A stretch of 63,591 nt of DNA from a virus (Duplodnaviria > Caudoviricetes). Below, piece by piece: positions 1 to 63,591 of this stretch. Made by a program: the position numbers and the translations under genes. Below the pieces are notes generated by a model that did no database searches, was not told the origin of the DNA, and saw nothing but the letters and a program-made list of their open reading frames with translations. Each line of letters opens with the position of its first letter. Positions within the stretch are counted from its first letter, which is position 1. Location: positions 1 to 63,591 of the IMG/VR virus record IMGVR_UViG_3300044835_000051; one strand, written 5' to 3'.

Positions 1-141
1 TACCGCGTCATCGGCGGCTCCGACTGGGCCTACGCTCGCTGCGAGCGCTGCGGCGACGAGGGTATCGTCACCCCGTTCGGTGGCCTCATGTGGCGGGAGA
101 TTCTCGGCACGTTCTTCAAGCGCTGGCGCTGTCATGGCTGA
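1..141 (+). CDS. 3' end of a small CxxC-containing hypothetical protein (truncated by window edge)
   Basis: Frame 1 reads YRVIGGSDWAYARCERCGDEG...RWRCHG* and its stop overlaps the terminase start region. Confidence 0.55.
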   Translation, partial: YRVIGGSDWAYARCERCGDEGIVTPFGGLMWREILGTFFKRWRCHG

Positions 142-2923
142 GGGCACGCTGGGCATCATCGACAGGCAGTCCGACATACGCTCGCTCGAAGGCATGTGGA
201 TGCTGGACGATGATGACTGGAGTTTGATCGCCCAGCTCTGCGACCCGGTGTACCTGAGCGAGCTTCTCTTCAGCGACCCGAACAACGCCACGTACAGCGG
301 GTGTTACCATGTGCGCGACTACCAGTACGTCCTGTTTCGCACCACCACCAACTACGAGGTGCGTCCCTGTTCGAGAGACGTCGGGAAAACTGAAAGCATA
401 AAAGCACGCGCAGTCTCCCACACCTTCCGGCGCCTCGGCGAAGACATGCTCGTCACCGCGCCTGAGCTGCTTCACCTCGAAGGTGTCACGGTGCACATCG
501 AGAATCGCATCACCGAGACCAGGCTCACCCGAGACTTCCTGCGCACCGACGCCCAGAGAACCGGCATCACTCATAAGCCCTTCGCCGTCGTCTTCGCGGA
601 CGGCACCCGTATTCTCGGACGCATACCGCACATCACCGGCCTCGGAGTCAAGTCAATGCACGAGCCCGACCTCGTCATCGACGAAGCCCAGGACTACCCG
701 CAAGCCGGCTGGGTCGAAGTCCACCCGACCGTCATCAAGGACCACACCGGCCCGGACGGCAAATACGACTTCACCTACCTGGCCTACGGCGTCCACGTCG
801 GCGGCACGGGCGGACAGTTCGGCAAGATTTCGACCTCCGGCGCCTTCAAGGTAACGGCAGTTACGTGCTTACAGAAGCCGGGGTGGAACAAGGCCGAGAA
901 AGAGGCGGCCATTGCGATGTACGGCGGTGTCAACACCCCCGACTACCGACGCAACATTCTCGGCGAGAAAGGCCAGTCGCTCTCCCAGTTCTTCGTCACG
1001 TCACATTTGATGGCCTGCTTCCAAGGTGATACACTGGTGGCTACTAGCAATGGACCTCGACCGATCGCGGAGCTGCGAGCCGGCGATCGAGTGCTGAACG
1101 CGAGCGGGGAAGGACCCGTGCTCGCGGCGAGGGCCAGCGAGCACGGGAGGGTGGCCGTTGTCAAGCTCAACGGGGAAGAGATCGTCTGCTCGCCAGAGCA
1201 CCCCTTCTTCTCGGAAGGTGGCTGGTGCCGTGCCGACCAGCTCCGGCGAGGCCAGCGCATCTACCGACAGTCGGAGACAATGCGAGGTCTGCGGGGAGGT
1301 GCTGAAGACGCGCCAGGGCCGCTTCTGCTCCAAGACCTGCGCCGGGAGCTGGCTGGGGAGCACGCGCCGCGGCGGTCCGCCGACACGCAAGAACGCGACG
1401 ATGACACACGTCTGCGAAGCGTGCGGCAAGACGTTCGCGCGGTCGGGCGTGGCGAGGTTCTGTTCGAGGAAGTGCATGGGGAAGGTCTTTGGCGACAGCC
1501 GGCGGTTGGCCCCCAAGAACTGCTGGACGTGTGGGGTGGAGTTCCAGCCAAGGGCGAGCGCTTCACGATATTGCAGTCGCAAATGTCTGGGCGTGAAGGT
1601 GGCCGCAACCAACGCATCGAGACGGGGCATGACGACCCGGTCGATACAGCGCTGGGAGTATGGGGGTTTGCCGGAACCGCAGTATCGTCTCTGGATGGCG
1701 CTCGGCGGTCCGGAGGAGGGGTGGTACGCCCAGTTCTTTATTGCCCCCTTCGATGGGCGCCTTGGCGTTACGAGCTTCACACTCGACCTGGCGCTCCCCG
1801 TGCTGGCGCTTGCGGTGGAAGTGGACGGTCGCGGTCATGGTGTCGCCGCGCAGCGCAAGAAGGACGAGGTGCGCGACGCGTGGCTGGCGAACTCAGGGTG
1901 GACGGTGTTGAGATTTACGAACCGGGAAGTGATGGCTGGGCCGAGCATTGTGGTGAGGGAGATTTGGTCACGCTATACGACCTGACCGTAGGTGGGCACC
2001 CGTCCTTTGCCGTGGGCGACTCGCGTGCTCTGGTTCACAATTGCATGGACCAGGACAAGGAGTCGCGCTACAACACGATCACCTTCAAGGCACAGGAGAT
2101 ACAGTCCGAGGACGTACCGTCGATGATCGCGGAGGACGGCGACGTCGGCGACGTACTCGACCTGCCGGACGGCCTCGGCCAGCAGGTCTACGGCGGCATG
2201 GACGTCGGGCTCGTCACCGACCCGACCGTCATACAGGTATGGGCCGTGCTCCCCGACAGCGCGCGTAAGAGCAGACTCCAGTTGATTCGCATGTTCCACC
2301 TGTGGCGCTTCACCGAACGCCAGATTCGCCAGTGCACCTACCGCATCGCCCGCAAGTATGGGCTCACCCTGCGAGCGTTCGGCCAGGACATCACCGGGCT
2401 CGGTCTGCCGCTCTATCAGGCGATGGAGTCGGACGAGAAGTGCCCGGAGCATCTGAAGGAAGTGTCACGCGGGTACGTGTTCAACGCCAAGGTGCCGGTC
2501 TCGGTGGACAAGAACTACGTGTCCAAGGAAGGCACGAACATGGTCGACCAGTTCGGGCACATCGTCGAAGAGGTGCGTGACAAGTGGACAGGCCGCGTCG
2601 ACCTCGTGGCACGCATGACGATGATCGAAGCGTCGACCCGCTACCTGCGCGGGTTCGTCGACCCCGGTTTCCTCCTCCTGCCGTTCCACGCCGAGCTGAT
2701 CGACGACTTCCAAGGCGAGACCGAGCAGCGCGTGCGAGCGATGGGCGGGGTCAAGAAGAAGCCCAACGCCTTCCACATGCTCGACGCCGCACGAGCGATG
2801 GCGATGGCGTATAAATCGGGGGAGATGGAGGAGGCCGTCTACGCCAGGAACGTCGGGGCGCCAGTGTTTGATCGCGCGGTGGGTGGACCCGGCGTTCTTG
2901 CGGGCCAGGTGAGGCAGGGGTGA
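134..2923 (+). CDS. terL: Terminase large subunit, intein-containing
   Basis: Walker A-like SRDVGKT, Walker B LVIDEAQD, RNase H-like nuclease motifs YGGMDVG and HMLDAAR; lies upstream of portal. ATG 134 preferred over GTG 80. Confidence 0.88.
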   Translation: MAEGTLGIIDRQSDIRSLEGMWMLDDDDWSLIAQLCDPVYLSELLFSDPNNATYSGCYHVRDYQYVLFRTTTNYEVRPCSRDVGKTESIKARAVSHTFRRLGEDMLVTAPELLHLEGVTVHIENRITETRLTRDFLRTDAQRTGITHKPFAVVFADGTRILGRIPHITGLGVKSMHEPDLVIDEAQDYPQAGWVEVHPTVIKDHTGPDGKYDFTYLAYGVHVGGTGGQFGKISTSGAFKVTAVTCLQKPGWNKAEKEAAIAMYGGVNTPDYRRNILGEKGQSLSQFFVTSHLMACFQGDTLVATSNGPRPIAELRAGDRVLNASGEGPVLAARASEHGRVAVVKLNGEEIVCSPEHPFFSEGGWCRADQLRRGQRIYRQSETMRGLRGGAEDAPGPLLLQDLRRELAGEHAPRRSADTQERDDDTRLRSVRQDVRAVGRGEVLFEEVHGEGLWRQPAVGPQELLDVWGGVPAKGERFTILQSQMSGREGGRNQRIETGHDDPVDTALGVWGFAGTAVSSLDGARRSGGGVVRPVLYCPLRWAPWRYELHTRPGAPRAGACGGSGRSRSWCRRAAQEGRGARRVAGELRVDGVEIYEPGSDGWAEHCGEGDLVTLYDLTVGGHPSFAVGDSRALVHNCMDQDKESRYNTITFKAQEIQSEDVPSMIAEDGDVGDVLDLPDGLGQQVYGGMDVGLVTDPTVIQVWAVLPDSARKSRLQLIRMFHLWRFTERQIRQCTYRIARKYGLTLRAFGQDITGLGLPLYQAMESDEKCPEHLKEVSRGYVFNAKVPVSVDKNYVSKEGTNMVDQFGHIVEEVRDKWTGRVDLVARMTMIEASTRYLRGFVDPGFLLLPFHAELIDDFQGETEQRVRAMGGVKKKPNAFHMLDAARAMAMAYKSGEMEEAVYARNVGAPVFDRAVGGPGVLAGQVRQG
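1016..2041 (+). mobile_element. Intein (342 aa) in TerL, between the ATPase and nuclease domains
   Basis: Block A CFQGDTLV at 1016, block B CSPEHPF, GWCRADQL motif, block F LYDLTVGGHPSF, block G LVHN ending 2041, +1 residue Cys (2042-2044). Confidence 0.93.
1230..1985 (+). CDS. Nested +1-frame gene inside the intein: 3 zinc-finger repeats + DUF559/Vsr-like endonuclease (candidate homing endonuclease)
   Basis: ORF 1158-1985 has CEVCG..FCSKTC, CEACG..FCSRKC and CWTCG..YCSRKC, then FTLDLA..LAVEVDGRGH..KKDEVRDAWL..GWTVLRFTN; codons end mostly in G/C; GGAAGG (1213-1218) precedes GTG 1230. Confidence 0.85.
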   Translation: MPTSSGEASASTDSRRQCEVCGEVLKTRQGRFCSKTCAGSWLGSTRRGGPPTRKNATMTHVCEACGKTFARSGVARFCSRKCMGKVFGDSRRLAPKNCWTCGVEFQPRASASRYCSRKCLGVKVAATNASRRGMTTRSIQRWEYGGLPEPQYRLWMALGGPEEGWYAQFFIAPFDGRLGVTSFTLDLALPVLALAVEVDGRGHGVAAQRKKDEVRDAWLANSGWTVLRFTNREVMAGPSIVVREIWSRYTT

Positions 2924-3393
2924 AACTGTACGGCCGCCAAGGCGGACACGCGCTCGTTGACGACCACCTGTCCGAGTGGCTGGGCGAGTGGCGTTGGCAC
3001 GCCAACTCTCGTGGCTACGTTGTGCGCACTGTCCACGTGTATATCGACGGTCGGCGGAAGTCGCGCACGGTTCTCATGCACCGCGAAATCTTGGGGCTCG
3101 CCTACGGAGACCCGCGGCAGGGCGATCACGAGGACGGGAACAAGCTGGACAACCGCGGGTCCAATCTGCGCATCGCGCACCGCGGGCAGCTCGACAACCA
3201 ACAGAACCGGCAGGGACCGAACAGGAACGGCACCTCCGGCTATCGTGGTGTCACGTCGGACGGGCGGGGCCGGTGGCAGGCGCAGGTCGGGCTTGGCCGC
3301 CGCCTGCATCACCTTGGGCGCTTCGATACGCCCGAGGCCGCAGCAGCAGCCGCCGAAGCCTTCCGCGAGGCCCACATGGAGTTCGCCCGATGA
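2920..3393 (+). CDS. HNH endonuclease with C-terminal AP2 domain
   Basis: MHREIL..GDHEDGNKLDNRGSNLR (HNH), SGYRGV..WQAQV..HLGRFDTPEAAA (AP2). Confidence 0.88.
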   Translation: MKLYGRQGGHALVDDHLSEWLGEWRWHANSRGYVVRTVHVYIDGRRKSRTVLMHREILGLAYGDPRQGDHEDGNKLDNRGSNLRIAHRGQLDNQQNRQGPNRNGTSGYRGVTSDGRGRWQAQVGLGRRLHHLGRFDTPEAAAAAAEAFREAHMEFAR

Positions 3394-3548
3394 TCGCCCA
3401 CCTCTTCCAGTGGTGGTATGACATTCGCTTCTACCACAAGCACCGGGTCGAGCTGCACAACCTCATCGCCGCAGCACGGGACCTCGACCGAAGCTGCACC
3501 GAGGAACTCGCCCGTCGTGCCTACGAGCCGCTCCCCCTCGGTGACTGA
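3390..3548 (+). CDS. Small hypothetical protein
   Basis: ATGA overlap with HNH stop; MIAHLFQWWY...PLGD. Confidence 0.5.
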   Translation: MIAHLFQWWYDIRFYHKHRVELHNLIAAARDLDRSCTEELARRAYEPLPLGD

Positions 3549-3747
3549 CCGCCGGTCCCTCATCGTCTTCGGGGGGGGCGTCGCGGTCGGCCAGCTCGTG
3601 CACGTGGTCCCTAGCGGCATCGCTGCGGTGACCTGCGCCAAGATCGCGCGGCTGGTGGGGGAGGGAGGCGACGCGCGGCGGATCGTTCCCCTGACCCTGC
3701 TGCTGCTCGCCAACGCCGTGCTCGCGGTGGCGCTGGGGCTCGCGTGA
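3541..3747 (+). CDS. Small hydrophobic (membrane) protein
   Basis: GTG start; hydrophobic segments LIVFGGGVAVGQLV and IVPLTLLLLANAVLAVALGLA. Confidence 0.45.
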   Translation: MTDRRSLIVFGGGVAVGQLVHVVPSGIAAVTCAKIARLVGEGGDARRIVPLTLLLLANAVLAVALGLA

Positions 3748-4160
3748 CCCTGGAGGAGATCAGGGCCGCGCTCGCGACCGCGCTCGCGCTGAAGCCGCCG
3801 CGATGGACCGAGGACACCCCGCCGGCCGTCAAGATCGGCCTGATCGAGACCTACCTCATGGAGTCCGCCTACTCCGGCGCCGAACTCGAAGAGGCCGTCC
3901 ACTACCTCGACTTCACGATGGCACAGTTACGCCAGAAGATCGAACAGATAACAGGCTACGAGGCAGTGCTGCCCAGCAAGGCGGCGGACCGCATCACCAA
4001 AGCCGACGTCATCGCCGCCAAGCGCACACTCGACCCCGTCACGTTCGACGCAGGCGCCGAAGCGAGACAGATACGCGAAAGCCTCGTCCGCCAGCTCGAC
4101 CGCTACGAACGGGAAGCCAAAGGGTATTCCCGCCTCTACACCGTCATTACCGGCTCGTAG
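3744..4160 (+). CDS. Hypothetical helical protein
   Basis: 138-aa ORF, typical codon bias, GTGA overlap with upstream gene. Confidence 0.7.
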   Translation: MTLEEIRAALATALALKPPRWTEDTPPAVKIGLIETYLMESAYSGAELEEAVHYLDFTMAQLRQKIEQITGYEAVLPSKAADRITKADVIAAKRTLDPVTFDAGAEARQIRESLVRQLDRYEREAKGYSRLYTVITGS

Positions 4161-4213
4161 ACCCCCAAATCGGCCCGTTATCGGGCCAATTCCGGTTGGT
4201 TCGTAGGCAAAGC

Positions 4214-4224
4214 GGCGTATCTTA
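4214..4224 (+). promoter_or_regulatory. Candidate late promoter -10 element GGCGTATCTTA (leaderless portal mRNA)
   Basis: TATCTT ends 6 nt before portal ATG 4230 with no SD; near-identical GGCGTATATTA at 7541 and 15620. Confidence 0.5.
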
Positions 4225-4229
4225 GGGGC

Positions 4230-6728
4230 ATGACCGAGCCGGCGTTTCCCCCAGTGGCTCAGCCCGTTATGCGCCAGGGTCACAAGGGCGAGATGGTCAA
4301 CGCGGTGATCGACAACCGCACCGACCTGCCCGACGAGATGGTCCGCCAGGCCGTGCGCGACCAGTGGGTTGAGGCCGCCGGCCTCCAGTTCGCCCAGCCC
4401 AACAACTTCCAGCTCTACATCAACAACCAAGGGAGCATGCTGGCCCGGACGCCGTTCAGGACCCCCACCTCGGTTATCGACGAAATCAGGTTGGCCCGTA
4501 CGCTCGCGGACACGGACGACGACACCGGGGCGGCGATGGGGCAGATGATCGCCATCGCCTTCGGGGAGGGCGTCGTCAACCAGCACCGCGACGAGAAGAC
4601 GCTGGAGTTCTTCAACCAGATGACGGCTCCAAAGGCGATGGACCTCGAAGCCATCTTGGAGGAGCTGTACCGCGAGTACCTCATCGCCGCGTCCGTGACC
4701 ACGGTGACACTGTTCACCCGCAAGCGCATGCAGTACTGGCCGCTGAAGAGTGACGAGCCCGTGCAGGCCCAGCTTCAGGTGCCGAACGTCGGCATCTTGC
4801 CGGCCGAGAACGTCCGCGTCATCACCAACGACATCATCGGCGGCGGCCAGCTCGCCTACCACGTCGAGGACCAGAACCTCAAGGCGTGGCTCAACGAGTA
4901 CCTCGACCCGAAGACCAGCGGCCAGCGCAAGGCGTTCATGGCGATGGCCGAGCCCGTCGTCGCCGCTCTCTTCATCGGGAAGCTTCAGGTTCCCTACAAC
5001 GACGGCGACACCGCCTCGCGCGGGCTCACCCTCTACACGCTCAATCAGCGCATGGTCCACCGCACGACGATGCCGAAGGGCGCCACCCCCTACCCGCGCC
5101 CGCTGCTGACACGCAACTTCGCATTGATCGAGGCGAAGAGGTTGCTCAACATCATGGACTACGCGCTCCTCCAGGGCGGCACCAACTACATAGTGGTCGC
5201 TAAGAAGGGCTCGGACCTCCTCCCGGCACAGCAGGGTGAAGTGGACAACCTGATCGAGCAGGTGTCCTTCGCCTCCCGCTCCGGTGTCATGGTCGGCGAT
5301 CACCGGCTCCAGATCGAGATCATCACGCCGAAGCTCGACGAACTCCTCAACCCCGCCAAGCGGAAGCTGATCGGCCGCAAGCTGAAGATGGGCCTCATGC
5401 GCCAGACCGAGGAGGTGCCGAACGACACAGGCACCCAAGGTGGCGTGAACGAGATGGAGTTGACAGCTCGCGTGGTCTCTGCGGACCGACGCAAGTTGGT
5501 CCGTCACGTGCAGGCGACCTTCTACGACGAGACCGCCACGAGGAACCGCAACATCTTCAAGATGGGGGCACCGTCGATCTGGGCGCCGAAGATCGTGCTC
5601 TCCAACGTCGCCCTGTTCTGGACCAACGTCCTTCAGGCCCGCGACCGCGGTGACATTCCCCGCCGCTGGGTCGTCGAAGCGCTCGGCTATGACTATGACG
5701 CTGCACTCGCCGAGCGCGAGCGTGAGATCGCCCGCGGCGACGACGAGGTCCTCATGCCCGGCGCCGTTCCCTTCTCGAACCCCGGCGAGCCCCAGGACAA
5801 CTCACCCGGCCGTCCCGCGGGGAGCAGCACGAACAACGGCCGCGGTCAGGACCGCCCCGGCCAGGGCCGCGACGCCGCCGCCCCGCGGAAGGTCATTCAT
5901 CGCAATGCCGGGGAGACGATCAAGGCGATCGTCGAGGGCGAAGAGGTCCACTACATCGGCGAGACAACCGCGGCGATCTTGGACGAGTACGGCGACCACG
6001 CCGACTACAACGTCTACGTCACCTCGGCCGAGCGTGACTGCATCGACTTCAATCAGGTGCTCCGCTCCGGCCCGTCCGTGATCGTCCCCGTCAACGCCGG
6101 CTCGATCTGCGACGAGTTCGCGTGTGTCAAGCTGGAGGAGGGGCTGCGCATGGTCGTCGGCCGGCGCATCGGCGACGGCGCGATGGTCGCCCGCGCCCTG
6201 CGCTTCTCCGAGCCGCGCTGGGACCTCAAGGGCGCCACCGAACGCGCACTGCGGTGGGGCTTCATGTCCTCACCGCTGGTGGAGAACGCGGCCGGCAAGG
6301 CGACGTGCACCAACTGCGGCATGGCATTGGCGGACTGGCCGGCCAACACCGTCTGCGCGACGTGCGGCACCGACAACACGGTCGGGCAGTCGAACGCCGA
6401 AGGTGTCTCGGGCGGAGTCGAGATGGGCGCCCAGCTCGGCGCCCTGCGCGAGTCGCTCGACCGGCTCGCGCTCGACATCGCCCGCCCCCCGGCCCTTCCC
6501 GAAGTCGTGTGGCGCCCCATTGATGACTGGTCCGCCGAGACCTACCAGGCACCGTCGCAGGCCGAGCGCGAAGCGTTCCAGGGAGTTCACGGCAAGGACT
6601 CGGGCGTGTCACTGAAGAAGGACAAGGACGGCTTCTTCGTCCACACCCACCGCGCCCGGTCCAAGAGTCACGCCAAGCCCGAGGACATTCCCAAGGCGGA
6701 CGTCAAGTTCATCGAGAGCACGGGCTGA
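4230..6728 (+). CDS. Portal protein with long C-terminal extension
   Basis: Position between terminase and protease/capsid; about 520-aa portal-sized core followed by G/P-rich linker, extra domain, CxxC..CxxC and HTHRARSKS tail. Confidence 0.7.
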   Translation: MTEPAFPPVAQPVMRQGHKGEMVNAVIDNRTDLPDEMVRQAVRDQWVEAAGLQFAQPNNFQLYINNQGSMLARTPFRTPTSVIDEIRLARTLADTDDDTGAAMGQMIAIAFGEGVVNQHRDEKTLEFFNQMTAPKAMDLEAILEELYREYLIAASVTTVTLFTRKRMQYWPLKSDEPVQAQLQVPNVGILPAENVRVITNDIIGGGQLAYHVEDQNLKAWLNEYLDPKTSGQRKAFMAMAEPVVAALFIGKLQVPYNDGDTASRGLTLYTLNQRMVHRTTMPKGATPYPRPLLTRNFALIEAKRLLNIMDYALLQGGTNYIVVAKKGSDLLPAQQGEVDNLIEQVSFASRSGVMVGDHRLQIEIITPKLDELLNPAKRKLIGRKLKMGLMRQTEEVPNDTGTQGGVNEMELTARVVSADRRKLVRHVQATFYDETATRNRNIFKMGAPSIWAPKIVLSNVALFWTNVLQARDRGDIPRRWVVEALGYDYDAALAEREREIARGDDEVLMPGAVPFSNPGEPQDNSPGRPAGSSTNNGRGQDRPGQGRDAAAPRKVIHRNAGETIKAIVEGEEVHYIGETTAAILDEYGDHADYNVYVTSAERDCIDFNQVLRSGPSVIVPVNAGSICDEFACVKLEEGLRMVVGRRIGDGAMVARALRFSEPRWDLKGATERALRWGFMSSPLVENAAGKATCTNCGMALADWPANTVCATCGTDNTVGQSNAEGVSGGVEMGAQLGALRESLDRLALDIARPPALPEVVWRPIDDWSAETYQAPSQAEREAFQGVHGKDSGVSLKKDKDGFFVHTHRARSKSHAKPEDIPKADVKFIESTG

Positions 6729-6729
6729 G

Positions 6730-6942
6730 ATGCACCTAAAGCTCAGCGACCAGGAGGACGCCGCACCGTTCCAGGCCCATGTCGCGGTATGGCCTCGCAA
6801 CGAGGGTGGCTTCTGGTGGACCGTCAAGACGATGGTCCAGCCGACCGCCGCGAGGTCCGAGGGCGGCTGGGAGACCACGCGACTGAAGGCGTGGCGCCAT
6901 GCGTGTCGAGTCGCGCGCTCAGACTTCGGCCCCACGGGCTGA
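6730..6942 (+). CDS. Small hypothetical protein
   Basis: 70-aa ORF filling the portal-protease gap. Confidence 0.45.
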   Translation: MHLKLSDQEDAAPFQAHVAVWPRNEGGFWWTVKTMVQPTAARSEGGWETTRLKAWRHACRVARSDFGPTG

Positions 6943-6975
6943 TTCCCGTTCTAGCGTAAGATCGAAGGAGAACGA

Positions 6976-8325
6976 ATGGAAATCTCACACCTAATGCGCC
7001 CGCAGGCATTCGAGCTGGGCGACAAGCTGTACCTGACCACGCCGCTCCTGCTGGCGACGCCGAGCGTGCAGCAGGTCGACGAGTACGCCTTCGCGAGCGC
7101 CGTCAAGAGCCAGGCGCCGAACGAGAACATCGGCTGGCTGTCGGGCAAGTACGTCGAAGGCGGTAAGCCGAACCTCAACGGAGCCATGTGGCTCAACGAC
7201 GAACTCGCACTGAAGTCGCTGACGCCGATGCTCATGCCCGTGACCGTCATGCACGACCCGCGGACCGCGGTGGGCGTCATCGCCGACTGCAAGCTCATCT
7301 CCGAGGGGTCGAACCGCATCGACAACATTCTCGCCGTGTGGCGCCACCGCTTCTCCGAAGTGTGGGCGGAGGCGGAGCACAATCTCGGCCAGGGGACGCT
7401 GGCCGAGAGCATGGAATGCTACGCGCCGAACTACGACTGCTCGTCCTGCGGGCAGCAGTACGTCAAGCTCCCGAACGGCGCCGAGAAGGCCGCCTGGTGC
7501 GAGCACTTACGGGCCGACGCCAGTTCGCCCTCACGCGGCTGGCGTATATTACGTGATGTCTGCTTCACCGGGACAGGACTGATCTTCGGGACTCGTGGTG
7601 GCCTGCCGGCATATTCGGAGGCCACGCTGGACTACTTCCAGAACGAGATCGCCGAAGCACACGACAAGTCCCATCACGACGGCACGTACCGACCGACGAA
7701 CAGGAGCGCGAGTCACATGGCATTGGTTCAGATCGAGGAGAGCGAACTGACCGCTCTGCGCGCCGAGCGCACTGCCGCGCTGGCTGCGGTCGAGACGGCG
7801 AAGGACGAGAAGCGCGAGCTGACCGGCAAGGTCGAGAAGGCCGAGGCCGAGAAGGTCGCCGCCGAGACCGCCAAGACCGCCGCCGAGACGAAGGTCGCCA
7901 CGCTGGAGACCGCCGCCCAGGCCGTCTCCCTGAAGGACAAGCGCCTGTCCACCCTCGGCGCCGGCTTCCTCGCGAAGCTCGGCGAGACGAGCAAGGCCAA
8001 CCTCAACGAGCTGGCCGGCACCGCGTCCGACGACGCATGGGACAAGGCCCTGATCGAGCGCGAGGAGTACGCCAGCGGCGCCGTTCCCGGCTCCGTCAAG
8101 CGCGACTTCGCGGGCGAGCCCGGCGCGGCCCCGGTGGCCCCCGGCGTCACGCCACCCGCCGCGCCCGCCGGCACGACGTTCGCCGACGACGAGGTCGCGG
8201 CCTTCGTGCGCGGCGGCGTCGCCACGCAGGGCGCCGCGCCCGTCCCCGACGGCGCATCGTCGGTCGGCAAGATCGCACGGTCGCTCGGCAAGAAGACTCC
8301 CGCTCCGGCCGGAGCTGCGAAGTAA
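6976..8325 (+). CDS. Prohead maturation protease fused to scaffolding domain
   Basis: SD AAGGAG; PVTVMHD..AVG (His) and LAESMEC (Ser) protease-like motifs, FTGTGLI..PAY; C-terminal Ala/Glu/Lys coiled coil; upstream of capsid genes. Confidence 0.7.
   Translation: MEISHLMRPQAFELGDKLYLTTPLLLATPSVQQVDEYAFASAVKSQAPNENIGWLSGKYVEGGKPNLNGAMWLNDELALKSLTPMLMPVTVMHDPRTAVGVIADCKLISEGSNRIDNILAVWRHRFSEVWAEAEHNLGQGTLAESMECYAPNYDCSSCGQQYVKLPNGAEKAAWCEHLRADASSPSRGWRILRDVCFTGTGLIFGTRGGLPAYSEATLDYFQNEIAEAHDKSHHDGTYRPTNRSASHMALVQIEESELTALRAERTAALAAVETAKDEKRELTGKVEKAEAEKVAAETAKTAAETKVATLETAAQAVSLKDKRLSTLGAGFLAKLGETSKANLNELAGTASDDAWDKALIEREEYASGAVPGSVKRDFAGEPGAAPVAPGVTPPAAPAGTTFADDEVAAFVRGGVATQGAAPVPDGASSVGKIARSLGKKTPAPAGAAK
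7717..8325 (+). CDS. Probable in-frame internal start yielding free scaffolding protein (MALVQIEE...)
   Basis: AGGAG at 7702-7706 precedes in-frame ATG 7717 at the start of the coiled coil. Confidence 0.5.
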   Translation: MALVQIEESELTALRAERTAALAAVETAKDEKRELTGKVEKAEAEKVAAETAKTAAETKVATLETAAQAVSLKDKRLSTLGAGFLAKLGETSKANLNELAGTASDDAWDKALIEREEYASGAVPGSVKRDFAGEPGAAPVAPGVTPPAAPAGTTFADDEVAAFVRGGVATQGAAPVPDGASSVGKIARSLGKKTPAPAGAAK

Positions 8326-8368
8326 GGGCTACGGCCCAACGAAAGTTCATCGAGAGGAGCCTGAGAAA

Positions 8369-8980
8369 ATGTCCCCCGTCGCTCTTACGCAGGTCGGCGC
8401 ATACCCGCTGCTCGGCGTCGGCCAACTGCCGAACGTCGATGTCGCGTCCCCCGGCGAGGTCTGGTCACACCGGGCCGCCAACGGCGTCATCGTGCCTGGC
8501 ACGCCACTCGTCCCCACGATCGTCGGCGGCGTCGAGTGCGTGCGCCCGATCGTCGGCGGGGACACCATCGTCCTCTCGGGCGACGGACTGCGCCGCGAGG
8601 CCATCTCGGTCGCGTTCCGCCAGATCATGATTCCGGACCAAAACTTCGGGAGTCAGTACAACCCGGCGTTGGGTCCGAACGAGATCGTCAACCTGCCGAT
8701 CGCCTCGGGCGACTACGTGCGCGAGTACCTGACGGGCGTGCTGAACCTGACGCTCGTCGTGCCCGACGCCACGTACGCTCCCGGTGACATCATCGGCTGG
8801 GACGCGACCGGCACCCGCCCGGCGGGCAAGACGGCCGGCACCGGGGCGTGGGCGAAGCACACCGACGACTCTTCGGTCGTCGCCAACACGGACATCTTCA
8901 TCGTCCACCGCATGCCGCGTTTCTACGGCGTCGCGGGCGAGTGTGTCCTGACCTGCCGATTCCTGCGGAGCAATCAGTAG
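8369..8980 (+). CDS. Head decoration/capsid cement protein (putative)
   Basis: SD GAGGAG; beta-rich 203-aa ORF between scaffold and capsid genes. Confidence 0.6.
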   Translation: MSPVALTQVGAYPLLGVGQLPNVDVASPGEVWSHRAANGVIVPGTPLVPTIVGGVECVRPIVGGDTIVLSGDGLRREAISVAFRQIMIPDQNFGSQYNPALGPNEIVNLPIASGDYVREYLTGVLNLTLVVPDATYAPGDIIGWDATGTRPAGKTAGTGAWAKHTDDSSVVANTDIFIVHRMPRFYGVAGECVLTCRFLRSNQ

Positions 8981-9013
8981 GCGCTAGGCGACTACGAGAG
9001 GAGCAAGACGAAC

Positions 9014-9952
9014 ATGGAAGCCATAGTCGAACGAGCGCTTGCCGAAGTGGCTGGGGTCGAGGACGACGATCGCCGGCAGGCGATGATGCGTGACTCGAAC
9101 GTCATGCTGGGTCGTCACTTCCGCCGTCACCCGCAGGAGATGGAGGAGGTCGCATTCCAGCTCTTCTCCCTCGCCTGGTCGGACATGATGGCCGAGTCGA
9201 TCGTTCCGAAGGTCATCGGCGTCAAGACCGTGGGCCTCGGCGACGTCGACTGGGTGGACGAGGACCTGCGCGGCATGACCGCGTACTTCCAGGGCAAGGG
9301 TGGCCAGATTTTGAGCGACATGCTCAGGTATCAGCGCACGCTCATGCCGCGTCAGGAGATGGCGGCTGCGATCGACCTTCACCGCGACGAGATTCTCCTC
9401 GACTTCTGGGGCACCTTCGGGAAGCTTCAGGAGCAGGCTCGCGAGAAGATCAACCAGCTCCCCGTCCGTCAGCTCATCTCGCTCGTGCAGTCGGGCATCA
9501 CTTCGGGGACGACCTACGGGACGTTCCCGGCGGTCACCCTGACGGCCAACAACATCGACCCGATTCTCGACTTCGTGGCGCAGCGCTCGAAGGGGCAGAT
9601 CACGCTCCTCGGCGCCCGCAACGCGGTCCGCATCTTGTCGAACATCGGCGCCCAGTTCGGCCCCAACGTGGCGGAGCGCATCTTCGTCGCCGGCCAGGTC
9701 GGCCAGTACAAGGGCTACCCGATCGTCGAGGTCGAGAACTTCGAGGACTTCGCGGGCAACCTCGTCGTCCCCGTCAACGAAATCTGGGTCGTCGGGCAGA
9801 ACGCCGGCCGGCTCACCTACTTCGGCCAGGAGCCGAAGGTCCAGCAGCTCCCCCGACCGGGCTTCTATGTCCGCTGGGAGACGGCGCTTGACAGTGGGAT
9901 GCTCCTCTATGGCATCGGCCGAGGACGCATCGGCAGGCTGGTGTTCACCTAG
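9014..9952 (+). CDS. Major capsid protein
   Basis: SD GAGGAG, very strong codon bias, 312 aa, GQYKGYPIVEV motif typical of HK97-fold capsids, followed by a terminator. Confidence 0.8.
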   Translation: MEAIVERALAEVAGVEDDDRRQAMMRDSNVMLGRHFRRHPQEMEEVAFQLFSLAWSDMMAESIVPKVIGVKTVGLGDVDWVDEDLRGMTAYFQGKGGQILSDMLRYQRTLMPRQEMAAAIDLHRDEILLDFWGTFGKLQEQAREKINQLPVRQLISLVQSGITSGTTYGTFPAVTLTANNIDPILDFVAQRSKGQITLLGARNAVRILSNIGAQFGPNVAERIFVAGQVGQYKGYPIVEVENFEDFAGNLVVPVNEIWVVGQNAGRLTYFGQEPKVQQLPRPGFYVRWETALDSGMLLYGIGRGRIGRLVFT

Positions 9953-9999
9953 TCGTATCGAAGCACCGCGAAGCACCTTGAACATGACACCCCAGAGCA

Positions 10000-10035
10000 G
10001 GCCGGCGGCTTCACGGCCGCCGGCCATTTCTCATT
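10000..10035 (+). terminator. Probable intrinsic terminator after capsid gene
   Basis: GGCCGGCGGC-TTCACG-GCCGCCGGCC perfect 10-bp stem followed by ATTTCTCATT. Confidence 0.6.
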
Positions 10036-10063
10036 CACAGGACCACAGGAGGTTGTAACGGAG

Positions 10064-11086
10064 ATGGAAGCGGCAACGGTCCCAACTCAGCTCGTCGAGA
10101 AACGCGAGTACGTCAACAACACCGCCGGCTGGCTCGGCGTGTCAAAGATCAACCACGAGGGCAAGGAGGAGGGCTACAGCATCGAGCCTTACGGCACGGT
10201 GTTCCTCTCCGATGCCGAAGCGATCTTGACCTCGCGTGCTCCCCGCCGCGCGGAGGACAACCCCTTCGAGGAGCAGGTCTTCGTCATGCAGGACGCTCAG
10301 GGCACGCGCTCGGAGATGAGCTTCCGCCCGCTGACCCTCGTCGGCGAGGGCGAGAGCAAGGTGGAGACCAGTGACCGCTTCCTTCCTCACGCGATCTCTC
10401 AGCCTGGCGTTGTCGTGGGCGCCGCCACTCCTCCGGCCGCTACCGAGAAGGCCGCCGAGGTCCTCGGGCTCGGAGGGCCGCCGGTCAAGGCGCCGGACGC
10501 TCTCGTCGTCCCCGCCCAGGCCCCGCCGAGCACCGGCTCGCAGGACACCTCTCCGCCGGCCCCTGCCGCCCCCGACGTCCCCAGTGCCGCCCCGGTCCCG
10601 AAGCCCCGTCAAGAGGCCGCTCCGAAGCCGCCAGCGCCCCCTGTGGGCCTTACGGGCGAACCTGCGCCCGGCGATAGCCCGTTCGCGACGCCGTCGACCG
10701 ACGACGAGATCGAGGCCAAGACGCCGATGGTCGTCGACCCGGTCGCTCCCGGCCAGGTCCTCAGAGGCAACCTCGGCGGCGATGACCAGCTCTCCCCGGA
10801 GGCTCAGGCGCTCGCCGCGGCCGACCCGGTGAACGAGCCGCCGCCCTCCGCGCCGCCGTCGATCGCCGCTCAGGCAGCGCCCCCCTCCCCCGGTAGTGCT
10901 CCCCCGGCTGCCACCGTAACCGGGACGACCGAGGAGGAGCACGCCGGGGTCGTCGACCCTGAGGTCGGCGAGGAGACGGGGCAGGCCAAGCCTCCCGTGG
11001 GCGATGCGCCCGAGGGCGAGTTCGGCCAGGCGGAGGAGGTCGGCTCTCCCGACGCTCCCGAGCACGAGGGCTTCGTCGGCGCGTGA
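10064..11086 (+). CDS. Hypothetical protein, folded N-terminus + Pro/Ala/acidic disordered tail
   Basis: 340-aa ORF, AGGAGG upstream. Confidence 0.7.
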   Translation: MEAATVPTQLVEKREYVNNTAGWLGVSKINHEGKEEGYSIEPYGTVFLSDAEAILTSRAPRRAEDNPFEEQVFVMQDAQGTRSEMSFRPLTLVGEGESKVETSDRFLPHAISQPGVVVGAATPPAATEKAAEVLGLGGPPVKAPDALVVPAQAPPSTGSQDTSPPAPAAPDVPSAAPVPKPRQEAAPKPPAPPVGLTGEPAPGDSPFATPSTDDEIEAKTPMVVDPVAPGQVLRGNLGGDDQLSPEAQALAAADPVNEPPPSAPPSIAAQAAPPSPGSAPPAATVTGTTEEEHAGVVDPEVGEETGQAKPPVGDAPEGEFGQAEEVGSPDAPEHEGFVGA

Positions 11087-11335
11087 GTGATGGCGGCCAC
11101 CTTCCCGAAGCCCGGTCCTCCGGGCACTGAGGAGACGCCGTTCGTTCACACGCAGGGCGCCCCGTCGTCGTCCTTCACGATCGACCACGGCCTGAACCGC
11201 GTGCTGGTGAGCGTGACGGCATACGACGCCCTCGGCAACGAGGTGCAGGTCGGCGTGCAGGTGCTTGACAACAACAACGTCCAGGTCACGACTGACAGTG
11301 GACTTCCATTCAGCGGAAAGTGCTTGGTGCTCTGA
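11087..11335 (+). CDS. Small virion structural protein
   Basis: SSSFTIDHGLNRVLVSVTAYD motif, paralogous to C-terminus of next gene. Confidence 0.65.
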   Translation: MMAATFPKPGPPGTEETPFVHTQGAPSSSFTIDHGLNRVLVSVTAYDALGNEVQVGVQVLDNNNVQVTTDSGLPFSGKCLVL

Positions 11336-12165
11336 TGTCCCAGAAGATCAATGAGTCAATGGACCTTCAGAGCGTGGCGCGCATTCTCAACCTGCCCGCG
11401 CCGGTCGCAGGAGCGGAGCCCGCGCGGCTCACCGATCTGAACGCGGCGGTCGCTACGCTCAACGCGGCGCTGGCGGGCTTCACGTTCATCGAGAACCCGG
11501 CGTTCGCGTGTGCGACGGCGAACATCAACGTGGCGTCGCCGGGTGCCACCATCGACGGTGTGGCCCCGGTGTCGGGCGACCCGCTCGACGGCCTGGTTCT
11601 CCTGACGGCGCAGACGACGACGTCGCAGAACGGGCTGTATATCTGGAACGGCGCTGCCGTTCCCATGACTCGCGCCGTGTATGTGTTCAACGGCGGGACG
11701 GTGGTGGTGGTGGGTCCGCTCGGCACGAGCAACAAGAACTCGCTGTGGCTTCAGACGACCGACGACCCGGTGATCGGCACCACGGCGATCACCTTCACTC
11801 AGTTCGGGACGACGGTCTCGGCGGGCACGGGCATTACCCTCACGGGTAGTGTCATTTCGCTCACGAGCCCGGTGGCGGTGGCGAACGGTGGTACCAACTC
11901 GACGACGGCGCCGGGGGCGCTGACGAACCTTGGCGCCGCCGGCCTGTACTCCACGACGTTCGGCGACGGCGCGTCCAGCTCGTTCACGATCACTCACGGG
12001 CTCGGGCGCAAGTACGTGCATGTCGCGGTCTACAACATCGCCACAGGGGCACGTGAGGACTGCACCGTCGTATGCAACTCGACGACCCAGTGCACGCTCT
12101 CCGCCGAGGCGTGGACGGCCGCGCCTCCGAGCGCCGCCGCCTACGAGGTAGTCGTAATCGGCTGA
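11335..12165 (+). CDS. Virion fibre/head-associated structural protein
   Basis: TGATG coupling; ATIDGV..VLLTAQTTTSQNGLYIW, PVAVANGGT, FTITHGLG motifs typical of phage fibre proteins. Confidence 0.7.
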   Translation: MSQKINESMDLQSVARILNLPAPVAGAEPARLTDLNAAVATLNAALAGFTFIENPAFACATANINVASPGATIDGVAPVSGDPLDGLVLLTAQTTTSQNGLYIWNGAAVPMTRAVYVFNGGTVVVVGPLGTSNKNSLWLQTTDDPVIGTTAITFTQFGTTVSAGTGITLTGSVISLTSPVAVANGGTNSTTAPGALTNLGAAGLYSTTFGDGASSSFTITHGLGRKYVHVAVYNIATGAREDCTVVCNSTTQCTLSAEAWTAAPPSAAAYEVVVIG

Positions 12166-12173
12166 TAAAGACC

Positions 12174-13061
12174 ATGACGGAGACGGTCAATGAGCTAAAG
12201 GTCTTCCAGGGCGGGGTGCGCCTTCCGGCTGCTGCTGCTGCTGGCCTAATGATGCAGTGCGATTCGGCGGGGAACATGACCTGGGTGAAGCCGCCCGGCA
12301 TCGCCTACTCCCAGTTGGTAGCTGCCGATGCGCCCGTGAACGGCTGGGACCTTCAGGACGCTGCGGGCGTCGGCAGTCTGGCCGCCACCTATGGTGCGCA
12401 GGCCCTGAGCGTCCTGAGCGGAGTCACCAGCGGGGGGGTGAGCAACCCGTTGTACCCTGGCGCGAAGTCCATTCACTTCGGAGGGACCACCGCCACGGAC
12501 AATGCCTCCACGGCAGCCGCTGGTGCTCTGACGACCTATCAGAACATGACTATGGAGATCTGGGTGTACGTGCCCGCCAAGAGCGTCATGGGCAGCATCA
12601 TGTTCATAGGCAAGGCCGCCGCCACGACTGAGGGGTTCGGGGCCTGGCTGGGCGACACGAACGGGTCCACGAACAGTGCTAGCTGGGTGTCGTGGGGTAC
12701 GCTCCAACCCGGCGTCTCCTACTACGGAGGCTCCGCTGGCGCCAGTCTCGGCAACGGGGCCATCGTCTCACAGCAACTGAGCGTAGGGTGGCACCACCTA
12801 TGCCTGCGCACGGGCGAGGGCTCTCTGACCTTGGCGGAATTATTCGTGGACGGTCTCCTGGTAGGCAACCTGCCCGCCGTGCAATCGGGCCACGACCACA
12901 CCAGTTCGGAGCGGACCACGATAGGCAACTACACTACGGCGGCGGGCGCCGGAATGAACAGTGCGGCCGTCCAATTCGCTCACGCCTACGTCTACAACAA
13001 GCGCCTTAGCAACGCCAAGATCAGGGCCAGGTCCGACCTCGTGACACTGCTAGGGCTCTGA
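12174..13061 (+). CDS. LamG/concanavalin A-like domain virion protein
   Basis: MTMEIWVY, GWHHLCL, LFVDGLL, TIGN, AYVYNKRLS = LamG_3-like motif series. Confidence 0.75.
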   Translation: MTETVNELKVFQGGVRLPAAAAAGLMMQCDSAGNMTWVKPPGIAYSQLVAADAPVNGWDLQDAAGVGSLAATYGAQALSVLSGVTSGGVSNPLYPGAKSIHFGGTTATDNASTAAAGALTTYQNMTMEIWVYVPAKSVMGSIMFIGKAAATTEGFGAWLGDTNGSTNSASWVSWGTLQPGVSYYGGSAGASLGNGAIVSQQLSVGWHHLCLRTGEGSLTLAELFVDGLLVGNLPAVQSGHDHTSSERTTIGNYTTAAGAGMNSAAVQFAHAYVYNKRLSNAKIRARSDLVTLLGL

Positions 13062-13984
13062 TGATCGAAGCAATCGCCAGCGCACCGTTCCTCGCCTACG
13101 CCGAGGACGCGCCCGCCGGACTCGTAGGCACCATTGGCGTGCAGGTCCGAGACGACCATGACACCGTGGTGCTCGCGCGCACCACGGCGCACATCACCGA
13201 AGTGGTCGCCGGCTCGGGCCTGTATCAGTGGGCGGCGCCCGCAGCACCGGCCCTGCCTGGCCCGTACGTCATCATGTGGGACACGGGCGGAGGCTCGCCG
13301 AGTTATTCGAGCGAGCTTTTCCAGGTAACTCCCGGCAGCGCGTACGTGCCCTCGGGGGACATCACGACGGTCTCCGACCTGACGGACCTCGCCGTGCTCA
13401 TTCCGTGGGCGCGGCGCGCGTGCGAAGGTCCCTACGGGCCGCCGCAAGGGAAGGCCACCCTCGCCGACTCGACGGTGTACCCGATGCTCGCCGACGCCTG
13501 CTCGGAGATCATCTTGTTCTCCGGCAGCCTCTTCGGTCACACGCTCGACGTGACGGCCCGCGACCCGCTCATGGGCTACCCGACGCAATGGAAGACGAAG
13601 GGCTGCGTGCTCAACCAGTGGGAGGGCGCCGTCGTCATCTGCCAGGTCGCGCTCGACTACTGGCGCTTCCTGTTCCGCGACATGCCCGTGTCCCAGTCGA
13701 TCAAGAACGAAGGCACGGAATGGGCGTACTCGCTGTCGGCCAACGTCATACGCGACTACCTCGCCGGCCTGCGCTCCGACCGTGACAAGGCACTCGACGG
13801 CCTGCGGTACCACAACCCCGTGCTCGACCGTTACGCCTCGACCATTCGCGTCCGCGATCAGGCGACAGTAGCCACGCTCGAATGGTGGGCGCGAGACTCG
13901 ATCGGCGGCACGGGCGGCGGCGGCATACCCGGCGGCCAGGAAGCGGCCGTCGTCCCGTGGACGCCAGGGTGGTCGGGCCAGTGA
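13061..13984 (+). CDS. Head-tail connector-type protein with N-terminal Ig-like domain (putative)
   Basis: Synteny; N-terminal ITEV..SGLYQW..PGPYVIMW beta domain; helical C-terminus. Confidence 0.5.
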   Translation: MIEAIASAPFLAYAEDAPAGLVGTIGVQVRDDHDTVVLARTTAHITEVVAGSGLYQWAAPAAPALPGPYVIMWDTGGGSPSYSSELFQVTPGSAYVPSGDITTVSDLTDLAVLIPWARRACEGPYGPPQGKATLADSTVYPMLADACSEIILFSGSLFGHTLDVTARDPLMGYPTQWKTKGCVLNQWEGAVVICQVALDYWRFLFRDMPVSQSIKNEGTEWAYSLSANVIRDYLAGLRSDRDKALDGLRYHNPVLDRYASTIRVRDQATVATLEWWARDSIGGTGGGGIPGGQEAAVVPWTPGWSGQ

Positions 13985-14421
13985 CCCCCCTCGCCTTCAA
14001 CCCGGCACAGTTCATCGCCGCGCAGAAGCAGCTCCGCGAGGCCGCCGGGACGGACTGCGTGTTCTCCACGCCGGGCGAGCCCGTATGGCCAGGAGGGACG
14101 AAGATAAATGACGACACCGGGCTCCCTTACGACGCAACTGTAGTTCCGACGAACGAGCCGACCCTGGCCACTATCACGGTCCTCATCGTCGAGAAGCAAG
14201 CCTCTCCGCTGCGGCCGGGAGCGGACCCGTACAACTCCGCCGCGGGCATGATGCAGAATATGGACGTCATTCTCGACGTGGACCCGGCCGACTACACGGC
14301 CCATGTGGTCGACGCCAACGAGTTCCTCCTGAACACGTTGCACTATCGCGTCATCGAAGCCAAGCCCTTCTCGATCAGCAACACGATCTACCGGTGGCTT
14401 GTGTACGGTCAGGAGCTGTAG
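13981..14421 (+). CDS. Head-closure/stopper-type protein (putative)
   Basis: Synteny, size, C-terminal YRVIEAKP..WLVYGQE strands. Confidence 0.5.
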   Translation: MTPLAFNPAQFIAAQKQLREAAGTDCVFSTPGEPVWPGGTKINDDTGLPYDATVVPTNEPTLATITVLIVEKQASPLRPGADPYNSAAGMMQNMDVILDVDPADYTAHVVDANEFLLNTLHYRVIEAKPFSISNTIYRWLVYGQEL

Positions 14422-14933
14422 TGACCGTCCCGTTGCTACGGGAGGAGTTGGTCGAGGCGTCGGTGCTGCGGTGCGTGCGCGCGGGCCTGCCGTCCTACGG
14501 GTTCACTCTCCAGCCGCTCGGCTTCGCCGGCCCGGCGCCGAACCTCGTGGTGCGGGAGACGTTCCCCACCCCCGACGAGCGCAACGGCGAGCTGCTGGTG
14601 ACGACGCTGGCCTTCGGCTTCTCGGTCGACGACGGCGGCGAGCCGGCGGAGATGGGCTCAACCCTGACGTCGTACATACACACGCTGACGTGCTGGGTGT
14701 TCGGCATCGAGCCGCGCTTCGCACGCAAGGTCGCCGACTCGATCAAGCACATCGCCCGTGTCGCCAACGACACCATACCGCTGCTCGACTTCAACCAGGA
14801 CGAGAACCCCCAGGTTGACACCATGAACGTCCTGAAGGTCCAGTCACAGCACCAGGGCAACAACTCGCCGCGACCGTGGGACCTCTACGTGTTCACCACG
14901 AGTATCAACGTGCGCGACGTAGCGTACCCCTGA
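14421..14933 (+). CDS. Tail terminator-type protein (putative)
   Basis: Synteny, 170 aa, coupled start. Confidence 0.5.
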   Translation: MTVPLLREELVEASVLRCVRAGLPSYGFTLQPLGFAGPAPNLVVRETFPTPDERNGELLVTTLAFGFSVDDGGEPAEMGSTLTSYIHTLTCWVFGIEPRFARKVADSIKHIARVANDTIPLLDFNQDENPQVDTMNVLKVQSQHQGNNSPRPWDLYVFTTSINVRDVAYP

Positions 14934-15589
14934 TGCCCGCCGAGTTTGCCTTCTACGTTCTCGTCAAGGACTGGGTGCCGACCGTCGCGGGGGTGCTTAG
15001 GGCCGAGCCGCACCTGCGCGCGATCGGCCGCCCGAAGGCCGCGGAGCTGCTCGAACGCGCCTTCGTCCAGCTCAAGACCGAGCTGGACGCGCTCGGCAAG
15101 GAGATGGCGGTCGTCGGCACGCTTGAGCTGCGCAAGATGGAGAAGGCCACGCGCGTGCGCCCCGACCACATCGGCCCCGCCTCCGACAAGTCACTCGGCG
15201 ACGCGCTGTTCGCCAGGACACTCACGCCCCACCTGACACCAGGAGCGATCGGCATCGCCGACGAAGCCACCCTCGACAAGGACGTCCCGTGGTGGATCAC
15301 CAACGAAATCGGCAGCTCGGCGCGCGTCGGCGGCGCCATCTACGGCACCTTCTACGGCGTCGCAAGCGCCGGACCGCCGGACATGGACCACTTCCGCGAG
15401 CACCCGCTGTTCGAGGCCGGCAACGCCTCCGGGCTCGCCGGCCTCGGCATCATTCAGAACCCGATACCCGCGAGACGCTTCATCAAGAAGTCGATACCCG
15501 TCATCGAGAGTCAGTTCAAAGCCCGCTTCGAGCCGATCGGACTGCGCTTCCGCGAGCGCCTGGCGGCCATCGCCAAGGTCCAGTACTGA
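14933..15589 (+). CDS. Neck/tail-completion protein (putative)
   Basis: WWITNEIGS..PIPARRFI motifs resemble HK97 gp10-like proteins; synteny. Confidence 0.5.
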   Translation: MPAEFAFYVLVKDWVPTVAGVLRAEPHLRAIGRPKAAELLERAFVQLKTELDALGKEMAVVGTLELRKMEKATRVRPDHIGPASDKSLGDALFARTLTPHLTPGAIGIADEATLDKDVPWWITNEIGSSARVGGAIYGTFYGVASAGPPDMDHFREHPLFEAGNASGLAGLGIIQNPIPARRFIKKSIPVIESQFKARFEPIGLRFRERLAAIAKVQY

Positions 15590-15930
15590 TGACCGACCGC
15601 CTACGGGCCAACGGCAGTCGGCGTATATTACCTGGCAGCACGTCCACCCCGGACCGTGTTGACTGCGAGCAAGTGCTGCACGCCCGGCGCAAGTCGGCGA
15701 TGATCTCGCTCCTCAGCGAGTTCGAGCGCGAGATCGCACCTCACATGGGGCCGGGGCACCAGAAGGCCATTGAAGATTTCAAGAGGAGCTGCCGATCGAA
15801 GCTGAATGCTCTGACGTGGGAAGCCATCGAGCTGATGAGGCTCGAACCCGGCGAGACCCTGAACGAGTATTCAGTAGACCTGGCCAGCAAACTTGCGTTC
15901 GGCGATAACGACGGAGGACTGACAACATGA
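15589..15930 (+). CDS. Hypothetical protein
   Basis: TGATG coupling upstream, ATGA overlap with major tail gene. Confidence 0.55.
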   Translation: MTDRLRANGSRRILPGSTSTPDRVDCEQVLHARRKSAMISLLSEFEREIAPHMGPGHQKAIEDFKRSCRSKLNALTWEAIELMRLEPGETLNEYSVDLASKLAFGDNDGGLTT

Positions 15931-17192
15931 GCGGCATTCCCAGCGGTGCAATTGTCCACGTCGGCGGCAAGACGGTCCTCAACCGACTCCAGACCGCGGG
16001 GCTTCAGGACCCGAAGGTGCCCGTTCAGACCGTCTACGAGACGGGCAACAACCTCGTCGTCGGCAAGGTCCTCACCGAGGCGGACTTCCGCTTCCAGCTC
16101 ACCTCATGGGACGTCGGGTGCGACCTCATGGCCCTCCTCAGCGGCGAGACCGCGGTGGCGATGGGCGACCAGATCAGCGCCGCCGACGCCGCCGGCACGG
16201 TCTACCACTGGGAGAACTGCGGCTTCATCAACGTGTGCTCGCCGTGGAAGTCCGACACGGGAACCCAGGGCGGCGACATCGCGGCCGGTGTCATCATTCC
16301 CAACCTGTACCCGACCGCCATCTCCTACAAGCTCGGTGTGACGGAGAACGCCGAGATGCAGGTGACGATGGCGACGGGCTCCTACTTCATGGGGGCGAAG
16401 GTGCCGCTTCAGGAGTACGCGACGGGCGACGGCACGGTCGTGGCCTTCGTCACGGCCCACACCGCCGGAACCTACCGCGTCGGCGGCCACGGCTCCGCTC
16501 TCTACACGCACGTCTTCGGTGTCATGGTCAACGGCATTCCGCAGATTCCGGGCATTGACTACGTGGAGTCGGGCGGCGCCGCGCCGGAGGTCACCGACAC
16601 GGCGGTCACCATCACCTTCGCGGTCGCGCCCCCCGCCGCAGCGAAGGTGACATGGTGCTACTTCTCCGACACCGCCGCGGCCATTCCGCAGGCGATGAAC
16701 CTGGACACCACGACGCTTCCGGCGTCGGTCCGCGGCCGGGACATCACCCTGCTCGTCGGCGACCCCGGCAGCTCGCCGCTGGCGCTCTACGGCATTCAGT
16801 CCTTCACCCTCGACGCGACGGTGACGGGCGCGCTCCAGCGCCAGATGGGGACGCAGGACCCGATCGGCTTCTCCAACACCGGCATCGACTGCAAGGGGAC
16901 GGTGACGGTCGAGCCCAAGGACATCGACCACCTCTTCACCTTCCTGGCGTCGGCGATGGGCATCGACAAGTCGGAGGTGTTCGGGTACGTCAACCAGTTC
17001 TCCTTCCCCCTCACCGCCGTCATTCACGACCCCAAGAACCCGGCGACCATCATCAAGTCGATCTACATCGCCGACGCCATCTTCCAGGCCCCCGGCGAGA
17101 CGGTGAAGGTCCAGACGGTGACGCAGTTCCCGGTCTCCTGGGAGTCCAACACCGGCACCTTCTCCGAGGTGAAGGGCCAGCTCCCCGCGTAA
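15927..17192 (+). CDS. Major tail tube protein
   Basis: SD GGAGGA, strong codon bias, Thr/Gly/Val-rich 421 aa, upstream of chaperones and tape measure. Confidence 0.75.
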   Translation: MSGIPSGAIVHVGGKTVLNRLQTAGLQDPKVPVQTVYETGNNLVVGKVLTEADFRFQLTSWDVGCDLMALLSGETAVAMGDQISAADAAGTVYHWENCGFINVCSPWKSDTGTQGGDIAAGVIIPNLYPTAISYKLGVTENAEMQVTMATGSYFMGAKVPLQEYATGDGTVVAFVTAHTAGTYRVGGHGSALYTHVFGVMVNGIPQIPGIDYVESGGAAPEVTDTAVTITFAVAPPAAAKVTWCYFSDTAAAIPQAMNLDTTTLPASVRGRDITLLVGDPGSSPLALYGIQSFTLDATVTGALQRQMGTQDPIGFSNTGIDCKGTVTVEPKDIDHLFTFLASAMGIDKSEVFGYVNQFSFPLTAVIHDPKNPATIIKSIYIADAIFQAPGETVKVQTVTQFPVSWESNTGTFSEVKGQLPA

Positions 17193-17602
17193 TGGCCGAC
17201 CAGGTCATCATCGTCCCGGCCGCCGATACCGTGGCGTCGTCGGGCACGCATGCACCCGCGGCGAACACGAGCGTGCTCATCGCCGCCGCGAACCCGCTGC
17301 GCAACACGCTCATCGTCAGCCCCGAGACGGCCGACGTGTGGCTGTTCTACGGCGCCGGCCCGGCCGTCGTCGGAGTGGGCGTGTGCGTGCACGCGACCGA
17401 CGACCCGTGGGTCGAGTCCGAATGGAAGGGCGCCGTCTACGCGATCTCCGCCGGCTCCGCCGTCATCGGCACCGTCGAGACCGAGATCAGCATCACGAGC
17501 CTGGGCGGAGAGGACACCGGCTACACCCCGTCCGGGCCGAGCGACACGCCGATTCCCGCGCCGACGCTCTGGCCCAACGCGACACCCTTCCCGCCGCAGT
17601 AG
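17192..17602 (+). CDS. Small virion protein (beta-rich, Pro-rich tail)
   Basis: TAATG coupling; LIAAANPLRNTLIV..VWL..G..WKGAVYAIS. Confidence 0.6.
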   Translation: MADQVIIVPAADTVASSGTHAPAANTSVLIAAANPLRNTLIVSPETADVWLFYGAGPAVVGVGVCVHATDDPWVESEWKGAVYAISAGSAVIGTVETEISITSLGGEDTGYTPSGPSDTPIPAPTLWPNATPFPPQ

Positions 17603-17651
17603 CACCCAACTGAAGTTCAAGGCAACTGGGCGCGAGCCCGAGGAGGAAGTA

Positions 17652-18533
17652 ATGGAGACTGTCGTTGCCACCCCGCCGAAGGCGGAGCCCACTCACGACG
17701 GCGACGCCGAGGCCACCCGCCCGACGTCACACCTGTTCCAGTGGTCCACCTTCGTGAACGTCGGCCCCGGCGCCGAGAAGTGCGAGCACGCACGCGACGG
17801 CGCGTGCGAGGACGCCGAGCACTTCCACTGCTGGCTGTGCCTCCCCAACGTCTTCCAGAACCGCGACATACGTGACAAGGCGCTGGCGGCAAAGGCGCGC
17901 AAGCGCCGCGCGCTCATGCTCGACGGCAGCGTCGCCGGGACCGAGCCCTCCGACGCCAGCCTGATCTTGGAGGAGCAGATCGACGCCTGGACCCTGACCG
18001 ACGAGACCTACGGCGTCCTCATCGAGCGCATCGCCCAGCGCAACGTCGAGCGCGGCTACTCCGACATCGTCGAGGAGCTGAACAAGACCGAGCGCTACGA
18101 GCACCGCGGGCAGGACCTGGAGGAATGGCGCCGGCAGTCGGCGCTCGCCGAGGAGCAGCGCACCGAGGAGTACGCGCGCCTGGAGAAGGACATGGAGGAC
18201 TACCGCGAGGAGTTCGAGGTGCTCTGCCTCGCCCGTCACGAGCGCGAGGTGACAGTGCTCCGCCACGAGCCCCGCGACGCGGTGCTGGAGATCGAGCGCC
18301 GCTTCCAGATCGACGGCCTCTCCTCCGAGTCCTTCACACACATCTACTACACCTGGGCCTACTACACCTGCGCGCGCGTTCCCGACGCGGACGACCCGTT
18401 CCCGACCAAGCGGGTGTTCGCCACCCCCGAGGCGCTGAAGGGCTCGCCCCCCGAGGTCATCGAGGCATTAGCAGATAACTTCCGTTCGCTCGAAACCAGG
18501 ACGAAGGGCCGTGGTGAAGCTGCGGGAAACTGA
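17652..18533 (+). CDS. Tail assembly chaperone (gpG-like)
   Basis: SD AGGAGG; ends in slippery G GGA AAC directly before TGA; precedes tape measure. Confidence 0.7.
   Translation: METVVATPPKAEPTHDGDAEATRPTSHLFQWSTFVNVGPGAEKCEHARDGACEDAEHFHCWLCLPNVFQNRDIRDKALAAKARKRRALMLDGSVAGTEPSDASLILEEQIDAWTLTDETYGVLIERIAQRNVERGYSDIVEELNKTERYEHRGQDLEEWRRQSALAEEQRTEEYARLEKDMEDYREEFEVLCLARHEREVTVLRHEPRDAVLEIERRFQIDGLSSESFTHIYYTWAYYTCARVPDADDPFPTKRVFATPEALKGSPPEVIEALADNFRSLETRTKGRGEAAGN
18524..18530 (+). other. -1 programmed ribosomal frameshift site GGGAAAC
   Basis: X XXY YYZ heptamer in the correct phase; -1 frame continues into ORF 18533-18868. Confidence 0.75.
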
Positions 18534-18868
18534 TGGTGGACGATGCGTGGCTCGGCCTCGTGCGCGTTGCGCAGGACGCCGGGGACGTGTCGTCCCTGCT
18601 TCCGCCCGGCCTGACGTCGCTGTACGACGCGCCCTACACGGTCATCGAGGCGATTCGCATGGCGATGTTCTACAACTCGTTCTCCGCGCTGCCGGAGAAC
18701 GAGCGTCCGCCGCGCTCGATCTGGGAGGACGGGGAGAAGATGGAGGCGTGGTGGCGCGAGGTGAAGTTCAACCGCAAGAACGGCACGAAGGACAACGCGA
18801 ACTACTCGGACATGGCGCGCAACGAGCTGCTCGACAAGATGTTCGCCGGCAGCAAGAGGCCGGGGTGA
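18533..18868 (+). CDS. Tail assembly chaperone, frameshift (gpT-like) part
   Basis: In -1 frame relative to upstream chaperone, immediately before tape measure. Confidence 0.7.
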   Translation: MVDDAWLGLVRVAQDAGDVSSLLPPGLTSLYDAPYTVIEAIRMAMFYNSFSALPENERPPRSIWEDGEKMEAWWREVKFNRKNGTKDNANYSDMARNELLDKMFAGSKRPG

Positions 18869-18872
18869 TGAC

Positions 18873-21800
18873 GTGGGCTTAGGCTACGGGTCCTCAGACG
18901 AGTACCTCCGATCGCTGGAGCAGCTCGGCGAGCTGTATGACGCCGAGAAGAAGGTCGAGGAGGAGGACGTTCGCCTGAAGGGCTCGACCGAGCGTACGAG
19001 CACGGCGATCTTGGACTACAGCGTCCAGGTCGGCCGCGCGGTCGAGCAGACGAACGCGCTGGCGCAATCGGTCGAGCGCGCGTCGGGCGTCATGCGGCTT
19101 GAGACCGATGCGGTGCTCGCCAACACGAAGGCGTGGGAGGCGAACGTCGCCGCGCAGCTCGCCGCGGCCGATGCAACGAGCAGGGTCGGGCATGGCACGG
19201 CGGTTGGGGGCGCCGAGCGCCTGGCCGTGTCGGGCGCGAGCGCGCCGATCGTCGAGCGGGCCAGAACGGTCGAGCGCCAGGCTTACAGCGCCGCTCCGGT
19301 TGCTCGGGAGGCTCCGCATAGCGCGTACCCGAACGAGGCTCCGGCGCGCTACGAGAGCGCCCTCCAGGGTCAGGCCGCCGCCGAGGCCAGGGCGAAGGCC
19401 GACGCTGCCGCCTACACGGCCTCGGTACGGCCGGGGAGCGGCAAGAGCACTGGGGAGCAGGCTGGGCTCCTCGGAGCCCGCGAGGCGTCCGCGCAGGCGG
19501 CCCAGGCGGCCAAGGTCGAGACGCAGGCCGCCCAGGCGAACCTCCAGGCGCAGAAGGCGGCGCTGGCCGCCGCCGAGAAGCAGGTTCAGGCCGAGGCCGA
19601 GCTGGCCGCCGCCCAGCAGCGCGATGCCGCGGCGATCAGCGCGGCGTCCACGCGCACCCAGGCACGGCGGGTGGGCGAGGCCGGCGCCGCGGTGGGCGCG
19701 ACGAGCGCCGCGCCCAGGCAGCTCGGGCCGGGACGCCCGACGACCCATCTCGGTCCCGCCACCGGCACGGTCGAGTCGGCCGGCACGACCGCCGCCCCGC
19801 AGGGCGCCGTCTTCGAGCGCGAGCAGCGCGCCGCGCAGCAGGCCGCGGTCGCCGAGCGTGAGGCCGCCGACGCGCTCGCCGTGTACCGCGCCGAGGCCCA
19901 GAGCGCCGGGGCAGCGGTCACCGAGCTGGCCGCCGCCCAGGGCAAGGCGAACCTCGCCTACAACCAGTCCGTCGCCGCCTACGCCGGCTCATCTTCGGTC
20001 CTGACGCGCAACGGTGCGCTGACGACCGAGTTCATTCAGGCATTCGCCCGCGGTGACGTGACACTCAAGGAGTTCTCTTCGCAGATGGTGTCGACCATCG
20101 GCAAGTTCGGCGGCTGGGTAGTCGCGGCGGCGGCGGTGTACGGCGTGTTCGATGCTGTCAAGAAGCTCGGCGAGGGCGCCGCCCAAACCCAGCAAGGCGT
20201 CCAGCAGCTTTCGCGTTTCATACCGGGAGCCACGACAGGGTCGACGCGCGGGCAACTGGAGGGCACCTTCCGCGACATCTCCCAGCAGATGAACGTCCCG
20301 ATCTCCGAGGTGACGTCGGCGATGGGCATTATGGCGCGCGTCTTCCACAACGTCGCCGACGCCGGGGAGGCCACTCGCGCCGTCCTGTTGGCATCGCGCC
20401 TTGACCAGATTCCCCAGGCGCAGTCCGAGCAGTACTTCACGGGCATCGCGCAGTCCGAGGGCTTTACGCACGGATCGCAGTTGGTCGATGTCGTCAATTC
20501 GCTGAACGCGCTTCAGAACGTCGCCGGGGCGAGAGTGTCACAGACCCTCCCCGCGCTGGCGCGGACGGCGCCGATCGCCGAGGCGTCCGGCATACCCCTG
20601 AACCAGCTCGAAGCGCTGATCGCCATCGGCGTGCGCGCGGGCGTTCCCGGCCTTCAGTTGGCGACCGCCATCACTCAGTCCGCGGCGACCTACGCCTACC
20701 GTCCCCAGTCGGTCGCCACCTTGCGCTCCTATGGCCTTGACCCGGTACGCGGGCAGTACGGCAACCTGATCGGGCAGGTCGAGCAGAAGATCACCAACCC
20801 CAAGCCGGGCAAGGAGCTTTCCTACACTGACGTCGGTGCCATCGCGACGGCGCTCGGCGGTCAGCGAGGCAACCGCTTCCTCCTGCCCCTGCTGGAGCAC
20901 TTGAACCAGTTGCCGAAGCTGGAGGGGGTGGCAGGCAAGCCCCCGTCGGCCCAGGCCGAGCTTGACAAGGTCCTCGGCGGCGTCGGGGAGAAGTTCAAGC
21001 ATCTCGGCATCGAGCTTGAGTACATCGGCTCGGAGCTTGAGTCTTCGGGCCTGTTGTCGCCGATCGAGACGCTGCTGTCGGCCTTCGGGCTACTCGCCCA
21101 GGTCGTCGAGGTGGCCGTCAAGCCGTTCTCCGCGGTGGCGGGTGTCCTCAACGAAGTCCCCGGTCCGGTGAAGGACATGATCGGCGCCTTCGCGCTGTTC
21201 AAGGGGGGCCAGGCACTCGCGGCATCGCGCTTCGGCCTGACCGCGGGTAACTTCATCGGCCGCCTCCCCGGCGTCGGCGACCTCGGGCTGGAGGGCCGCA
21301 ACGTCATCTCCGACACGGTGTCACGTTACCGCACCCGCTTCACGCCTGAGACCGAGCGGCGGCTGGAGAACGCGCAGGGCACGCTCGCGGACTCGCGGGG
21401 TAATGTCCGGGCGGCGTCCGCGGCGTCACTGGCCGCCGCGGGGAACGTCGAGACCGCCATCATCGGCGGCACGGGCGGCGCGAAGCTGGAGGCACTTCAG
21501 GAGGAGGCCGCCGCCGCCGAGGACGCGAGGGCGCAGGCGATCAGGAGGGCCGCAGCGGACGAAGTGAAGGTCACCGACCTGACGGCGCGTCTGGTGTCCG
21601 AGAAGGCGCTCATCGAGGTGCTGACGAGCAACCAGCTCTCCACCCAGGAGAAGCTGAACCTGATCTACTCCGAGCAGTATGCGGTAGCGGGGGAGACGCT
21701 CGACGCGCAGAAGGCGAGCCTGAAGGCGGAGGTTGACAGGCTGACGACGATCGGCGCCGCGCCCGAAGCGGCACTGGCACGCTCGGCGGGAGCGGCGGCG

Positions 21801-24800
21801 GTGACATCGGCGGCGCCCGTGGTGGCGGCGGAGCGGGAGACGACGACGGCGCTCCGCTCGGGCGGCGAGGGTGGCGTTATCTTGCCGGCCGGGCTCGGGG
21901 ACGCGAGCGGCCGGGTGGCATCGGACTTCCAGGCGGCGAGCCCCGCCGAGCAGCTTGCCGTCGCGGGCGCACTCGCCGAGGCCGAGCAGGGTGGCGTCGT
22001 GGGCAGCGCCCTCACCTCCCAGGCCCCCCCAGGGTTCTCGGAGCCCGGCGCCGCTACGGGCCGACTTCCGTTGTTCGCCCCTGGCGGGTTCAAGGAGACC
22101 GCCGTCAGCAGGGCGCAGGGCGCGCTGTGGGCAACTCCCGGCGGAGCGGGGGGCGGGTTCGCCGGTCCGCTCGGGCTCGCGTTCGGCGCGAGCGTCGCCG
22201 GGTCGGTCGCCCCCGGCTTGAGCCCGGTCACCAAAGCGGTCGAGTATGGCGCGGGCGCCGTCGCCGCCGGACGCTTCCTCGCCCCCAAGCTCACCGGCTT
22301 CGCCGCCGACGCGCTCAGCGGCTCCGAGGCCGCGGGAGGGGCGATAGCGGGCGCCGTCGAAGGTGGCGCGGGGGCCGCCGCGGGCGTGGCCGGCGCGGGC
22401 CTCGCCGCGCTCGGGACGGCCGGGCTCGCAGGGCTCGCGGGAGTGGGACTCGGCGCCACCACAGGCGGGGCGGGCGGCCTTGCCGAAGGTGTCGCGGGCG
22501 GCGCGCTGACCGGAGCCACCGTCGGCTCGATCTTCCCGGTCGTCGGCACCGCAGCCGGCGCGGTGATCGGCGGCGTCGTCGGAGGCGCATCGCACTTCAT
22601 CGGCAACCAGGTACTCGGTGTCGGCGACTCCCCCGGCCTCCAGGCGGCGAAGGAGAGGGCTAACGCCCTAACTTCAATTCAGGCGAAGATCAGCGGCATC
22701 GCTGCGAACCCCGGCGCGGTGAACGACTACCAGCAGGTGTTCGGCGAGCAGTTGACAAGCGCCTTCACTAACGTGGGGTCGCAGCAGGACCAGCAGACGG
22801 CGCAGGCTTCGGTCCAGGCCGCCGTGCGCAAGACCTCGCAGCTCCTCAAGGAGACGGGGGCGACGACCGAGCCGGGACAGACCGCCAACGCCCGGCTGTC
22901 GGACGCGGTGTCCGCTGCCGTGGGGTCGACGACCTTCGCCTCGGACCCCTATGACGTCGGCCAGATCGTCGACACGGCGACGACCGCGCAGAACGCGGCG
23001 ACCGACACGCAGTTCAAGTACCAGACGGCGACCGCCGCGAGCCCGGCCGGCAACGAGAAGGCACTCGCCGATCAGGTCGCCGCCGATCAGGCCAACTACC
23101 AGGCGGACTTCAACACTGCGATCGGCAGCGCAAAGGCGAGCATCGAGGACACCCAGAACGCGCTGAAGACGGCGACGAACCCTCAAAACATCGCCAAGCT
23201 GAAGTCCGACCTCGCGGGCTACCAGCAGACGCTCAGGCTCGCCTCCGGCGCCGCACAGCAGGCCAAGCAGGCGAGCACCGAGGCCGAGCAGGCCAACGCC
23301 GCCACCACCTATCAGGCGGTCTCCCAGTCGCTTACCAACACCTCCAGTCTCGCCATCGCGCAGGCCGGCGGCAACAAGGTCCTCGCCGACGCCGCCACCC
23401 TGGCCGGCGCGCGAGCCCAGCTCGCCAGCACCACCACCTCCCCAGCGTTCCAGGCACAGTCACCGGCCGACCAGCAGAAGCTGCTCGCGGCCGACCAGGC
23501 GGCAGTACTGAACGCTCAGGTGGCGCAAGCGCAGCAGGGCGCCACCGAACTTCAGTCCAAGGGCACGCTGGCCTCCAGCACCATACCGAGCTTCACGCCC
23601 GTACAGCAGGCCAGGCAGGCGCTCACCAACGCGACGAAGTACTACGACTATGTCAGGGCCAACGCCAACGCCTTCGACCCGGCCGACATCACGGCCGCGC
23701 TGGCCGCCAGGAACACCGCCTACCTGGCAGTGTCAGACGCCAACTACCAGTACAACACCTCACTGTTCTCCGCCCGCGAGCAGCTCACCGTCGCCCAACA
23801 CCCCAACGACGCGCTGGCGGCAGCGCAGGCGCAGGTCACACAAGGCCAGCAGGACCTCGGCGCCGCGCGCAGCACACCGGAGCGCCTCGCCGCGCAGACC
23901 CAGATACAGACGGGCCTGAACGCCGCCCACGACGCCCGCCTCTCCCGCGTCAAGGAGCAAGGAGACCTGGCGCAGGCACTCGACGCGGGAAATAGCGTCG
24001 CCATCGCCCAGTCGGCCCAGAATACGGCTAGGGCCGAACTTGCGGCAGCCCGTAACATCGGCGAGCAGCTCGTGGCCGAGAAGGACCTTGCGGCGGCGAA
24101 CACGCAATACCACCTGGCACTCGTGGCGCGAGCCGACGTCGGCTTCCAGACCTCCCAGATCGAAGCTACGGGCAACGCGCGCAGGCAGGCGTCCATCGCT
24201 GGACAGGCGGCGTCCTATGACGTGTCGCAGGCCAGGGGACCAGACGTTCGCGCCGCCGCCTTGGAGGCGCAGGCGCAGGCCGCTGTGCAGGCGCACCAGG
24301 CGGACCTACAGTACATCGCGGCGCAGGGTCAGTTGGGGCAGGCGCGGGCCGGCGGCAATCAGGTGGCGCAGGCGCAGATCGCCGTGCAGACGGCCGAGAA
24401 GACGTTGGCGGCGGCGCGCGGTGTCGACGAGCAGATCGCCGCCGAGACTCAACTCGCGACCGCCAACACGCAGCTTCGCCAGGCCGAGATCAGCCGCACG
24501 CAGGCGCTGGCTCAGCTCGGGGAGACGGGGGCGACGGGCAACGCCGTCGCGCAGGCGCAGATCGCTCTCGCCGCCGCTCATCATGACGCGGGCATCGCCA
24601 AGGGGCCGGACGAGAAGATCGCCGCCGCGCAGCAGGTCGCCGCCGCGCAGGTACAGCTTCACCAGGCCACCCTTCAGAGCATCGGCGCCTACGGGGGACT
24701 GGTGGAGGCGGTGGACCAGGGTGACCCTGTCGCCGCCGCGGCCGTGGCCATTCAGGTCGCCCAGGTGACACTGGCCAACTCCAAGGGCATCGACGAGCAG

Positions 24801-25439
24801 GTGGCGGCAGCGACGACGCTCGCGAACGCCCAGTACCAGTACCACCAGGCCCTTGAGGCCGCGATCGGAAACTATGGCGCCCTGGCGGCGTCCACTACAC
24901 GCGACCCGCTGCTTCAGCTTCAGGACCAGATCAGCGCGGCGAGGCGGCAGCTCGCGAGTGCGACCACGGGCGCCGAGGTCGTGCAGTACCAGACCTCGCT
25001 GAACGGCCTGCTGAACCAGTACGCGGACGCTTCACTGAGTCAGTCCGAGGCGACGGTGAACTTCCAGCTCCAGATGCGCCAGATCACCACGCAGCAGGCG
25101 ATCACGCAGTTGCAGGGCCTGCTAAGGCAGACGGGCAACGTGGCGGAGCAGCAGCAGCTTTTGGAGCAGATTCGCACCCTTCAGCTCGGGACCAGCGGCA
25201 CCGGGGGTTTTGACCTGGCGCCGGGTAACATCAAGCTCCCGACCGTGTACGATGCCTCACGTATCGCTGGCGCGCTGGGGGGGACGGGCACGATCGCACC
25301 GAATGTCGCCGATCACAGCCAAACTCAAATCAACGTGTACGTAGCTAACGGTGGCGATGTGCCGGCCGTGGCCGACGCTATCGACCGGGCGACGTCGAGC
25401 ACCCTGGCGGCCCAACTGCGAGCGGCGGGAGTGACATGA
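18873..25439 (+). CDS. Tape measure protein
   Basis: 2188 aa, Ala/Gln/Gly-rich, TP901-like core region, Gly-rich hydrophobic segment, C-terminal helical repeats. Confidence 0.9.
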   Translation: MGLGYGSSDEYLRSLEQLGELYDAEKKVEEEDVRLKGSTERTSTAILDYSVQVGRAVEQTNALAQSVERASGVMRLETDAVLANTKAWEANVAAQLAAADATSRVGHGTAVGGAERLAVSGASAPIVERARTVERQAYSAAPVAREAPHSAYPNEAPARYESALQGQAAAEARAKADAAAYTASVRPGSGKSTGEQAGLLGAREASAQAAQAAKVETQAAQANLQAQKAALAAAEKQVQAEAELAAAQQRDAAAISAASTRTQARRVGEAGAAVGATSAAPRQLGPGRPTTHLGPATGTVESAGTTAAPQGAVFEREQRAAQQAAVAEREAADALAVYRAEAQSAGAAVTELAAAQGKANLAYNQSVAAYAGSSSVLTRNGALTTEFIQAFARGDVTLKEFSSQMVSTIGKFGGWVVAAAAVYGVFDAVKKLGEGAAQTQQGVQQLSRFIPGATTGSTRGQLEGTFRDISQQMNVPISEVTSAMGIMARVFHNVADAGEATRAVLLASRLDQIPQAQSEQYFTGIAQSEGFTHGSQLVDVVNSLNALQNVAGARVSQTLPALARTAPIAEASGIPLNQLEALIAIGVRAGVPGLQLATAITQSAATYAYRPQSVATLRSYGLDPVRGQYGNLIGQVEQKITNPKPGKELSYTDVGAIATALGGQRGNRFLLPLLEHLNQLPKLEGVAGKPPSAQAELDKVLGGVGEKFKHLGIELEYIGSELESSGLLSPIETLLSAFGLLAQVVEVAVKPFSAVAGVLNEVPGPVKDMIGAFALFKGGQALAASRFGLTAGNFIGRLPGVGDLGLEGRNVISDTVSRYRTRFTPETERRLENAQGTLADSRGNVRAASAASLAAAGNVETAIIGGTGGAKLEALQEEAAAAEDARAQAIRRAAADEVKVTDLTARLVSEKALIEVLTSNQLSTQEKLNLIYSEQYAVAGETLDAQKASLKAEVDRLTTIGAAPEAALARSAGAAAVTSAAPVVAAERETTTALRSGGEGGVILPAGLGDASGRVASDFQAASPAEQLAVAGALAEAEQGGVVGSALTSQAPPGFSEPGAATGRLPLFAPGGFKETAVSRAQGALWATPGGAGGGFAGPLGLAFGASVAGSVAPGLSPVTKAVEYGAGAVAAGRFLAPKLTGFAADALSGSEAAGGAIAGAVEGGAGAAAGVAGAGLAALGTAGLAGLAGVGLGATTGGAGGLAEGVAGGALTGATVGSIFPVVGTAAGAVIGGVVGGASHFIGNQVLGVGDSPGLQAAKERANALTSIQAKISGIAANPGAVNDYQQVFGEQLTSAFTNVGSQQDQQTAQASVQAAVRKTSQLLKETGATTEPGQTANARLSDAVSAAVGSTTFASDPYDVGQIVDTATTAQNAATDTQFKYQTATAASPAGNEKALADQVAADQANYQADFNTAIGSAKASIEDTQNALKTATNPQNIAKLKSDLAGYQQTLRLASGAAQQAKQASTEAEQANAATTYQAVSQSLTNTSSLAIAQAGGNKVLADAATLAGARAQLASTTTSPAFQAQSPADQQKLLAADQAAVLNAQVAQAQQGATELQSKGTLASSTIPSFTPVQQARQALTNATKYYDYVRANANAFDPADITAALAARNTAYLAVSDANYQYNTSLFSAREQLTVAQHPNDALAAAQAQVTQGQQDLGAARSTPERLAAQTQIQTGLNAAHDARLSRVKEQGDLAQALDAGNSVAIAQSAQNTARAELAAARNIGEQLVAEKDLAAANTQYHLALVARADVGFQTSQIEATGNARRQASIAGQAASYDVSQARGPDVRAAALEAQAQAAVQAHQADLQYIAAQGQLGQARAGGNQVAQAQIAVQTAEKTLAAARGVDEQIAAETQLATANTQLRQAEISRTQALAQLGETGATGNAVAQAQIALAAAHHDAGIAKGPDEKIAAAQQVAAAQVQLHQATLQSIGAYGGLVEAVDQGDPVAAAAVAIQVAQVTLANSKGIDEQVAAATTLANAQYQYHQALEAAIGNYGALAASTTRDPLLQLQDQISAARRQLASATTGAEVVQYQTSLNGLLNQYADASLSQSEATVNFQLQMRQITTQQAITQLQGLLRQTGNVAEQQQLLEQIRTLQLGTSGTGGFDLAPGNIKLPTVYDASRIAGALGGTGTIAPNVADHSQTQINVYVANGGDVPAVADAIDRATSSTLAAQLRAAGVT

Positions 25440-25885
25440 TGCACCGAGTTTCGTTCTTCAACCCGGCTGATGCGTCGGAATACGTGTGGCCGGTCAACCC
25501 GGACTTCGCGGCGGCGAATCAGTATGCGCAGAAGCAGCGTCAGATCACGCGGACGTCGAACACGGGTAACGTGGGCGCCACCAAGCAACAGGGCGACGAT
25601 GGCGACTATGTCATTCACTGGGAGCCGCTGGTGTGGCATCTGGCGCACGAGGAGGCGCTGTTCGCGTGGTATCAGATTTGCAAGACGCAGAGCATTTACC
25701 TGACGGACATGGGCGGCGAGCAGTTCGAGGGGCAGATCACCACCTGCGGACGTAAGCAGATCGGCGCCCTGAAGGGACCGGGAGACATGATCGCGGCACG
25801 CGGGTACTACTGCCAGTTCGTATTTGAGTTCGACTGTTACCGCTTCATTTCGGGTCCGATGTATTCTGCGGGTGTGACGCCGTGA
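25436..25885 (+). CDS. Distal tail (Dit-like) protein (putative)
   Basis: First gene after tape measure, YVWPVNP motif, 149 aa. Confidence 0.55.
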   Translation: MMHRVSFFNPADASEYVWPVNPDFAAANQYAQKQRQITRTSNTGNVGATKQQGDDGDYVIHWEPLVWHLAHEEALFAWYQICKTQSIYLTDMGGEQFEGQITTCGRKQIGALKGPGDMIAARGYYCQFVFEFDCYRFISGPMYSAGVTP

Positions 25886-26385
25886 GCTGTACGACGATGG
25901 AGCGGCGTGTATTCGCGTGTCAGTGTGGGCGCCGCATGGAATACGAATGCAATGCCGGCGGTCGGTCGCGCGAGTTGTGTGACGAATGTAGACGTGAGGC
26001 GAATCGCATCTCGGCTCGGGCGTCCGCAGCGCGACGGACGCCCGAGGAGCAGCGCAAGACAAATGCCGACTGGACGGCCCGCAACCTGGAGCTTCGCCGT
26101 CGCATCGCTCGCGAGTGGGCCAAGCGCAATCGCGATAGCGTGACGGCTAACACGCAGGCATACCGGGCTCGGAAGGCCGGCCTGTTTAGGCATCACGTGG
26201 ACCGTGGCGTGCTCTACGAAATCGACCGAGGGCTATGCGGCATCTGCGGCGAGCCCGTAGAACGCGACTCCAGTTGGCACGTAGACCATATCGTCCCGCT
26301 CTCGAAGGGCGGCGAGCATAGTTACCTGAATTGTCAAGTCTCGCATGGGCCATGCAATCAGCGCAAGAACGCGAAGCTCCCATGA
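25882..26385 (+). CDS. HNH endonuclease
   Basis: CGICGEPV..WHVDHIVPLSKGGEHSYLNCQVSHGPCNQRK. Confidence 0.9.
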   Translation: MSCTTMERRVFACQCGRRMEYECNAGGRSRELCDECRREANRISARASAARRTPEEQRKTNADWTARNLELRRRIAREWAKRNRDSVTANTQAYRARKAGLFRHHVDRGVLYEIDRGLCGICGEPVERDSSWHVDHIVPLSKGGEHSYLNCQVSHGPCNQRKNAKLP

Positions 26386-28814
26386 CTACGCTCACTGATC
26401 GCTGGGAGACGCGCGAGCTGGTCGGCGCCAACCAGCATGCACTCGTCGTTCGCGTGCGGCTCGGCTACTTCGCCCGCGGCTACCTTGCGGCGGACCGCAT
26501 CGACACGGGCGAGCCGATTGTCCCCCCGCTCATCTACCAGGGCGTCAATCATGACTGCTGGAAGGCGGTGTGGACGCCGACGACGGACTGGATGACGGTC
26601 CCCGAAGTGCAGCAGGCGCAGTGGACGCGGAGCTTCGTGCAGAACGGGTCCTCGACCATGACGTTCACGATGGACAACGTCGCCTTCGAGGACACGGAGG
26701 GCGACGGCGGTCTCTACCACGTCATCAAGCGCGGCCACTTCTCTCCGATGCAGGGCGTCACCGTCCTGTCGCGGCCGGCGGTGTGGACGGACCCGTCGCC
26801 GTGGGCGAACGTGCTGAACGGAGGCTGTCAGGTCGAGTTGTGGGAGGGTTACGGAACGGGTGCCGAGGTCGTCCCGCTGGCTACGCCCGTCTCCCAGGTC
26901 ATCGACGGTGTGACGATGATGTCATGCTCACCGGGCGATGCTATCGCGAGGACGTGGACGGGACTGATCGAGGACGCCCACCTGGAGTCTCACCCCGATC
27001 AGATCGCTGTCACGGCCAGGGACTTCGGAGTGGCCATCACCGATCAGCGGCTAGTAGGCGATAACCACGCCCACGAGATCGTCTCACCGGTGATCTTTGG
27101 CGACCGCAAAGCATCGCTCGGGGAGGAGAAAGTGCCGCTTTACTCGACTTACTATGACGGCGGAAGCACCGAAGCCGTGGGAGAAGGCACAATCTACCAG
27201 GTCTCCGACGTCCCCGTTTCCAATAACCATTACGACCTCGTCAGCGGAGCGCACGACCACGCCACCGACCACTGGTGGGCGCAGTTCAAACTCAACGGCT
27301 ACACCGAGGAGCTGCTGCTCGCCCCGGTCCCCAGCGGCTACGTGAAGGACGCCAGCGGCCTCTACGAAGCGGTCAGCAGCTTCGAGGCTTGGATCAGTGT
27401 GTACGTGGGCGGACCGGCGGACTGGCCGTTCTCGTGGGCGGAGACGGACCTGAACGACGGAACCCAGCAGAAGCAGGGGCCGATGATGGACGGAGCCGTC
27501 CCCCTGACGGCCGGCGCATGGGTGGACTTGGGCCTCGGTTCCACACCTGACGGCATTCCATACGTCCGCCACTTCCCGACGCTCCCCGGCCCGCCCGGCG
27601 TCTACGAATTGGGCCACGGGCTTGACCTGCCCTTCGGTTCACGCCTACGGGTAACGATTACCAACCTCAACCTCAACCCGAACCCCGGACAACCCCTCGA
27701 CGCGGGCTTCTACGCCGGCCTGTATACCTTCGCGGCGCTCGTGTACGGCCACGGCGGAGCCGACGATGCGGCGGCGCCCGTGTACGACCCGAATGGAAGT
27801 GGGGTGGAGGGCAACCCCTTCGGTGGGACCGGGGTCAACCCGTACCATTGGGTGCTGGTCGAGGACGCCTCGGACGTTGTGGTCATGCTGCTGATCTGGG
27901 CGGGCTTCCCCGAATGGGACGTCGAACCGTTCGGCTGGTCGCTGTATCAGCCGCTCCAGTTCGGGGAGGACAAGTTCTTCCAGGACGTGATGAGCCAGAT
28001 ACTCGACCAGGGCAACTTCACGTTCGTCATGGGAGCACCAACGGCCGACGACAGAAGCATCGGCGTGCCGCACTTCAACTACCAGCGCGCCCTCAACGCG
28101 CCGCCGCCGGACATGGTCGAGGTGACGCACGAGGACCTACTGGAGACCGCACAGGTCGAGTGGAACCTGGCGAGCCTGCCGGACGAGATTCGCTACCGCG
28201 GCAACCCGACACCCGATGGGGCGACATTCGACGAGGACCTCGTGGCGTGCTTCCAGGCCGTGTACTACCCACCGTGGTCGTCGCAGCGCGCCGCTCAGAT
28301 CGTCGGCGACCTGACCACGCCGCAGCGCACGGCCGGCATACGCCGCAACTTCCTTCAGTCCGTAGGGGTGGGCGTGGCGATCGGGCTCAACTCAAACGAG
28401 GAGTGCGCCTTCGCCTGCGTTCTCGCGGCGATTCAGTACGCCCTCGCCATGTGTACGGGCCAATTCCAGATTCCCGGTAGGCCCGACATCGACCTCAACG
28501 ATCAGGTGAGCCTCATCGACATGGGGACCGCGCTCAACTCGCGCATGTGGGTGGCGTCCGTGCAGAGCACGCACAAGATGGGTCCGCAGGGCTCCTGGGA
28601 GATGGTGATCGGTGGCAGCTATGTCGACATGTCGGACTTCGATGCGATTCGCGCCGACTACGGCCTCTACTACACCAAGTATGTGATTCAGCAAGGGCCG
28701 GGCCACACCCTCCCGGCGCCGCCGTCCACCTACAACCTCGACAACCTCACGATCGACGACATGACAGTCCCATCGTACGGCGACCGGCCTTGGTCGTACT
28801 ACTGGAACTCATGA
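26382..28814 (+). CDS. Tail tip/hub protein (putative)
   Basis: 810-aa ORF after Dit; WTGLIED..VTARDFG and IPGRPDIDLNDQVSL motifs typical of baseplate hub proteins. Confidence 0.65.
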   Translation: MTTLTDRWETRELVGANQHALVVRVRLGYFARGYLAADRIDTGEPIVPPLIYQGVNHDCWKAVWTPTTDWMTVPEVQQAQWTRSFVQNGSSTMTFTMDNVAFEDTEGDGGLYHVIKRGHFSPMQGVTVLSRPAVWTDPSPWANVLNGGCQVELWEGYGTGAEVVPLATPVSQVIDGVTMMSCSPGDAIARTWTGLIEDAHLESHPDQIAVTARDFGVAITDQRLVGDNHAHEIVSPVIFGDRKASLGEEKVPLYSTYYDGGSTEAVGEGTIYQVSDVPVSNNHYDLVSGAHDHATDHWWAQFKLNGYTEELLLAPVPSGYVKDASGLYEAVSSFEAWISVYVGGPADWPFSWAETDLNDGTQQKQGPMMDGAVPLTAGAWVDLGLGSTPDGIPYVRHFPTLPGPPGVYELGHGLDLPFGSRLRVTITNLNLNPNPGQPLDAGFYAGLYTFAALVYGHGGADDAAAPVYDPNGSGVEGNPFGGTGVNPYHWVLVEDASDVVVMLLIWAGFPEWDVEPFGWSLYQPLQFGEDKFFQDVMSQILDQGNFTFVMGAPTADDRSIGVPHFNYQRALNAPPPDMVEVTHEDLLETAQVEWNLASLPDEIRYRGNPTPDGATFDEDLVACFQAVYYPPWSSQRAAQIVGDLTTPQRTAGIRRNFLQSVGVGVAIGLNSNEECAFACVLAAIQYALAMCTGQFQIPGRPDIDLNDQVSLIDMGTALNSRMWVASVQSTHKMGPQGSWEMVIGGSYVDMSDFDAIRADYGLYYTKYVIQQGPGHTLPAPPSTYNLDNLTIDDMTVPSYGDRPWSYYWNS

Positions 28815-29287
28815 CCAGCGGACGCCCCCCGGCGGGACAGCTACAGGCATCGCTCGCGGCGCTCACGATCGGCGTGGCCAAGGCAACGGCGGCCCGCGCC
28901 CAGGCGGGCTCGGCCTCGACCGGCGAGTACGACCAGCAGGTCAGGGTGCCGCTGACGGGCGTCGCGGCGCTCGCCCCGTCGATCATCGACAAGAACGTCA
29001 CGTGGCAACTCCCGTTCATCGCCGCCCCGGCGCAGAGGGCGCTTCCCTTCCTCACGCCGCAGTTCACGCCGGGCATCGAGTTCACCGCCCCCACGTCCCA
29101 GCTCGTTGTCATCACCGCGCACGTGATGGGCTGGACAACGAACCCGCAGAGCTGGTTCGTTGGCGCTGCGATCAGGTTCGCCGTGCAGGCGCCGGCCGCC
29201 GGGTCCGCCGATCAGGTCCCCTTCGCCGCCCTGGCGCACCTGACCTTTCAAGGCTACGCCACCTACCCAGGAGCGCCGACAACATGA
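28811..29287 (+). CDS. Minor tail protein
   Basis: ATGA coupling, beta-rich, tail module. Confidence 0.55.
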   Translation: MTSGRPPAGQLQASLAALTIGVAKATAARAQAGSASTGEYDQQVRVPLTGVAALAPSIIDKNVTWQLPFIAAPAQRALPFLTPQFTPGIEFTAPTSQLVVITAHVMGWTTNPQSWFVGAAIRFAVQAPAAGSADQVPFAALAHLTFQGYATYPGAPTT

Positions 29288-30849
29288 CCCCCATACGAAC
29301 GCCCTTCGCCGGCTATGAGGTGCTAGGCCCCGGTGACCCGCTGTCCTCCGACGGGTACGCCTTCCAGAAGCGCGACCCGCAGGTAGCCGACCGGCTCGGC
29401 CAGATCGGCGCGGTGCTTCACCGCCACGACGCTCACGCCGCCTTGGTGGACCCAACCCTTGCGGCGGTGCTGGGGACGGCCAGCTCCGGCGGGTCGATCG
29501 CTGCGGGACTTCGGCTCTACCTCACCTACACGCTGCTCGACGCGGACGGCGGGGAGACGCTGCCGGTGGCCGTGCAGAACATCGTCATGGCCCCCGGCTT
29601 CCTGACGCCCGCCGGGGCGCCCACGCTGGCGCCCACCTTCTCGACGGGGGCGTTGCAGAAGGGCAGCTATGGCTATGCGATGAGCGTGGCCGATGGTGCC
29701 GGCGGGGAAACGACGATCGGTCCGAGCGCACAGGTCCTGCTGCCGGGGGGGCACCCGAACGCGACGATCGGCATAAGCGGCCTGGCTGCCGTCCTGGCGG
29801 CATCGTCGGGCGGGTCGCTGACGGCGAGCTGGCGTCTGTGGCGTAAGCGCAACGGCGGCCCGTGGTACCTGATTGGCACCGGGACTGGCGACACCTTCAG
29901 CGACAACGGGGTGGCGGGCGACTGCTCGGTGGCGCCGCTGCTTCAGAGCACCACCAAGGGAACGAACACGCTGACCGTTGAGGTGCCCACGGGGCAGCCC
30001 TCGGGCACGACGGACTTCAACGTCTACGTGTCGCAGAACGGCAGCTTCACGGCGCCGTGCCTGATCGGCGGTCCGTACCCCGCTTCGGACCTGGGGACCA
30101 CCAAGACGTTCACGGCGCTCACGTTCACTGGGGGGGCGCCGCCGCCGATCTCCACGAGCTACCCCGGCGCCGATCAGATCGACCCGGACACGGACATTCT
30201 CTTCTGGACGTGGAAGCGCACGCAGCTTACCTATGCGGCGCTGATCGCGTTGACGGGCAACACGACCGGCGACGTTCGCGTGGCGCTTGACACCGCGCTC
30301 ATGTATACGTGGGACGGCACCGGCTGGGAGCGGCTGCCGTGGCGTTACGCGGTGGCGGACTTCGCGAGCTTGCCGACGCTCGACCTGCGCGACGGCGACG
30401 TGTGCCAGACGCTTGACACGCATGTCCTCTGGACGTATGACCTGGGGCTCACCGCCTGGCGTCCCCCGAGCCTTCAGCGGCAGACGGCGGCGACGGCCGT
30501 GACCGCGCTGGTGGCGGCGACGGAGACTGCCGAGGCGTTGAACATGGTCGGGTTCGGCATGACCATTTACGCCGTGACTGTAGATGCGGCGTGCCGGGTG
30601 AGAATCTACCCGACGGCCGCCCTCGCCCTCGCCGACGTCGCCCGAGGCGCGTCGGCCGACCCGGACGTCGCCGCGCAGAACGGCTGCTACTGCGAGCTGA
30701 CGTTCGCCGGGGCGGGAACGGTCAGCCTGACGCCCACTGTCGTCGCGATCATGCAGGAGGGGACGCTGGCGCACGACATAGCGGCCAACGTAAGCTCGCC
30801 CGCAGGCGGCGATGTCAACTTCACGCTGTTCGGCTACCGGCTCGACTGA
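29284..30849 (+). CDS. Minor tail/fibre protein with Ig/FN3-like domains
   Basis: Two repeats of G.L..G..Y....DA.GGET; Thr/Gly-rich; tail module. Confidence 0.65.
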   Translation: MTPIRTPFAGYEVLGPGDPLSSDGYAFQKRDPQVADRLGQIGAVLHRHDAHAALVDPTLAAVLGTASSGGSIAAGLRLYLTYTLLDADGGETLPVAVQNIVMAPGFLTPAGAPTLAPTFSTGALQKGSYGYAMSVADGAGGETTIGPSAQVLLPGGHPNATIGISGLAAVLAASSGGSLTASWRLWRKRNGGPWYLIGTGTGDTFSDNGVAGDCSVAPLLQSTTKGTNTLTVEVPTGQPSGTTDFNVYVSQNGSFTAPCLIGGPYPASDLGTTKTFTALTFTGGAPPPISTSYPGADQIDPDTDILFWTWKRTQLTYAALIALTGNTTGDVRVALDTALMYTWDGTGWERLPWRYAVADFASLPTLDLRDGDVCQTLDTHVLWTYDLGLTAWRPPSLQRQTAATAVTALVAATETAEALNMVGFGMTIYAVTVDAACRVRIYPTAALALADVARGASADPDVAAQNGCYCELTFAGAGTVSLTPTVVAIMQEGTLAHDIAANVSSPAGGDVNFTLFGYRLD

Positions 30850-31553
30850 TGCCGACCCGGACGGACGACTTCTCCACCGACACACTTGCCTCGCGGTACT
30901 CCCTGTTCGTAGGCAGTATCGGGACGACCTACGGGTGGGCACCCGGCCTAATCAGCTCCGTGTACCGGCCCAGTGGTGGAATCACGACGCTGTGGCTGGA
31001 TGAGGCGGCTGGAGTCACGGCACTGACGGCGGCGACCGTGGACCTGACCATCTTGCAGGCGATCGTAACCCCCACCATGCAGGCCGACATGTTCGTCGGG
31101 GTGGTGGCGCCGGGCTTGACGGACGGCATCTATGGCTGGCTCACGGACGGTGGTGACGCGAATATCGTGGCGATGTCCTCCACCGACCCGGCGGACAACT
31201 TCACAGACACCTCCCCCTACTCGCCCCCGGTCGGGTTGGACTCCACGACCGGCTCAACGCCCGCCATTATGCACCTAGAGTTCGACGCCAGTTCAGGCGT
31301 AGCGACACTCACCTTCGGTGGTACTGTCCTCGTCACGAGCACCGTGCCGCCCGCGATGGTGACGGCATGGCAGGCCGTCGAGTTGTTCGCGGCGGGTGGC
31401 GTTGGCTGCCCGAGCCTGGTCGACGAGCCCTCCTTTTCGCCGTGGGCCTACGACCTGAGCGGGACCACGCCTCCGCCGCCCCCACCACCGCCACCACCAC
31501 CCGTAGCGTCGGGTTTGATCGTCGCCGGCCCGCACCTGACGGGTTACCTATGA
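30849..31553 (+). CDS. Putative receptor-binding/accessory tail protein A
   Basis: DDFSTD N-terminus, beta-sandwich-like body, poly-Pro linker, IVAGPHLTG C-terminus. Confidence 0.55.
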   Translation: MPTRTDDFSTDTLASRYSLFVGSIGTTYGWAPGLISSVYRPSGGITTLWLDEAAGVTALTAATVDLTILQAIVTPTMQADMFVGVVAPGLTDGIYGWLTDGGDANIVAMSSTDPADNFTDTSPYSPPVGLDSTTGSTPAIMHLEFDASSGVATLTFGGTVLVTSTVPPAMVTAWQAVELFAAGGVGCPSLVDEPSFSPWAYDLSGTTPPPPPPPPPPPVASGLIVAGPHLTGYL

Positions 31554-32163
31554 CCTACATCGACAACTTCAGTACTGACCGCTTCACGAGCGGCGACTAC
31601 ACGCTCGATTTGGGTTCCCCGCCGCCCGCATCTGTCGTGCCGCACGCCATGACGGTCCTGGGAACCAGTTACGTACGATGGTTGGACGAGCGTTCGGTGC
31701 TAACGGTGCCGTTTAGCTGCGAGATGGACGTGTTGGCGATGCCATTGGCGCCAACCCTGATCGCCGTGGGCGTCGCAACTCCCGACATATTGAACGGAAT
31801 AGACGTGGGCTTTGCGAGCGGTAGCTTCATAGCGAACGTCAACGATCAGGCCGACACCGGCGATCTGGTAAGCGGAACCACGGCGATGACATGGCCCACG
31901 GGCGACATTACCCTCGCCGTGTCACTGGCAGCGGACGGGTCCTATGTGGCTTCGCTGGGCGTCAACACCTTTACCGCGACCGTGGCTCCGGCGTTGATGG
32001 CCGCGCTGGCGGCACGCACGCTCTACCCCTTCGGCTATATCGTCGGCGACTCGCTCTCCGGCCACGACGTCGTGGCGAGCGAATGGCGGCACAGCGAGGC
32101 CGCACCGCCACCACCGCCGCCCGCTGCCGTGGGTTCGATCGTCGCCGGCCCGCACCTGACGGG
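31511..32163 (+). repeat. 33-bp direct repeat (1 mismatch) at 31511-31543 and 32131-32163
   Basis: GGGTT(T/C)GATCGTCGCCGGCCCGCACCTGACGGG. Confidence 0.9.
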
Positions 32164-32188
32164 CTTCAGGCCAAGCCGAGGCAGATGA
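31550..32188 (+). CDS. Putative receptor-binding/accessory tail protein B (paralogue of A)
   Basis: DNFSTD N-terminus, poly-Pro linker, IVAGPHLTG C-terminus. Confidence 0.55.
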   Translation: MTYIDNFSTDRFTSGDYTLDLGSPPPASVVPHAMTVLGTSYVRWLDERSVLTVPFSCEMDVLAMPLAPTLIAVGVATPDILNGIDVGFASGSFIANVNDQADTGDLVSGTTAMTWPTGDITLAVSLAADGSYVASLGVNTFTATVAPALMAALAARTLYPFGYIVGDSLSGHDVVASEWRHSEAAPPPPPPAAVGSIVAGPHLTGFRPSRGR

Positions 32189-32272
32189 TTCCCGCAGCAC
32201 GCGAGAACGAACACGGGTTCCGTCCGAAGGTATCTGTAGCCTGGTGCTACACAGCCAGGAGGTCACGAGAAG

Positions 32273-33241
32273 ATGCCGCAAGAGAGCCCATTCCCGCCGA
32301 TACCGGACGCCCCCGCGCAGGAAGGCGCACGCTGGCGCCACCACAAGCCGACCTCCGAGCAGGTCGCCGAATGGTTCAAGACCGTGCCGATGGACGAAGG
32401 CATGGAGCACGGACACTACGTCGGCGGGGTTGTCATCATACCCCAGTCCGAGAAAGTGAAGTACGCAACCGAGCGCGGCACGATCGAACGTCACGAGATG
32501 GTGTTCACCCCGTACATTCAGATCGCCACCCGCGTCGCCTACTTCCGCCGGCTCGCCGAGTCCCGCGGACTGATACCGCGCATCGGCGCCGCACAGGTGC
32601 CGCGCAACGCCCAGGTGAACTCACCCTACTTCAACGCCAACATGCCCGAGGGCTTCTGGTTCCACGTCATTCCCTCAGAACTCGCGCCGGCCCGGTTCCT
32701 GTGCTGCACGATGGTCGCGCAAATGTTCGAGCCCCAGTCCTACGGGTCACGGGTCGCCGGCTCTGAGCCGATGCCGGTGCTCGAAGGCGTTGGCGTCAAG
32801 CAAGGCTCCGCCGGCAGCGACGCCAACGGAATAATGAAGGTGATGACCGGCGCCATCGGGAGAGCCCTCGCCGCCGCCGGCATCTTGGTCGCCGGCACCG
32901 GCTTCGCCTCCGCCGACGACATGCAGGAGTACACCTCCCAGCCCGAGGCCGGCCCCGCCGCTGCGCAGCTCCCTGACACCGACATTCCCGCAGGGGTGGT
33001 GGAGGTGCCGACCGACCCCGCCGAGGCGCTCACGGCGCTGCGCAGGCGGGCCGTAGCCCTCCACGCCCGCATGCAGGGGACCACCGCCTCCGCCGAATGG
33101 AGCCCCTGGTGGCAGGAGCGCTCGACGAACGAGGGCTGGGGCGGGCTCAACGACATTCCCGCCGACCAGCTCACGGGCGTCGTCGCGAAACTGGAGCGGC
33201 TCGTCCAAGCCGCCAAGCCGCTAACTGGAGTGGAGGCGTAA
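32273..33241 (+). CDS. Rad52/Sak-like single-strand annealing protein (putative)
   Basis: YIQIATRVAYF and KVMTGAIGRALAAAGI..AS.DDM motifs; AGGAGG upstream. Confidence 0.55.
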   Translation: MPQESPFPPIPDAPAQEGARWRHHKPTSEQVAEWFKTVPMDEGMEHGHYVGGVVIIPQSEKVKYATERGTIERHEMVFTPYIQIATRVAYFRRLAESRGLIPRIGAAQVPRNAQVNSPYFNANMPEGFWFHVIPSELAPARFLCCTMVAQMFEPQSYGSRVAGSEPMPVLEGVGVKQGSAGSDANGIMKVMTGAIGRALAAAGILVAGTGFASADDMQEYTSQPEAGPAAAQLPDTDIPAGVVEVPTDPAEALTALRRRAVALHARMQGTTASAEWSPWWQERSTNEGWGGLNDIPADQLTGVVAKLERLVQAAKPLTGVEA

Positions 33242-33669
33242 TGCGCAGTGAGAGATTGGCAGCGTTCATCTTCCGCCTGGCCCGCGATGAAATACCCACC
33301 GGCAAGATCGAGGAGCACGTCCGCGTCGTCTGCAAGGCCCACACACACGGCGGCCGACATGCCGAGACGGGCGAGGGGGTGGTCTACGAGCCCGAGTGCG
33401 CGCACATCGGCGAGTGGGCGCAAGAGGTAGCCGACCGGCTGCTCGACGGGCTCGGCGAGGAGCACTCCGATCGCGATAAACTTGCCAAGGTCCGCGAGAT
33501 CATTCTCGCGCCGTATACCATCGGCGGCCAGCCGGGACAGGAGGACGACACCGGGGTTCAGCGTGACGCGATAGTCGAGCAGAACCATGAGCGCATCACC
33601 AAGGTCGCGAAGGTGCTGGGCCTACGAGGCATCGCCACCCCCGTCGAATGGCGAGGCCCCCCGCGATGA
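33241..33669 (+). CDS. Hypothetical protein
   Basis: TAATG coupling, GGAGG SD. Confidence 0.6.
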   Translation: MRSERLAAFIFRLARDEIPTGKIEEHVRVVCKAHTHGGRHAETGEGVVYEPECAHIGEWAQEVADRLLDGLGEEHSDRDKLAKVREIILAPYTIGGQPGQEDDTGVQRDAIVEQNHERITKVAKVLGLRGIATPVEWRGPPR

Positions 33670-34100
33670 CCTTCACTAAGACCGTCGCCGCCTACCTGAC
33701 AGGCTGGCTGATCGTCCAGCCGCTCTACAACCGGCTGCTGAACGCCTACCGCAAGCGGGAGATGGAGCACCCGAGCGAAGAGACACTCGTCTACTTCGAG
33801 CGTCAGGCCAAGGCGATCGTCAACTGCATGGAGTACCGCAACTCCTGGCCGCCGCGCGTCTGCCCACGGTGCCTGCGCCCGTACGGCGAGCACGGCCGCA
33901 ACCAAGCGCACGGCCCCGGCTTCTGCATCGAGCGCAAGTACGCCGACGCCGACGCCTTCGTCCTCTCCACGGAACAGGCCGGCGCCGTCCTGGCTTACAT
34001 TCAAGGCGACCACTTCGAGGCGCACGACATCGACGCCGCCGTCAGGGTGCTGGCGCCACCCGACAAGGAAGAGGGCATGGGGACGAAGGGCTACCGATGA
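33666..34100 (+). CDS. Hypothetical protein with CPRC..H..C motif
   Basis: ATGA coupling. Confidence 0.6.
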   Translation: MTFTKTVAAYLTGWLIVQPLYNRLLNAYRKREMEHPSEETLVYFERQAKAIVNCMEYRNSWPPRVCPRCLRPYGEHGRNQAHGPGFCIERKYADADAFVLSTEQAGAVLAYIQGDHFEAHDIDAAVRVLAPPDKEEGMGTKGYR

Positions 34101-34297
34101 TTCACGGCGACCCCCTGAAGCTGGAGCCCTACCGCGTCGAGTGGCGTAGCGACCTGACGACGAGCTGGGTGGTGATGGCGAGCTGCGAATCGCACGACGA
34201 GGCGCGCGAACTCCTGCTCGTGAACCTCAGGGCGTACGGGGGTCAGGTCCGCATCGTCGTCCAGCACGTGACCGAGGCGAAGGGACTCGGCGCATGA
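34097..34297 (+). CDS. Small hypothetical protein
   Basis: ATGA coupling at both ends. Confidence 0.55.
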   Translation: MIHGDPLKLEPYRVEWRSDLTTSWVVMASCESHDEARELLLVNLRAYGGQVRIVVQHVTEAKGLGA

Positions 34298-34479
34298 AGC
34301 GACTGCTGCGCCGGGCCTTCGACGTGGAGATTCAGTCGTACGGCTGGGACCTCAGGCTCTGGCCTATCGGCCGACTGTACTTCAAGCGTAAGGGCACAAC
34401 GTCCGGCGTCGAGAGGACGGTGGGCCTCTATCGCATGGCGCAGTGGGAGTACTCGATTATGTGGTGGGTGGCGGGGTGA
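34294..34479 (+). CDS. Small hypothetical protein
   Basis: Coupled overlaps at both ends. Confidence 0.5.
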   Translation: MKRLLRRAFDVEIQSYGWDLRLWPIGRLYFKRKGTTSGVERTVGLYRMAQWEYSIMWWVAG

Positions 34480-34679
34480 CACGCCCGGCCGACCTGCGGC
34501 GCGGCGACGAGATCATCGTGCCGTCTACGCATGAGCTTGCGGGCCAGACCGTGTGCGTCAACGACGTGAGCGTGGCCGTGGACGACGACGACCGCTGGAC
34601 GCTCTGGACAAAGGGCGAGCGTCCCAGCACCATCGCGATCGTGTGCGCGGCCGACGATGAGATCGAGCGGCTGCCATGA
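34476..34679 (+). CDS. Small SH3/KOW-like hypothetical protein
   Basis: PADLRRGDEI motif, coupled overlaps. Confidence 0.5.
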   Translation: MTRPADLRRGDEIIVPSTHELAGQTVCVNDVSVAVDDDDRWTLWTKGERPSTIAIVCAADDEIERLP

Positions 34680-35074
34680 CGCGCACCTACGTGCTCACCC
34701 TGCGCGAGATGCCGCGCAGCTCGAACCGGCAGTCCGCCAACCGACTCATCGCCCACCGAGAAAAGAAGGAGTGGCAGCAGAGGTTCCTCGCCGAGATGAT
34801 GGTATCGAAGGTCAAGCGGGGCATGACTCACTGCAACGTCTCGATTGAAGTTCGCTGGAAGACGAGGAACCATCGCGACTGGCATAATTATTTTCATGGC
34901 GTGATAAAGCCACTTGCCGACGCCCTGGTCTCCGGTAACTACTTGCCCGACGACACGGGCGACGAGCTGAGCATCGACACCCCATTCGTACTTGTGACAC
35001 CCGAGACGTGGGGCTCGACCTTGTCCAAGGTGGAACTGGTCATCAAACTCGAAGCAACCTACCCCGAGGAGTGA
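34676..35074 (+). CDS. rusA: RusA-like Holliday junction resolvase
   Basis: MPRSSN..RDWHNY..IKPLADALV..LPDDT matches RusA D-x-D-N..K...DAL...DD with one D-to-H change. Confidence 0.7.
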   Translation: MTRTYVLTLREMPRSSNRQSANRLIAHREKKEWQQRFLAEMMVSKVKRGMTHCNVSIEVRWKTRNHRDWHNYFHGVIKPLADALVSGNYLPDDTGDELSIDTPFVLVTPETWGSTLSKVELVIKLEATYPEE

Positions 35075-35076
35075 AC

Positions 35077-35289
35077 ATGGCTCTACAGGTCGTCAACTAC
35101 ACAGTCCAGGCCCAGCTCCAAGTGCAGGCGACCGACCCGGCAAGTGCCGGCGCCGCCCTCGACGCCGCCCTCGCCGCCCTCCAGGCAGTCCTGGCCGGAA
35201 GCAACTCCGCCACACCTCCCAGCTTCGGAGCGCCCATCGCCCTCCAGGTAGAGGAGGAGGCCGGACAATATGTCTACGACATCGCCTGA
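35077..35289 (+). CDS. Small Ala-rich hypothetical protein
   Basis: GAGGAG SD before ATG 35077. Confidence 0.55.
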   Translation: MALQVVNYTVQAQLQVQATDPASAGAALDAALAALQAVLAGSNSATPPSFGAPIALQVEEEAGQYVYDIA

Positions 35290-35410
35290 CACCCTCACCG
35301 ACGCGCAGGTCAAAGCGGCCGGCATCACCATCACCGCCAAGACGCACCTCGTCATCGTCGGCGAGATCGCCTACGCGCGCGACGGTCGACTGTGGGTGCG
35401 CCTTGACTGA
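35270..35410 (+). CDS. Small hypothetical protein (46 aa, not in ORF track)
   Basis: GGAGGAGG SD; MSTTSPDTLTDAQVKAAGITITAKTHLVIVGEIAYARDGRLWVRLD. Confidence 0.55.
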   Translation: MSTTSPDTLTDAQVKAAGITITAKTHLVIVGEIAYARDGRLWVRLD

Positions 35411-36128
35411 CGGCCCCTTCGACCCCGTGAACCTGCGCGTCCTCGGCGAACACCTGCGCGACGGCACCTGGCTCGACATGGAGGTGTGCGCGATCGACTA
35501 CGTAGGCAAGCCGCCCGCAGCGATCGTCCTTGAGCGCGTGAAGATCGTCAAGATCATCGTGCGAACTCTCGGCGAGGACCTCTTCCTCACTCAGCAGTGG
35601 GTGAACGAGAACGACCGGCGGGTCGAAGACGAGCTGACGTTCGACGCGGAGGCGATCAGGCGTTGCGAGCCAACTTCAGTTAGCCTGTTAGATGTGAGGC
35701 CGCACAAAACCGTCGTCGTCGCCCTCCCGCCGCTAACCGACGAGGACCAGCTCGGTGTCGCGCGGGTGGCGATCGAGGAGGGCGCCCTGATGTTCGCGCA
35801 GGAGATCGACCACCTGGCAAGTAGCTTCGGCGGCAGGGGGACGTGGGACCTCGTGCACTCCCGGCACAAGGTCATCGTCGTGATCTACGAGACGACCGAC
35901 CTCTCGCCCGAGCGCATCTGCAACAACCTCTTCGGCTACAGGTCGGCCGGGCCGTTCCTCCTCGCTGTCAGCAAGGCGCGGCGCTACCCCAGCCGCGGCC
36001 AGGACACGGCCACCGAGGCGTTCCGCGCCGACGTCGCCGTCCTCGGCACGCGCGTGGCTCTGCGCCGCGGAGTGACACGACGCAGGCAGTTGCCTCACGA
36101 CTACCAGCCGTGCCTGAGCCGGCCATGA
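35403..36128 (+). CDS. Hypothetical protein
   Basis: 241-aa ORF with typical codon bias. Confidence 0.6.
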   Translation: MTDGPFDPVNLRVLGEHLRDGTWLDMEVCAIDYVGKPPAAIVLERVKIVKIIVRTLGEDLFLTQQWVNENDRRVEDELTFDAEAIRRCEPTSVSLLDVRPHKTVVVALPPLTDEDQLGVARVAIEEGALMFAQEIDHLASSFGGRGTWDLVHSRHKVIVVIYETTDLSPERICNNLFGYRSAGPFLLAVSKARRYPSRGQDTATEAFRADVAVLGTRVALRRGVTRRRQLPHDYQPCLSRP

Positions 36129-36529
36129 AGCGACTCAAGCTCCGCCCCGAGGAGCCCGCCGAGCGTCACCTGACTCTCGTCCCACCAGCGAAGCGCAAGA
36201 GGCGCAAGCGGTGGAAGCTGCCACGCAACCTCCGCACCAGCCGCAAGCTGAAGTACGGGCAGAACCCCGAGCTGCTCAAGTACGAGGAGACGCTGGTCAT
36301 GGCCGCCGTGCGCGAGCAGGGCGGCCGGGTGAGCGTGTGGGAGATGATGGAGCGCGAGCCTGACCGCTGGAACGAGAAGTACCTGTGGCTCACACTGCGA
36401 CGGCTGGCCCGGCAAGGGAGGCTCGTGGGGAAGTCTTGGCAACCCGCCGACCGGAAGGTCAGGCCGCGGGAGGGGTACTCGACGCCCGACTGGCGGGCGG
36501 GCCGCGGGCTCGAAGGGAGCCAACAGTGA
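36125..36529 (+). CDS. Basic, winged-helix-like DNA-binding protein (putative)
   Basis: KRKRRKR tract; LWLTLRRLARQGRL helix-wing pattern. Confidence 0.5.
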   Translation: MKRLKLRPEEPAERHLTLVPPAKRKRRKRWKLPRNLRTSRKLKYGQNPELLKYEETLVMAAVREQGGRVSVWEMMEREPDRWNEKYLWLTLRRLARQGRLVGKSWQPADRKVRPREGYSTPDWRAGRGLEGSQQ

Positions 36530-36699
36530 ACCGGGTACTCATCATCGCCGTGATGAAGGCTCGCGGGCTCGTCGAGCGCGACGCTACCGGCGAACTCAAG
36601 TTGACACCCAAGGGGCGTGAAGAGTTGGACGTCCAGGCCATGCTCGCCGAGCTGGGCCGCGAGAGGAAGCCACCGAGGGGGAAGCCTCGTGTTCGTTGA
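36526..36699 (+). CDS. Small hypothetical protein
   Basis: GTGA coupling; MKARGLVE..LKLTPKGRE (wHTH-like end). Confidence 0.45.
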   Translation: MNRVLIIAVMKARGLVERDATGELKLTPKGREELDVQAMLAELGRERKPPRGKPRVR

Positions 36700-36871
36700 C
36701 CTCGACGCCTATGAGCTAAGAGCCCTGCACTTCGCCTCCGCCTTCTCCCGCGAAATCTTCAACAGTGGGGAGCTGGTGCCCGAGTTGCCCGACGGTCGGA
36801 GCGTCTCCCCGCTCGACTCGGCGCTGATGAAGCTAGAGACGGCACTGATCGCTAGCGGGGGGTCGATGTGA
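36689..36871 (+). CDS. Small hypothetical protein
   Basis: GAGGGG SD before GTG 36689. Confidence 0.45.
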   Translation: MFVDLDAYELRALHFASAFSREIFNSGELVPELPDGRSVSPLDSALMKLETALIASGGSM

Positions 36872-36889
36872 ACTCGGAGGACGCGCGCA

Positions 36890-38122
36890 ATGGACCTTGA
36901 TCTCTTCGACTGGTCGATCGGAATCAGCGATGTGCTCCAGTGGCGCGACTGCCCCGCCAGGTTCGCTTACGGTATGCGACGCCACGTGACACTGCCGCCG
37001 CACATACAGGTCGCGCCCGATGAGAAGGACGAGCCCCCCGAGTCGCGCAACTGGACAAACGTACGTGGCTCGGCGATTCACCACGCTATACATCTAGTCG
37101 ACAAGGAGGGGCTCTCCCACGACGCGGCGATTGAGGCGGCGATGAGCGAGTACGGAGCGTGGCTTACCATTGAGGACGCCGCGCTGATGCGTGAAGACCT
37201 CGCCATCTTCGAGCGCCGCCGGCTGCTCGGCGTGCAACTCATCGCGTCCGAGGCCGACATGCGCGTGCCGCTATTCATGTACGGAGACCGGCAGGTGTTC
37301 TTTCGTTTCAAGATCGACGCACTCTACAGGCTGATCGCCGCCCCCGACGTGTTCGTCTCGGTGGACTACAAGTCCTCGAAGCACCGCAAGACACCGGCCG
37401 AGGTGCACAGCGATCTTCAGCAATGGCTATACAACTTCGGCGTCCACGAGTATTACCCCGAGTGTCGACATCTGATACAGCGCTATGACCAACTGCGCTT
37501 CGGCGTCGAGCAGACTTCCAAGAGTCCCGAGCAGCGCGCCGAGGCAAAGGACTGGCTGATCTCCCAAGTCAAGGCGATCATCGCCGACCAAACGTACGCC
37601 CCCAAGCGCAACGAGTGGTGTCGCTGGTGCCCGATGGTGACAACTTGCAGAGAAACCTACCGCGCCACCAAGGCGGCACGGGCGGAGCTGGCGATCTCTG
37701 CGCCACTCACCAGGGAGGGGAGGAAGGTCAAGGCGGTGTTCATCGAGGACCTGGAGGAGTTCGAGCGCCTGATCTCCGACGAGTTGCCGAAGCTCATCGA
37801 GGTGCGCAAACACATCGAGGTGGTCGAGAAGGAGTTGAAGCGCGTTCTCGAAGACATGCCGATCGAGGAGCGCGAGCGTTTAGGGTGGGCAGTTCGCGAG
37901 CGTAGGTCTAAGGAGTTGAGTGCCGACGGGCTACGTGCACTCTACGAGATGATGGGCGAAGAGTTCTGGCAGATCATCACACTGTCAATGACCCGGTTCG
38001 AGGAGATCGTCCCGAAGCCGGGGAAGGGCGACCCCGTTCCGCCTCAACTTCAGTTGATTCGAGACCACCAGACAGAGACCGTGTCTGGGTCTCTTGTCGT
38101 TCCCGCAAAGTCGTCGAATTGA
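36890..38122 (+). CDS. Cas4/RecB-like PD-(D/E)xK exonuclease
   Basis: DCPARF, GSAIH, KIDAL, VDYKS, QQWLY, CRWCPMVTTC (1+3 Cys Fe-S pattern). Confidence 0.85.
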   Translation: MDLDLFDWSIGISDVLQWRDCPARFAYGMRRHVTLPPHIQVAPDEKDEPPESRNWTNVRGSAIHHAIHLVDKEGLSHDAAIEAAMSEYGAWLTIEDAALMREDLAIFERRRLLGVQLIASEADMRVPLFMYGDRQVFFRFKIDALYRLIAAPDVFVSVDYKSSKHRKTPAEVHSDLQQWLYNFGVHEYYPECRHLIQRYDQLRFGVEQTSKSPEQRAEAKDWLISQVKAIIADQTYAPKRNEWCRWCPMVTTCRETYRATKAARAELAISAPLTREGRKVKAVFIEDLEEFERLISDELPKLIEVRKHIEVVEKELKRVLEDMPIEERERLGWAVRERRSKELSADGLRALYEMMGEEFWQIITLSMTRFEEIVPKPGKGDPVPPQLQLIRDHQTETVSGSLVVPAKSSN

Positions 38123-38164
38123 ACGAACCGCGCCCGCTCCCTCGGAGTGTAGTGTGACACTGTC

Positions 38165-38875
38165 ATGACAAAGCATCGACTGACACTCAACGAGCATGGA
38201 GAGTTGCTCAAACGTGACGGAACTGTTGTCGGTCGCATTTCCGCTATTAGCGTAGAAATCGACGACGAAACGTGGGGGACTATGGGGGAGGTAGTTGCTG
38301 TTGGAGAGACAGCGAACGTCAAAGACACCACCCCCCACCCCTCCAAGCCCGGCGAGCAGACGACCCTTATGCCCGACGCGGTGGTCGAGCTGTACGCGCA
38401 CTACCAGTCGAAAGTCAAAGGCGCCGAGCGTCGTCCCCTTGATGCCAAGCGCCGCCGCTGCTGCGCCGCCGCCCTCAAGGTCAGGGACATCGAGGTCTGC
38501 AAGCGAGCGATCGACTGGCTCGCCGTCTCGCCGCATCACAACGGGAAGAACGATCGCATGCAGGAGTACCTCGACATCAAGTACGCCCTGGGCCTGCCGA
38601 GCGAGAGTCCCGACGAGCGCATCGACAAAATGGCCGCACAAGCCGGGAGTTCCAACGAGCCGACGTCAGTCGGAGCGTTGATCGCACACATGCCGTCCGA
38701 CACCCACGGTTACATTCGCAACGAGATGAGATCAGCGAGCGCCGCGTACAAGACGGGACGCCGAGACCTCTCGGCCGAGACGATGCTCCGAGAGAAGGTC
38801 GGCATCGAGCCGATCTTGGAGACCGCGCTCGGCCCGACACGCCCTCGCGTCTCCGGCTGGAAGCGGTGCGGATGA
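38165..38875 (+). CDS. Phage replication initiator/organiser-like protein (putative)
   Basis: LDAKRRR..CKRAID..SPHHNGKND..YLDIKYAL resembles C-terminal domain of phage replication proteins; upstream of DnaB. Confidence 0.5.
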   Translation: MTKHRLTLNEHGELLKRDGTVVGRISAISVEIDDETWGTMGEVVAVGETANVKDTTPHPSKPGEQTTLMPDAVVELYAHYQSKVKGAERRPLDAKRRRCCAAALKVRDIEVCKRAIDWLAVSPHHNGKNDRMQEYLDIKYALGLPSESPDERIDKMAAQAGSSNEPTSVGALIAHMPSDTHGYIRNEMRSASAAYKTGRRDLSAETMLREKVGIEPILETALGPTRPRVSGWKRCG

Positions 38876-39300
38876 GCCCCGAGCCCGAAGACGTCGGCCA
38901 AAGGGCGCAGGCGGCAGCAGAAGCGCACCTGGCGGCCTGTGAGGAGGCGATGTGCGAGGCGGACTGTCTCGGCGAGGCCGAAGTCGACTCCCCGGCCAGC
39001 GCTCCGTTCTGTGGCTGCACCACCTGCCAGGTCCGCGAGACCCTCCACGCCGCATGGCCGATCTTCGAGGAGGACGCCGAGGAGTGGAAGCTGAGGCTCG
39101 CCGATATCGCCGAGGTCGTGGAGGCCGCCTGGGTCGACGAGGACACCGGAGAGCTACGGGACGCGGGTGGCTTCCTTTCCGCGCTCGACTACGCACTCCG
39201 CGGCGACCCCGGCTGCATCGAGCCCGAAGAGTGGGAGCAGGGCCGCCGTCGAGCGCTGGCGACCGCGATCTCCAGGGAGCAGGCGCGGCATGGTCGCTAA
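38872..39300 (+). CDS. Hypothetical protein with FCGCTTC motif
   Basis: ATGA coupling. Confidence 0.55.
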   Translation: MSPEPEDVGQRAQAAAEAHLAACEEAMCEADCLGEAEVDSPASAPFCGCTTCQVRETLHAAWPIFEEDAEEWKLRLADIAEVVEAAWVDEDTGELRDAGGFLSALDYALRGDPGCIEPEEWEQGRRRALATAISREQARHGR

Positions 39301-39481
39301 GCGCTTCTCCCGCTGCGTCGTCTGCACCGCCACGATCGCGCCGGGCGACGAGATCGAGCCGCTCCCCGAGAACCACTTTCGCCACGCCGACTGCACAGGC
39401 CCCGTCGCCAAGGTCGCCACGGAGGTAGGCCGCGAGGTGCAACGCAGGGCATGGTCGAAGCGCCGGGAGGAGCAGTCATGA
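39290..39481 (+). CDS. Small zinc-finger protein
   Basis: AKRFSRCVVC..IAPGDEI..HADC. Confidence 0.6.
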   Translation: MVAKRFSRCVVCTATIAPGDEIEPLPENHFRHADCTGPVAKVATEVGREVQRRAWSKRREEQS

Positions 39482-40875
39482 CAGGCACCTCCCTCATGGC
39501 GATGCCCGTCAACGCCGCCGCCGAATGGTCGGTGCTCGCCTCGATGCTCCGCACTCCCGCCGTCATCGGCGAACTCGTCGGCGCCCAACTCGAAGCCAAG
39601 GACTTCTCGATGCCCGACACGAGGCTTCTCTACTCAACTTGCGTCGAGTCGTACTACGCCCAGAGGGCCGTCGACCCGCTCGTCGTCGGCGAGGCGTGCA
39701 GAGAAGAACTCACGCGGTACTGGCAGCTCGCCGACCCGTCGTCCGCGGCGCAGGAGTTGGTCGACCGCGTCATTCGCGGTCTCGTCCCCGGCGAGATCTT
39801 GGAGCACGTCGCGATCGTCAAGAAGCTCTCGACCGCCAGGCAGCTCATGGCGGTGTGCACCGACGCCCTCGCCGCGATTCAGGAAGGCACCCAGTCACCC
39901 GAAGAGGTCGGCGACGTCATGTCCACCGCCGCGCTCCAGATCACCAGCGGTCACGTCAAGCGCTCGGAGCTGCTCGGGTGGATGGACACCGGGCGTGAGT
40001 ATGCCCGCCACCTCCAGCGCATCATCGCCGCCCGTGAGCAGGGCATCGAGATCGGCGTCTACACCAGCCTGAAGTGCATCGACGACTACACCGCGGGTAT
40101 CGGCCCCGGCGAGGTGTGCTTCCTGGCCGGCGAAGCGGGCGTCGGCAAGTCGGCGTTGGCTTGGACGGCGCTGATGGGCTTCGTAGCCAAGCAGATGAAA
40201 CGCCCGCCCGAGCTGCGCGTCGGCACTCTCGTCCTCTCACTGGAGATGGGCCTGTACGGCTCAACCCAGCGCGTAGTCCAGTCGCTCACCGGCATCGACG
40301 GTGTCAGGCTGCGCGAAGGCAATGTGTCAAAGGCGGAGTATCACCGAGTCTTGACAGAGTGGAAGAACCGGGAGAACCTGCCTGTCGTGTGGAACTTCGC
40401 GTCGAACTTCCGCCTGTCACAGATGCGAGCGCTGATCGCCGAGGCCATTCGCCGCCATCACGTCGGCTTCGTCGTGCTCGACCACTTCCGCATGGTGGAC
40501 ACCGACCGCAAGTACAACAACCCACTACAGGAGGACGAGGCCAAGGTCCGCTTCATCTCCGAGAACATCGCCAAAGACCTGAACGTCGCCGTCCTCGTTC
40601 TCGCCCACTCGATCAAGGTGGGGCGCGGCAGCTCCGGCGACTCACCCAGGCCACGCCTCGCCGACCTGCGCGGCTCGGGACAGATCGCCGCGGCAGCAGA
40701 CTTCGTAGGCTTCCTCTACAGTCCGGCGAAGCACATGAGTGACGACGCCCGCGAAGAGATGGGCGGCGACCTGACAGACATGGAGGTCGCGTGGGAAAAG
40801 AACCGATGGGGATCAATGGACAGCGCGAAGTGCAAGCTCTTACCCGGCACCATGACATTCGTAGATCGCTACTGA
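39478..40875 (+). CDS. dnaB: Replicative DNA helicase DnaB
   Basis: AEWSVLAS, LAGEAGVGKS, LSLEM, VVLDHF, PRLADLRGSGQIAAAAD, KNRWG. Confidence 0.93.
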   Translation: MTGTSLMAMPVNAAAEWSVLASMLRTPAVIGELVGAQLEAKDFSMPDTRLLYSTCVESYYAQRAVDPLVVGEACREELTRYWQLADPSSAAQELVDRVIRGLVPGEILEHVAIVKKLSTARQLMAVCTDALAAIQEGTQSPEEVGDVMSTAALQITSGHVKRSELLGWMDTGREYARHLQRIIAAREQGIEIGVYTSLKCIDDYTAGIGPGEVCFLAGEAGVGKSALAWTALMGFVAKQMKRPPELRVGTLVLSLEMGLYGSTQRVVQSLTGIDGVRLREGNVSKAEYHRVLTEWKNRENLPVVWNFASNFRLSQMRALIAEAIRRHHVGFVVLDHFRMVDTDRKYNNPLQEDEAKVRFISENIAKDLNVAVLVLAHSIKVGRGSSGDSPRPRLADLRGSGQIAAAADFVGFLYSPAKHMSDDAREEMGGDLTDMEVAWEKNRWGSMDSAKCKLLPGTMTFVDRY

Positions 40876-41408
40876 TGACGCAGGTGCCGATCTACCACGG
40901 CCACGCGCGGAAGCGGAGGAAGGCGGTCGTTGGGTGGGCGCTCGTCTCGGACGACGATGCCTCACTGGTTCGGGGCTACTGTTGGCACCTGAAGGTGAAT
41001 CGCTCTGGCATTCTGTACGCTGTCGCCTATGGGCCGTACGATGCCGACGGCAAGCGCAAGGTCGTCCGCATGCACCGACTGGTAGCCGGACTCGGCGACG
41101 ATGACCCGCGCGAGCCCGACCACATCGACGGGAACGGGCTCAACAACCAGCGGTTCAACTTGCGCATCGCTACCCATGCGCAGAACCAGCAGAATCGACA
41201 CGGCGGGCGCGGTAGCTCTCGCCACCGGGGCGTGTCGTGGGACCGGGACAGAGGCAAGTGGAAGGCGGCAGTAGGGCTGGACGGGCGCACGCACAACCTC
41301 GGCCGCTTCGACGACGAAGCGGCGGCTGCCGACGCCGCAGCAAACTTCAGAGCAGCACACATGCCGTACTCACAAGAGGCGGCCGAACTGACGAGGAGTA
41401 CACGATGA
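40875..41408 (+). CDS. HNH endonuclease with AP2 domain
   Basis: MHRLVA..PDHIDGNGLNNQRFNLR, SRHRGVSW..WKA..LGRFDDEAAAA; TGATG coupling to dnaB. Confidence 0.88.
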   Translation: MTQVPIYHGHARKRRKAVVGWALVSDDDASLVRGYCWHLKVNRSGILYAVAYGPYDADGKRKVVRMHRLVAGLGDDDPREPDHIDGNGLNNQRFNLRIATHAQNQQNRHGGRGSSRHRGVSWDRDRGKWKAAVGLDGRTHNLGRFDDEAAAADAAANFRAAHMPYSQEAAELTRSTR

Positions 41409-42451
41409 GTGAAGGTACGGACGCATTTGTGGCCGGCGTAGAGATCGGCGACGATGACCCATTTCTGAACACCGACTTCGGCGATTTCTCCGACGACAAG
41501 CCAACTGAAGTTCAGCCGGAGCCGCCCGACGACGTCCCCTCGGTCGACGCCGACATTCCGATCGTCAACGCCGAGGGCGAGCACATCTCCCCCGAGGCAG
41601 CCGAGGCGGCACGCAAGGCGATGGAGGCTGTCGAGCGCGAGAGGGCCGAGCAGGCAGCAGCGGAGGCCGCGATGGCCGCCAACCCGATCGAGCCCGTAGA
41701 CGGACACGACCTGGCCAACGCTATCGCCGCTACTACCTCGCTTGAGCCCGCCGCAGAGGCCCCAGCGCCCGCGCAGGCGCCCGTGGACCCTACCCCAGCC
41801 GTGGACGGTGGGACGACTGGTTCGATTACTGAGCCCGCCGAGCGCTTCAACCCGGTGAGTCAGACGATGGAGGCGCCGGCCCCGGCCCCCGTCGAGCTGG
41901 GCGGCGCGATGATGAAGCCCGACCGCGTCCCCACCCAGGTCCCCGAAGCGCTGCGGGTGCCGGTCGGCGAGGCAGCCGTCATCGAGGAGGAAGAAGAGGC
42001 CGCCGTTCCCGAGGTCGAGACCGCGCCGCCACCGCCACCACCACCGGCCGAGCCGCCCGCCCCGCCGACCGCACCCGAAGGCATCGCCGCTCTCGAAGTC
42101 CCCGAGAACCCTGACCACGCGCCCGAGCCCGAGGAACTCAAGAACAACGCCGGCAAGGTCGTCAAGCGCCGGTACGTCGTCTTGCAGGTCGACGGCCCCG
42201 GCAAGTTCTCACAGATCGCATGGCATGTCGACAAGGCCGGCAAGATCGTGGCGAAGGGAACGCCCGGCGCCAGGAGGCAGACAGTAGCGTTGGCGCGCGG
42301 CACCGACGAGGCGCTGAAGATCGGGTATGCCGCGGTCGGCTCGCCGGCCAAGGGCGTGACACTCATCGCATGCGCCCAGCTTCACTTCCAGCCCCGCAAG
42401 ATCGAGCCGATAGAGCCCGAGCCGGAGAAGCAAAGGCTGAAGATCACCTGA
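41405..42451 (+). CDS. Hypothetical protein, acidic Pro-rich N-terminus + basic C-terminal domain
   Basis: GAGGAG SD before ATG 41405. Confidence 0.7.
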   Translation: MSEGTDAFVAGVEIGDDDPFLNTDFGDFSDDKPTEVQPEPPDDVPSVDADIPIVNAEGEHISPEAAEAARKAMEAVERERAEQAAAEAAMAANPIEPVDGHDLANAIAATTSLEPAAEAPAPAQAPVDPTPAVDGGTTGSITEPAERFNPVSQTMEAPAPAPVELGGAMMKPDRVPTQVPEALRVPVGEAAVIEEEEEAAVPEVETAPPPPPPPAEPPAPPTAPEGIAALEVPENPDHAPEPEELKNNAGKVVKRRYVVLQVDGPGKFSQIAWHVDKAGKIVAKGTPGARRQTVALARGTDEALKIGYAAVGSPAKGVTLIACAQLHFQPRKIEPIEPEPEKQRLKIT

Positions 42452-42452
42452 C

Positions 42453-42896
42453 ATGGCTGAGCGTGCCGGCAGCGGTCGGAAGATGACGCTGACGATCACC
42501 GACTGTCGTCATGTGTACTCGGGCGTCAACAAGAAGGGTGACACCTACGAGATATACGAGATCGACGCCACCAAGGACGGCGCGAAAATCAACGAGAAGC
42601 TGCGAGCGTTCGCATCGCTGGCGATCGGACAGCCGATAGCGGTCAACGTCGTTCCGTTCGAGTCCGAACAGTACGGAAAGTCCTTCACTCTCTACGAGGT
42701 CGGCGCCAGCAAGGCGACCAGCACCGCCGAAGGTCTGAACGAGCTGCGGCGGGAGGTCACCGAGTTGGCGACACGGCAGCGCGACCTGCTCGCCAGGGTC
42801 GACGGCCTCCAGCAGATGATGCGGCCGGCGGTTGCGGCGCCGGCCGCCGACGGGGCGAAGCTCGACGAGGAGTTCGGGAAAGACGCCCCTTGGTAG
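42453..42896 (+). CDS. SSB-like (OB-fold) protein (putative)
   Basis: Beta-rich N-terminus, coiled coil, acidic-aromatic tail DEEFGKDAPW. Confidence 0.5.
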   Translation: MAERAGSGRKMTLTITDCRHVYSGVNKKGDTYEIYEIDATKDGAKINEKLRAFASLAIGQPIAVNVVPFESEQYGKSFTLYEVGASKATSTAEGLNELRREVTELATRQRDLLARVDGLQQMMRPAVAAPAADGAKLDEEFGKDAPW

Positions 42897-42945
42897 TGAC
42901 GATCGAACGCCAGTTCGCTCCTTGGCGTGCTACCCTCGTTCACCG

Positions 42946-43482
42946 ATGACAGCCTACGGCGAGCTTGGACCGTTCGAGGGTCTCGTGTACACGACGGCTC
43001 GCATGTTCGCAGCGGGCGCGAACATGGAATGCGAGGACATGAGACAGGAGCTTCGCGTCGCGGTGTGGCAGGCGATCGGGAAGCACGACCCCTCGAAGAT
43101 GCCACTCAACCGCTTCGTCTTCGCTCTCGTCAGCAACCGGGCGTCGACCCTGCGGCGTGGCGCCATGCGCAGAACCAATCGCGAGGGCCGGCCATGCGAC
43201 GGAGACGTGGTCGGTCGCGCGGATGCCCGCACCTACGTCACTCGTGACGAGGTGTACGGCAAGATCGACGGAGGCTTGCTCACCCTGCCGGCAACGGTCA
43301 CCCAGCGGGAGGCCGACGTGCTCGTGATGCTGATGATGGAAATGGGCAAGATGGAGATCGCCCGGCGCCTGGAGGTCGGGCGACGCGAGGTGGACACCTT
43401 GACCGAGGCCCTCCGGATAAAGTTTGCCGACTGGCGCCCACTACAGGGCGACGCCAGTCGGATCGTAGCTCTAGCCGCCTGA
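42946..43482 (+). CDS. RNA polymerase sigma-70-family (ECF-like) factor
   Basis: Region 2 EDMRQELRVAVWQAIGKHDP..F and region 4 HTH VTQREADVL..KMEIARRLEV; TGnTACCCT upstream. Confidence 0.75.
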   Translation: MTAYGELGPFEGLVYTTARMFAAGANMECEDMRQELRVAVWQAIGKHDPSKMPLNRFVFALVSNRASTLRRGAMRRTNREGRPCDGDVVGRADARTYVTRDEVYGKIDGGLLTLPATVTQREADVLVMLMMEMGKMEIARRLEVGRREVDTLTEALRIKFADWRPLQGDASRIVALAA

Positions 43483-43851
43483 CGACAAGAACTTCCGCAG
43501 CGGATAGTCGTTGTCGTAGCCGGTGGTGTTCCACTTCTCGATACCGGCCTCGATCTCCGGGGTGACCGACTGCGCCTTGAGCCGGACCGCCTGCGCGACC
43601 ATCCATGCAGGCACGTCGAGAACGTCGACACGTCGCCTGCGGCCGAAGTTGATTGGGGCCAGCTCGCCGCGACTGTCCTCGGCGAGATCGGCTTCGGTGG
43701 TGAACCCCGGAGTCTTCTCGTTGCCGAAGGGACAGAAGACGCCGGAGTAGTTCTCCCAGTGCATGTCGACCGCGTCGGCGGCGGAGATGGCGAGCGCGTA
43801 GGCGGTGTCGGTGACCCGGAAGGTGCGTGTGTAGCTGTACCACCTCATCAT
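43471..43851 (-). CDS. Hypothetical protein
   Basis: MMRWYSYTR..; last gene of - arm, stop overlaps sigma gene end. Confidence 0.6.
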   Translation of the reverse strand: MMRWYSYTRTFRVTDTAYALAISAADAVDMHWENYSGVFCPFGNEKTPGFTTEADLAEDSRGELAPINFGRRRRVDVLDVPAWMVAQAVRLKAQSVTPEIEAGIEKWNTTGYDNDYPLRKFLSSGG

Positions 43852-44093
43852 GCGAGCGGGGGAAGGTTGCGCCGTTCGTTGCCGACGACGATGTCCTCCG
43901 GGTCGTGCTCCCCGATGATGTCGACGCACACCTTCTTCAGCGTGATCGTGGCGATGCTGAGCCCTGCTGGGGTGTCGGGGCCGGGCGTGGCGCATGACCA
44001 CACGACCGAGACGATGCCCTCGATTCGGTGGCCGGTGTCGGTGTAGACGTGCGTCGTCGCCGAGTTCCCGTCACTGACGATACGCAGTCTCAT
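43848..44093 (-). CDS. Hypothetical protein
   Basis: Coupled overlaps; MRLRIVSDG.. Confidence 0.6.
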   Translation of the reverse strand: MRLRIVSDGNSATTHVYTDTGHRIEGIVSVVWSCATPGPDTPAGLSIATITLKKVCVDIIGEHDPEDIVVGNERRNLPPLA

Positions 44094-44608
44094 GTGCCCG
44101 GCCGATAATCGGGGCCGGTCGAGATGCCGGGCTGCCAGTCGCGCTGGCGGGCCTTGCCTGGGTCGATGCCGCGCTCACGCAGCTCGGCCTCCAGCTCGGC
44201 CTGGGTGCCAACGGCTCGCCGGAAGTAGCCGATGCCGGCTTTCTCGCCGGCCGGCAGGACCCACAGGTGTATCTGGTTGGCGCCGTCCAGGAGCCGGCTT
44301 TCGGCGGGGAACAGCTCGACCGCCTCGCGCTCCCAGCCGACGACCTCGTTCTTGATCGCCTGGAGGTGACGCCAGTCGCGTTCGGGTCCGCGGGTGTGGA
44401 GCTTGATCGACAGGTGTAGCGTTCCGCCGCGATGCTCGCCGAGATACCGGACCTGGCACTCATAGAGGTCGTTGAACCACACTTCGGCCATCGGTAGCTC
44501 GCCGAGCGCCACCAGCGCTGCCTGTGCGTCGGGGTTGATCGTCCCCTCGCGCATCGGCGTCCACGGCTTCTGGTCGCCGGAAGGCAACCCACGTTTGACC
44601 TCGCTCAT
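44090..44608 (-). CDS. Conserved phage protein (DWR.LQ.IKNE family)
   Basis: LHLSIK..DWRHLQAIKNEVVG.EREAVELFPAESRLLDGANQIHLW. Confidence 0.7.
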   Translation of the reverse strand: MSEVKRGLPSGDQKPWTPMREGTINPDAQAALVALGELPMAEVWFNDLYECQVRYLGEHRGGTLHLSIKLHTRGPERDWRHLQAIKNEVVGWEREAVELFPAESRLLDGANQIHLWVLPAGEKAGIGYFRRAVGTQAELEAELRERGIDPGKARQRDWQPGISTGPDYRPGT

Positions 44609-44999
44609 TGCTCTCGATGACACAGAGTATCTCCCGTTCGTTGGTAAGTTGTTCGAGTACGGATGCGACCCACCTTCTCTCTCTCCGTTCGCGCTTGGTG
44701 ATCGACTTCTTCGAGTGGACCTTGGCGTAGCGCCGCCAGATTTCCGTCGCCGTCCTGGGTGTCGAGTCGACGCAGGCGAGTATCTTGCGGACGCGAGCCC
44801 GGCGCGGCGGTGTCATGGCGCTGCTGTCGCGGTCGTCCAGCGCGCCCTCGATCGCCTCGATGATGGTCGGGGCAGAGCCCTCCCCGAAATCGTCCCGACC
44901 GGAGTAGAGATGACAGCGATACCCACTGCCCTCATGGTTGACCTCCAGCGAGGTGATGTCCGCGCCCTCCAGCCGTTCGATGAGATCGTCGGCGATCAT
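44460..44999 (-). CDS. Hypothetical two-domain protein, C-terminal winged-helix-like
   Basis: Coupled to recombinase stop; PRTATEIW..VASVLEQL pattern; overlaps next gene by about 150 nt. Confidence 0.5.
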   Translation of the reverse strand: MIADDLIERLEGADITSLEVNHEGSGYRCHLYSGRDDFGEGSAPTIIEAIEGALDDRDSSAMTPPRRARVRKILACVDSTPRTATEIWRRYAKVHSKKSITKRERRERRWVASVLEQLTNEREILCVIESNERGQTWVAFRRPEAVDADARGDDQPRRTGSAGGARRATDGRSVVQRPL

Positions 45000-46057
45000 G
45001 CGAGCTTCAGCCGCGCGGCAAAGGCGGCCTCGGCCGCCTCGAACGCTTCGTCAATGTCCCCTTTCAGCAACTCGGCATACATGAGTGTGGTTTCGAGTGA
45101 ACTATGACCCATGTAAACCCGGAGCTTCTCCAGTGGGACCCCGGCGCGGAGCCATTCGGTCGCGGCGGTGTGACGTAGGCGGTGGAGGCACCAGCCCGGC
45201 CCGAAGGGCTTGAGGAAGTCCCGCATCTGCCTGAAGCTCATCGGTTCGAGCTGGCGGTGGGTGTCGCCCTGCCTTGTCATCATCACCCACGGCGAGTCGT
45301 GGTCGGGCCGCAGGACGGTGCGGAAGTCCAACCACTCCTGTACGCATGTTCGGGCGTGCTGGGTGTAGGGGACGGCCCTGACCTTCTCGCGTCCGGGCTG
45401 CTGCTTCGCTGACTTCACGACTATCTGGTCGTTGTCGTAGTGCAGCGCGGGGATGCTCATGTTGAGTATCTCGATGCGCCTGAGCCCTTGCTCCAGCGCC
45501 AACGCGATGATCGCTTCGTACTGGAGTCTCCTGCCGTGACGCCACAACTGGCGCCGCAGGCCCGTGTTGGTGCCCTGCCCCTGGAGGTGGAACTTGAGCA
45601 GATGCGAGCCCTTGCCGACCGAGGGCATCGGCGGGTACTTGGCGGAGACGATCGCGTGCAGCTCATGGATTTGCGCTGCCGTATACGGTCGAGGCTTGCT
45701 TCGCCCCCCCGACCCACGAGGACTACGGACCAACTTGAGTCGGTCCGAACGGGCGTCGTCGATAAGGCCCGCCTCGTTAGCCCAAAAGACGAAGCCGCGA
45801 ACCATGTTCATCTCCTTGAGCGCGGTTGTCGGCTTGAGCCCGCGCTTGAGGAGAGAGCCGACATAGACGGCCATGTCCTCCGCGGTGATCTCGTCGAGTG
45901 GCCTGCGCATCTGCGCGGTGAGTTGGCGCAGGGTGGAGTTCTGCTGTAGCCGGCGCCCTTCGGTGATGCTGTTCGTGTCGTAGTACTCCCGCTCGAACCT
46001 GGCCAGTATCGCCTCGGTCCGTTCGTCCTGCGTTACGCTCATCGCTACTCGGCCCAT
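44996..46057 (-). CDS. Tyrosine recombinase/integrase
   Basis: Catalytic R (GLRRIE), K (KSAK), HxxR (LHRLRH), H (MGHSS), Y (TLMY); SAM-like N-terminus. Confidence 0.92.
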   Translation of the reverse strand: MGRVAMSVTQDERTEAILARFEREYYDTNSITEGRRLQQNSTLRQLTAQMRRPLDEITAEDMAVYVGSLLKRGLKPTTALKEMNMVRGFVFWANEAGLIDDARSDRLKLVRSPRGSGGRSKPRPYTAAQIHELHAIVSAKYPPMPSVGKGSHLLKFHLQGQGTNTGLRRQLWRHGRRLQYEAIIALALEQGLRRIEILNMSIPALHYDNDQIVVKSAKQQPGREKVRAVPYTQHARTCVQEWLDFRTVLRPDHDSPWVMMTRQGDTHRQLEPMSFRQMRDFLKPFGPGWCLHRLRHTAATEWLRAGVPLEKLRVYMGHSSLETTLMYAELLKGDIDEAFEAAEAAFAARLKLA

Positions 46058-46076
46058 GTTGGTCTCCGATCGGTGG

Positions 46077-46397
46077 TTAGTTGTTGTCGAGCAAGCTGAC
46101 GACGTCGTCGTAAGCCATGTCGGCCGCCGCCGCGAGCCCCTCGTTCTGGGAGCGCAGCTTCGCGTTCTCGACGGTGAGCTTCGTCGCCTCGGCGGTGACG
46201 ATCTCCACGACGGACTTCAGGCGGGCGATCTCGTCACGGTAGGACTTGCACTGCGCGGACTGGTCGACCTCCTCGGCGGTGGATGCGAGATGTTCCACGG
46301 CCGTCGCCGTGTACATCATGGCCTGCTCGGGGGTCACGTCGAAGCGCTCGTGAATCGCGACGGCGGCACGTCGTAGCCTGGTCTGTTCGGTGGTCAT
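46077..46397 (-). CDS. Coiled-coil hypothetical protein
   Basis: 106-aa ORF with heptads. Confidence 0.6.
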   Translation of the reverse strand: MTTEQTRLRRAAVAIHERFDVTPEQAMMYTATAVEHLASTAEEVDQSAQCKSYRDEIARLKSVVEIVTAEATKLTVENAKLRSQNEGLAAAADMAYDDVVSLLDNN

Positions 46398-46729
46398 TGG
46401 AGTGCAACCCTCGCCCTGAGGAAGGACGGATTCGACCAGCCGTTCTCGCGGATGACGACAAGGTGTCCGGCCTTGATGCCGTGTGGGCCGCGGACGTGGC
46501 TGCCGTACTCGTCGAGGAACTCAACCTGCCACGCCTCGCCGCTCTCGGTCTGCGCGATCTCGACAATCGAGTCCGGGTGCAGGCTCGTCAGGCGCGCGAG
46601 CTTGCGCACCGCCGCGGGCGTCATCTGGATCGTCTCCAGCACCGCGTCAGTGATGATGGGGATCTTCTCGCGGCCGGGTGACGTGTCGCCACCCGGCCTC
46701 GTGTCTTCGTTACTCGCCGACGAAGGCAT
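46394..46729 (-). CDS. Hypothetical protein
   Basis: 111-aa ORF, start uncertain. Confidence 0.55.
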   Translation of the reverse strand: MPSSASNEDTRPGGDTSPGREKIPIITDAVLETIQMTPAAVRKLARLTSLHPDSIVEIAQTESGEAWQVEFLDEYGSHVRGPHGIKAGHLVVIRENGWSNPSFLRARVALQ

Positions 46730-47480
46730 CTTCGCCCTCTTGCGAGAACTCCGCCCCGGCGTCCTGGTCGGCTACGGCCTGACTGCCGTTCGGCGGCACC
46801 GCGCGATGCGCGACCTCGGGTGCCGGAGTCGGGTCGGACTTGGGCGGCACGGTCGCGACTGGGGCCGGCGTGGGCTCCGGCTTGGCGTCCGGACGTGCGT
46901 TCGGCTCCGGCGCCGGGGGCGGCACGGGGGGCTGCCCGTTGGTGGACGCAGCGGGGCGCTGACGCTTCGGCGCGGGCTTGACGATCTTGCCCTGAAGCGC
47001 CTGCTCGGCGATGTCCAGCCGGCGCAGCTCCTCCTTGTTCTTGGTCACGAGCGTCTCGTGGCGCTCCTTGGACGTCAGGTAGCCCTTCTCGTCTTCGGCC
47101 ACCACGGCCGCCGAGTGCTTCACCGCCGCCTCGATCTCGTCCTTGCGGTTGCGGATCACCTGAAGCGGCGTGTGTGGCTTCAGGAGCGTGCCCGAGGCGA
47201 GGACCGCCGTCCCCCGCTCGCCGAGCGCGGGCGCCCTGGCGGTCGTCCGCTTAGCCCGTGAAGGCCGCTTACGGGCCGCTGCCCGGCGGGTGCCAGGCTT
47301 GCGCGGCGACGTCCGCGCCTTCGACGCCTTCGGAGCCTTCTTCATGCGGCGTAGGTGCTGATAGATCGCGTTCGAGGACACGCCGAGCTTGTCGGCGACC
47401 TCGGTCGGCGTGAAGTCCTTGTCGAGCAGCGCCTTGATTTCCTTCTGGCGCGGCGTGAGGTCTGTCGTTGCCGTGGCCAT
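46710..47480 (-). CDS. HTH DNA-binding protein with basic, coiled-coil and Pro-rich regions
   Basis: LTPRQKEIKALL..PTEVADKLGVSSNAIYQHLRR; GGAGGA SD before ATG 47480. Confidence 0.75.
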   Translation of the reverse strand: MATATTDLTPRQKEIKALLDKDFTPTEVADKLGVSSNAIYQHLRRMKKAPKASKARTSPRKPGTRRAAARKRPSRAKRTTARAPALGERGTAVLASGTLLKPHTPLQVIRNRKDEIEAAVKHSAAVVAEDEKGYLTSKERHETLVTKNKEELRRLDIAEQALQGKIVKPAPKRQRPAASTNGQPPVPPPAPEPNARPDAKPEPTPAPVATVPPKSDPTPAPEVAHRAVPPNGSQAVADQDAGAEFSQEGEDAFVGE

Positions 47481-47532
47481 GCGTTCCTCCAGTGTAGGTA
47501 AGTGTTTGGCGTGGCAGGTTACCACACGAGCG

Positions 47533-47724
47533 TCACTGCAGTGAAGCCCTCTCCGTCCACGGCCGACTAACCTCGGCGACGAGGGCTTCGGCCGCCTCGG
47601 TGGTCATCGCGTACTGGTCAGCGATCGTCTGAACGACCTCCTTCCTCGGGTACTCCAGCAGCAGCAGCAGCCTGGTCATCGCTGACGGCGTCCGTAGCTT
47701 CTCGGGCAGCTTGTGCGGCGGCAT
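47533..47724 (-). CDS. Small hypothetical protein
   Basis: AGGAGG SD. Confidence 0.55.
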   Translation of the reverse strand: MPPHKLPEKLRTPSAMTRLLLLLEYPRKEVVQTIADQYAMTTEAAEALVAEVSRPWTERASLQ

Positions 47725-48043
47725 CTATGGCCTCCTGTAGTCGTGCCTCATGGTCACGTTCGGCTCGCTCAAACGGGCGAGCCCTCTCCTGAAGCGCGAC
47801 GTTGTACGGCGCGAGGACTTCGCGCAGCACGTGGCGCCCATTGATCGCGCCGGGAAGCATCCACGACCCGAATCGGCGATGGACGTAGAACGCCTCCTCG
47901 CCGATCAGGACCCTGGCGTGCAGATACCCGTCACGGTGCCGGCCGAACTTGTCGACCGTAAACTGCTTCATCGCCCACTCATCACGGAGCAGGCGCCCTA
48001 CGGTGGACGCGGCCTCCTGCGCCGCGCGGTCCAGGCGGCTCAT
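47618..48043 (-). CDS. Hypothetical protein
   Basis: ATGA coupling at 48040-48043; YVHRRFGSW core. Confidence 0.55.
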   Translation of the reverse strand: MSRLDRAAQEAASTVGRLLRDEWAMKQFTVDKFGRHRDGYLHARVLIGEEAFYVHRRFGSWMLPGAINGRHVLREVLAPYNVALQERARPFERAERDHEARLQEAIDAAAQAAREATDAVSDDQAAAAAGVPEEGGRSDDR

Positions 48044-48267
48044 GTCTCGGCGAGCGTGAGCGGCCCGCGGGCGGTCGACCACCCGCGGTCGCCGATTCGG
48101 GTCGTGGATGCTATGCCCGCGCTGTTGAGCGCGGTGTTGATCTCGTTGATGATCTCCTCGGCGCTCGCACCCGCCCTCCACAGCCTCTCGAACATCTCGG
48201 TCGCGTTGCCCTGGAACTCGTTGCTGGCGTCGGTGAAGGCGTCGTCGTCGTACTCGTTCGGGTTCAT
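48040..48267 (-). CDS. Small acidic hypothetical protein
   Basis: GGAGGAG SD, coupled. Confidence 0.6.
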   Translation of the reverse strand: MNPNEYDDDAFTDASNEFQGNATEMFERLWRAGASAEEIINEINTALNSAGIASTTRIGDRGWSTARGPLTLAET

Positions 48268-48488
48268 GGGTATCTCCTCCATAGGGTCGGTGGGACTTCG
48301 ACGTGCTCTGCCGCGACGGCGAGACCGTGCCGGGCGGGTCCTTCGGTGCGGTACGTCAACGGGAACGCCTTGCCGGCCCGATGGCGTTGCACGAGCCGTC
48401 CGTCCGAGACGATCGCGAAGTCGTGTCCCATCGGGACATCGTCCTCAGAGAAAACCCCCTTCGCGAGCGAGTAGGCCACCTCGGTCAT
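48264..48488 (-). CDS. Small hypothetical protein
   Basis: Coupled overlaps. Confidence 0.55.
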   Translation of the reverse strand: MTEVAYSLAKGVFSEDDVPMGHDFAIVSDGRLVQRHRAGKAFPLTYRTEGPARHGLAVAAEHVEVPPTLWRRYP

Positions 48489-48874
48489 TTCGCTCCCCCG
48501 GAGAAATCGTCCTTACGAGTGAACTCCCGTTGCTCCGTATAGTCGGCTCTGAGCTTTTCGATCACCTCGGCGAACGTCTCGTGGGTTTCCGGCCAGTCGT
48601 CGAGTTCGGCGGCGTTGAGCTGATCGGCGGTGAATCTGCCGTCTGCGAGCCCGAAGCGGACGGCGATGCTGTCCCACCCGTACCGGGCGAGCCAGCCGAC
48701 GCAGACGACCTCCTCGCCCTCGACCGACTGGTGACACCCGAACATCGGTGCGCCCAGCCCCGTCGCGGTGGTGGTGACGAGACCCTCCGCCATCTCCATC
48801 GAGAAGCCGGGGATGCCGCCGTGGGCGTCGACCCGCCACGGGCACGACGCGCACGGCCCGCGAATGGCGGTCAT
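48485..48874 (-). CDS. Cys-rich conserved phage protein (DUF6283-like)
   Basis: PCASCPWR..MFGCHQS..CVGWL. Confidence 0.65.
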   Translation of the reverse strand: MTAIRGPCASCPWRVDAHGGIPGFSMEMAEGLVTTTATGLGAPMFGCHQSVEGEEVVCVGWLARYGWDSIAVRFGLADGRFTADQLNAAELDDWPETHETFAEVIEKLRADYTEQREFTRKDDFSGGAK

Positions 48875-49242
48875 GTCTTGACCTCCGCGAAGGCGAACAC
48901 GGGGACCGGCTTGGCAGGTCCGTGAGCCCGCTCGTGTGCCCGACTCGCCGGAGCGTCGATGTGAACAGTGCAGATGTCGATCAGCCCGAACGCCGCCCAC
49001 GTGCAGTCAGGCAGCGGCGCCCACGGGACGAGCGGGTGGACGGTGCCTTTGGACGGGTCGAGCACCCGTTCCAGCGCGAGCCGGCCGATGCACTCAGACG
49101 GCGCTCGCTGGAAGTCGGCATCGCGTCGCCGGAAGTCATTGGGTGACGCCTCGTTGCCGCACGCCGGGCACACGAACTTACAGTCGAGCTTGCCGCGGCG
49201 CTCCATCTCCCTCTGCCATTCGCCGAGCGGAATCGCGCTCAT
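48871..49242 (-). CDS. VVA0879-like zinc-binding phage protein
   Basis: FVCPACG..DF..ECIGR..CTWAAFGL..PVFAFA. Confidence 0.65.
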   Translation of the reverse strand: MSAIPLGEWQREMERRGKLDCKFVCPACGNEASPNDFRRRDADFQRAPSECIGRLALERVLDPSKGTVHPLVPWAPLPDCTWAAFGLIDICTVHIDAPASRAHERAHGPAKPVPVFAFAEVKT

Positions 49243-49910
49243 GTCGGCATCAGCCCTCTGGCCCGCGCCACCGACCACTCCAACGCGGCGAGGTGCCGCC
49301 CCTCGGTGGTTTCCACGAGCGTGGGCAGCCCGGTGTCGATCGCCTCTGAGACCTCTTCGCGGGTGGCGCTACGGCCCTCGCGATACCACTCGCAATGGTC
49401 GGCCTCGCCGATGTTGAACAGCAGCCCGCCGTCGGCCGGCCTGAACGCGCGGTACTTCAATGTTGTCCAGCACAACGTCACGCCGGGGTTGCGCTCGATC
49501 ATCATGCCGGTCACGTTCTCCTTCAGCGGCCCGGTCACCTCGTCGATGCGTCGCCGGGCATGCGGGCGCGACAGGAACGGGCACGCCATCGCCGACCATG
49601 TAGCGCAGTCCAGATGCGACGGCGGCTCGGCGGAGATGCGATTGACCGCGCACATCGGGCCGATCACGAACGTCTTGTAAGCGCCGAGCCGCTGACCGCA
49701 TACCCAGCATAGGCTCCGCTTGACGCAGGCGACGAGGTGACGGTCGTCCATGATGCGGAAGTCGGGCGTCCCCACACCGAACTCAGCCCCCTCCCCGTCG
49801 TCCATCCATTGCACGAAGCGAGGCACCGGGTAGCCGCGGGGTGAGAGCGGCAGGCGCTTCATGCGGTCGGGCATTGGCGGCAGCTCGGGCCGCAGCTTCA
49901 CATCGGTCAT
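49239..49910 (-). CDS. Conserved phage zinc-binding protein
   Basis: YPVPRFV..PDFR..CWVCG..EPPSHLDCA..ACPFL. Confidence 0.7.
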   Translation of the reverse strand: MTDVKLRPELPPMPDRMKRLPLSPRGYPVPRFVQWMDDGEGAEFGVGTPDFRIMDDRHLVACVKRSLCWVCGQRLGAYKTFVIGPMCAVNRISAEPPSHLDCATWSAMACPFLSRPHARRRIDEVTGPLKENVTGMMIERNPGVTLCWTTLKYRAFRPADGGLLFNIGEADHCEWYREGRSATREEVSEAIDTGLPTLVETTEGRHLAALEWSVARARGLMPT

Positions 49911-50104
49911 CGCGCACGCTCGGCCCGGTGCTTGGCGCGTACGCGCCTCCCCGTTCGGCGACTCAGGGCGGCGATGGTCGCGGGTGAGTCGCCGAGCGCC
50001 TCACGGGCGGCGCGAATCTGGCGAAGCTCCGCTACGAGCTTCTCTTCGGCCCGGTTGAGGTCGGCGCGAGTCTCCTCGACGGGACTGCTGACAACTGTAC
50101 TCAT
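49907..50104 (-). CDS. Small coiled-coil/basic protein
   Basis: AAGGA SD, coupled. Confidence 0.55.
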   Translation of the reverse strand: MSTVVSSPVEETRADLNRAEEKLVAELRQIRAAREALGDSPATIAALSRRTGRRVRAKHRAERAR

Positions 50105-50709
50105 GGCATGTCCTTCCGTTGGGGGTCGTACGGTACGGTCAAGATCGGCCAGTCGTCATCGTTGCGCATGTCCAGATGCGGGGCGCGCCTGGCTCCGTGC
50201 GCGATTTCCCTGGCGGAACGGTCGAGCATCGGCAGCCCCGCCCCGTCTTCGTTATAGGCAAGCGCCAGTTCGGTCGTGAACATGACACCCCAGTATGCCC
50301 AGCCGGCGACCGGGAGGAACGGCAGCAACGTCTCGTGAACGTACTGGTCGACGTCCACGGTCGGTAGCGTCACCTCGACCACGCCGCCGTCCGGTGCGAC
50401 GCACCAGCCGTGCGTGATCGCGTGACCCTGACCCGACCAGAAGTACCCTTCGCAGTAGGTCAGCGACGGGTCGGTCATCGTCGCCCGCAGCGCGTTCGCG
50501 AAGCACTCCGACTCGGCGCCAACCGCCCACTCGTACTGGTCGGGGAGTTTGCGCCCCGTGTAGAACTTGCCATGCCGAAGGACGAGATCGGCGCCACCCC
50601 GGTAATGATAGTCGAGGTGAGCCCACCTCTCACGGCGCAACTCCAGATCGGCCCTAAGCGCCTGGCGGTTACGATCGGCCGGCTTGGGGAGACTATCGAA
50701 GATGCTCAC
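50101..50709 (-). CDS. Hypothetical protein, possible Cys-His (transglutaminase-like) fold
   Basis: ECFANA..YCEGY..HGWCV..EVT..YWGV. Confidence 0.55.
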   Translation of the reverse strand: MSIFDSLPKPADRNRQALRADLELRRERWAHLDYHYRGGADLVLRHGKFYTGRKLPDQYEWAVGAESECFANALRATMTDPSLTYCEGYFWSGQGHAITHGWCVAPDGGVVEVTLPTVDVDQYVHETLLPFLPVAGWAYWGVMFTTELALAYNEDGAGLPMLDRSAREIAHGARRAPHLDMRNDDDWPILTVPYDPQRKDMP

Positions 50710-50999
50710 ATGCCCTCCACCGGGTTCTCGCCCGGCCCGTCGATCAGCCTGATGCATCGAATCGCGACAGCCGCGACCTGTAGTAATTCCTCGCGCGTGT
50801 GGCGCCAGCCCCGAGGCCGTGCGTGCCCCCGCTCCTCGCGCCATGCGTTACGAGCCTCCTCGACCTCGTCTTCGAGGCACGCGATGCCCAACCTCAGCTT
50901 CCCCAGGTCGGTCTCGGCAGAGAACGTCCCGTGCTTGTGGTCCTGGCGGGCGATCTCGTCGCCGAGTTCGTTGAACTTGTAGCTCGTGTAGCTCTTCAC
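50706..50999 (-). CDS. MazG-like/all-alpha NTP pyrophosphatase-fold protein
   Basis: EIARQDHKHG..LEDEVEEA..REELLQVAAVAIR. Confidence 0.6.
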   Translation of the reverse strand: MKSYTSYKFNELGDEIARQDHKHGTFSAETDLGKLRLGIACLEDEVEEARNAWREERGHARPRGWRHTREELLQVAAVAIRCIRLIDGPGENPVEGM

Positions 51000-51577
51000 G
51001 GTGTCAGCTCCGGCTTCTCGGTGGGCATGGGCAGGAGCACATCGACGGTCGGTATCTCGTCAAGGAAGGCACGCGCCTCGTCTGACTGCACGTCGCCGAG
51101 GAGCAGCTTCTCTTGAAGGTCAAGGCGGATCGCGTCGAGCGACCGGCCGCCCTGACCGCGCTCCACCACCAGCCGGCGAATCTCCGCAGCGATCTGTTCC
51201 TCCAGGTTGACCGGCGCCCACGCATTTGTGACATCGAAGGTGAGCGGGTCGACTGCGTGTGTCTCGATGACCTGGGGGCCGACAAAGGCCGACTTCTTGG
51301 GATTGTAGCGATGGAAGGTGTGTATCTCGCCGGGGATAACGCCCGTCTCCGCGATTGCCTCGACCTCCGCCAGTACGTCGGCCTGGAGCGCTTTAGCACG
51401 GTTGACGAGCTTCAGCATGCGCTTTTCCGCCGCCGCGCACGCCCGCGTGGACTCGGCGATCAGCCGGTCGCGAATCTCCTCCTCGACCTGCTCGCGGCGA
51501 GTGTCAAGCTCTGCCTGTAGGGCCTTGAAGCGCTGGTCGATGATCTTCGCCAGCGCACGGCGCTCTGTGCTGTTCAT
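50996..51577 (-). CDS. Coiled-coil hypothetical protein
   Basis: 193-aa ORF, GGAGGA SD. Confidence 0.65.
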   Translation of the reverse strand: MNSTERRALAKIIDQRFKALQAELDTRREQVEEEIRDRLIAESTRACAAAEKRMLKLVNRAKALQADVLAEVEAIAETGVIPGEIHTFHRYNPKKSAFVGPQVIETHAVDPLTFDVTNAWAPVNLEEQIAAEIRRLVVERGQGGRSLDAIRLDLQEKLLLGDVQSDEARAFLDEIPTVDVLLPMPTEKPELTP

Positions 51578-51996
51578 CTTGTCGGGTCCTCCGTGGGTCG
51601 TGAGTCGTGATGTACGGGTGGTCCGTCGCGGTTGGCCCAGAACTGGTCGTGCAGCCGCCGGACGTGCTCGGTGGCGTTCGAGAGCACCAGCGGTATGTCC
51701 GGGTTGTTGCGGATCATGCGCTTGGCGGAGCGCCTCGCGAGACGGTCACGGTCACCGCGCTGAATCAGCGCATGACATGCAGAGCATGCAGCCCAGCCGC
51801 CGTGGGAGAACCCCTCGATGTCCATCTCCTCTACGCGGAGACTGCCGTCCGGGCGTTGGATCAGGGCCTCGGCGTGCGCCTGGCGGTTGTGGTCGCGGCA
51901 CGGATAGCTCCAGCGGACGTCGGGCGAGGAACAGAAGTCACAAATCGGCCCCTCAGCCGGCGCGGTCAGCATGAAAAGATGGTCGGGCGCGCTCAC
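51574..51996 (-). CDS. Zinc-binding hypothetical protein
   Basis: CDFCS..WAACSACH. Confidence 0.65.
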   Translation of the reverse strand: MSAPDHLFMLTAPAEGPICDFCSSPDVRWSYPCRDHNRQAHAEALIQRPDGSLRVEEMDIEGFSHGGWAACSACHALIQRGDRDRLARRSAKRMIRNNPDIPLVLSNATEHVRRLHDQFWANRDGPPVHHDSRPTEDPTR

Positions 51997-52086
51997 GCCG
52001 GCACCTCGTTGATCTCGCCGTCACGCATCGACAGCATCAGGTCCTCCGCCGTGCGGACGGTGATGGTGCGGTGGTGCGCAGAACTC

Positions 52087-52275
52087 TCACTCGTAACTCC
52101 AGTAGATTGAATGGTTGAAGCTGCGGCTGACGACACGCCCGTGTTTACTCACGTGAAAGCTGGTGCCGTTGGGCACTGTCAGCTCAACGTGCCCGTCGGT
52201 GAAGCCCTCGTTTACGTGGACGCGACCGTGCGCCTGGGCTAGTAGTCCGCACAGGTCCTCCTGCTGGCGTGTCAT
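52087..52275 (-). CDS. Small hypothetical protein
   Basis: Coupled, AGGA SD. Confidence 0.5.
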   Translation of the reverse strand: MTRQQEDLCGLLAQAHGRVHVNEGFTDGHVELTVPNGTSFHVSKHGRVVSRSFNHSIYWSYE

Positions 52276-52523
52276 GTCCTGACCACGATTGTCTGGTCGT
52301 GACGCTCAAAGCGCATGGTGAAGCCCTCGCCGGCCCGGAGGGACTGAAGTAGCTCGGCGACGACCTCCAGCGCTGCGGTGCGACTGTAGGTCTGCTCGAT
52401 GCACTTGCCCTCCTGCGCGAACAGGCGGGCATGCGAACCGCGCCGGCTGTCGGTCGTCGCGACGGTGAAGCGGTGCACCTCGTTGGGGTGATGCTCACCG
52501 TTGGTGTTGGTCTGTCTGGTCAT
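52272..52523 (-). CDS. Small hypothetical protein
   Basis: GGAGG SD before MTRQTNT. Confidence 0.55.
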   Translation of the reverse strand: MTRQTNTNGEHHPNEVHRFTVATTDSRRGSHARLFAQEGKCIEQTYSRTAALEVVAELLQSLRAGEGFTMRFERHDQTIVVRT

Positions 52524-52539
52524 AGGTGCCTCCAGGGTT

Positions 52540-53718
52540 TTACGCTTGACGATTTTGTCGATCGTGCTCCAGCTCCCTCGCACGGGTGATGCCGGCTTCA
52601 CTCAACTGCCTGCCGCCATGCGTCACACACACGAGCCCTTCGGCGATCAGGAACGGCTCGACGAAGAGCGCAATCGCCTTCGTGTCGCGGCCATGCCCCA
52701 GCGCCGTCGCCACGGTGTTGACGGAGGCTTGGTGGACTACGTGGCCATCGCGCGACTCGCGACGTGAGCGCAGGAGCACTGTGAGCATCATCTGCATGTC
52801 TCGCGTGAGGCCGTCCCACGTGCAGCCGTTGAGGTCGTGGATGACCTCGCGTGCTAGGTCGTCGGTGACGACGATCGAGCCGAGCGACCTGGCGTTCTTG
52901 ACAAAAGTGTTCAGTTGCCTCGGACTACGGCGCGACGCCCGTCCGAGCGTAGCTGCCGCGCTGACCTCGATGCGAAGCCCGAGGGAGCGAGCGTTGGCTT
53001 GCGCCAGCACCGCCATGTCGTCCCACGTGTAGGGGTCGAGGGTGATGTCCAGTGGGAAGCGGTTTATCATCGCCTCGGGCAGAAGGCCCGAATCGGTGGT
53101 GCAGCCGACGAACGTCACCGCGGGAAAGTCGACCATGCCGCCCGGTGTCGGCAGGCGCCGGTCTTCGAGCGCGTGGTAGAAATCTTCCGGTTTGGCGGCC
53201 TGCGTGACGCCACGCCGGTCGGCCTGGACGATCATGTGCACCTCGTCAACGATCACCACGTCGCCGGCCTTGCAGGTGACGCGCATCGCCTCCAGCACGT
53301 CGAGACCGACCGGAGCCTCGACTTGGTATACGGTGCGACCGAGTCGGTGCGCCACGCACTGCGCGAACGTCGTCTTGCCCGACCCCGAGGCGCCCGTGAG
53401 GAGCATGTGGTCGAGCGGCTGGCCCGTCCGCTGGGCGTTGTCGATGATGCGCGCGAACAGCGCCTTGAGACGTGCCTGGCCTACGAGTTGGTCGAACGTC
53501 TGCGGTCGAAGCTCGTTTCCCGACCTCTCATCGAAGCTGAGCGGCTTCAGCTCGATCTTCGGGCCGGCACTCTTGGCGACCCTGCGCGCAGCGATGCGCG
53601 CCTCGGCTTCGCGGCCCGCCCGGACCGCGGCGGTGCGATGGTCAGACAGGGCGCTGTAGGCGCTGCGGCGCAGAGCGTGGTCGAAGCCGTGGCGCAGTGG
53701 GTTGTCATCGTGGGACAT
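52540..53718 (-). CDS. ruvB: RuvB-like Holliday junction branch-migration ATPase
   Basis: LRPQTFDQLVGQ, LDHMLLTGASGSGKTT, IVDEVH, YHALED, VGCTTDSGLL..NRF, SPRQL, GLTRDM, VEPFLIAEGL..THGGR. Confidence 0.88.
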   Translation of the reverse strand: MSHDDNPLRHGFDHALRRSAYSALSDHRTAAVRAGREAEARIAARRVAKSAGPKIELKPLSFDERSGNELRPQTFDQLVGQARLKALFARIIDNAQRTGQPLDHMLLTGASGSGKTTFAQCVAHRLGRTVYQVEAPVGLDVLEAMRVTCKAGDVVIVDEVHMIVQADRRGVTQAAKPEDFYHALEDRRLPTPGGMVDFPAVTFVGCTTDSGLLPEAMINRFPLDITLDPYTWDDMAVLAQANARSLGLRIEVSAAATLGRASRRSPRQLNTFVKNARSLGSIVVTDDLAREVIHDLNGCTWDGLTRDMQMMLTVLLRSRRESRDGHVVHQASVNTVATALGHGRDTKAIALFVEPFLIAEGLVCVTHGGRQLSEAGITRARELEHDRQNRQA

Positions 53719-53760
53719 CTGTCTCCAGTCGTGGGTGTGGCAGTATGCCACAGTTTGCCA

Positions 53761-54747
53761 TCAGCCGGTGAGCTTGCGCAACTGCTTGTTTAGCAGCCCC
53801 AACTTGGCGTTGACCTCGTCCTGCTCCTCCTTCAGCACGTCGGCGTACTGGGCGGCGCGGCGGCGGAACTGCGCGAGGCGGTTCCAGTGGAACTCTTCCA
53901 CGTTGGTGCGGACGTCACGCTTACGCTCGCCTTGCAGGAGCTTCGCCGCGTCCACGATCGCCGCCTCCATCTCCTCGACGCAGTTGGCGGTGTGAGCAGC
54001 GCGGACCATCTCACGCTCCGAGCGGCCGTCCGCCATCGCCGTCGTGCGCAGGTAGGCGCGGCCCTCGGGCTCGTAGAGCTTCTCCAGCAGCATCGACAGC
54101 GACTCCAGCTCGGCCTCGAACTTGACGAGGACGAAATAGGGCGCCCCGCGCCGGCCGTCAGCCCCGCCGAGCGGCTCGCCCGACAGGCCGTGGACGCCCA
54201 TCTGCTCGTCGAACTCGCCCTTGATGTAATTGCGCACGATCGAACGTACCTTGGCGCCCGTCACCGTCTTGCCCTTGGCCTCGAACTCCTCGTCGATCTC
54301 TTGCATGATCGGCAGCACTTCGGACTTCGGGACGTCGCCGAGCGGCTTATAGCCGATCTCGCCCGTCACCTTCGAGAACCAGACACGCAACGCCGCTTCG
54401 TAGATGACCACGCGCTCCTCGGCGTCGCGTACCACGCGGGTCACCTGGTAGATGATGTCCTCGGAGTTCTCCAACACGTCACGCACGTCGGTCTCGGTGA
54501 CGACCGAACCGTCGCGCTTGATGCCCGCCTGCCCGCGCACCGTCCTCTTGAAGGCGTCGGCGGCGCGAATGTCCTTGGGGAACATCTCGACCGGCAGGCC
54601 GGCGAGCCCACCGAGGCGCCGCAGCCGGCGCAGCGACACGTCCTGGTCGGGCGTCGAGTACCACGTGATGAAGCCGAGCTTCTTGACCTTCGAGTCTTTG
54701 GACACCGCCATCATGTCCTTCAGCCTGGGTGCGGTTGCGGTGGCCAT
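53761..54747 (-). CDS. Conserved hypothetical protein (DUF6744-like) linked to MoxR/vWA
   Basis: LGFITWYS..P..RAADAFKR..G..YFV pattern; AAGGAG SD. Confidence 0.55.
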   Translation of the reverse strand: MATATAPRLKDMMAVSKDSKVKKLGFITWYSTPDQDVSLRRLRRLGGLAGLPVEMFPKDIRAADAFKRTVRGQAGIKRDGSVVTETDVRDVLENSEDIIYQVTRVVRDAEERVVIYEAALRVWFSKVTGEIGYKPLGDVPKSEVLPIMQEIDEEFEAKGKTVTGAKVRSIVRNYIKGEFDEQMGVHGLSGEPLGGADGRRGAPYFVLVKFEAELESLSMLLEKLYEPEGRAYLRTTAMADGRSEREMVRAAHTANCVEEMEAAIVDAAKLLQGERKRDVRTNVEEFHWNRLAQFRRRAAQYADVLKEEQDEVNAKLGLLNKQLRKLTG

Positions 54748-54757
54748 GCGTACTCCT

Positions 54758-55288
54758 TTACAGTTGATCGGAAGTTAGATGGTAGAGCTTGTGGCAGCTA
54801 GCGCAGAGCCACTCGATGTCGAGCGGCCTGCCGTAGTCGGGGTGGTGAGCTTGCACGACGCACTTGCGGCCACATTTGGGGCAGCGCTCGGGGCGCACGA
54901 GATCACCGCGCTTCACGGCGTCTCGCACCTTGCGGCGCGCGGCTACTGCCTCCGGCGACTCGGCCGCACGCCTACGCGCCTCGGAGCGGGCGACCTCGGC
55001 GTTGCGCTCGTACGTCCCCTTGGCGGACTTGCGGTAGATGTCGCGGTTCTTGGCGCGATACTGCCGTTGGTACTCGTCGGTCCGCTCCGGGTGGCGAGCC
55101 CGGTACTTTCGTGCCGCCTCGCGCCCGGTGTCCCGACGCTCCTCGGGGGTCTTCGCCGCTCGGTTGCGAGCCGTGCGGTCACGGACGCACTGCTTGCATT
55201 CGGATTGCAGACCGTCTGGCCTCCGCCCGTCGGCGTAGAACTCACCGACCTCCTTCAACCCTCCGCAATTCGTGCAGCGATGCAACAT
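54758..55288 (-). CDS. HNH-type endonuclease with N-terminal zinc finger
   Basis: CTNCG..EFY..DGLQSECKQC; CPKCG..AHHPDY..PLDIEWLCASCH. Confidence 0.8.
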   Translation of the reverse strand: MLHRCTNCGGLKEVGEFYADGRRPDGLQSECKQCVRDRTARNRAAKTPEERRDTGREAARKYRARHPERTDEYQRQYRAKNRDIYRKSAKGTYERNAEVARSEARRRAAESPEAVAARRKVRDAVKRGDLVRPERCPKCGRKCVVQAHHPDYGRPLDIEWLCASCHKLYHLTSDQL

Positions 55289-55292
55289 TGAC

Positions 55293-56984
55293 TTACGATA
55301 CGTGCGTCGCGAGTTCTGCTACTGCCTTGCCGGGGTCCTGCAACTCGAATTGGTGCACGTCGACGACGCTGTCGCAATACCTTGCGAGATAGTCGAAGGG
55401 GCCACCTATGCCCAGACCAAACAGTCGCACGCCCTTCTCGACGAGGTGCGTGCGCAGCCGCTCGTCCTCGGGTCCATAGCCGGCATTCCCGTCGCCGACC
55501 ATGACGAGGTCCGCCATCTTGAAGGGCGCGGAGTCGTCCATTAGCTTCACTGCGGCGGTCACGCCGTTGATGGGTGTCGTGCCGCCGCCGAAAAAGTGGG
55601 AGCAAACATCTACGATGTCCTCGGCCTTTAGTGCGGCCTTGGCCCGGAACTCCCATGTCTTCGTCTGACCGCCGCTAGAGAACTCAACCACGCCGAAGTC
55701 GCGCTTCTCGATGCGCGCAATGTTCAGCAAGCAGAGCGTGATCGCACGCGCCCAGATATTGGGAGTTCCTTGCATTGAACCTGAGCCGTCGAGCACGATC
55801 ACGATCGGCCCCCGGCCGCTGTGCGCCTCGCCTTCGGTCGTGAACACGAGCAGCTCGCCCGCGGCGTACCGTGTGAGGAAGTCTAACTCTGTCTCGTCAT
55901 CGCCGAACAGTGCCAGCTCGCTCGGCAACACTCGGGCGAGATTGTCTCCGTAGGCGATGTCTACCAACTCATCGTTCCCGCCGACGACTCTCGTGGCGCG
56001 CAGGAAGCGGAACTCCCTGTCGCAGCGCCCGAATAACTCCGCGATCTTACGGAGCGATTCGTTCTCCGACCACATCTCCGCAATCGACAGCGCTTGCTCG
56101 GGCGATTCGTACGTCGGCTCGCCCGCGCCGAAGCCGGCGCCGAAGGACGGCATGCAGCCTGCGGCGTCAGCAGCCGCCTGACCCGCCTGCGCGGCCGTCT
56201 CGATCGCTTCGAGGGCCTGGCCGGACATCGGGGTCTGCTGAGCGGCAGCGGCGGCAGCGGCGGCCTGAGCGGCCCGCTTGTCCTTGACCGCCTGGCGAAT
56301 CTGGCCGACGAGATCACCGGGGACCGGCTGGCCGGCATCGCGGTAGCCCTGCGCCTGGCCGCGCAGGTCCACGAGGTTCTGGTAGTGCTGGCCGGCCTGC
56401 TCGGCGTGCTCGCGGTACTCCTCGGCCTCCTGGGCCTGAGTGACCAGCTCGTCGCCGAGCATGTCTTTCAGCACGTTGACCGCGGCGGTGGTCGCCATCG
56501 CGGCCATCGTCGCGTCGTCGCGGGTCGCATTGCGCGACTTCGCGTGCTCGTCCTGGTGCAGGAGCTTGGGCAATATGCGCTGGTGGAGCGCCACGCTCGG
56601 GTCGACCGCGTCGATGACGTCGGGCTGGTCGTGCGTGTGATAGCTCGTGAACACGTCGCGCGCCAGCTTTGTCCAGTTTGCGTACGGCGGCGCTGCGTCA
56701 CGCGCCGCCTTCGCCGCCTGAGCTTCGGCCTGCCACGCGACGATCTCCTCCCGCGTGGCAGTGGTGAAGTCGATGTCCGGCGGGTCGGGCACGTTCGGCG
56801 GAATCGCGGGCGCGTCCTCGACCGCGACCTTCTTGAAACGCGGGCTGTCGTCCACGAAGTTCTTGAACTCCATGTCGTCGATCGAGTCGTGGGTCACCGT
56901 CCAATCGGTCAACTTCAGTTTCGGCGTACCGATGTGCTTTCCCGTCTTGCCGCCGAGCAGGTCGGCGAGGTTGGTCATGGGCAT
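55293..56984 (-). CDS. vWA domain protein (ViaA/CoxE-like)
   Basis: MIDAS VLDGSGSM, FFGGGTT, VMVGDG; GDNLARVLPSEL; start MPMTNL at 56984. Confidence 0.85.
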   Translation of the reverse strand: MPMTNLADLLGGKTGKHIGTPKLKLTDWTVTHDSIDDMEFKNFVDDSPRFKKVAVEDAPAIPPNVPDPPDIDFTTATREEIVAWQAEAQAAKAARDAAPPYANWTKLARDVFTSYHTHDQPDVIDAVDPSVALHQRILPKLLHQDEHAKSRNATRDDATMAAMATTAAVNVLKDMLGDELVTQAQEAEEYREHAEQAGQHYQNLVDLRGQAQGYRDAGQPVPGDLVGQIRQAVKDKRAAQAAAAAAAAQQTPMSGQALEAIETAAQAGQAAADAAGCMPSFGAGFGAGEPTYESPEQALSIAEMWSENESLRKIAELFGRCDREFRFLRATRVVGGNDELVDIAYGDNLARVLPSELALFGDDETELDFLTRYAAGELLVFTTEGEAHSGRGPIVIVLDGSGSMQGTPNIWARAITLCLLNIARIEKRDFGVVEFSSGGQTKTWEFRAKAALKAEDIVDVCSHFFGGGTTPINGVTAAVKLMDDSAPFKMADLVMVGDGNAGYGPEDERLRTHLVEKGVRLFGLGIGGPFDYLARYCDSVVDVHQFELQDPGKAVAELATHVS

Positions 56985-56985
56985 C

Positions 56986-58173
56986 TCAGTCCTTTCCGAT
57001 GAACGTGGCTTCGGCCCAGTCGTACAGCTTGCCGAGTTCTCCGTGGACCTCGTCGAGCAGGCCGGTGTCTTCACCCTGGCTCTTGCCGTCCGCGATCTGT
57101 GCCTCGGCTTCGCGCTGGAGCTTCTTGACCTGGCGCATGAGGCCGAAGGTCTCCTTGAGCAACTCTTCGCGCTCGGCCTCGTCGGACGTCGCCTCGAACT
57201 TCGAGCGCTGGACCTCGATTGCCGCGACGACCGGCTCCATCGTGTCACGCAACCGCTGCGCCTTGCGAGTGAAGACGCTGGCGATTTCGAGCACGACCTC
57301 GCGAGCGGTCTCGCGGTTGTCGGGGTGGTTCCACCAAACATTCTGGCAGGGCAGGAAGTCGTCCGAGGCGACCATCGCGCGGCCCTGTGACCACGCCCGA
57401 GCCTTGATGAGCTTCCATGACTGGCCGATGCGACGCTGCGACGGCGGGTGACCATGCTCCAGCAGCTTCTGCTGGGCCTCGACCATCTTCTCGCGCATCG
57501 CGTCGGGCACCTCCACCTGACGCACCTCGTCGCGAATAGCGTGAATCTCCGCCAGCGTCAGCGGGACGAGACCATCGGTGTTGATGCCGTTCGTCTGGAA
57601 GTCCAACTGAATGTCGGTGACGGCACGCCGGCCCTCCGGCGTCCTGACCGGCTGCACGAACAGCGTGGCGCCGATACGATCGCGGAACGCCTGCAAGTCC
57701 TCGCGGTCGGGCAGCTCGTTCGAGGACATGACGATCGAGATGAGCTGACCACAGTCCACGACCTTGCCGCCGATCTTCAGCACCCGGTTCGCGGTGATGT
57801 CGAGCAGCGGGTTCAGCAGCGGCGGCGAGGACTTGAAAATCTCGTCGAGGTAGGCGAGGTTCGCCTTCGGCAGGTAGCCGTCCATGAGCCGGGCGATCTT
57901 GCCGGACTTCATCGCCATGATGTCACGCGGGCCGAGGAGTTCGTCGGCGCTCATGTCCTTGGCGAGTAGGTGGGTGAACAGCTCGGCGTCGGTGATGCAG
58001 TAGTTGGTGAGCAGTTCGAGCAGCCACGTCTTGCCGGTGCCCGGATCGCCGAGGAGGAGCACGTCGATGCCTGAGATGACGGACAGGCCGACGAGGTCGA
58101 CCGCTTCGGCGCGCTCGACGTTCTGCCGGTTCAGGAATGCGACGATGTCGGTGTACTTCGACAAGAGGGTCAC
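56986..58173 (-). CDS. MoxR-family AAA+ ATPase (RavA-like)
   Basis: GDPGTGKT, ELLGP, YLDEIFKSSPPLLNPLL, SSNELP, AFRDR; GGAG SD before GTG 58173. Confidence 0.9.
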   Translation of the reverse strand: MTLLSKYTDIVAFLNRQNVERAEAVDLVGLSVISGIDVLLLGDPGTGKTWLLELLTNYCITDAELFTHLLAKDMSADELLGPRDIMAMKSGKIARLMDGYLPKANLAYLDEIFKSSPPLLNPLLDITANRVLKIGGKVVDCGQLISIVMSSNELPDREDLQAFRDRIGATLFVQPVRTPEGRRAVTDIQLDFQTNGINTDGLVPLTLAEIHAIRDEVRQVEVPDAMREKMVEAQQKLLEHGHPPSQRRIGQSWKLIKARAWSQGRAMVASDDFLPCQNVWWNHPDNRETAREVVLEIASVFTRKAQRLRDTMEPVVAAIEVQRSKFEATSDEAEREELLKETFGLMRQVKKLQREAEAQIADGKSQGEDTGLLDEVHGELGKLYDWAEATFIGKD

Positions 58174-58332
58174 GAAGGGTCTCCAGTTGATTCGTAGGGA
58201 GCCGGGGTGTAGCACGATACCACACCGCCGAGGACGACATCACTGCCGAGTATCTCCGACAGGTTCGTTGCGAGGTTCATACCCGCCTGGCGGCCCTCCT
58301 CCGGGTCGTCACATTCGATGGGCACGTGCATG
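58170..58332 (-). CDS. Small hypothetical protein
   Basis: MHVPIECDDPEEG.. fills gap and is coupled to MoxR start; start uncertain. Confidence 0.45.
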
Positions 58333-58345
58333 ATGAGTACGCAGA

Positions 58346-58708
58346 TCACTCGGCTTCGGCCCTGAGTCGGAGATTGTGTTCGAGGTTCGTCTCTTCCGCG
58401 GGCGCCTCGATGAAGTCCCTGACCGTTTCGTCGGTGTGCTTGGCGAGCCTGCGGAATGAGTGAAGGAACCTGAGCACCTCGCCGGCCTCCTCGTCGGCCT
58501 CCTTGTCGCCGGGGAGCAGGTACCCGACGATGCGGTCGAACTCGCCGTCGAGGGCTTCCTTCAGTCGCGAGAGCTTGCGAACCTCGACGCCGGCCGTGTC
58601 CAGCTCGATCTCGTGGGCGATGTCCCATAGGGTCGCGCTCAGTTCGGGTGGCGTGTCGACGGCCTTCGCGATTTCATACAGCCGGTGAACTTCGTCGCGG
58701 GTGGCCAT
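58346..58708 (-). CDS. Hypothetical protein
   Basis: 120-aa ORF, GAGG SD. Confidence 0.6.
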   Translation of the reverse strand: MATRDEVHRLYEIAKAVDTPPELSATLWDIAHEIELDTAGVEVRKLSRLKEALDGEFDRIVGYLLPGDKEADEEAGEVLRFLHSFRRLAKHTDETVRDFIEAPAEETNLEHNLRLRAEAE

Positions 58709-58791
58709 TACCTCTTGTCCTCCTTGTCCTTGTTGTCCATGAGCGTCATGGCGATGATGAACAGAATCACGATGATGAAGAGGGTGGTCAT
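58708..58791 (-). CDS. 27-aa single-pass membrane peptide
   Basis: MTTLFIIVILFIIAMTLMDNKDKEDKR; GAGGAG SD, coupled both sides. Confidence 0.55.
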   Translation of the reverse strand: MTTLFIIVILFIIAMTLMDNKDKEDKR

Positions 58792-59051
58792 GCGGTCTCC
58801 TCGGCGTAGACGAACGCCACGTAGTCGGGGTTGATGTAGGCGCTCTGAGTGCGCTGGAGGTAGGGGTCGACGGGCGGCCCGGTGCGCGGGACCGTGGCCT
58901 TGCGATGGTCGTTCCTGTCGCCCCACACGCCGAACAGAATCTCGCCGGCCTTCAGGAGATCGCGCGTGGCGTTGATGGCTTCGATCGCGGTGAAGTCGGT
59001 GTCGCCCACTTCGAGCGTGAAGCGGCCCCCCTGGCTGAGCGCTATCGTCAC
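58788..59051 (-). CDS. Small hypothetical protein
   Basis: 87-aa ORF. Confidence 0.55.
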   Translation of the reverse strand: MTIALSQGGRFTLEVGDTDFTAIEAINATRDLLKAGEILFGVWGDRNDHRKATVPRTGPPVDPYLQRTQSAYINPDYVAFVYAEETA

Positions 59052-59056
59052 GAGCG

Positions 59057-59773
59057 TTACGGTGTAACTCCAGTCGGTTCGATAGTGATGACGTCGGCGC
59101 AGGCCCAGTACTCGGCCTCGGCTTTCTCGCGGGCGATCTCTTCGGCGCAGCCTTCGGCCATCGCGTTGCCTTCGGACACGAGGTACTCGCGGTCCTTCGG
59201 GTCGAACGGGTCGGCGATGAAGCCCCAGACCGAGTCGAGGAGGACGCCGGGGATGCCGTCACTCATCGTCGGTTCGCGGATGACGATGCCGACCACGTCG
59301 CCTTGCAGCCACTTGTCCAGCTCACCGATGCGAGCCTCGGCGTACTTGGTGGCGTCGTCAACGCTGCCGGACCATTCGGTGCCAAGGTCCTTCCGGGTGA
59401 AGCAGATCGCGGCGTTCGGGTCGTCGTTGTTCATGCGGAGACGGCAGCCGTTCGAGCCGTGGTCCTCGAAGCGCAGCCCGATCGTCAGCACGGCGCCGTA
59501 CCCGTGGCGCATGTACTGCGGCAGGTCGCAGTCGACATAGCCACCGCCGCCGCACTTCTCGCAGCTCGACAGGTCCTCATAGCCTTCGCAGTCCGGGCAG
59601 TCCAGTGTGAGGTCCGGTTCGCCGATCGTCTCGTCGCCGTCGAAGTCGCGCGTCCACGAGTAGATCGTGCCGGCGTTGTCATTCTGCTGCGGATCGGCGT
59701 AGGAGCCGTCCTCGTCGTGCACGAACTCGACTACGAGCCCGGCATGTTCGTAGCTGTCGGCCACCTCAGTCAT
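59057..59773 (-). CDS. Conserved phage protein with DnaJ-like zinc-finger insert
   Basis: MTEVADS start with GAGG SD; CPDCEG..CEKCGGGG; WLQGDVVG..DSVWGF. Confidence 0.65.
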   Translation of the reverse strand: MTEVADSYEHAGLVVEFVHDEDGSYADPQQNDNAGTIYSWTRDFDGDETIGEPDLTLDCPDCEGYEDLSSCEKCGGGGYVDCDLPQYMRHGYGAVLTIGLRFEDHGSNGCRLRMNNDDPNAAICFTRKDLGTEWSGSVDDATKYAEARIGELDKWLQGDVVGIVIREPTMSDGIPGVLLDSVWGFIADPFDPKDREYLVSEGNAMAEGCAEEIAREKAEAEYWACADVITIEPTGVTP

Positions 59774-60039
59774 TGCCCTTCCTCCCAAATGTTGCGGGCG
59801 ACACGCTCCCAATCGGCAGCGTTCTCGGGGTCGCCTCCGATGATCTGCCGGGCGGCCTGCTCGAACGTCATGCTGGAGTCGAGTTCGATGACGAGCTTGG
59901 CGAGTTCGATGGCGTCGTCCTCGATGATGTTCGCGAGCGCGTCTGTGACGTCGTCCTCGATGTCGGTGCCGTCGTTGATGTCGAGAATGCGCCGCGCGAC
60001 AACGCGCAGTCGTGCCAGTTCGTTGGTGTGGTCGGTCAT
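59770..60039 (-). CDS. Small hypothetical protein
   Basis: GGAGG SD, coupled. Confidence 0.6.
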   Translation of the reverse strand: MTDHTNELARLRVVARRILDINDGTDIEDDVTDALANIIEDDAIELAKLVIELDSSMTFEQAARQIIGGDPENAADWERVARNIWEEGQ

Positions 60040-60416
60040 TACGATTGAACCTCCGTTGAGCCGTGGCCGTCGCCGGTGTGTTCGGGGTACTCGCTTTCCA
60101 GTCCGGCGAGCGTGCTCTCACACAACTTCGCCCAGTCGTTGTAAAGGTCACTAAGGTTGGCTTCGATCTGCGTGTCCGTGAAGCGGTCGGCCGCGCCATC
60201 GTGGAACTCGCGGAACGCCTGGACGCTTGTGTCGATGATCGAATCGCTCGCGCCGTAAGGGTCAAACCCACCCTTGAGTCGCCATTCGTCGAGTGCCTGC
60301 ACCAACTCGGCGAGTTCTACGGCGGCCTCGACGACGGAGACTTGGTCCTTCCACGCTCCGTCGATGATCTCTTTGGCCAGCTCACGCTGGCGCTTGAGGT
60401 TCTCGTTCGGGTCCAT
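60039..60416 (-). CDS. Hypothetical protein (MDPNENL..LDEW..KGGF family)
   Basis: 125-aa ORF. Confidence 0.6.
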   Translation of the reverse strand: MDPNENLKRQRELAKEIIDGAWKDQVSVVEAAVELAELVQALDEWRLKGGFDPYGASDSIIDTSVQAFREFHDGAADRFTDTQIEANLSDLYNDWAKLCESTLAGLESEYPEHTGDGHGSTEVQS

Positions 60417-60890
60417 CTAGCACCACTCCCAGGTCCGGTTCAGTAGGGTCGGGTCGTCTGCCTTGGTGATCGTGGCCGTGTAGCAAGAGTTCCCGGCATG
60501 GCCGTCGCCCGTGTGCGGCCACACGATCTCCTGCCACCAGTCCTCGTCGATCACGTCACGCGCGGGCAGTTCGATGTCAAGCTCGGAGTGGTGCCCGTCC
60601 TCGTAGTCGTTCTCGATGTGGACAGTGACCTGCGGTCCGAGGAGTTCGCGCATCAGGTTCTCGACCGCCTGGCGCACCTCCGAGGTCTCCGGCAGGTGGG
60701 CAACCTCCGCGATGTGGTTGCATGCCCAGTCGGTCATCTCCGGGTCTTCGCGGTCGAAGTCCTTGGGACCGTTGAACGATGAGCCGAGGTCGATCTCGAA
60801 GCGCTCGACCGTCACGTCACCTTCAGTTTCGGTGACGTAGGTGTTCTCGAAGTCCGGGTCGCGGATCACCAGTTCGATTACGCGCGCCAT
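60417..60890 (-). CDS. Acidic hypothetical protein
   Basis: 157-aa ORF, GAGGA SD. Confidence 0.65.
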   Translation of the reverse strand: MARVIELVIRDPDFENTYVTETEGDVTVERFEIDLGSSFNGPKDFDREDPEMTDWACNHIAEVAHLPETSEVRQAVENLMRELLGPQVTVHIENDYEDGHHSELDIELPARDVIDEDWWQEIVWPHTGDGHAGNSCYTATITKADDPTLLNRTWEWC

Positions 60891-61108
60891 CAGTCGTCCT
60901 CTCTCGCTTTCCAGAGCAACTCGGCGCTGAAGTGACCTTCGGCGGACCCGACGGCCATGTCGAAGTCAAGCCCCTTGCTCTCGCAGTAGTGCATGATGTT
61001 CGCGAGCGCGTCTGTGACGTCGGTCTGGTCGTCGTTCATGCCGATGTCAGGCGAGCCGGCCACGATCGCTCGATAGCCGAAGCCTGCGCGGTCCTCGTTC
61101 GTCTGCAT
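60890..61108 (-). CDS. Small helical hypothetical protein
   Basis: MQTNEDRA..DALANIMHYC..F..E; GGAGGAG SD. Confidence 0.65.
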   Translation of the reverse strand: MQTNEDRAGFGYRAIVAGSPDIGMNDDQTDVTDALANIMHYCESKGLDFDMAVGSAEGHFSAELLWKAREDD

Positions 61109-61110
61109 GG

Positions 61111-61263
61111 TCACTCCTCCTCGTAGCCGTCGAACCACCGGCCGCCGTGCTCGGCGTCGTCGCCCCTGGTCGAGTCGTCGTTGCAGTGCGCCCGCGCCCG
61201 TTCGAGCGTAAGGCCAGTCTCGATGACCTCGTGGTTGTGCTCGTTCGCTTCGTCGGCATTCGG
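61111..61263 (-). pseudogene. Start-less remnant (or readthrough extension) of a small phage protein
   Basis: Frame reads PNADEANEHNHEVIETGLTLERARAHCNDD..WFDGYEEE* directly after the TGA of 61264-61632; nearby SD-ATG (61259) is out of frame. Confidence 0.5.
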
Positions 61264-61632
61264 TCAGACTCCAGTTCGTTCGTAGGAGCGCGGGAGGTGG
61301 CGCAGGAACTCGACATTCTCGCCCTTCGGCATGTACTCGCGGCATTGCCGCTTGAAGTCCTCGACGCCCTTGTACTGACCGACGATCGCGTTCGGGTCGC
61401 GCTTGAGCAGGTCGGCGATCAGCCAACCCCACGCGGTCCACGATGCGGCCCTCTCGCCGGGACGACCGTTCGCGGCGCGCTTCCCGTACATGCTGGAGCA
61501 GTAGAAGGTGATGCCACCGCGAGGTGCCGTGATGATGCTCGCGACGTCGATGTCATGGCCCTTCGAGCGCGCGTAACGCGCAGCGGCGTACACGTCAGCT
61601 TCCTTGAGCGTGGTTCGAGACTGGATTCGCAT
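61264..61632 (-). CDS. Conserved phage hypothetical protein
   Basis: AASWTAWGWLIADLLKRDPNA..Y..VEDF. Confidence 0.65.
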   Translation of the reverse strand: MRIQSRTTLKEADVYAAARYARSKGHDIDVASIITAPRGGITFYCSSMYGKRAANGRPGERAASWTAWGWLIADLLKRDPNAIVGQYKGVEDFKRQCREYMPKGENVEFLRHLPRSYERTGV

Positions 61633-61644
61633 GATGTCCGTTCG

Positions 61645-62049
61645 TTAGACGTCCGCGGTTCCGTCGCCGCAGTCGTAAGGGTGGTGATCGTCGGGCTCGC
61701 CGTAGACCTTCGCAGCGGCCGTGAGCCGTTCGCCCAGCTCACCGAGCCCGCGGTCCCAGAAGCCGCCGCCGTGGCCGCAGCGCGTCAGCCAGAAGTCGTG
61801 GCCGGCGTAGGAATCGACCGACCCTTGGCTCGGGTCGTAAGCGCATCGTTCGCAGTAGAGCAGTAGGTCGGCTTCGTTCGCCTCGCAAAACGCGCGACAG
61901 TCAACACTCATCTTCTCGCGCGCGCCTTCGCGCAGTTGGAGGTGCTCACGACCACCGAACTCGCCATCGGGGTCATTCTCGGGCGGCATGCAGTCCGCCC
62001 ACAGCGCACACTCGACGTAGCCGTCTATGAACCGTTCGATGTCGATCAC
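61645..62049 (-). CDS. Conserved phage hypothetical protein
   Basis: FIDGYVECALW..AGHDFWLTRCGHGGGFWDRG. Confidence 0.75.
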   Translation of the reverse strand: MIDIERFIDGYVECALWADCMPPENDPDGEFGGREHLQLREGAREKMSVDCRAFCEANEADLLLYCERCAYDPSQGSVDSYAGHDFWLTRCGHGGGFWDRGLGELGERLTAAAKVYGEPDDHHPYDCGDGTADV

Positions 62050-62384
62050 GAGTCACACCGAATGCAGTTGCAGTCGTGTACGCCATCAGGAACTCCGTCG
62101 TAGTAGGTGGCGCAGACGATACGTTCGCCGTTGTCGACGTAGCGAAACAGCACGCCAGAGAAGAACGAGTCGTGGGCGATTCCGTCCCAGCCGGGTATGG
62201 GCGACAGCATGATGTCGCCGAGGTGGTAGACCCAGCGCTTGTAGCGCACGAACGACGCAGAGTCTTCGCCGCGTTCGAGCTTGTCCCAGTCCAGGTAGTC
62301 GAACTCTTCACGCTCTTTCGCGGTCAGTTCGTAGCTGTCGAGAATGTCGCGCGGCACGTTGTTCGTCGTGATCTCCAGCGCCAT
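62046..62384 (-). CDS. Conserved phage hypothetical protein
   Basis: ITTNNVPR..EFDYLDW..FVRYK..WDG..HDSFFSG; start MALEI at 62384. Confidence 0.7.
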   Translation of the reverse strand: MALEITTNNVPRDILDSYELTAKEREEFDYLDWDKLERGEDSASFVRYKRWVYHLGDIMLSPIPGWDGIAHDSFFSGVLFRYVDNGERIVCATYYDGVPDGVHDCNCIRCDS

Positions 62385-62617
62385 CAGGAACTCTGTTCGT
62401 TCGGCGTGAACCGTTCGATAGTGGTGCGAAGCGCCGAGGTGATCGCAGACGTGGCTTCGAGGTCTTCGAGGTCTTTGAGCCTCACGACCGCGCAAATCTG
62501 GCGCCCGTGATAGGCGTTATACGCCACCGGAACCTCCGCCATGACCTTGCCGCGAGTGTCCGGGTCGAGGTGGTACATCAGCGCATCGAGGAGCTGGTTC
62601 TTCTCGTGGTCGGTCAT
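62384..62617 (-). CDS. Small hypothetical protein
   Basis: GGAGGA SD, TGATG coupling. Confidence 0.6.
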   Translation of the reverse strand: MTDHEKNQLLDALMYHLDPDTRGKVMAEVPVAYNAYHGRQICAVVRLKDLEDLEATSAITSALRTTIERFTPNEQSS

Positions 62618-62970
62618 CAGTCCTCCAGTAGTGGGCAGTCGTCATGCAGGCGCACGATCACGTAGCCGTCGTTGGCGTACACGCGCACGTGGTCGGGCAG
62701 ACCGCCCTCGGCGTGATCGGCGAGATCGAAGGCGGCCTCCTGGTCGTCGGGGTTCGCGAACCACCCGCCGGCACGCTCCGCCCCTTCGAGCCGCTTCAGC
62801 TCCGCGACATCGCGTGAGGACAGCACGGCGCCGCATTCGGTGCAGTCGTTGACCCTCACCAGCGCCAGCCCGTCGGCCGTTCGCAGGCTTGCGCCCTCGC
62901 GAACCACCAGCACCGTGCCGTGCTCGTAGCATGGGCCAGTCTCATGGCTGCAATCGCAGGTTTCGGGCAT
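62617..62970 (-). CDS. Cys-containing hypothetical protein, first gene of - strand arm
   Basis: GGAG SD before MPETCDC; directly downstream of promoter. Confidence 0.6.
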   Translation of the reverse strand: MPETCDCSHETGPCYEHGTVLVVREGASLRTADGLALVRVNDCTECGAVLSSRDVAELKRLEGAERAGGWFANPDDQEAAFDLADHAEGGLPDHVRVYANDGYVIVRLHDDCPLLED

Positions 62971-62996
62971 TCTGGCTCCCAAGGTCGAAAATGTGC

Positions 62997-63025
62997 ACTG
63001 TAGCGTGCCGTTCGTTACGGTTCAA
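62997..63025 (-). promoter_or_regulatory. SigA/sigma70-like early promoter
   Basis: On - strand TTGAAC (63025-63020), 17-nt spacer, TACAGT (63002-62997), about 27 nt before the first gene. Confidence 0.65.
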
Positions 63026-63339
63026 CGGTCGTTCGCACGGATATGCGCGGTTAGCGCGATAGTCGAGATCGCGAACGAGCGGGTGCGGCTTTGCCCCGCG
63101 ACCCTGCGCAACAGAGCGTCCAGGTCACGGGGCTAAGCTCTCGCAGAGCCACGGATATGTCTTCGCGATCGTGGTCGCGCACACTGCCGTTCGTGCTTCT
63201 CGTGTGTTCGCGGGCGCATACGCACAGTGCCGGAGTTTCGCCGTTGGTCTAACCGCTCGCTCGTGCGCGAGACTGACTGCCGTTGTAACTGTGCTGCGCT
63301 GGCCGCTATTTGCTCCGGCCGAAGATGTGGGACAGCTCG

Positions 63340-63379
63340 GCTACTGAGCGCGTGCGATCTCTCACACGCGCTCAGTAGC
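63340..63379. repeat. Perfect 15-bp inverted repeat (hairpin)
   Basis: GCTACTGAGCGCGTG-N10-CACGCGCTCAGTAGC. Confidence 0.85.
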
Positions 63380-63591
63380 AGCGCGGGTCGGGTATATGTG
63401 TGCGCGGTCGCTAAGGCACGCCGCGTGATCGACTTCGTAGAGCTAGCTACTCATACGGTCGCTCCTGTTCGAGTGAGCCGCAGTGCGCCACCGCTGACGC
63501 ACGTTCGCACGGAAATTGGGACGACATTCGCACGTTCGAGATACGCGCGGCCGGCGAAGGGCGAGCGCGGGCGCCGGCACCCTTGCGGGTG

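Follow-up and report, generated by a model that had tools for sequence, protein, structure and literature searches.

A phage terminase intein with a Vsr-like endonuclease gene in its +1 reading frame: a probable two-frame homing element

The window analysed here, a 63,591-nucleotide stretch of a Caudoviricetes virus, contains at positions 1016-2041 an insert that is probably a two-frame homing element. Read in the frame of the host gene, the insert would supply splicing parts of 87 and 26 residues linked by 229 stop-free filler codons, and the whole would be removed from a terminase precursor by protein splicing. Read in the +1 frame, the same DNA is predicted to be a self-contained gene encoding a zinc-finger and Vsr-like endonuclease (DUF559, PD-(D/E)xK), which would be made as a free protein through internal initiation. 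Sequence comparisons indicate that the window copy is a member of a large, old family whose nuclease invariably occupies the +1 frame. In the usual teaching, an intein is one polypeptide that includes its homing endonuclease in frame.

Anatomy of the host gene and intein

The host frame was free of stops from 2 to 2923 and contained the following features (a slash in a motif marks a splice junction; omega values are versus L002, a homologous contig described below).

134-2923, plus strand: terminase-large-subunit-like ATPase/nuclease precursor (host gene; ORF of protein P0003), 929 aa including the intein
134-1015, plus strand: N-extein, 294 aa, ending ...FFVTSHLMA, delimited by alignment to intein-less homologues; omega 0.24
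1016-2041, plus strand: class-1 intein, 342 aa, matching a gap at ...LMA/C.DQD in 12 of 15 aligned homologues
1016-1276, plus strand: intein N-terminal splicing domain, 87 aa, blocks A and B, matched by Hint/intein N-terminal HMMs
1277-1963, plus strand: host-frame filler, 229 aa, Arg/Gly-rich, stop-free and unconstrained in sequence
1964-2041, plus strand: intein C-terminal splicing domain, 26 aa, blocks F and G, ending ...LVHN; omega 0.14
2042-2923, plus strand: C-extein including the stop codon, starting CMDQDKE (+1 Cys); omega 0.32

The host gene appears TerL-like from weak or indirect matches. It was 31.9% identical to the annotated TerL of Caudovirales GX15bay by tblastn; the intein-less homologue P0006 gave weak PHROG TerL matches in both halves (E 6e-4 and 2e-3), and Terminase_6N/6C was found in 10 of the 10 best named ESM-Atlas clusters for this homologue. 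No Pfam or PDB sequence match was obtained for the host gene, a profile search of the intein-less TerLs against the PDB returned nothing, and megablast of window positions 1-3400 against GenBank phages gave no match.

An earlier note, made from the sequence alone, had placed a complete intein in the TerL frame, and each of its landmarks (C1 at 1016, S-P-E-H, YDLTV, HN followed by Cys) was read as claimed. Cys1 is TGC at 1016-1018 and begins block A, CFQGDTLVAT. Block B contains S-P-E-H within GEEIVCSPEHPFF (...CSPEHPFF), which is also present in the homologues P0005 and P0028. Block F is LYDLTVGGHPSFAV, containing YDLTV, and is followed by ...LVHN/C, with His-Asn encoded by CAC AAT at 2036-2041 and the +1 Cys by TGC at 2042-2044. 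The block names (A, B, F and G) follow the intein literature. The C-terminal splicing-domain motif was kept in 79 related loci. HMM searches of both frames assigned the +1 frame to DUF559 and the host frame to Hint/intein, the latter through N-terminal models only (PT-HINT, 1.4e-8; TIGR01445, 2.3e-4), and the Hint_2, PT-HINT and TIGR01445 alignments all begin at intein residue 1.

Excision of the intein from the terminase precursor is to be expected from the purifying selection on its splicing parts and from the presence of the element in plaque-forming phages. The AF2 model of the host-frame intein had a pLDDT of 34 throughout, Hint parts included, and, built from an alignment of three sequences, is uninformative on disorder or fold; that the splicing fold tolerates 229 residues of basic filler is thus an assumption.

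The nested gene and its predicted product

The +1 reading frame contained the following features.

1158-1985, plus strand: nested ORF for a zinc-finger and DUF559/Vsr-like nuclease, 275 aa, TTG to TGA
1145-1160, plus strand: candidate translation start of the nested ORF, GGGAGGG, 6 nt and TTG (1158-1160), conserved in L002
1281-1586, plus strand: three CxxC...(F/Y)CSxxC zinc fingers at 1281-1340, 1413-1475 and 1521-1586 (aa 42-61, 86-106 and 122-143)
1662-1970, plus strand: nuclease domain (GGLPEPQ...GWTVLRFTNREV) with D, E, D, H, D and N as active-site candidates

The reading of this ORF as three zinc fingers followed by a DUF559/Vsr-type nuclease was borne out by a match to Pfam DUF559 (PF04480) over aa 203-271 (E 1.7e-11, 44.3 bits, cut-off 20.6). 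The best PDB profile match was 3HRL (E 5e-8), and 3R3P matched weakly (E 0.25). The nested ORF was modelled by AF2 with a mean pLDDT of 85, above 90 in the nuclease domain, and Foldseek retrieved 3HRL, 3R3P (I-Bth0305I), PvuRts1I and Vsr. Best were 3HRL and 3R3P, with target-normalised TM scores of about 0.75-0.77; 1VSR (Vsr) was ninth (E 0.1, TM 0.32), and E-values for the whole nested-ORF model were 6e-3 at best. None of the six active-site candidates varied among the 71 unique nested nucleases. The column resembling Glu25 of Vsr is Gln in the window, Glu in 57 of the 71 and Gln in 4. When the composite EDxHD motif was mapped onto the protein, D, (E/D), H and D were present with a matching H-to-D spacing of 9, and the first Glu column was Gln. 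The zinc fingers are presumed to be the DNA-recognition module. Their Cys columns are conserved among relatives, and the finger region matched PHROG 1271 'HNH endonuclease' (E 4e-11) and, weakly, YacG-type proteins. The stop codon of the nested ORF (TGA, 1983-1985) falls within block F. A second copy of the nuclease was not found in the record of the window.

The start at 1158 given in the earlier note stands in part: the TTG and its GGGAGGG are kept in L002, and the start codon is nonetheless uncertain because the ATG usual in the family just before the first finger is missing in both. The start region uses codons that are rare in the window, where AGG makes up 9.6% of Arg codons, GTT 6% of Val codons and GGG 20% of Gly codons, and over 1141-1175 10 of 12 synonymous-capable codons were identical to L002, compared with 100 of 183 in the N-extein. 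The TTG, the likely start here, is the sole conserved candidate of the pair; it lies 41 codons upstream, in the intein N-domain, and the leader that it adds is not conserved as protein (omega 2.1). The missing ATG, the upstream-only candidate and the unconserved leader together mean that the window copy might be poorly or not expressed.

Integrity of the sequence

L002, an independent contig from another sample, had the same two frames with the +1 ORF intact, and differed by indels of 3 nt and 15 nt only, both multiples of three. Logan contigs from two other soil samples covered 914-1400 and 1948-2200 gap-free, and both frame junctions were without indels in these contigs. For P0028, available as protein only, 122 of 126 conserved nuclease residues were encodable in +1 (null mean 24%) with no forced stops, and an undisrupted +1 ORF is inferable there also. 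The earlier note had named two compensating indel errors as a possible cause; such assembly or sequencing errors would have displaced a normal in-frame endonuclease domain and would produce sharp frame switches of the kind seen here, 3-4 codons on each side. Against the shared frames of L002, the junctions spanned in other soils and the same +1 arrangement in 79 other viral loci and four finished phage genomes, the probability of an artefact is negligible.

The first scan of viral contigs, with the whole TerL as query, found nothing, as did a scan of genome contigs with the intein. Scans with the intein alignment yielded L002 as the only nuclease-bearing match, together with six loci (L003-L008) that share the N-part of the Hint domain and carry no nuclease. 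Divergence between the window and L002 was alike in intein and extein (dS 0.7-1.3), and nothing points to recent transfer between the two; in pairs with P0028 the splicing domains were 63-81% identical versus 44-51% for the exteins.

Selection in the two frames

In the centre of the intein (1272-1952) the comparison of the window with L002 gave an omega of 0.30 (0.20-0.43) for the +1 frame versus 1.45 (bootstrap 1.09-1.97) for the host frame, the latter across the 229-codon filler, which the earlier note had described as ~210 aa, Arg/Gly-rich and stop-free. Host-frame omega was 0.26 over 1016-1270, and 0.14 where the +1 ORF overlaps. In the centre, 38% of the host-frame amino acids and 62% of the +1-frame amino acids were identical to L002; for the whole nested ORF the identity was 61%. 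The G/C-ending codon bias attributed to the nested frame was also recovered, with a GC3 over 1271-1960 of 0.80 versus 0.57 in the host frame and 0.82-0.87 in the exteins. In 14 of 14 evaluable further pairs (two of them near-duplicates; a 15th was saturated) omega was 0.09-0.42 in the nuclease frame and 0.90-1.66 in the host frame. As estimated from these alignments, the centre is under purifying selection in its +1 frame, and both splicing domains are under it in the host frame.

The proposal that the intein frame is kept open was examined across the nuclease core of the window and 78 other loci, and none of these 79 had a host-frame stop there. The chance of an open host frame ranged from 1e-21 to 0.26 per locus (median 3e-6) and was below 0.01 in 71 of the 79; for the window it was 2-4% by simulation, given the nuclease protein and codon usage, and an exact calculation for the core gave 1%. 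The host frame is held open far beyond chance across the 79 loci.

These results bear on whether the nested gene of the window is an unexpressed relic, the intein persisting by vertical descent as a large mini-intein. The loss of the family ATG in the window and L002, the Gln in the Glu column and the similar divergence of intein and extein from L002 would all suit such a relic. However, the omega of 0.30 extends over 222 codons at a dS of about 1.1, and selection has therefore acted over most of the divergence between the window and L002. All six core active-site residues are retained, the Shine-Dalgarno-like run and TTG are conserved with rare codons, and the site is empty in P0004, the nearest relative. 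A relic is thus considered unlikely, and the sequence-level tests (selection, open frame, intact ORF and invariant catalytic residues) agree with the two-protein mobile element originally suggested.

A family of nested nucleases

Of 198 IMG/VR loci found to encode relatives of the nuclease, 80 were kept and examined. In 79 of them a complete intein (with Cys1/block A, block F, and HN followed by C or S) enclosed the nuclease, which was read in +1; an in-frame version was found in none of the 80. The N-domain HMMs matched 79 of 80 host proteins (the window and 79 loci), the exception (L024) being cut by the contig end. The host genes encoded helicases, clamp loaders and terminases, on contigs of 29-67% GC. 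An ATG preceded the first CxxC in 74 of 80 nested ORFs (the window and 79 loci), by 2-16 codons in 68, and was often itself preceded by a GGAG-like run. The nested stop codon was located within or beside conserved intein blocks, as was the start codon in many members. Divergence of the Hint domain and of the nuclease co-varied (Mantel r 0.31, reached by 0 of 999 permutations).

As a negative control, 73 generic DUF559 loci from high-GC bacteria were not nested; 67 of these had no CxxC and the others had one. Six nested loci in the generic DUF559 set all had CxxC fingers, and every bacterial locus with at least two CxxC and an intact ORF was inside an intein. One free-standing relative, L013, was found. 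P0001, P0002 and the 150 best representatives (178-453 aa) had been taken as free-standing genes, a reading withdrawn once the nested loci appeared; they may be nested ORFs picked by gene callers, since their contigs are short or unseen.

The earlier note had anticipated that annotation of a single frame would miss the nested gene, and unannotated copies of the element were present in the cultured phages phi673, MR14 and CP-T1 and in Vibrio lentus phages. The +1 frame was checked in phi673 gp43, MR14 gp44, CP-T1 gp10 and Vibrio 1.194.O; these four phages are plaque-forming, and the element sits in essential-looking genes. A putative intein in phi673 gp43, missing in the close relative phi674, has been reported (PMC6132909).

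A frame relation that is always +1 could also be produced by ribosomal frameshifting, in which one +1 shift would give an N-extein-IntN-nuclease fusion, +1 followed by -1 would give a conventional intein-endonuclease, and the nuclease would not be made alone. The window and five other loci are without an ATG before the first finger, and purine-rich, Shine-Dalgarno-like runs occur near the junction, which would suit such a mechanism. Yet most nested ORFs have an ATG of their own, the nested ORF has its own stop inside block F, and a free-standing relative exists. In addition, no slippery site is conserved between the window and L002 beyond what coding explains, and an essential protein that needed two shifts in each molecule would be made very inefficiently. 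Frameshifting is accordingly regarded as highly unlikely.

Rather than the rare chance arrival of a nuclease gene in a mini-intein, the family may represent an ancient and obligately two-frame element, in which a single Hint lineage and a +1 zinc-finger, Vsr-like nuclease have spread as a unit and the out-of-frame layout is maintained. To this broader proposition we assign about even chances. The unit would have entered the helicases, clamp loaders and terminases of phages at sites of Walker-B type and at others, in hosts from 29 to 67% GC. The layout would free the amount of nuclease from that of the host protein, the nuclease stop being written into conserved intein motifs and the start lying at or beside them.

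Insertion site and predicted role of the nuclease

1007-1015 (TTGATGGCC) and 2042-2050 (TGCATGGAC), plus strand: left and right halves of the presumed homing site; the empty site was seen at the protein level

The join of 1015 to 2042 quoted in the earlier note as the empty site is correct against the window. The empty site ...RLMA/C.DQD was present in 117 of 120 TerL homologues, among them the nearest, P0004, at 92% identity. The intein occupied the site in 3 of the 120, at three separate places on the extein tree. Under the proposed mechanism the endonuclease would cut intein-less alleles near ...LMA/C..., and repair would copy intein and nuclease together.

DUF559 proteins are widespread in bacteria without an intein, and the nuclease could be expressed mainly for a role other than homing of its own intein, for example cutting the DNA of competing phages or of the host, or repair of the kind in which other DUF559/Vsr proteins act. 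Such a role is distinctly improbable given that the zinc-finger subfamily occurs almost only in inteins (79 of 80 viral loci, and the finger-bearing bacterial loci with an intact ORF), that Hint and nuclease divergence co-vary, that occurrence on the TerL tree is patchy and that the fold is nearest to a proven homing enzyme, I-Bth0305I.

Discussion

Inteins with an endonuclease in a separate frame have precedents in preprints of 2025-2026. Gosselin, Arsenault and Gogarten (bioRxiv 10.1101/2025.01.02.630785) described 'non-canonical' inteins of actinophages with antisense LAGLIDADG, antisense VSR-like and frame-3 endonuclease-VII-like nucleases, termed rare (63 of 784 inteins, four types), and proposed that a free-standing endonuclease gene had invaded a mini-intein. 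In common with the intein of the window, theirs have an open host frame, a free-standing-type nuclease in another frame, an unstructured middle (presumably so in the window), TerL among the hosts and a gene missed by annotation. In contrast, the family described here has a sense-strand nuclease, read in +1 throughout, that combines zinc fingers with DUF559, and it is large and extends over many phage groups and GC contents; the supplementary tables of the preprint may nevertheless hold a sense-strand case. Phillips, DeSimone and Gogarten (bioRxiv 10.64898/2026.09.14.751524) described a cyanobacterial dnaX intein with an out-of-frame LAGLIDADG endonuclease which, as here, overlaps on the sense strand, has a low nuclease-frame and raised host-frame dN/dS and is patchy in distribution; as described there the enzyme is encoded by a +2 ORF within a single gene in a single bacterial phylum, whereas the present family differs in nuclease fold and frame and is spread over many host genes.

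Dassa et al. 2009 (PMC2677866) reported split inteins whose halves flank a free-standing endonuclease gene of Vsr-like or GIY-YIG type. There too a Vsr-like gene occupies the endonuclease-insertion point of the intein in phage-type replication genes, and its 3' end overlaps the C-intein by 6-69 bp, compared with about 22 bp in the window; unlike those split inteins, the window intein is contiguous and its host frame crosses the nuclease gene. The EDxHD motif was described as a composite of Vsr catalytic residues with I-Bth0305I as prototype (Taylor et al. 2011, PMC3239194). Like the nested nuclease, I-Bth0305I is bipartite, with an N-terminal DNA-binding module and a C-terminal Vsr-like domain, and the two share an Asp...His...Asp core and the fold (3R3P, Foldseek probability 1.00, target-normalised TM 0.75). 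The sequence match between them is marginal, the best match of the nested nuclease being DUF559 (3HRL), and I-Bth0305I is described with NUMOD/HTH DNA binding and a group I intron rather than zinc fingers and an intein. The ShiLan element, an insert in a phage methylase (PMC11855218), likewise combines a stop-free host frame with a nuclease in another frame; that nuclease is HNH, and the insert as described is not identifiable as an intein.

Because other nucleases and frames are already found in these preprints, the arrangement, whose novelty the earlier note had left to a literature check, is a variant of a known concept; what is new is its scale, age and fixed +1 frame. The sense-strand +1 layout is the rule for a whole nuclease subfamily, deeply conserved and hidden from annotation of a single frame. 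The question of how inteins come by their endonucleases (the 'splicing first' model) is touched by this layout, which also offers a natural case of long dual coding where one frame need only stay open. It also flags unannotated, predicted site-specific nucleases in well-studied phages, of which phi673 (with the intein) and phi674 (without it) form a tractable pair on Corynebacterium glutamicum, and zinc-finger-guided Vsr-like nucleases may be of interest to enzyme engineers. If the element is indeed obligately two-frame, many 'stand-alone' zinc-finger DUF559 proteins from metagenomes would be intein-nested genes, and many 'large mini-inteins' would carry an endonuclease after all.

The intein in the TerL-like gene

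The window is an IMG/VR viral contig of 63.6 kb with 66% GC and an estimated completeness of ~73% (CheckV). Two overlapping features are central to the analysis:

134-2923, + strand: TerL-like host gene, 929-aa product
1158-1985, + strand: nested nuclease ORF in the +1 frame, encoding three CxxC...(F/Y)CSxxC fingers and matching DUF559

Alignment with 14 homologues placed a 342-aa insert in the host product at exactly 1016-2041, between ...FFVTSHLMA and CMDQDKE.... In the host frame the insert has class-1 intein marks: it starts with CFQGDTLVAT, carries GEEIVCSPEHPFF and ends with LYDLTVGGHPSFAVGDSRALVHN, the next residue being Cys. Hint and intein N-terminal profiles aligned from intein residue 1 (PT-HINT, 1.4e-8; Hint_2, 4e-6; TIGR01445, 2e-4). 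The class-1 marks and profile matches bear out the complete TerL-frame intein described in an earlier note, and all coordinates and motifs given there were found correct when re-read from the window.

A gene encoding a 157-aa HNH and AP2-domain endonuclease lies directly 3' of the terminase at 2920-3393 (+ strand), overlapping its stop by 4 nt. The product matched Pfam AP2 (3.7e-7), HNH_3 (8.8e-4) and PHROG 99 'HNH endonuclease' (3.5e-31), a second homing-type nuclease that is free-standing and adjoins the TerL-like gene. The large genes past the terminase (4230-6728 and 6976-11086) had no Pfam match and at most weak PHROG matches to function-unknown groups. Judged by sequence, this phage's structural module is distant from the families described so far.

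The nested nuclease

HMM searches of both frames returned Hint/intein profiles in the host frame and DUF559 in the +1 ORF (1158-1985), the division of labor that had been read from the DNA alone. The DUF559 match exceeded the Pfam threshold (E 1.7e-11; 44.3 bits vs 20.6). A four-sequence nuclease profile matched PDB entry 3HRL, a DUF559 protein, with E 5e-8 and the catalytic domain of I-Bth0305I (3R3P) weakly, with E 0.25. The AF2 model of the nuclease, based on a 57-sequence alignment, had a mean pLDDT of 85, with values >90 in the nuclease domain. Leading Foldseek matches of the model included 3HRL, PvuRts1I, 3R3P and Vsr, with whole-model E-values at best 6e-3 and target-normalised TM-scores of 0.75-0.77 for 3HRL and 3R3P. 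The finger region matched a PHROG of phage 'HNH endonucleases' (E 4e-11), suggesting a DNA-binding module common to phage nucleases.

Coding and selection in the two frames

The +1 frame had a GC3 of 0.80 over 1271-1960 and the host frame one of 0.57, compared with 0.82-0.87 in the exteins; thus, as stated earlier, the nested frame has the normal G/C-ending codon bias of the genome. The same intein was found at the same site in the TerL (P0005) encoded by L002, a diverged relative located on a 12.4-kb IMG/VR contig. The +1 ORF of L002 is intact (271 aa) and 61% identical to that of the window. Omega was estimated between the two by the Nei-Gojobori method with bootstrap ranges. Over 1272-1952 it was 0.30 (0.20-0.43) in the +1 frame and 1.45 (1.09-1.97) in the host frame, whereas over 1158-1271 the relation was reversed (host frame 0.14, +1 frame 2.1). 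Values for the C-terminal splicing part and the exteins were 0.14 and 0.24-0.32. The results indicate that the frame under selection switches at ~1272 and again at ~1960. The per-frame dN/dS comparison proposed earlier thus finds the +1 frame constrained in the center and the host frame in the splicing parts. A third protein with this intein, P0028, also has an open center at the level of protein sequence. Its host-frame residues by themselves allow 122 of 126 conserved nuclease residues to be encoded in +1 (null mean 24%, maximum 34%), and no +1 stop is forced.

Chance or sequencing error was considered as the origin of the two frames. Given the nuclease protein and the codon usage of the window, the probability of a host frame open by chance is 1-4%. 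Compensating indel errors, which could have put the nuclease out of frame, are contradicted by indels of 3 and 15 nt between the window and L002 and by Logan contigs from two other soil samples that are gap-free against the window over 914-1400, 1539-1723 and 1948-2200. Contigs from the probable source sample showed no difference from the window over 900-2200. These findings argue against chance or error. The sole differences in the contigs from the two soil samples were four synonymous changes at 1000-1007 (G1000C, A1003T, T1006C and T1007C), all clustered in 8 nt on the immediate left of the intein site and within the presumed nuclease target.

A two-frame family in viral contigs

An IMG/VR scan with the nuclease alignment revealed 198 loci encoding relatives, and 80 of them were kept. 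Of these, 79 have an ORF of 535-1925 aa, set one base back from the nuclease, that stays open over the full length of the nuclease match; the nuclease is +1 relative to it in every case, and blocks F and G lie in the host frame just 3' of the nuclease stop (e.g. YDLEV.GHPSYFANG..VHN|C). A whole family with this layout was an unexpected result. An iterated HMM of the N-splicing part found the Cys1 start (CF..GT.V/I) in 79 of 80 host proteins (window and 79 loci), the sole miss being L024, in which the host protein is cut by the contig end. Inteins ranged from 207 to 440 aa and locus GC from 29% to 67%. The exception among the kept loci, L013 (2471-3166), is a free-standing 232-aa zinc-finger and DUF559 nuclease with no long ORF in the remaining frames, possibly resembling the ancestor or an escaped form.

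That the host frame is kept open, as the earlier note proposed, was evident from the absence of host-frame stops across the nuclease core in all 79 loci tested (window and 78 loci). The exact chance probability per locus ranged from 1e-21 to 0.26, with a median of 3e-6, and was <0.01 in 71 of 79. All 14 evaluable disjoint locus pairs gave omega values of 0.09-0.42 for the nuclease frame and 0.90-1.66 for the host frame; one further pair was saturated, and two of the pairs, L018/L027 and L020/L029, nearly duplicate one another. Hint-domain and nuclease identities co-varied (Mantel r 0.31, reached by 0 of 999 permutations).

The active-site candidates D, E, D, H, D and N are invariant in all 71 unique nested nucleases. 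One, two, three or four CxxC pairs are present in 29, 27, 7 and 8 of these, and the 'MT.RNPM' segment of most relatives is replaced in the window by the third finger (region 1413-1586 compared); the DNA-binding part therefore looks modular.

An ATG precedes the first CxxC in 74 of 80 nested ORFs (window and 79 loci), by 2-16 codons in 68, and is often downstream of GGAG-like runs. In many loci it arises from the host-frame ...(I/V/L)-Tyr-Gly/Asp/Ala... that ends the N-splicing part, and the nested stop falls within the block F Asp-Leu in loci read through (window, L033 and others). Six loci have no such ATG, the window and L002 among them. The only start candidate common to these two is TTG 1158, 6 nt past GGGAGGG, in a region written in codons rare in the window (AGG 9.6%, GTT 6%, GGG 20%). 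The DNA around it shares 91% identity with L002, and 10 of 12 synonymous-capable codons in 1141-1175 are identical. With support from these three features, TTG 1158 is the probable start, and the weakest link for the window's copy.

As a control, the same nuclease scan was applied to bacterial genome contigs, and 80 of 130 loci were kept. Of these, 73 were generic DUF559 genes carrying no more than one CxxC (67 had none), mostly from genomes of 60-76% GC. None of the 73 was nested in a Hint-bearing ORF, although long open alternative frames occurred in a few, indicating that the nesting test is not positive by default in GC-rich DNA. Six of the 80 were nested, all with CxxC fingers. L094, a MAG contig (GC 0.66) with three CxxC and a 112-aa nuclease-frame ORF within an open 815-aa frame, looks disrupted and may be a two-frame element in decay.

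Host genes and cultured phages

On local clustering, the exteins of the 79 loci whose boundaries were defined (window and 78) fell into seven groups; Pfam scans of eight representatives put names to most of these.

Table. Extein groups: loci and junction.
SF2/SNF2-type helicases (ResIII, Helicase_C, SNF2-rel): 46 loci; mostly DE|CH
DnaX-like clamp-loader ATPases: 13 loci; DE|CH.LS
Unnamed family: 8 loci
Very long proteins: 5 loci; DEAH|C
Helicases: 3 loci; HN|S
TerL with Terminase_6N/6C matches (L021, L031): 2 loci; DEA(T/S)R|C
Window and L010/L002: 2 loci; LMA|C

One helicase gene (L014:1510-5403) contains a two-frame intein at DE|C and, further along, a second, canonical intein with an in-frame LAGLIDADG_3 domain.

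A tblastn search with a low-GC family member matched 42 GenBank phage records, and in 40 of them the matched stretch is covered by a CDS annotated as helicase, P-loop NTPase, 'coil containing protein' or hypothetical protein. The nuclease was +1 in all four phages that were frame-checked (Corynebacterium phi673 gp43, Pseudomonas MR14 gp44, Vibrio CP-T1 gp10 and Vibrio 1.194.O). In phi673 and MR14 the junctions read DE|CF...VHN|CHH, and the nested ORF has an ATG of its own. According to the phi673 genome paper, gp43 contains a putative intein that phi674, a phage 85% identical to phi673, lacks; the intein passage does not mention a nested gene (PMC6132909).

Distribution among TerL homologues

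The window's intein is present in 3 of 120 TerL homologues, at three separate, well-supported places in the tree (FastTree, extein columns). In the nearest relative, P0004 (92% identical), the site is empty and a canonical LAGLIDADG intein occupies another. For pairs with P0028, splicing parts are 63-81% identical compared with 44-51% for exteins. The patchy distribution and these identities would fit horizontal spread without proving it.

Canonical in-frame LAGLIDADG inteins were also observed in P0042, P0047, P0053, P0055, P0058, P0060, P0073, P0093 and P0095. Sites in this TerL family, at least four besides that of the window, include those after GK(T/A), after ...RIP..TGP(Q), at DE|C and of a second intein in P0053, making the TerL gene an intein hot-spot with about five sites.

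Relation to known elements and proposed mechanism

Out-of-frame and antisense intein endonucleases are described by Gosselin et al. and Phillips et al., both of whom cite Gorbalenya 1998. Types described by Gosselin et al. 2025 (bioRxiv 10.1101/2025.01.02.630785) are antisense LAGLIDADG, antisense VSR-like and frame-3 Endo VII-like, and Phillips et al. 2026 (bioRxiv 10.64898/2026.09.14.751524) describe a dnaX intein with a +2 LAGLIDADG endonuclease; in contrast to the types set out in both, the present family has a sense-strand +1 zinc-finger/DUF559 nuclease. Among related material, Dassa et al. 2009 (PMC2677866) report Vsr-like genes between split-intein halves, and the EDxHD family is defined in Taylor et al. 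2011 (PMC3239194). Full-text searches of the main text of openly accessible articles turned up no account of inteins in which a sense-strand +1 zinc-finger/DUF559 nuclease is nested, or of such nesting as a large family. On the novelty check asked for in the earlier note, the kind has been known in print since 2025, whereas the +1 zinc-finger/DUF559 variant appears to be new, as do its breadth and fixed frame.

Coordinates, motifs, omega by frame and L002 confirm the two-frame intein of the TerL-like gene, and the sequence evidence supports its reading as a two-protein mobile element, a spliced intein plus a free +1 nuclease. In the proposed mechanism, the precursor would splice despite the basic 229-aa filler and the nuclease would be made through internal initiation; its fingers would recognise the empty allele, which the nuclease would then cut, and repair would copy the whole element. 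Overall, the results establish two overlapping frames, with selection on sequence in the nuclease and splicing parts and on openness only in the filler, a layout kept over deep divergence and present in viable phages.
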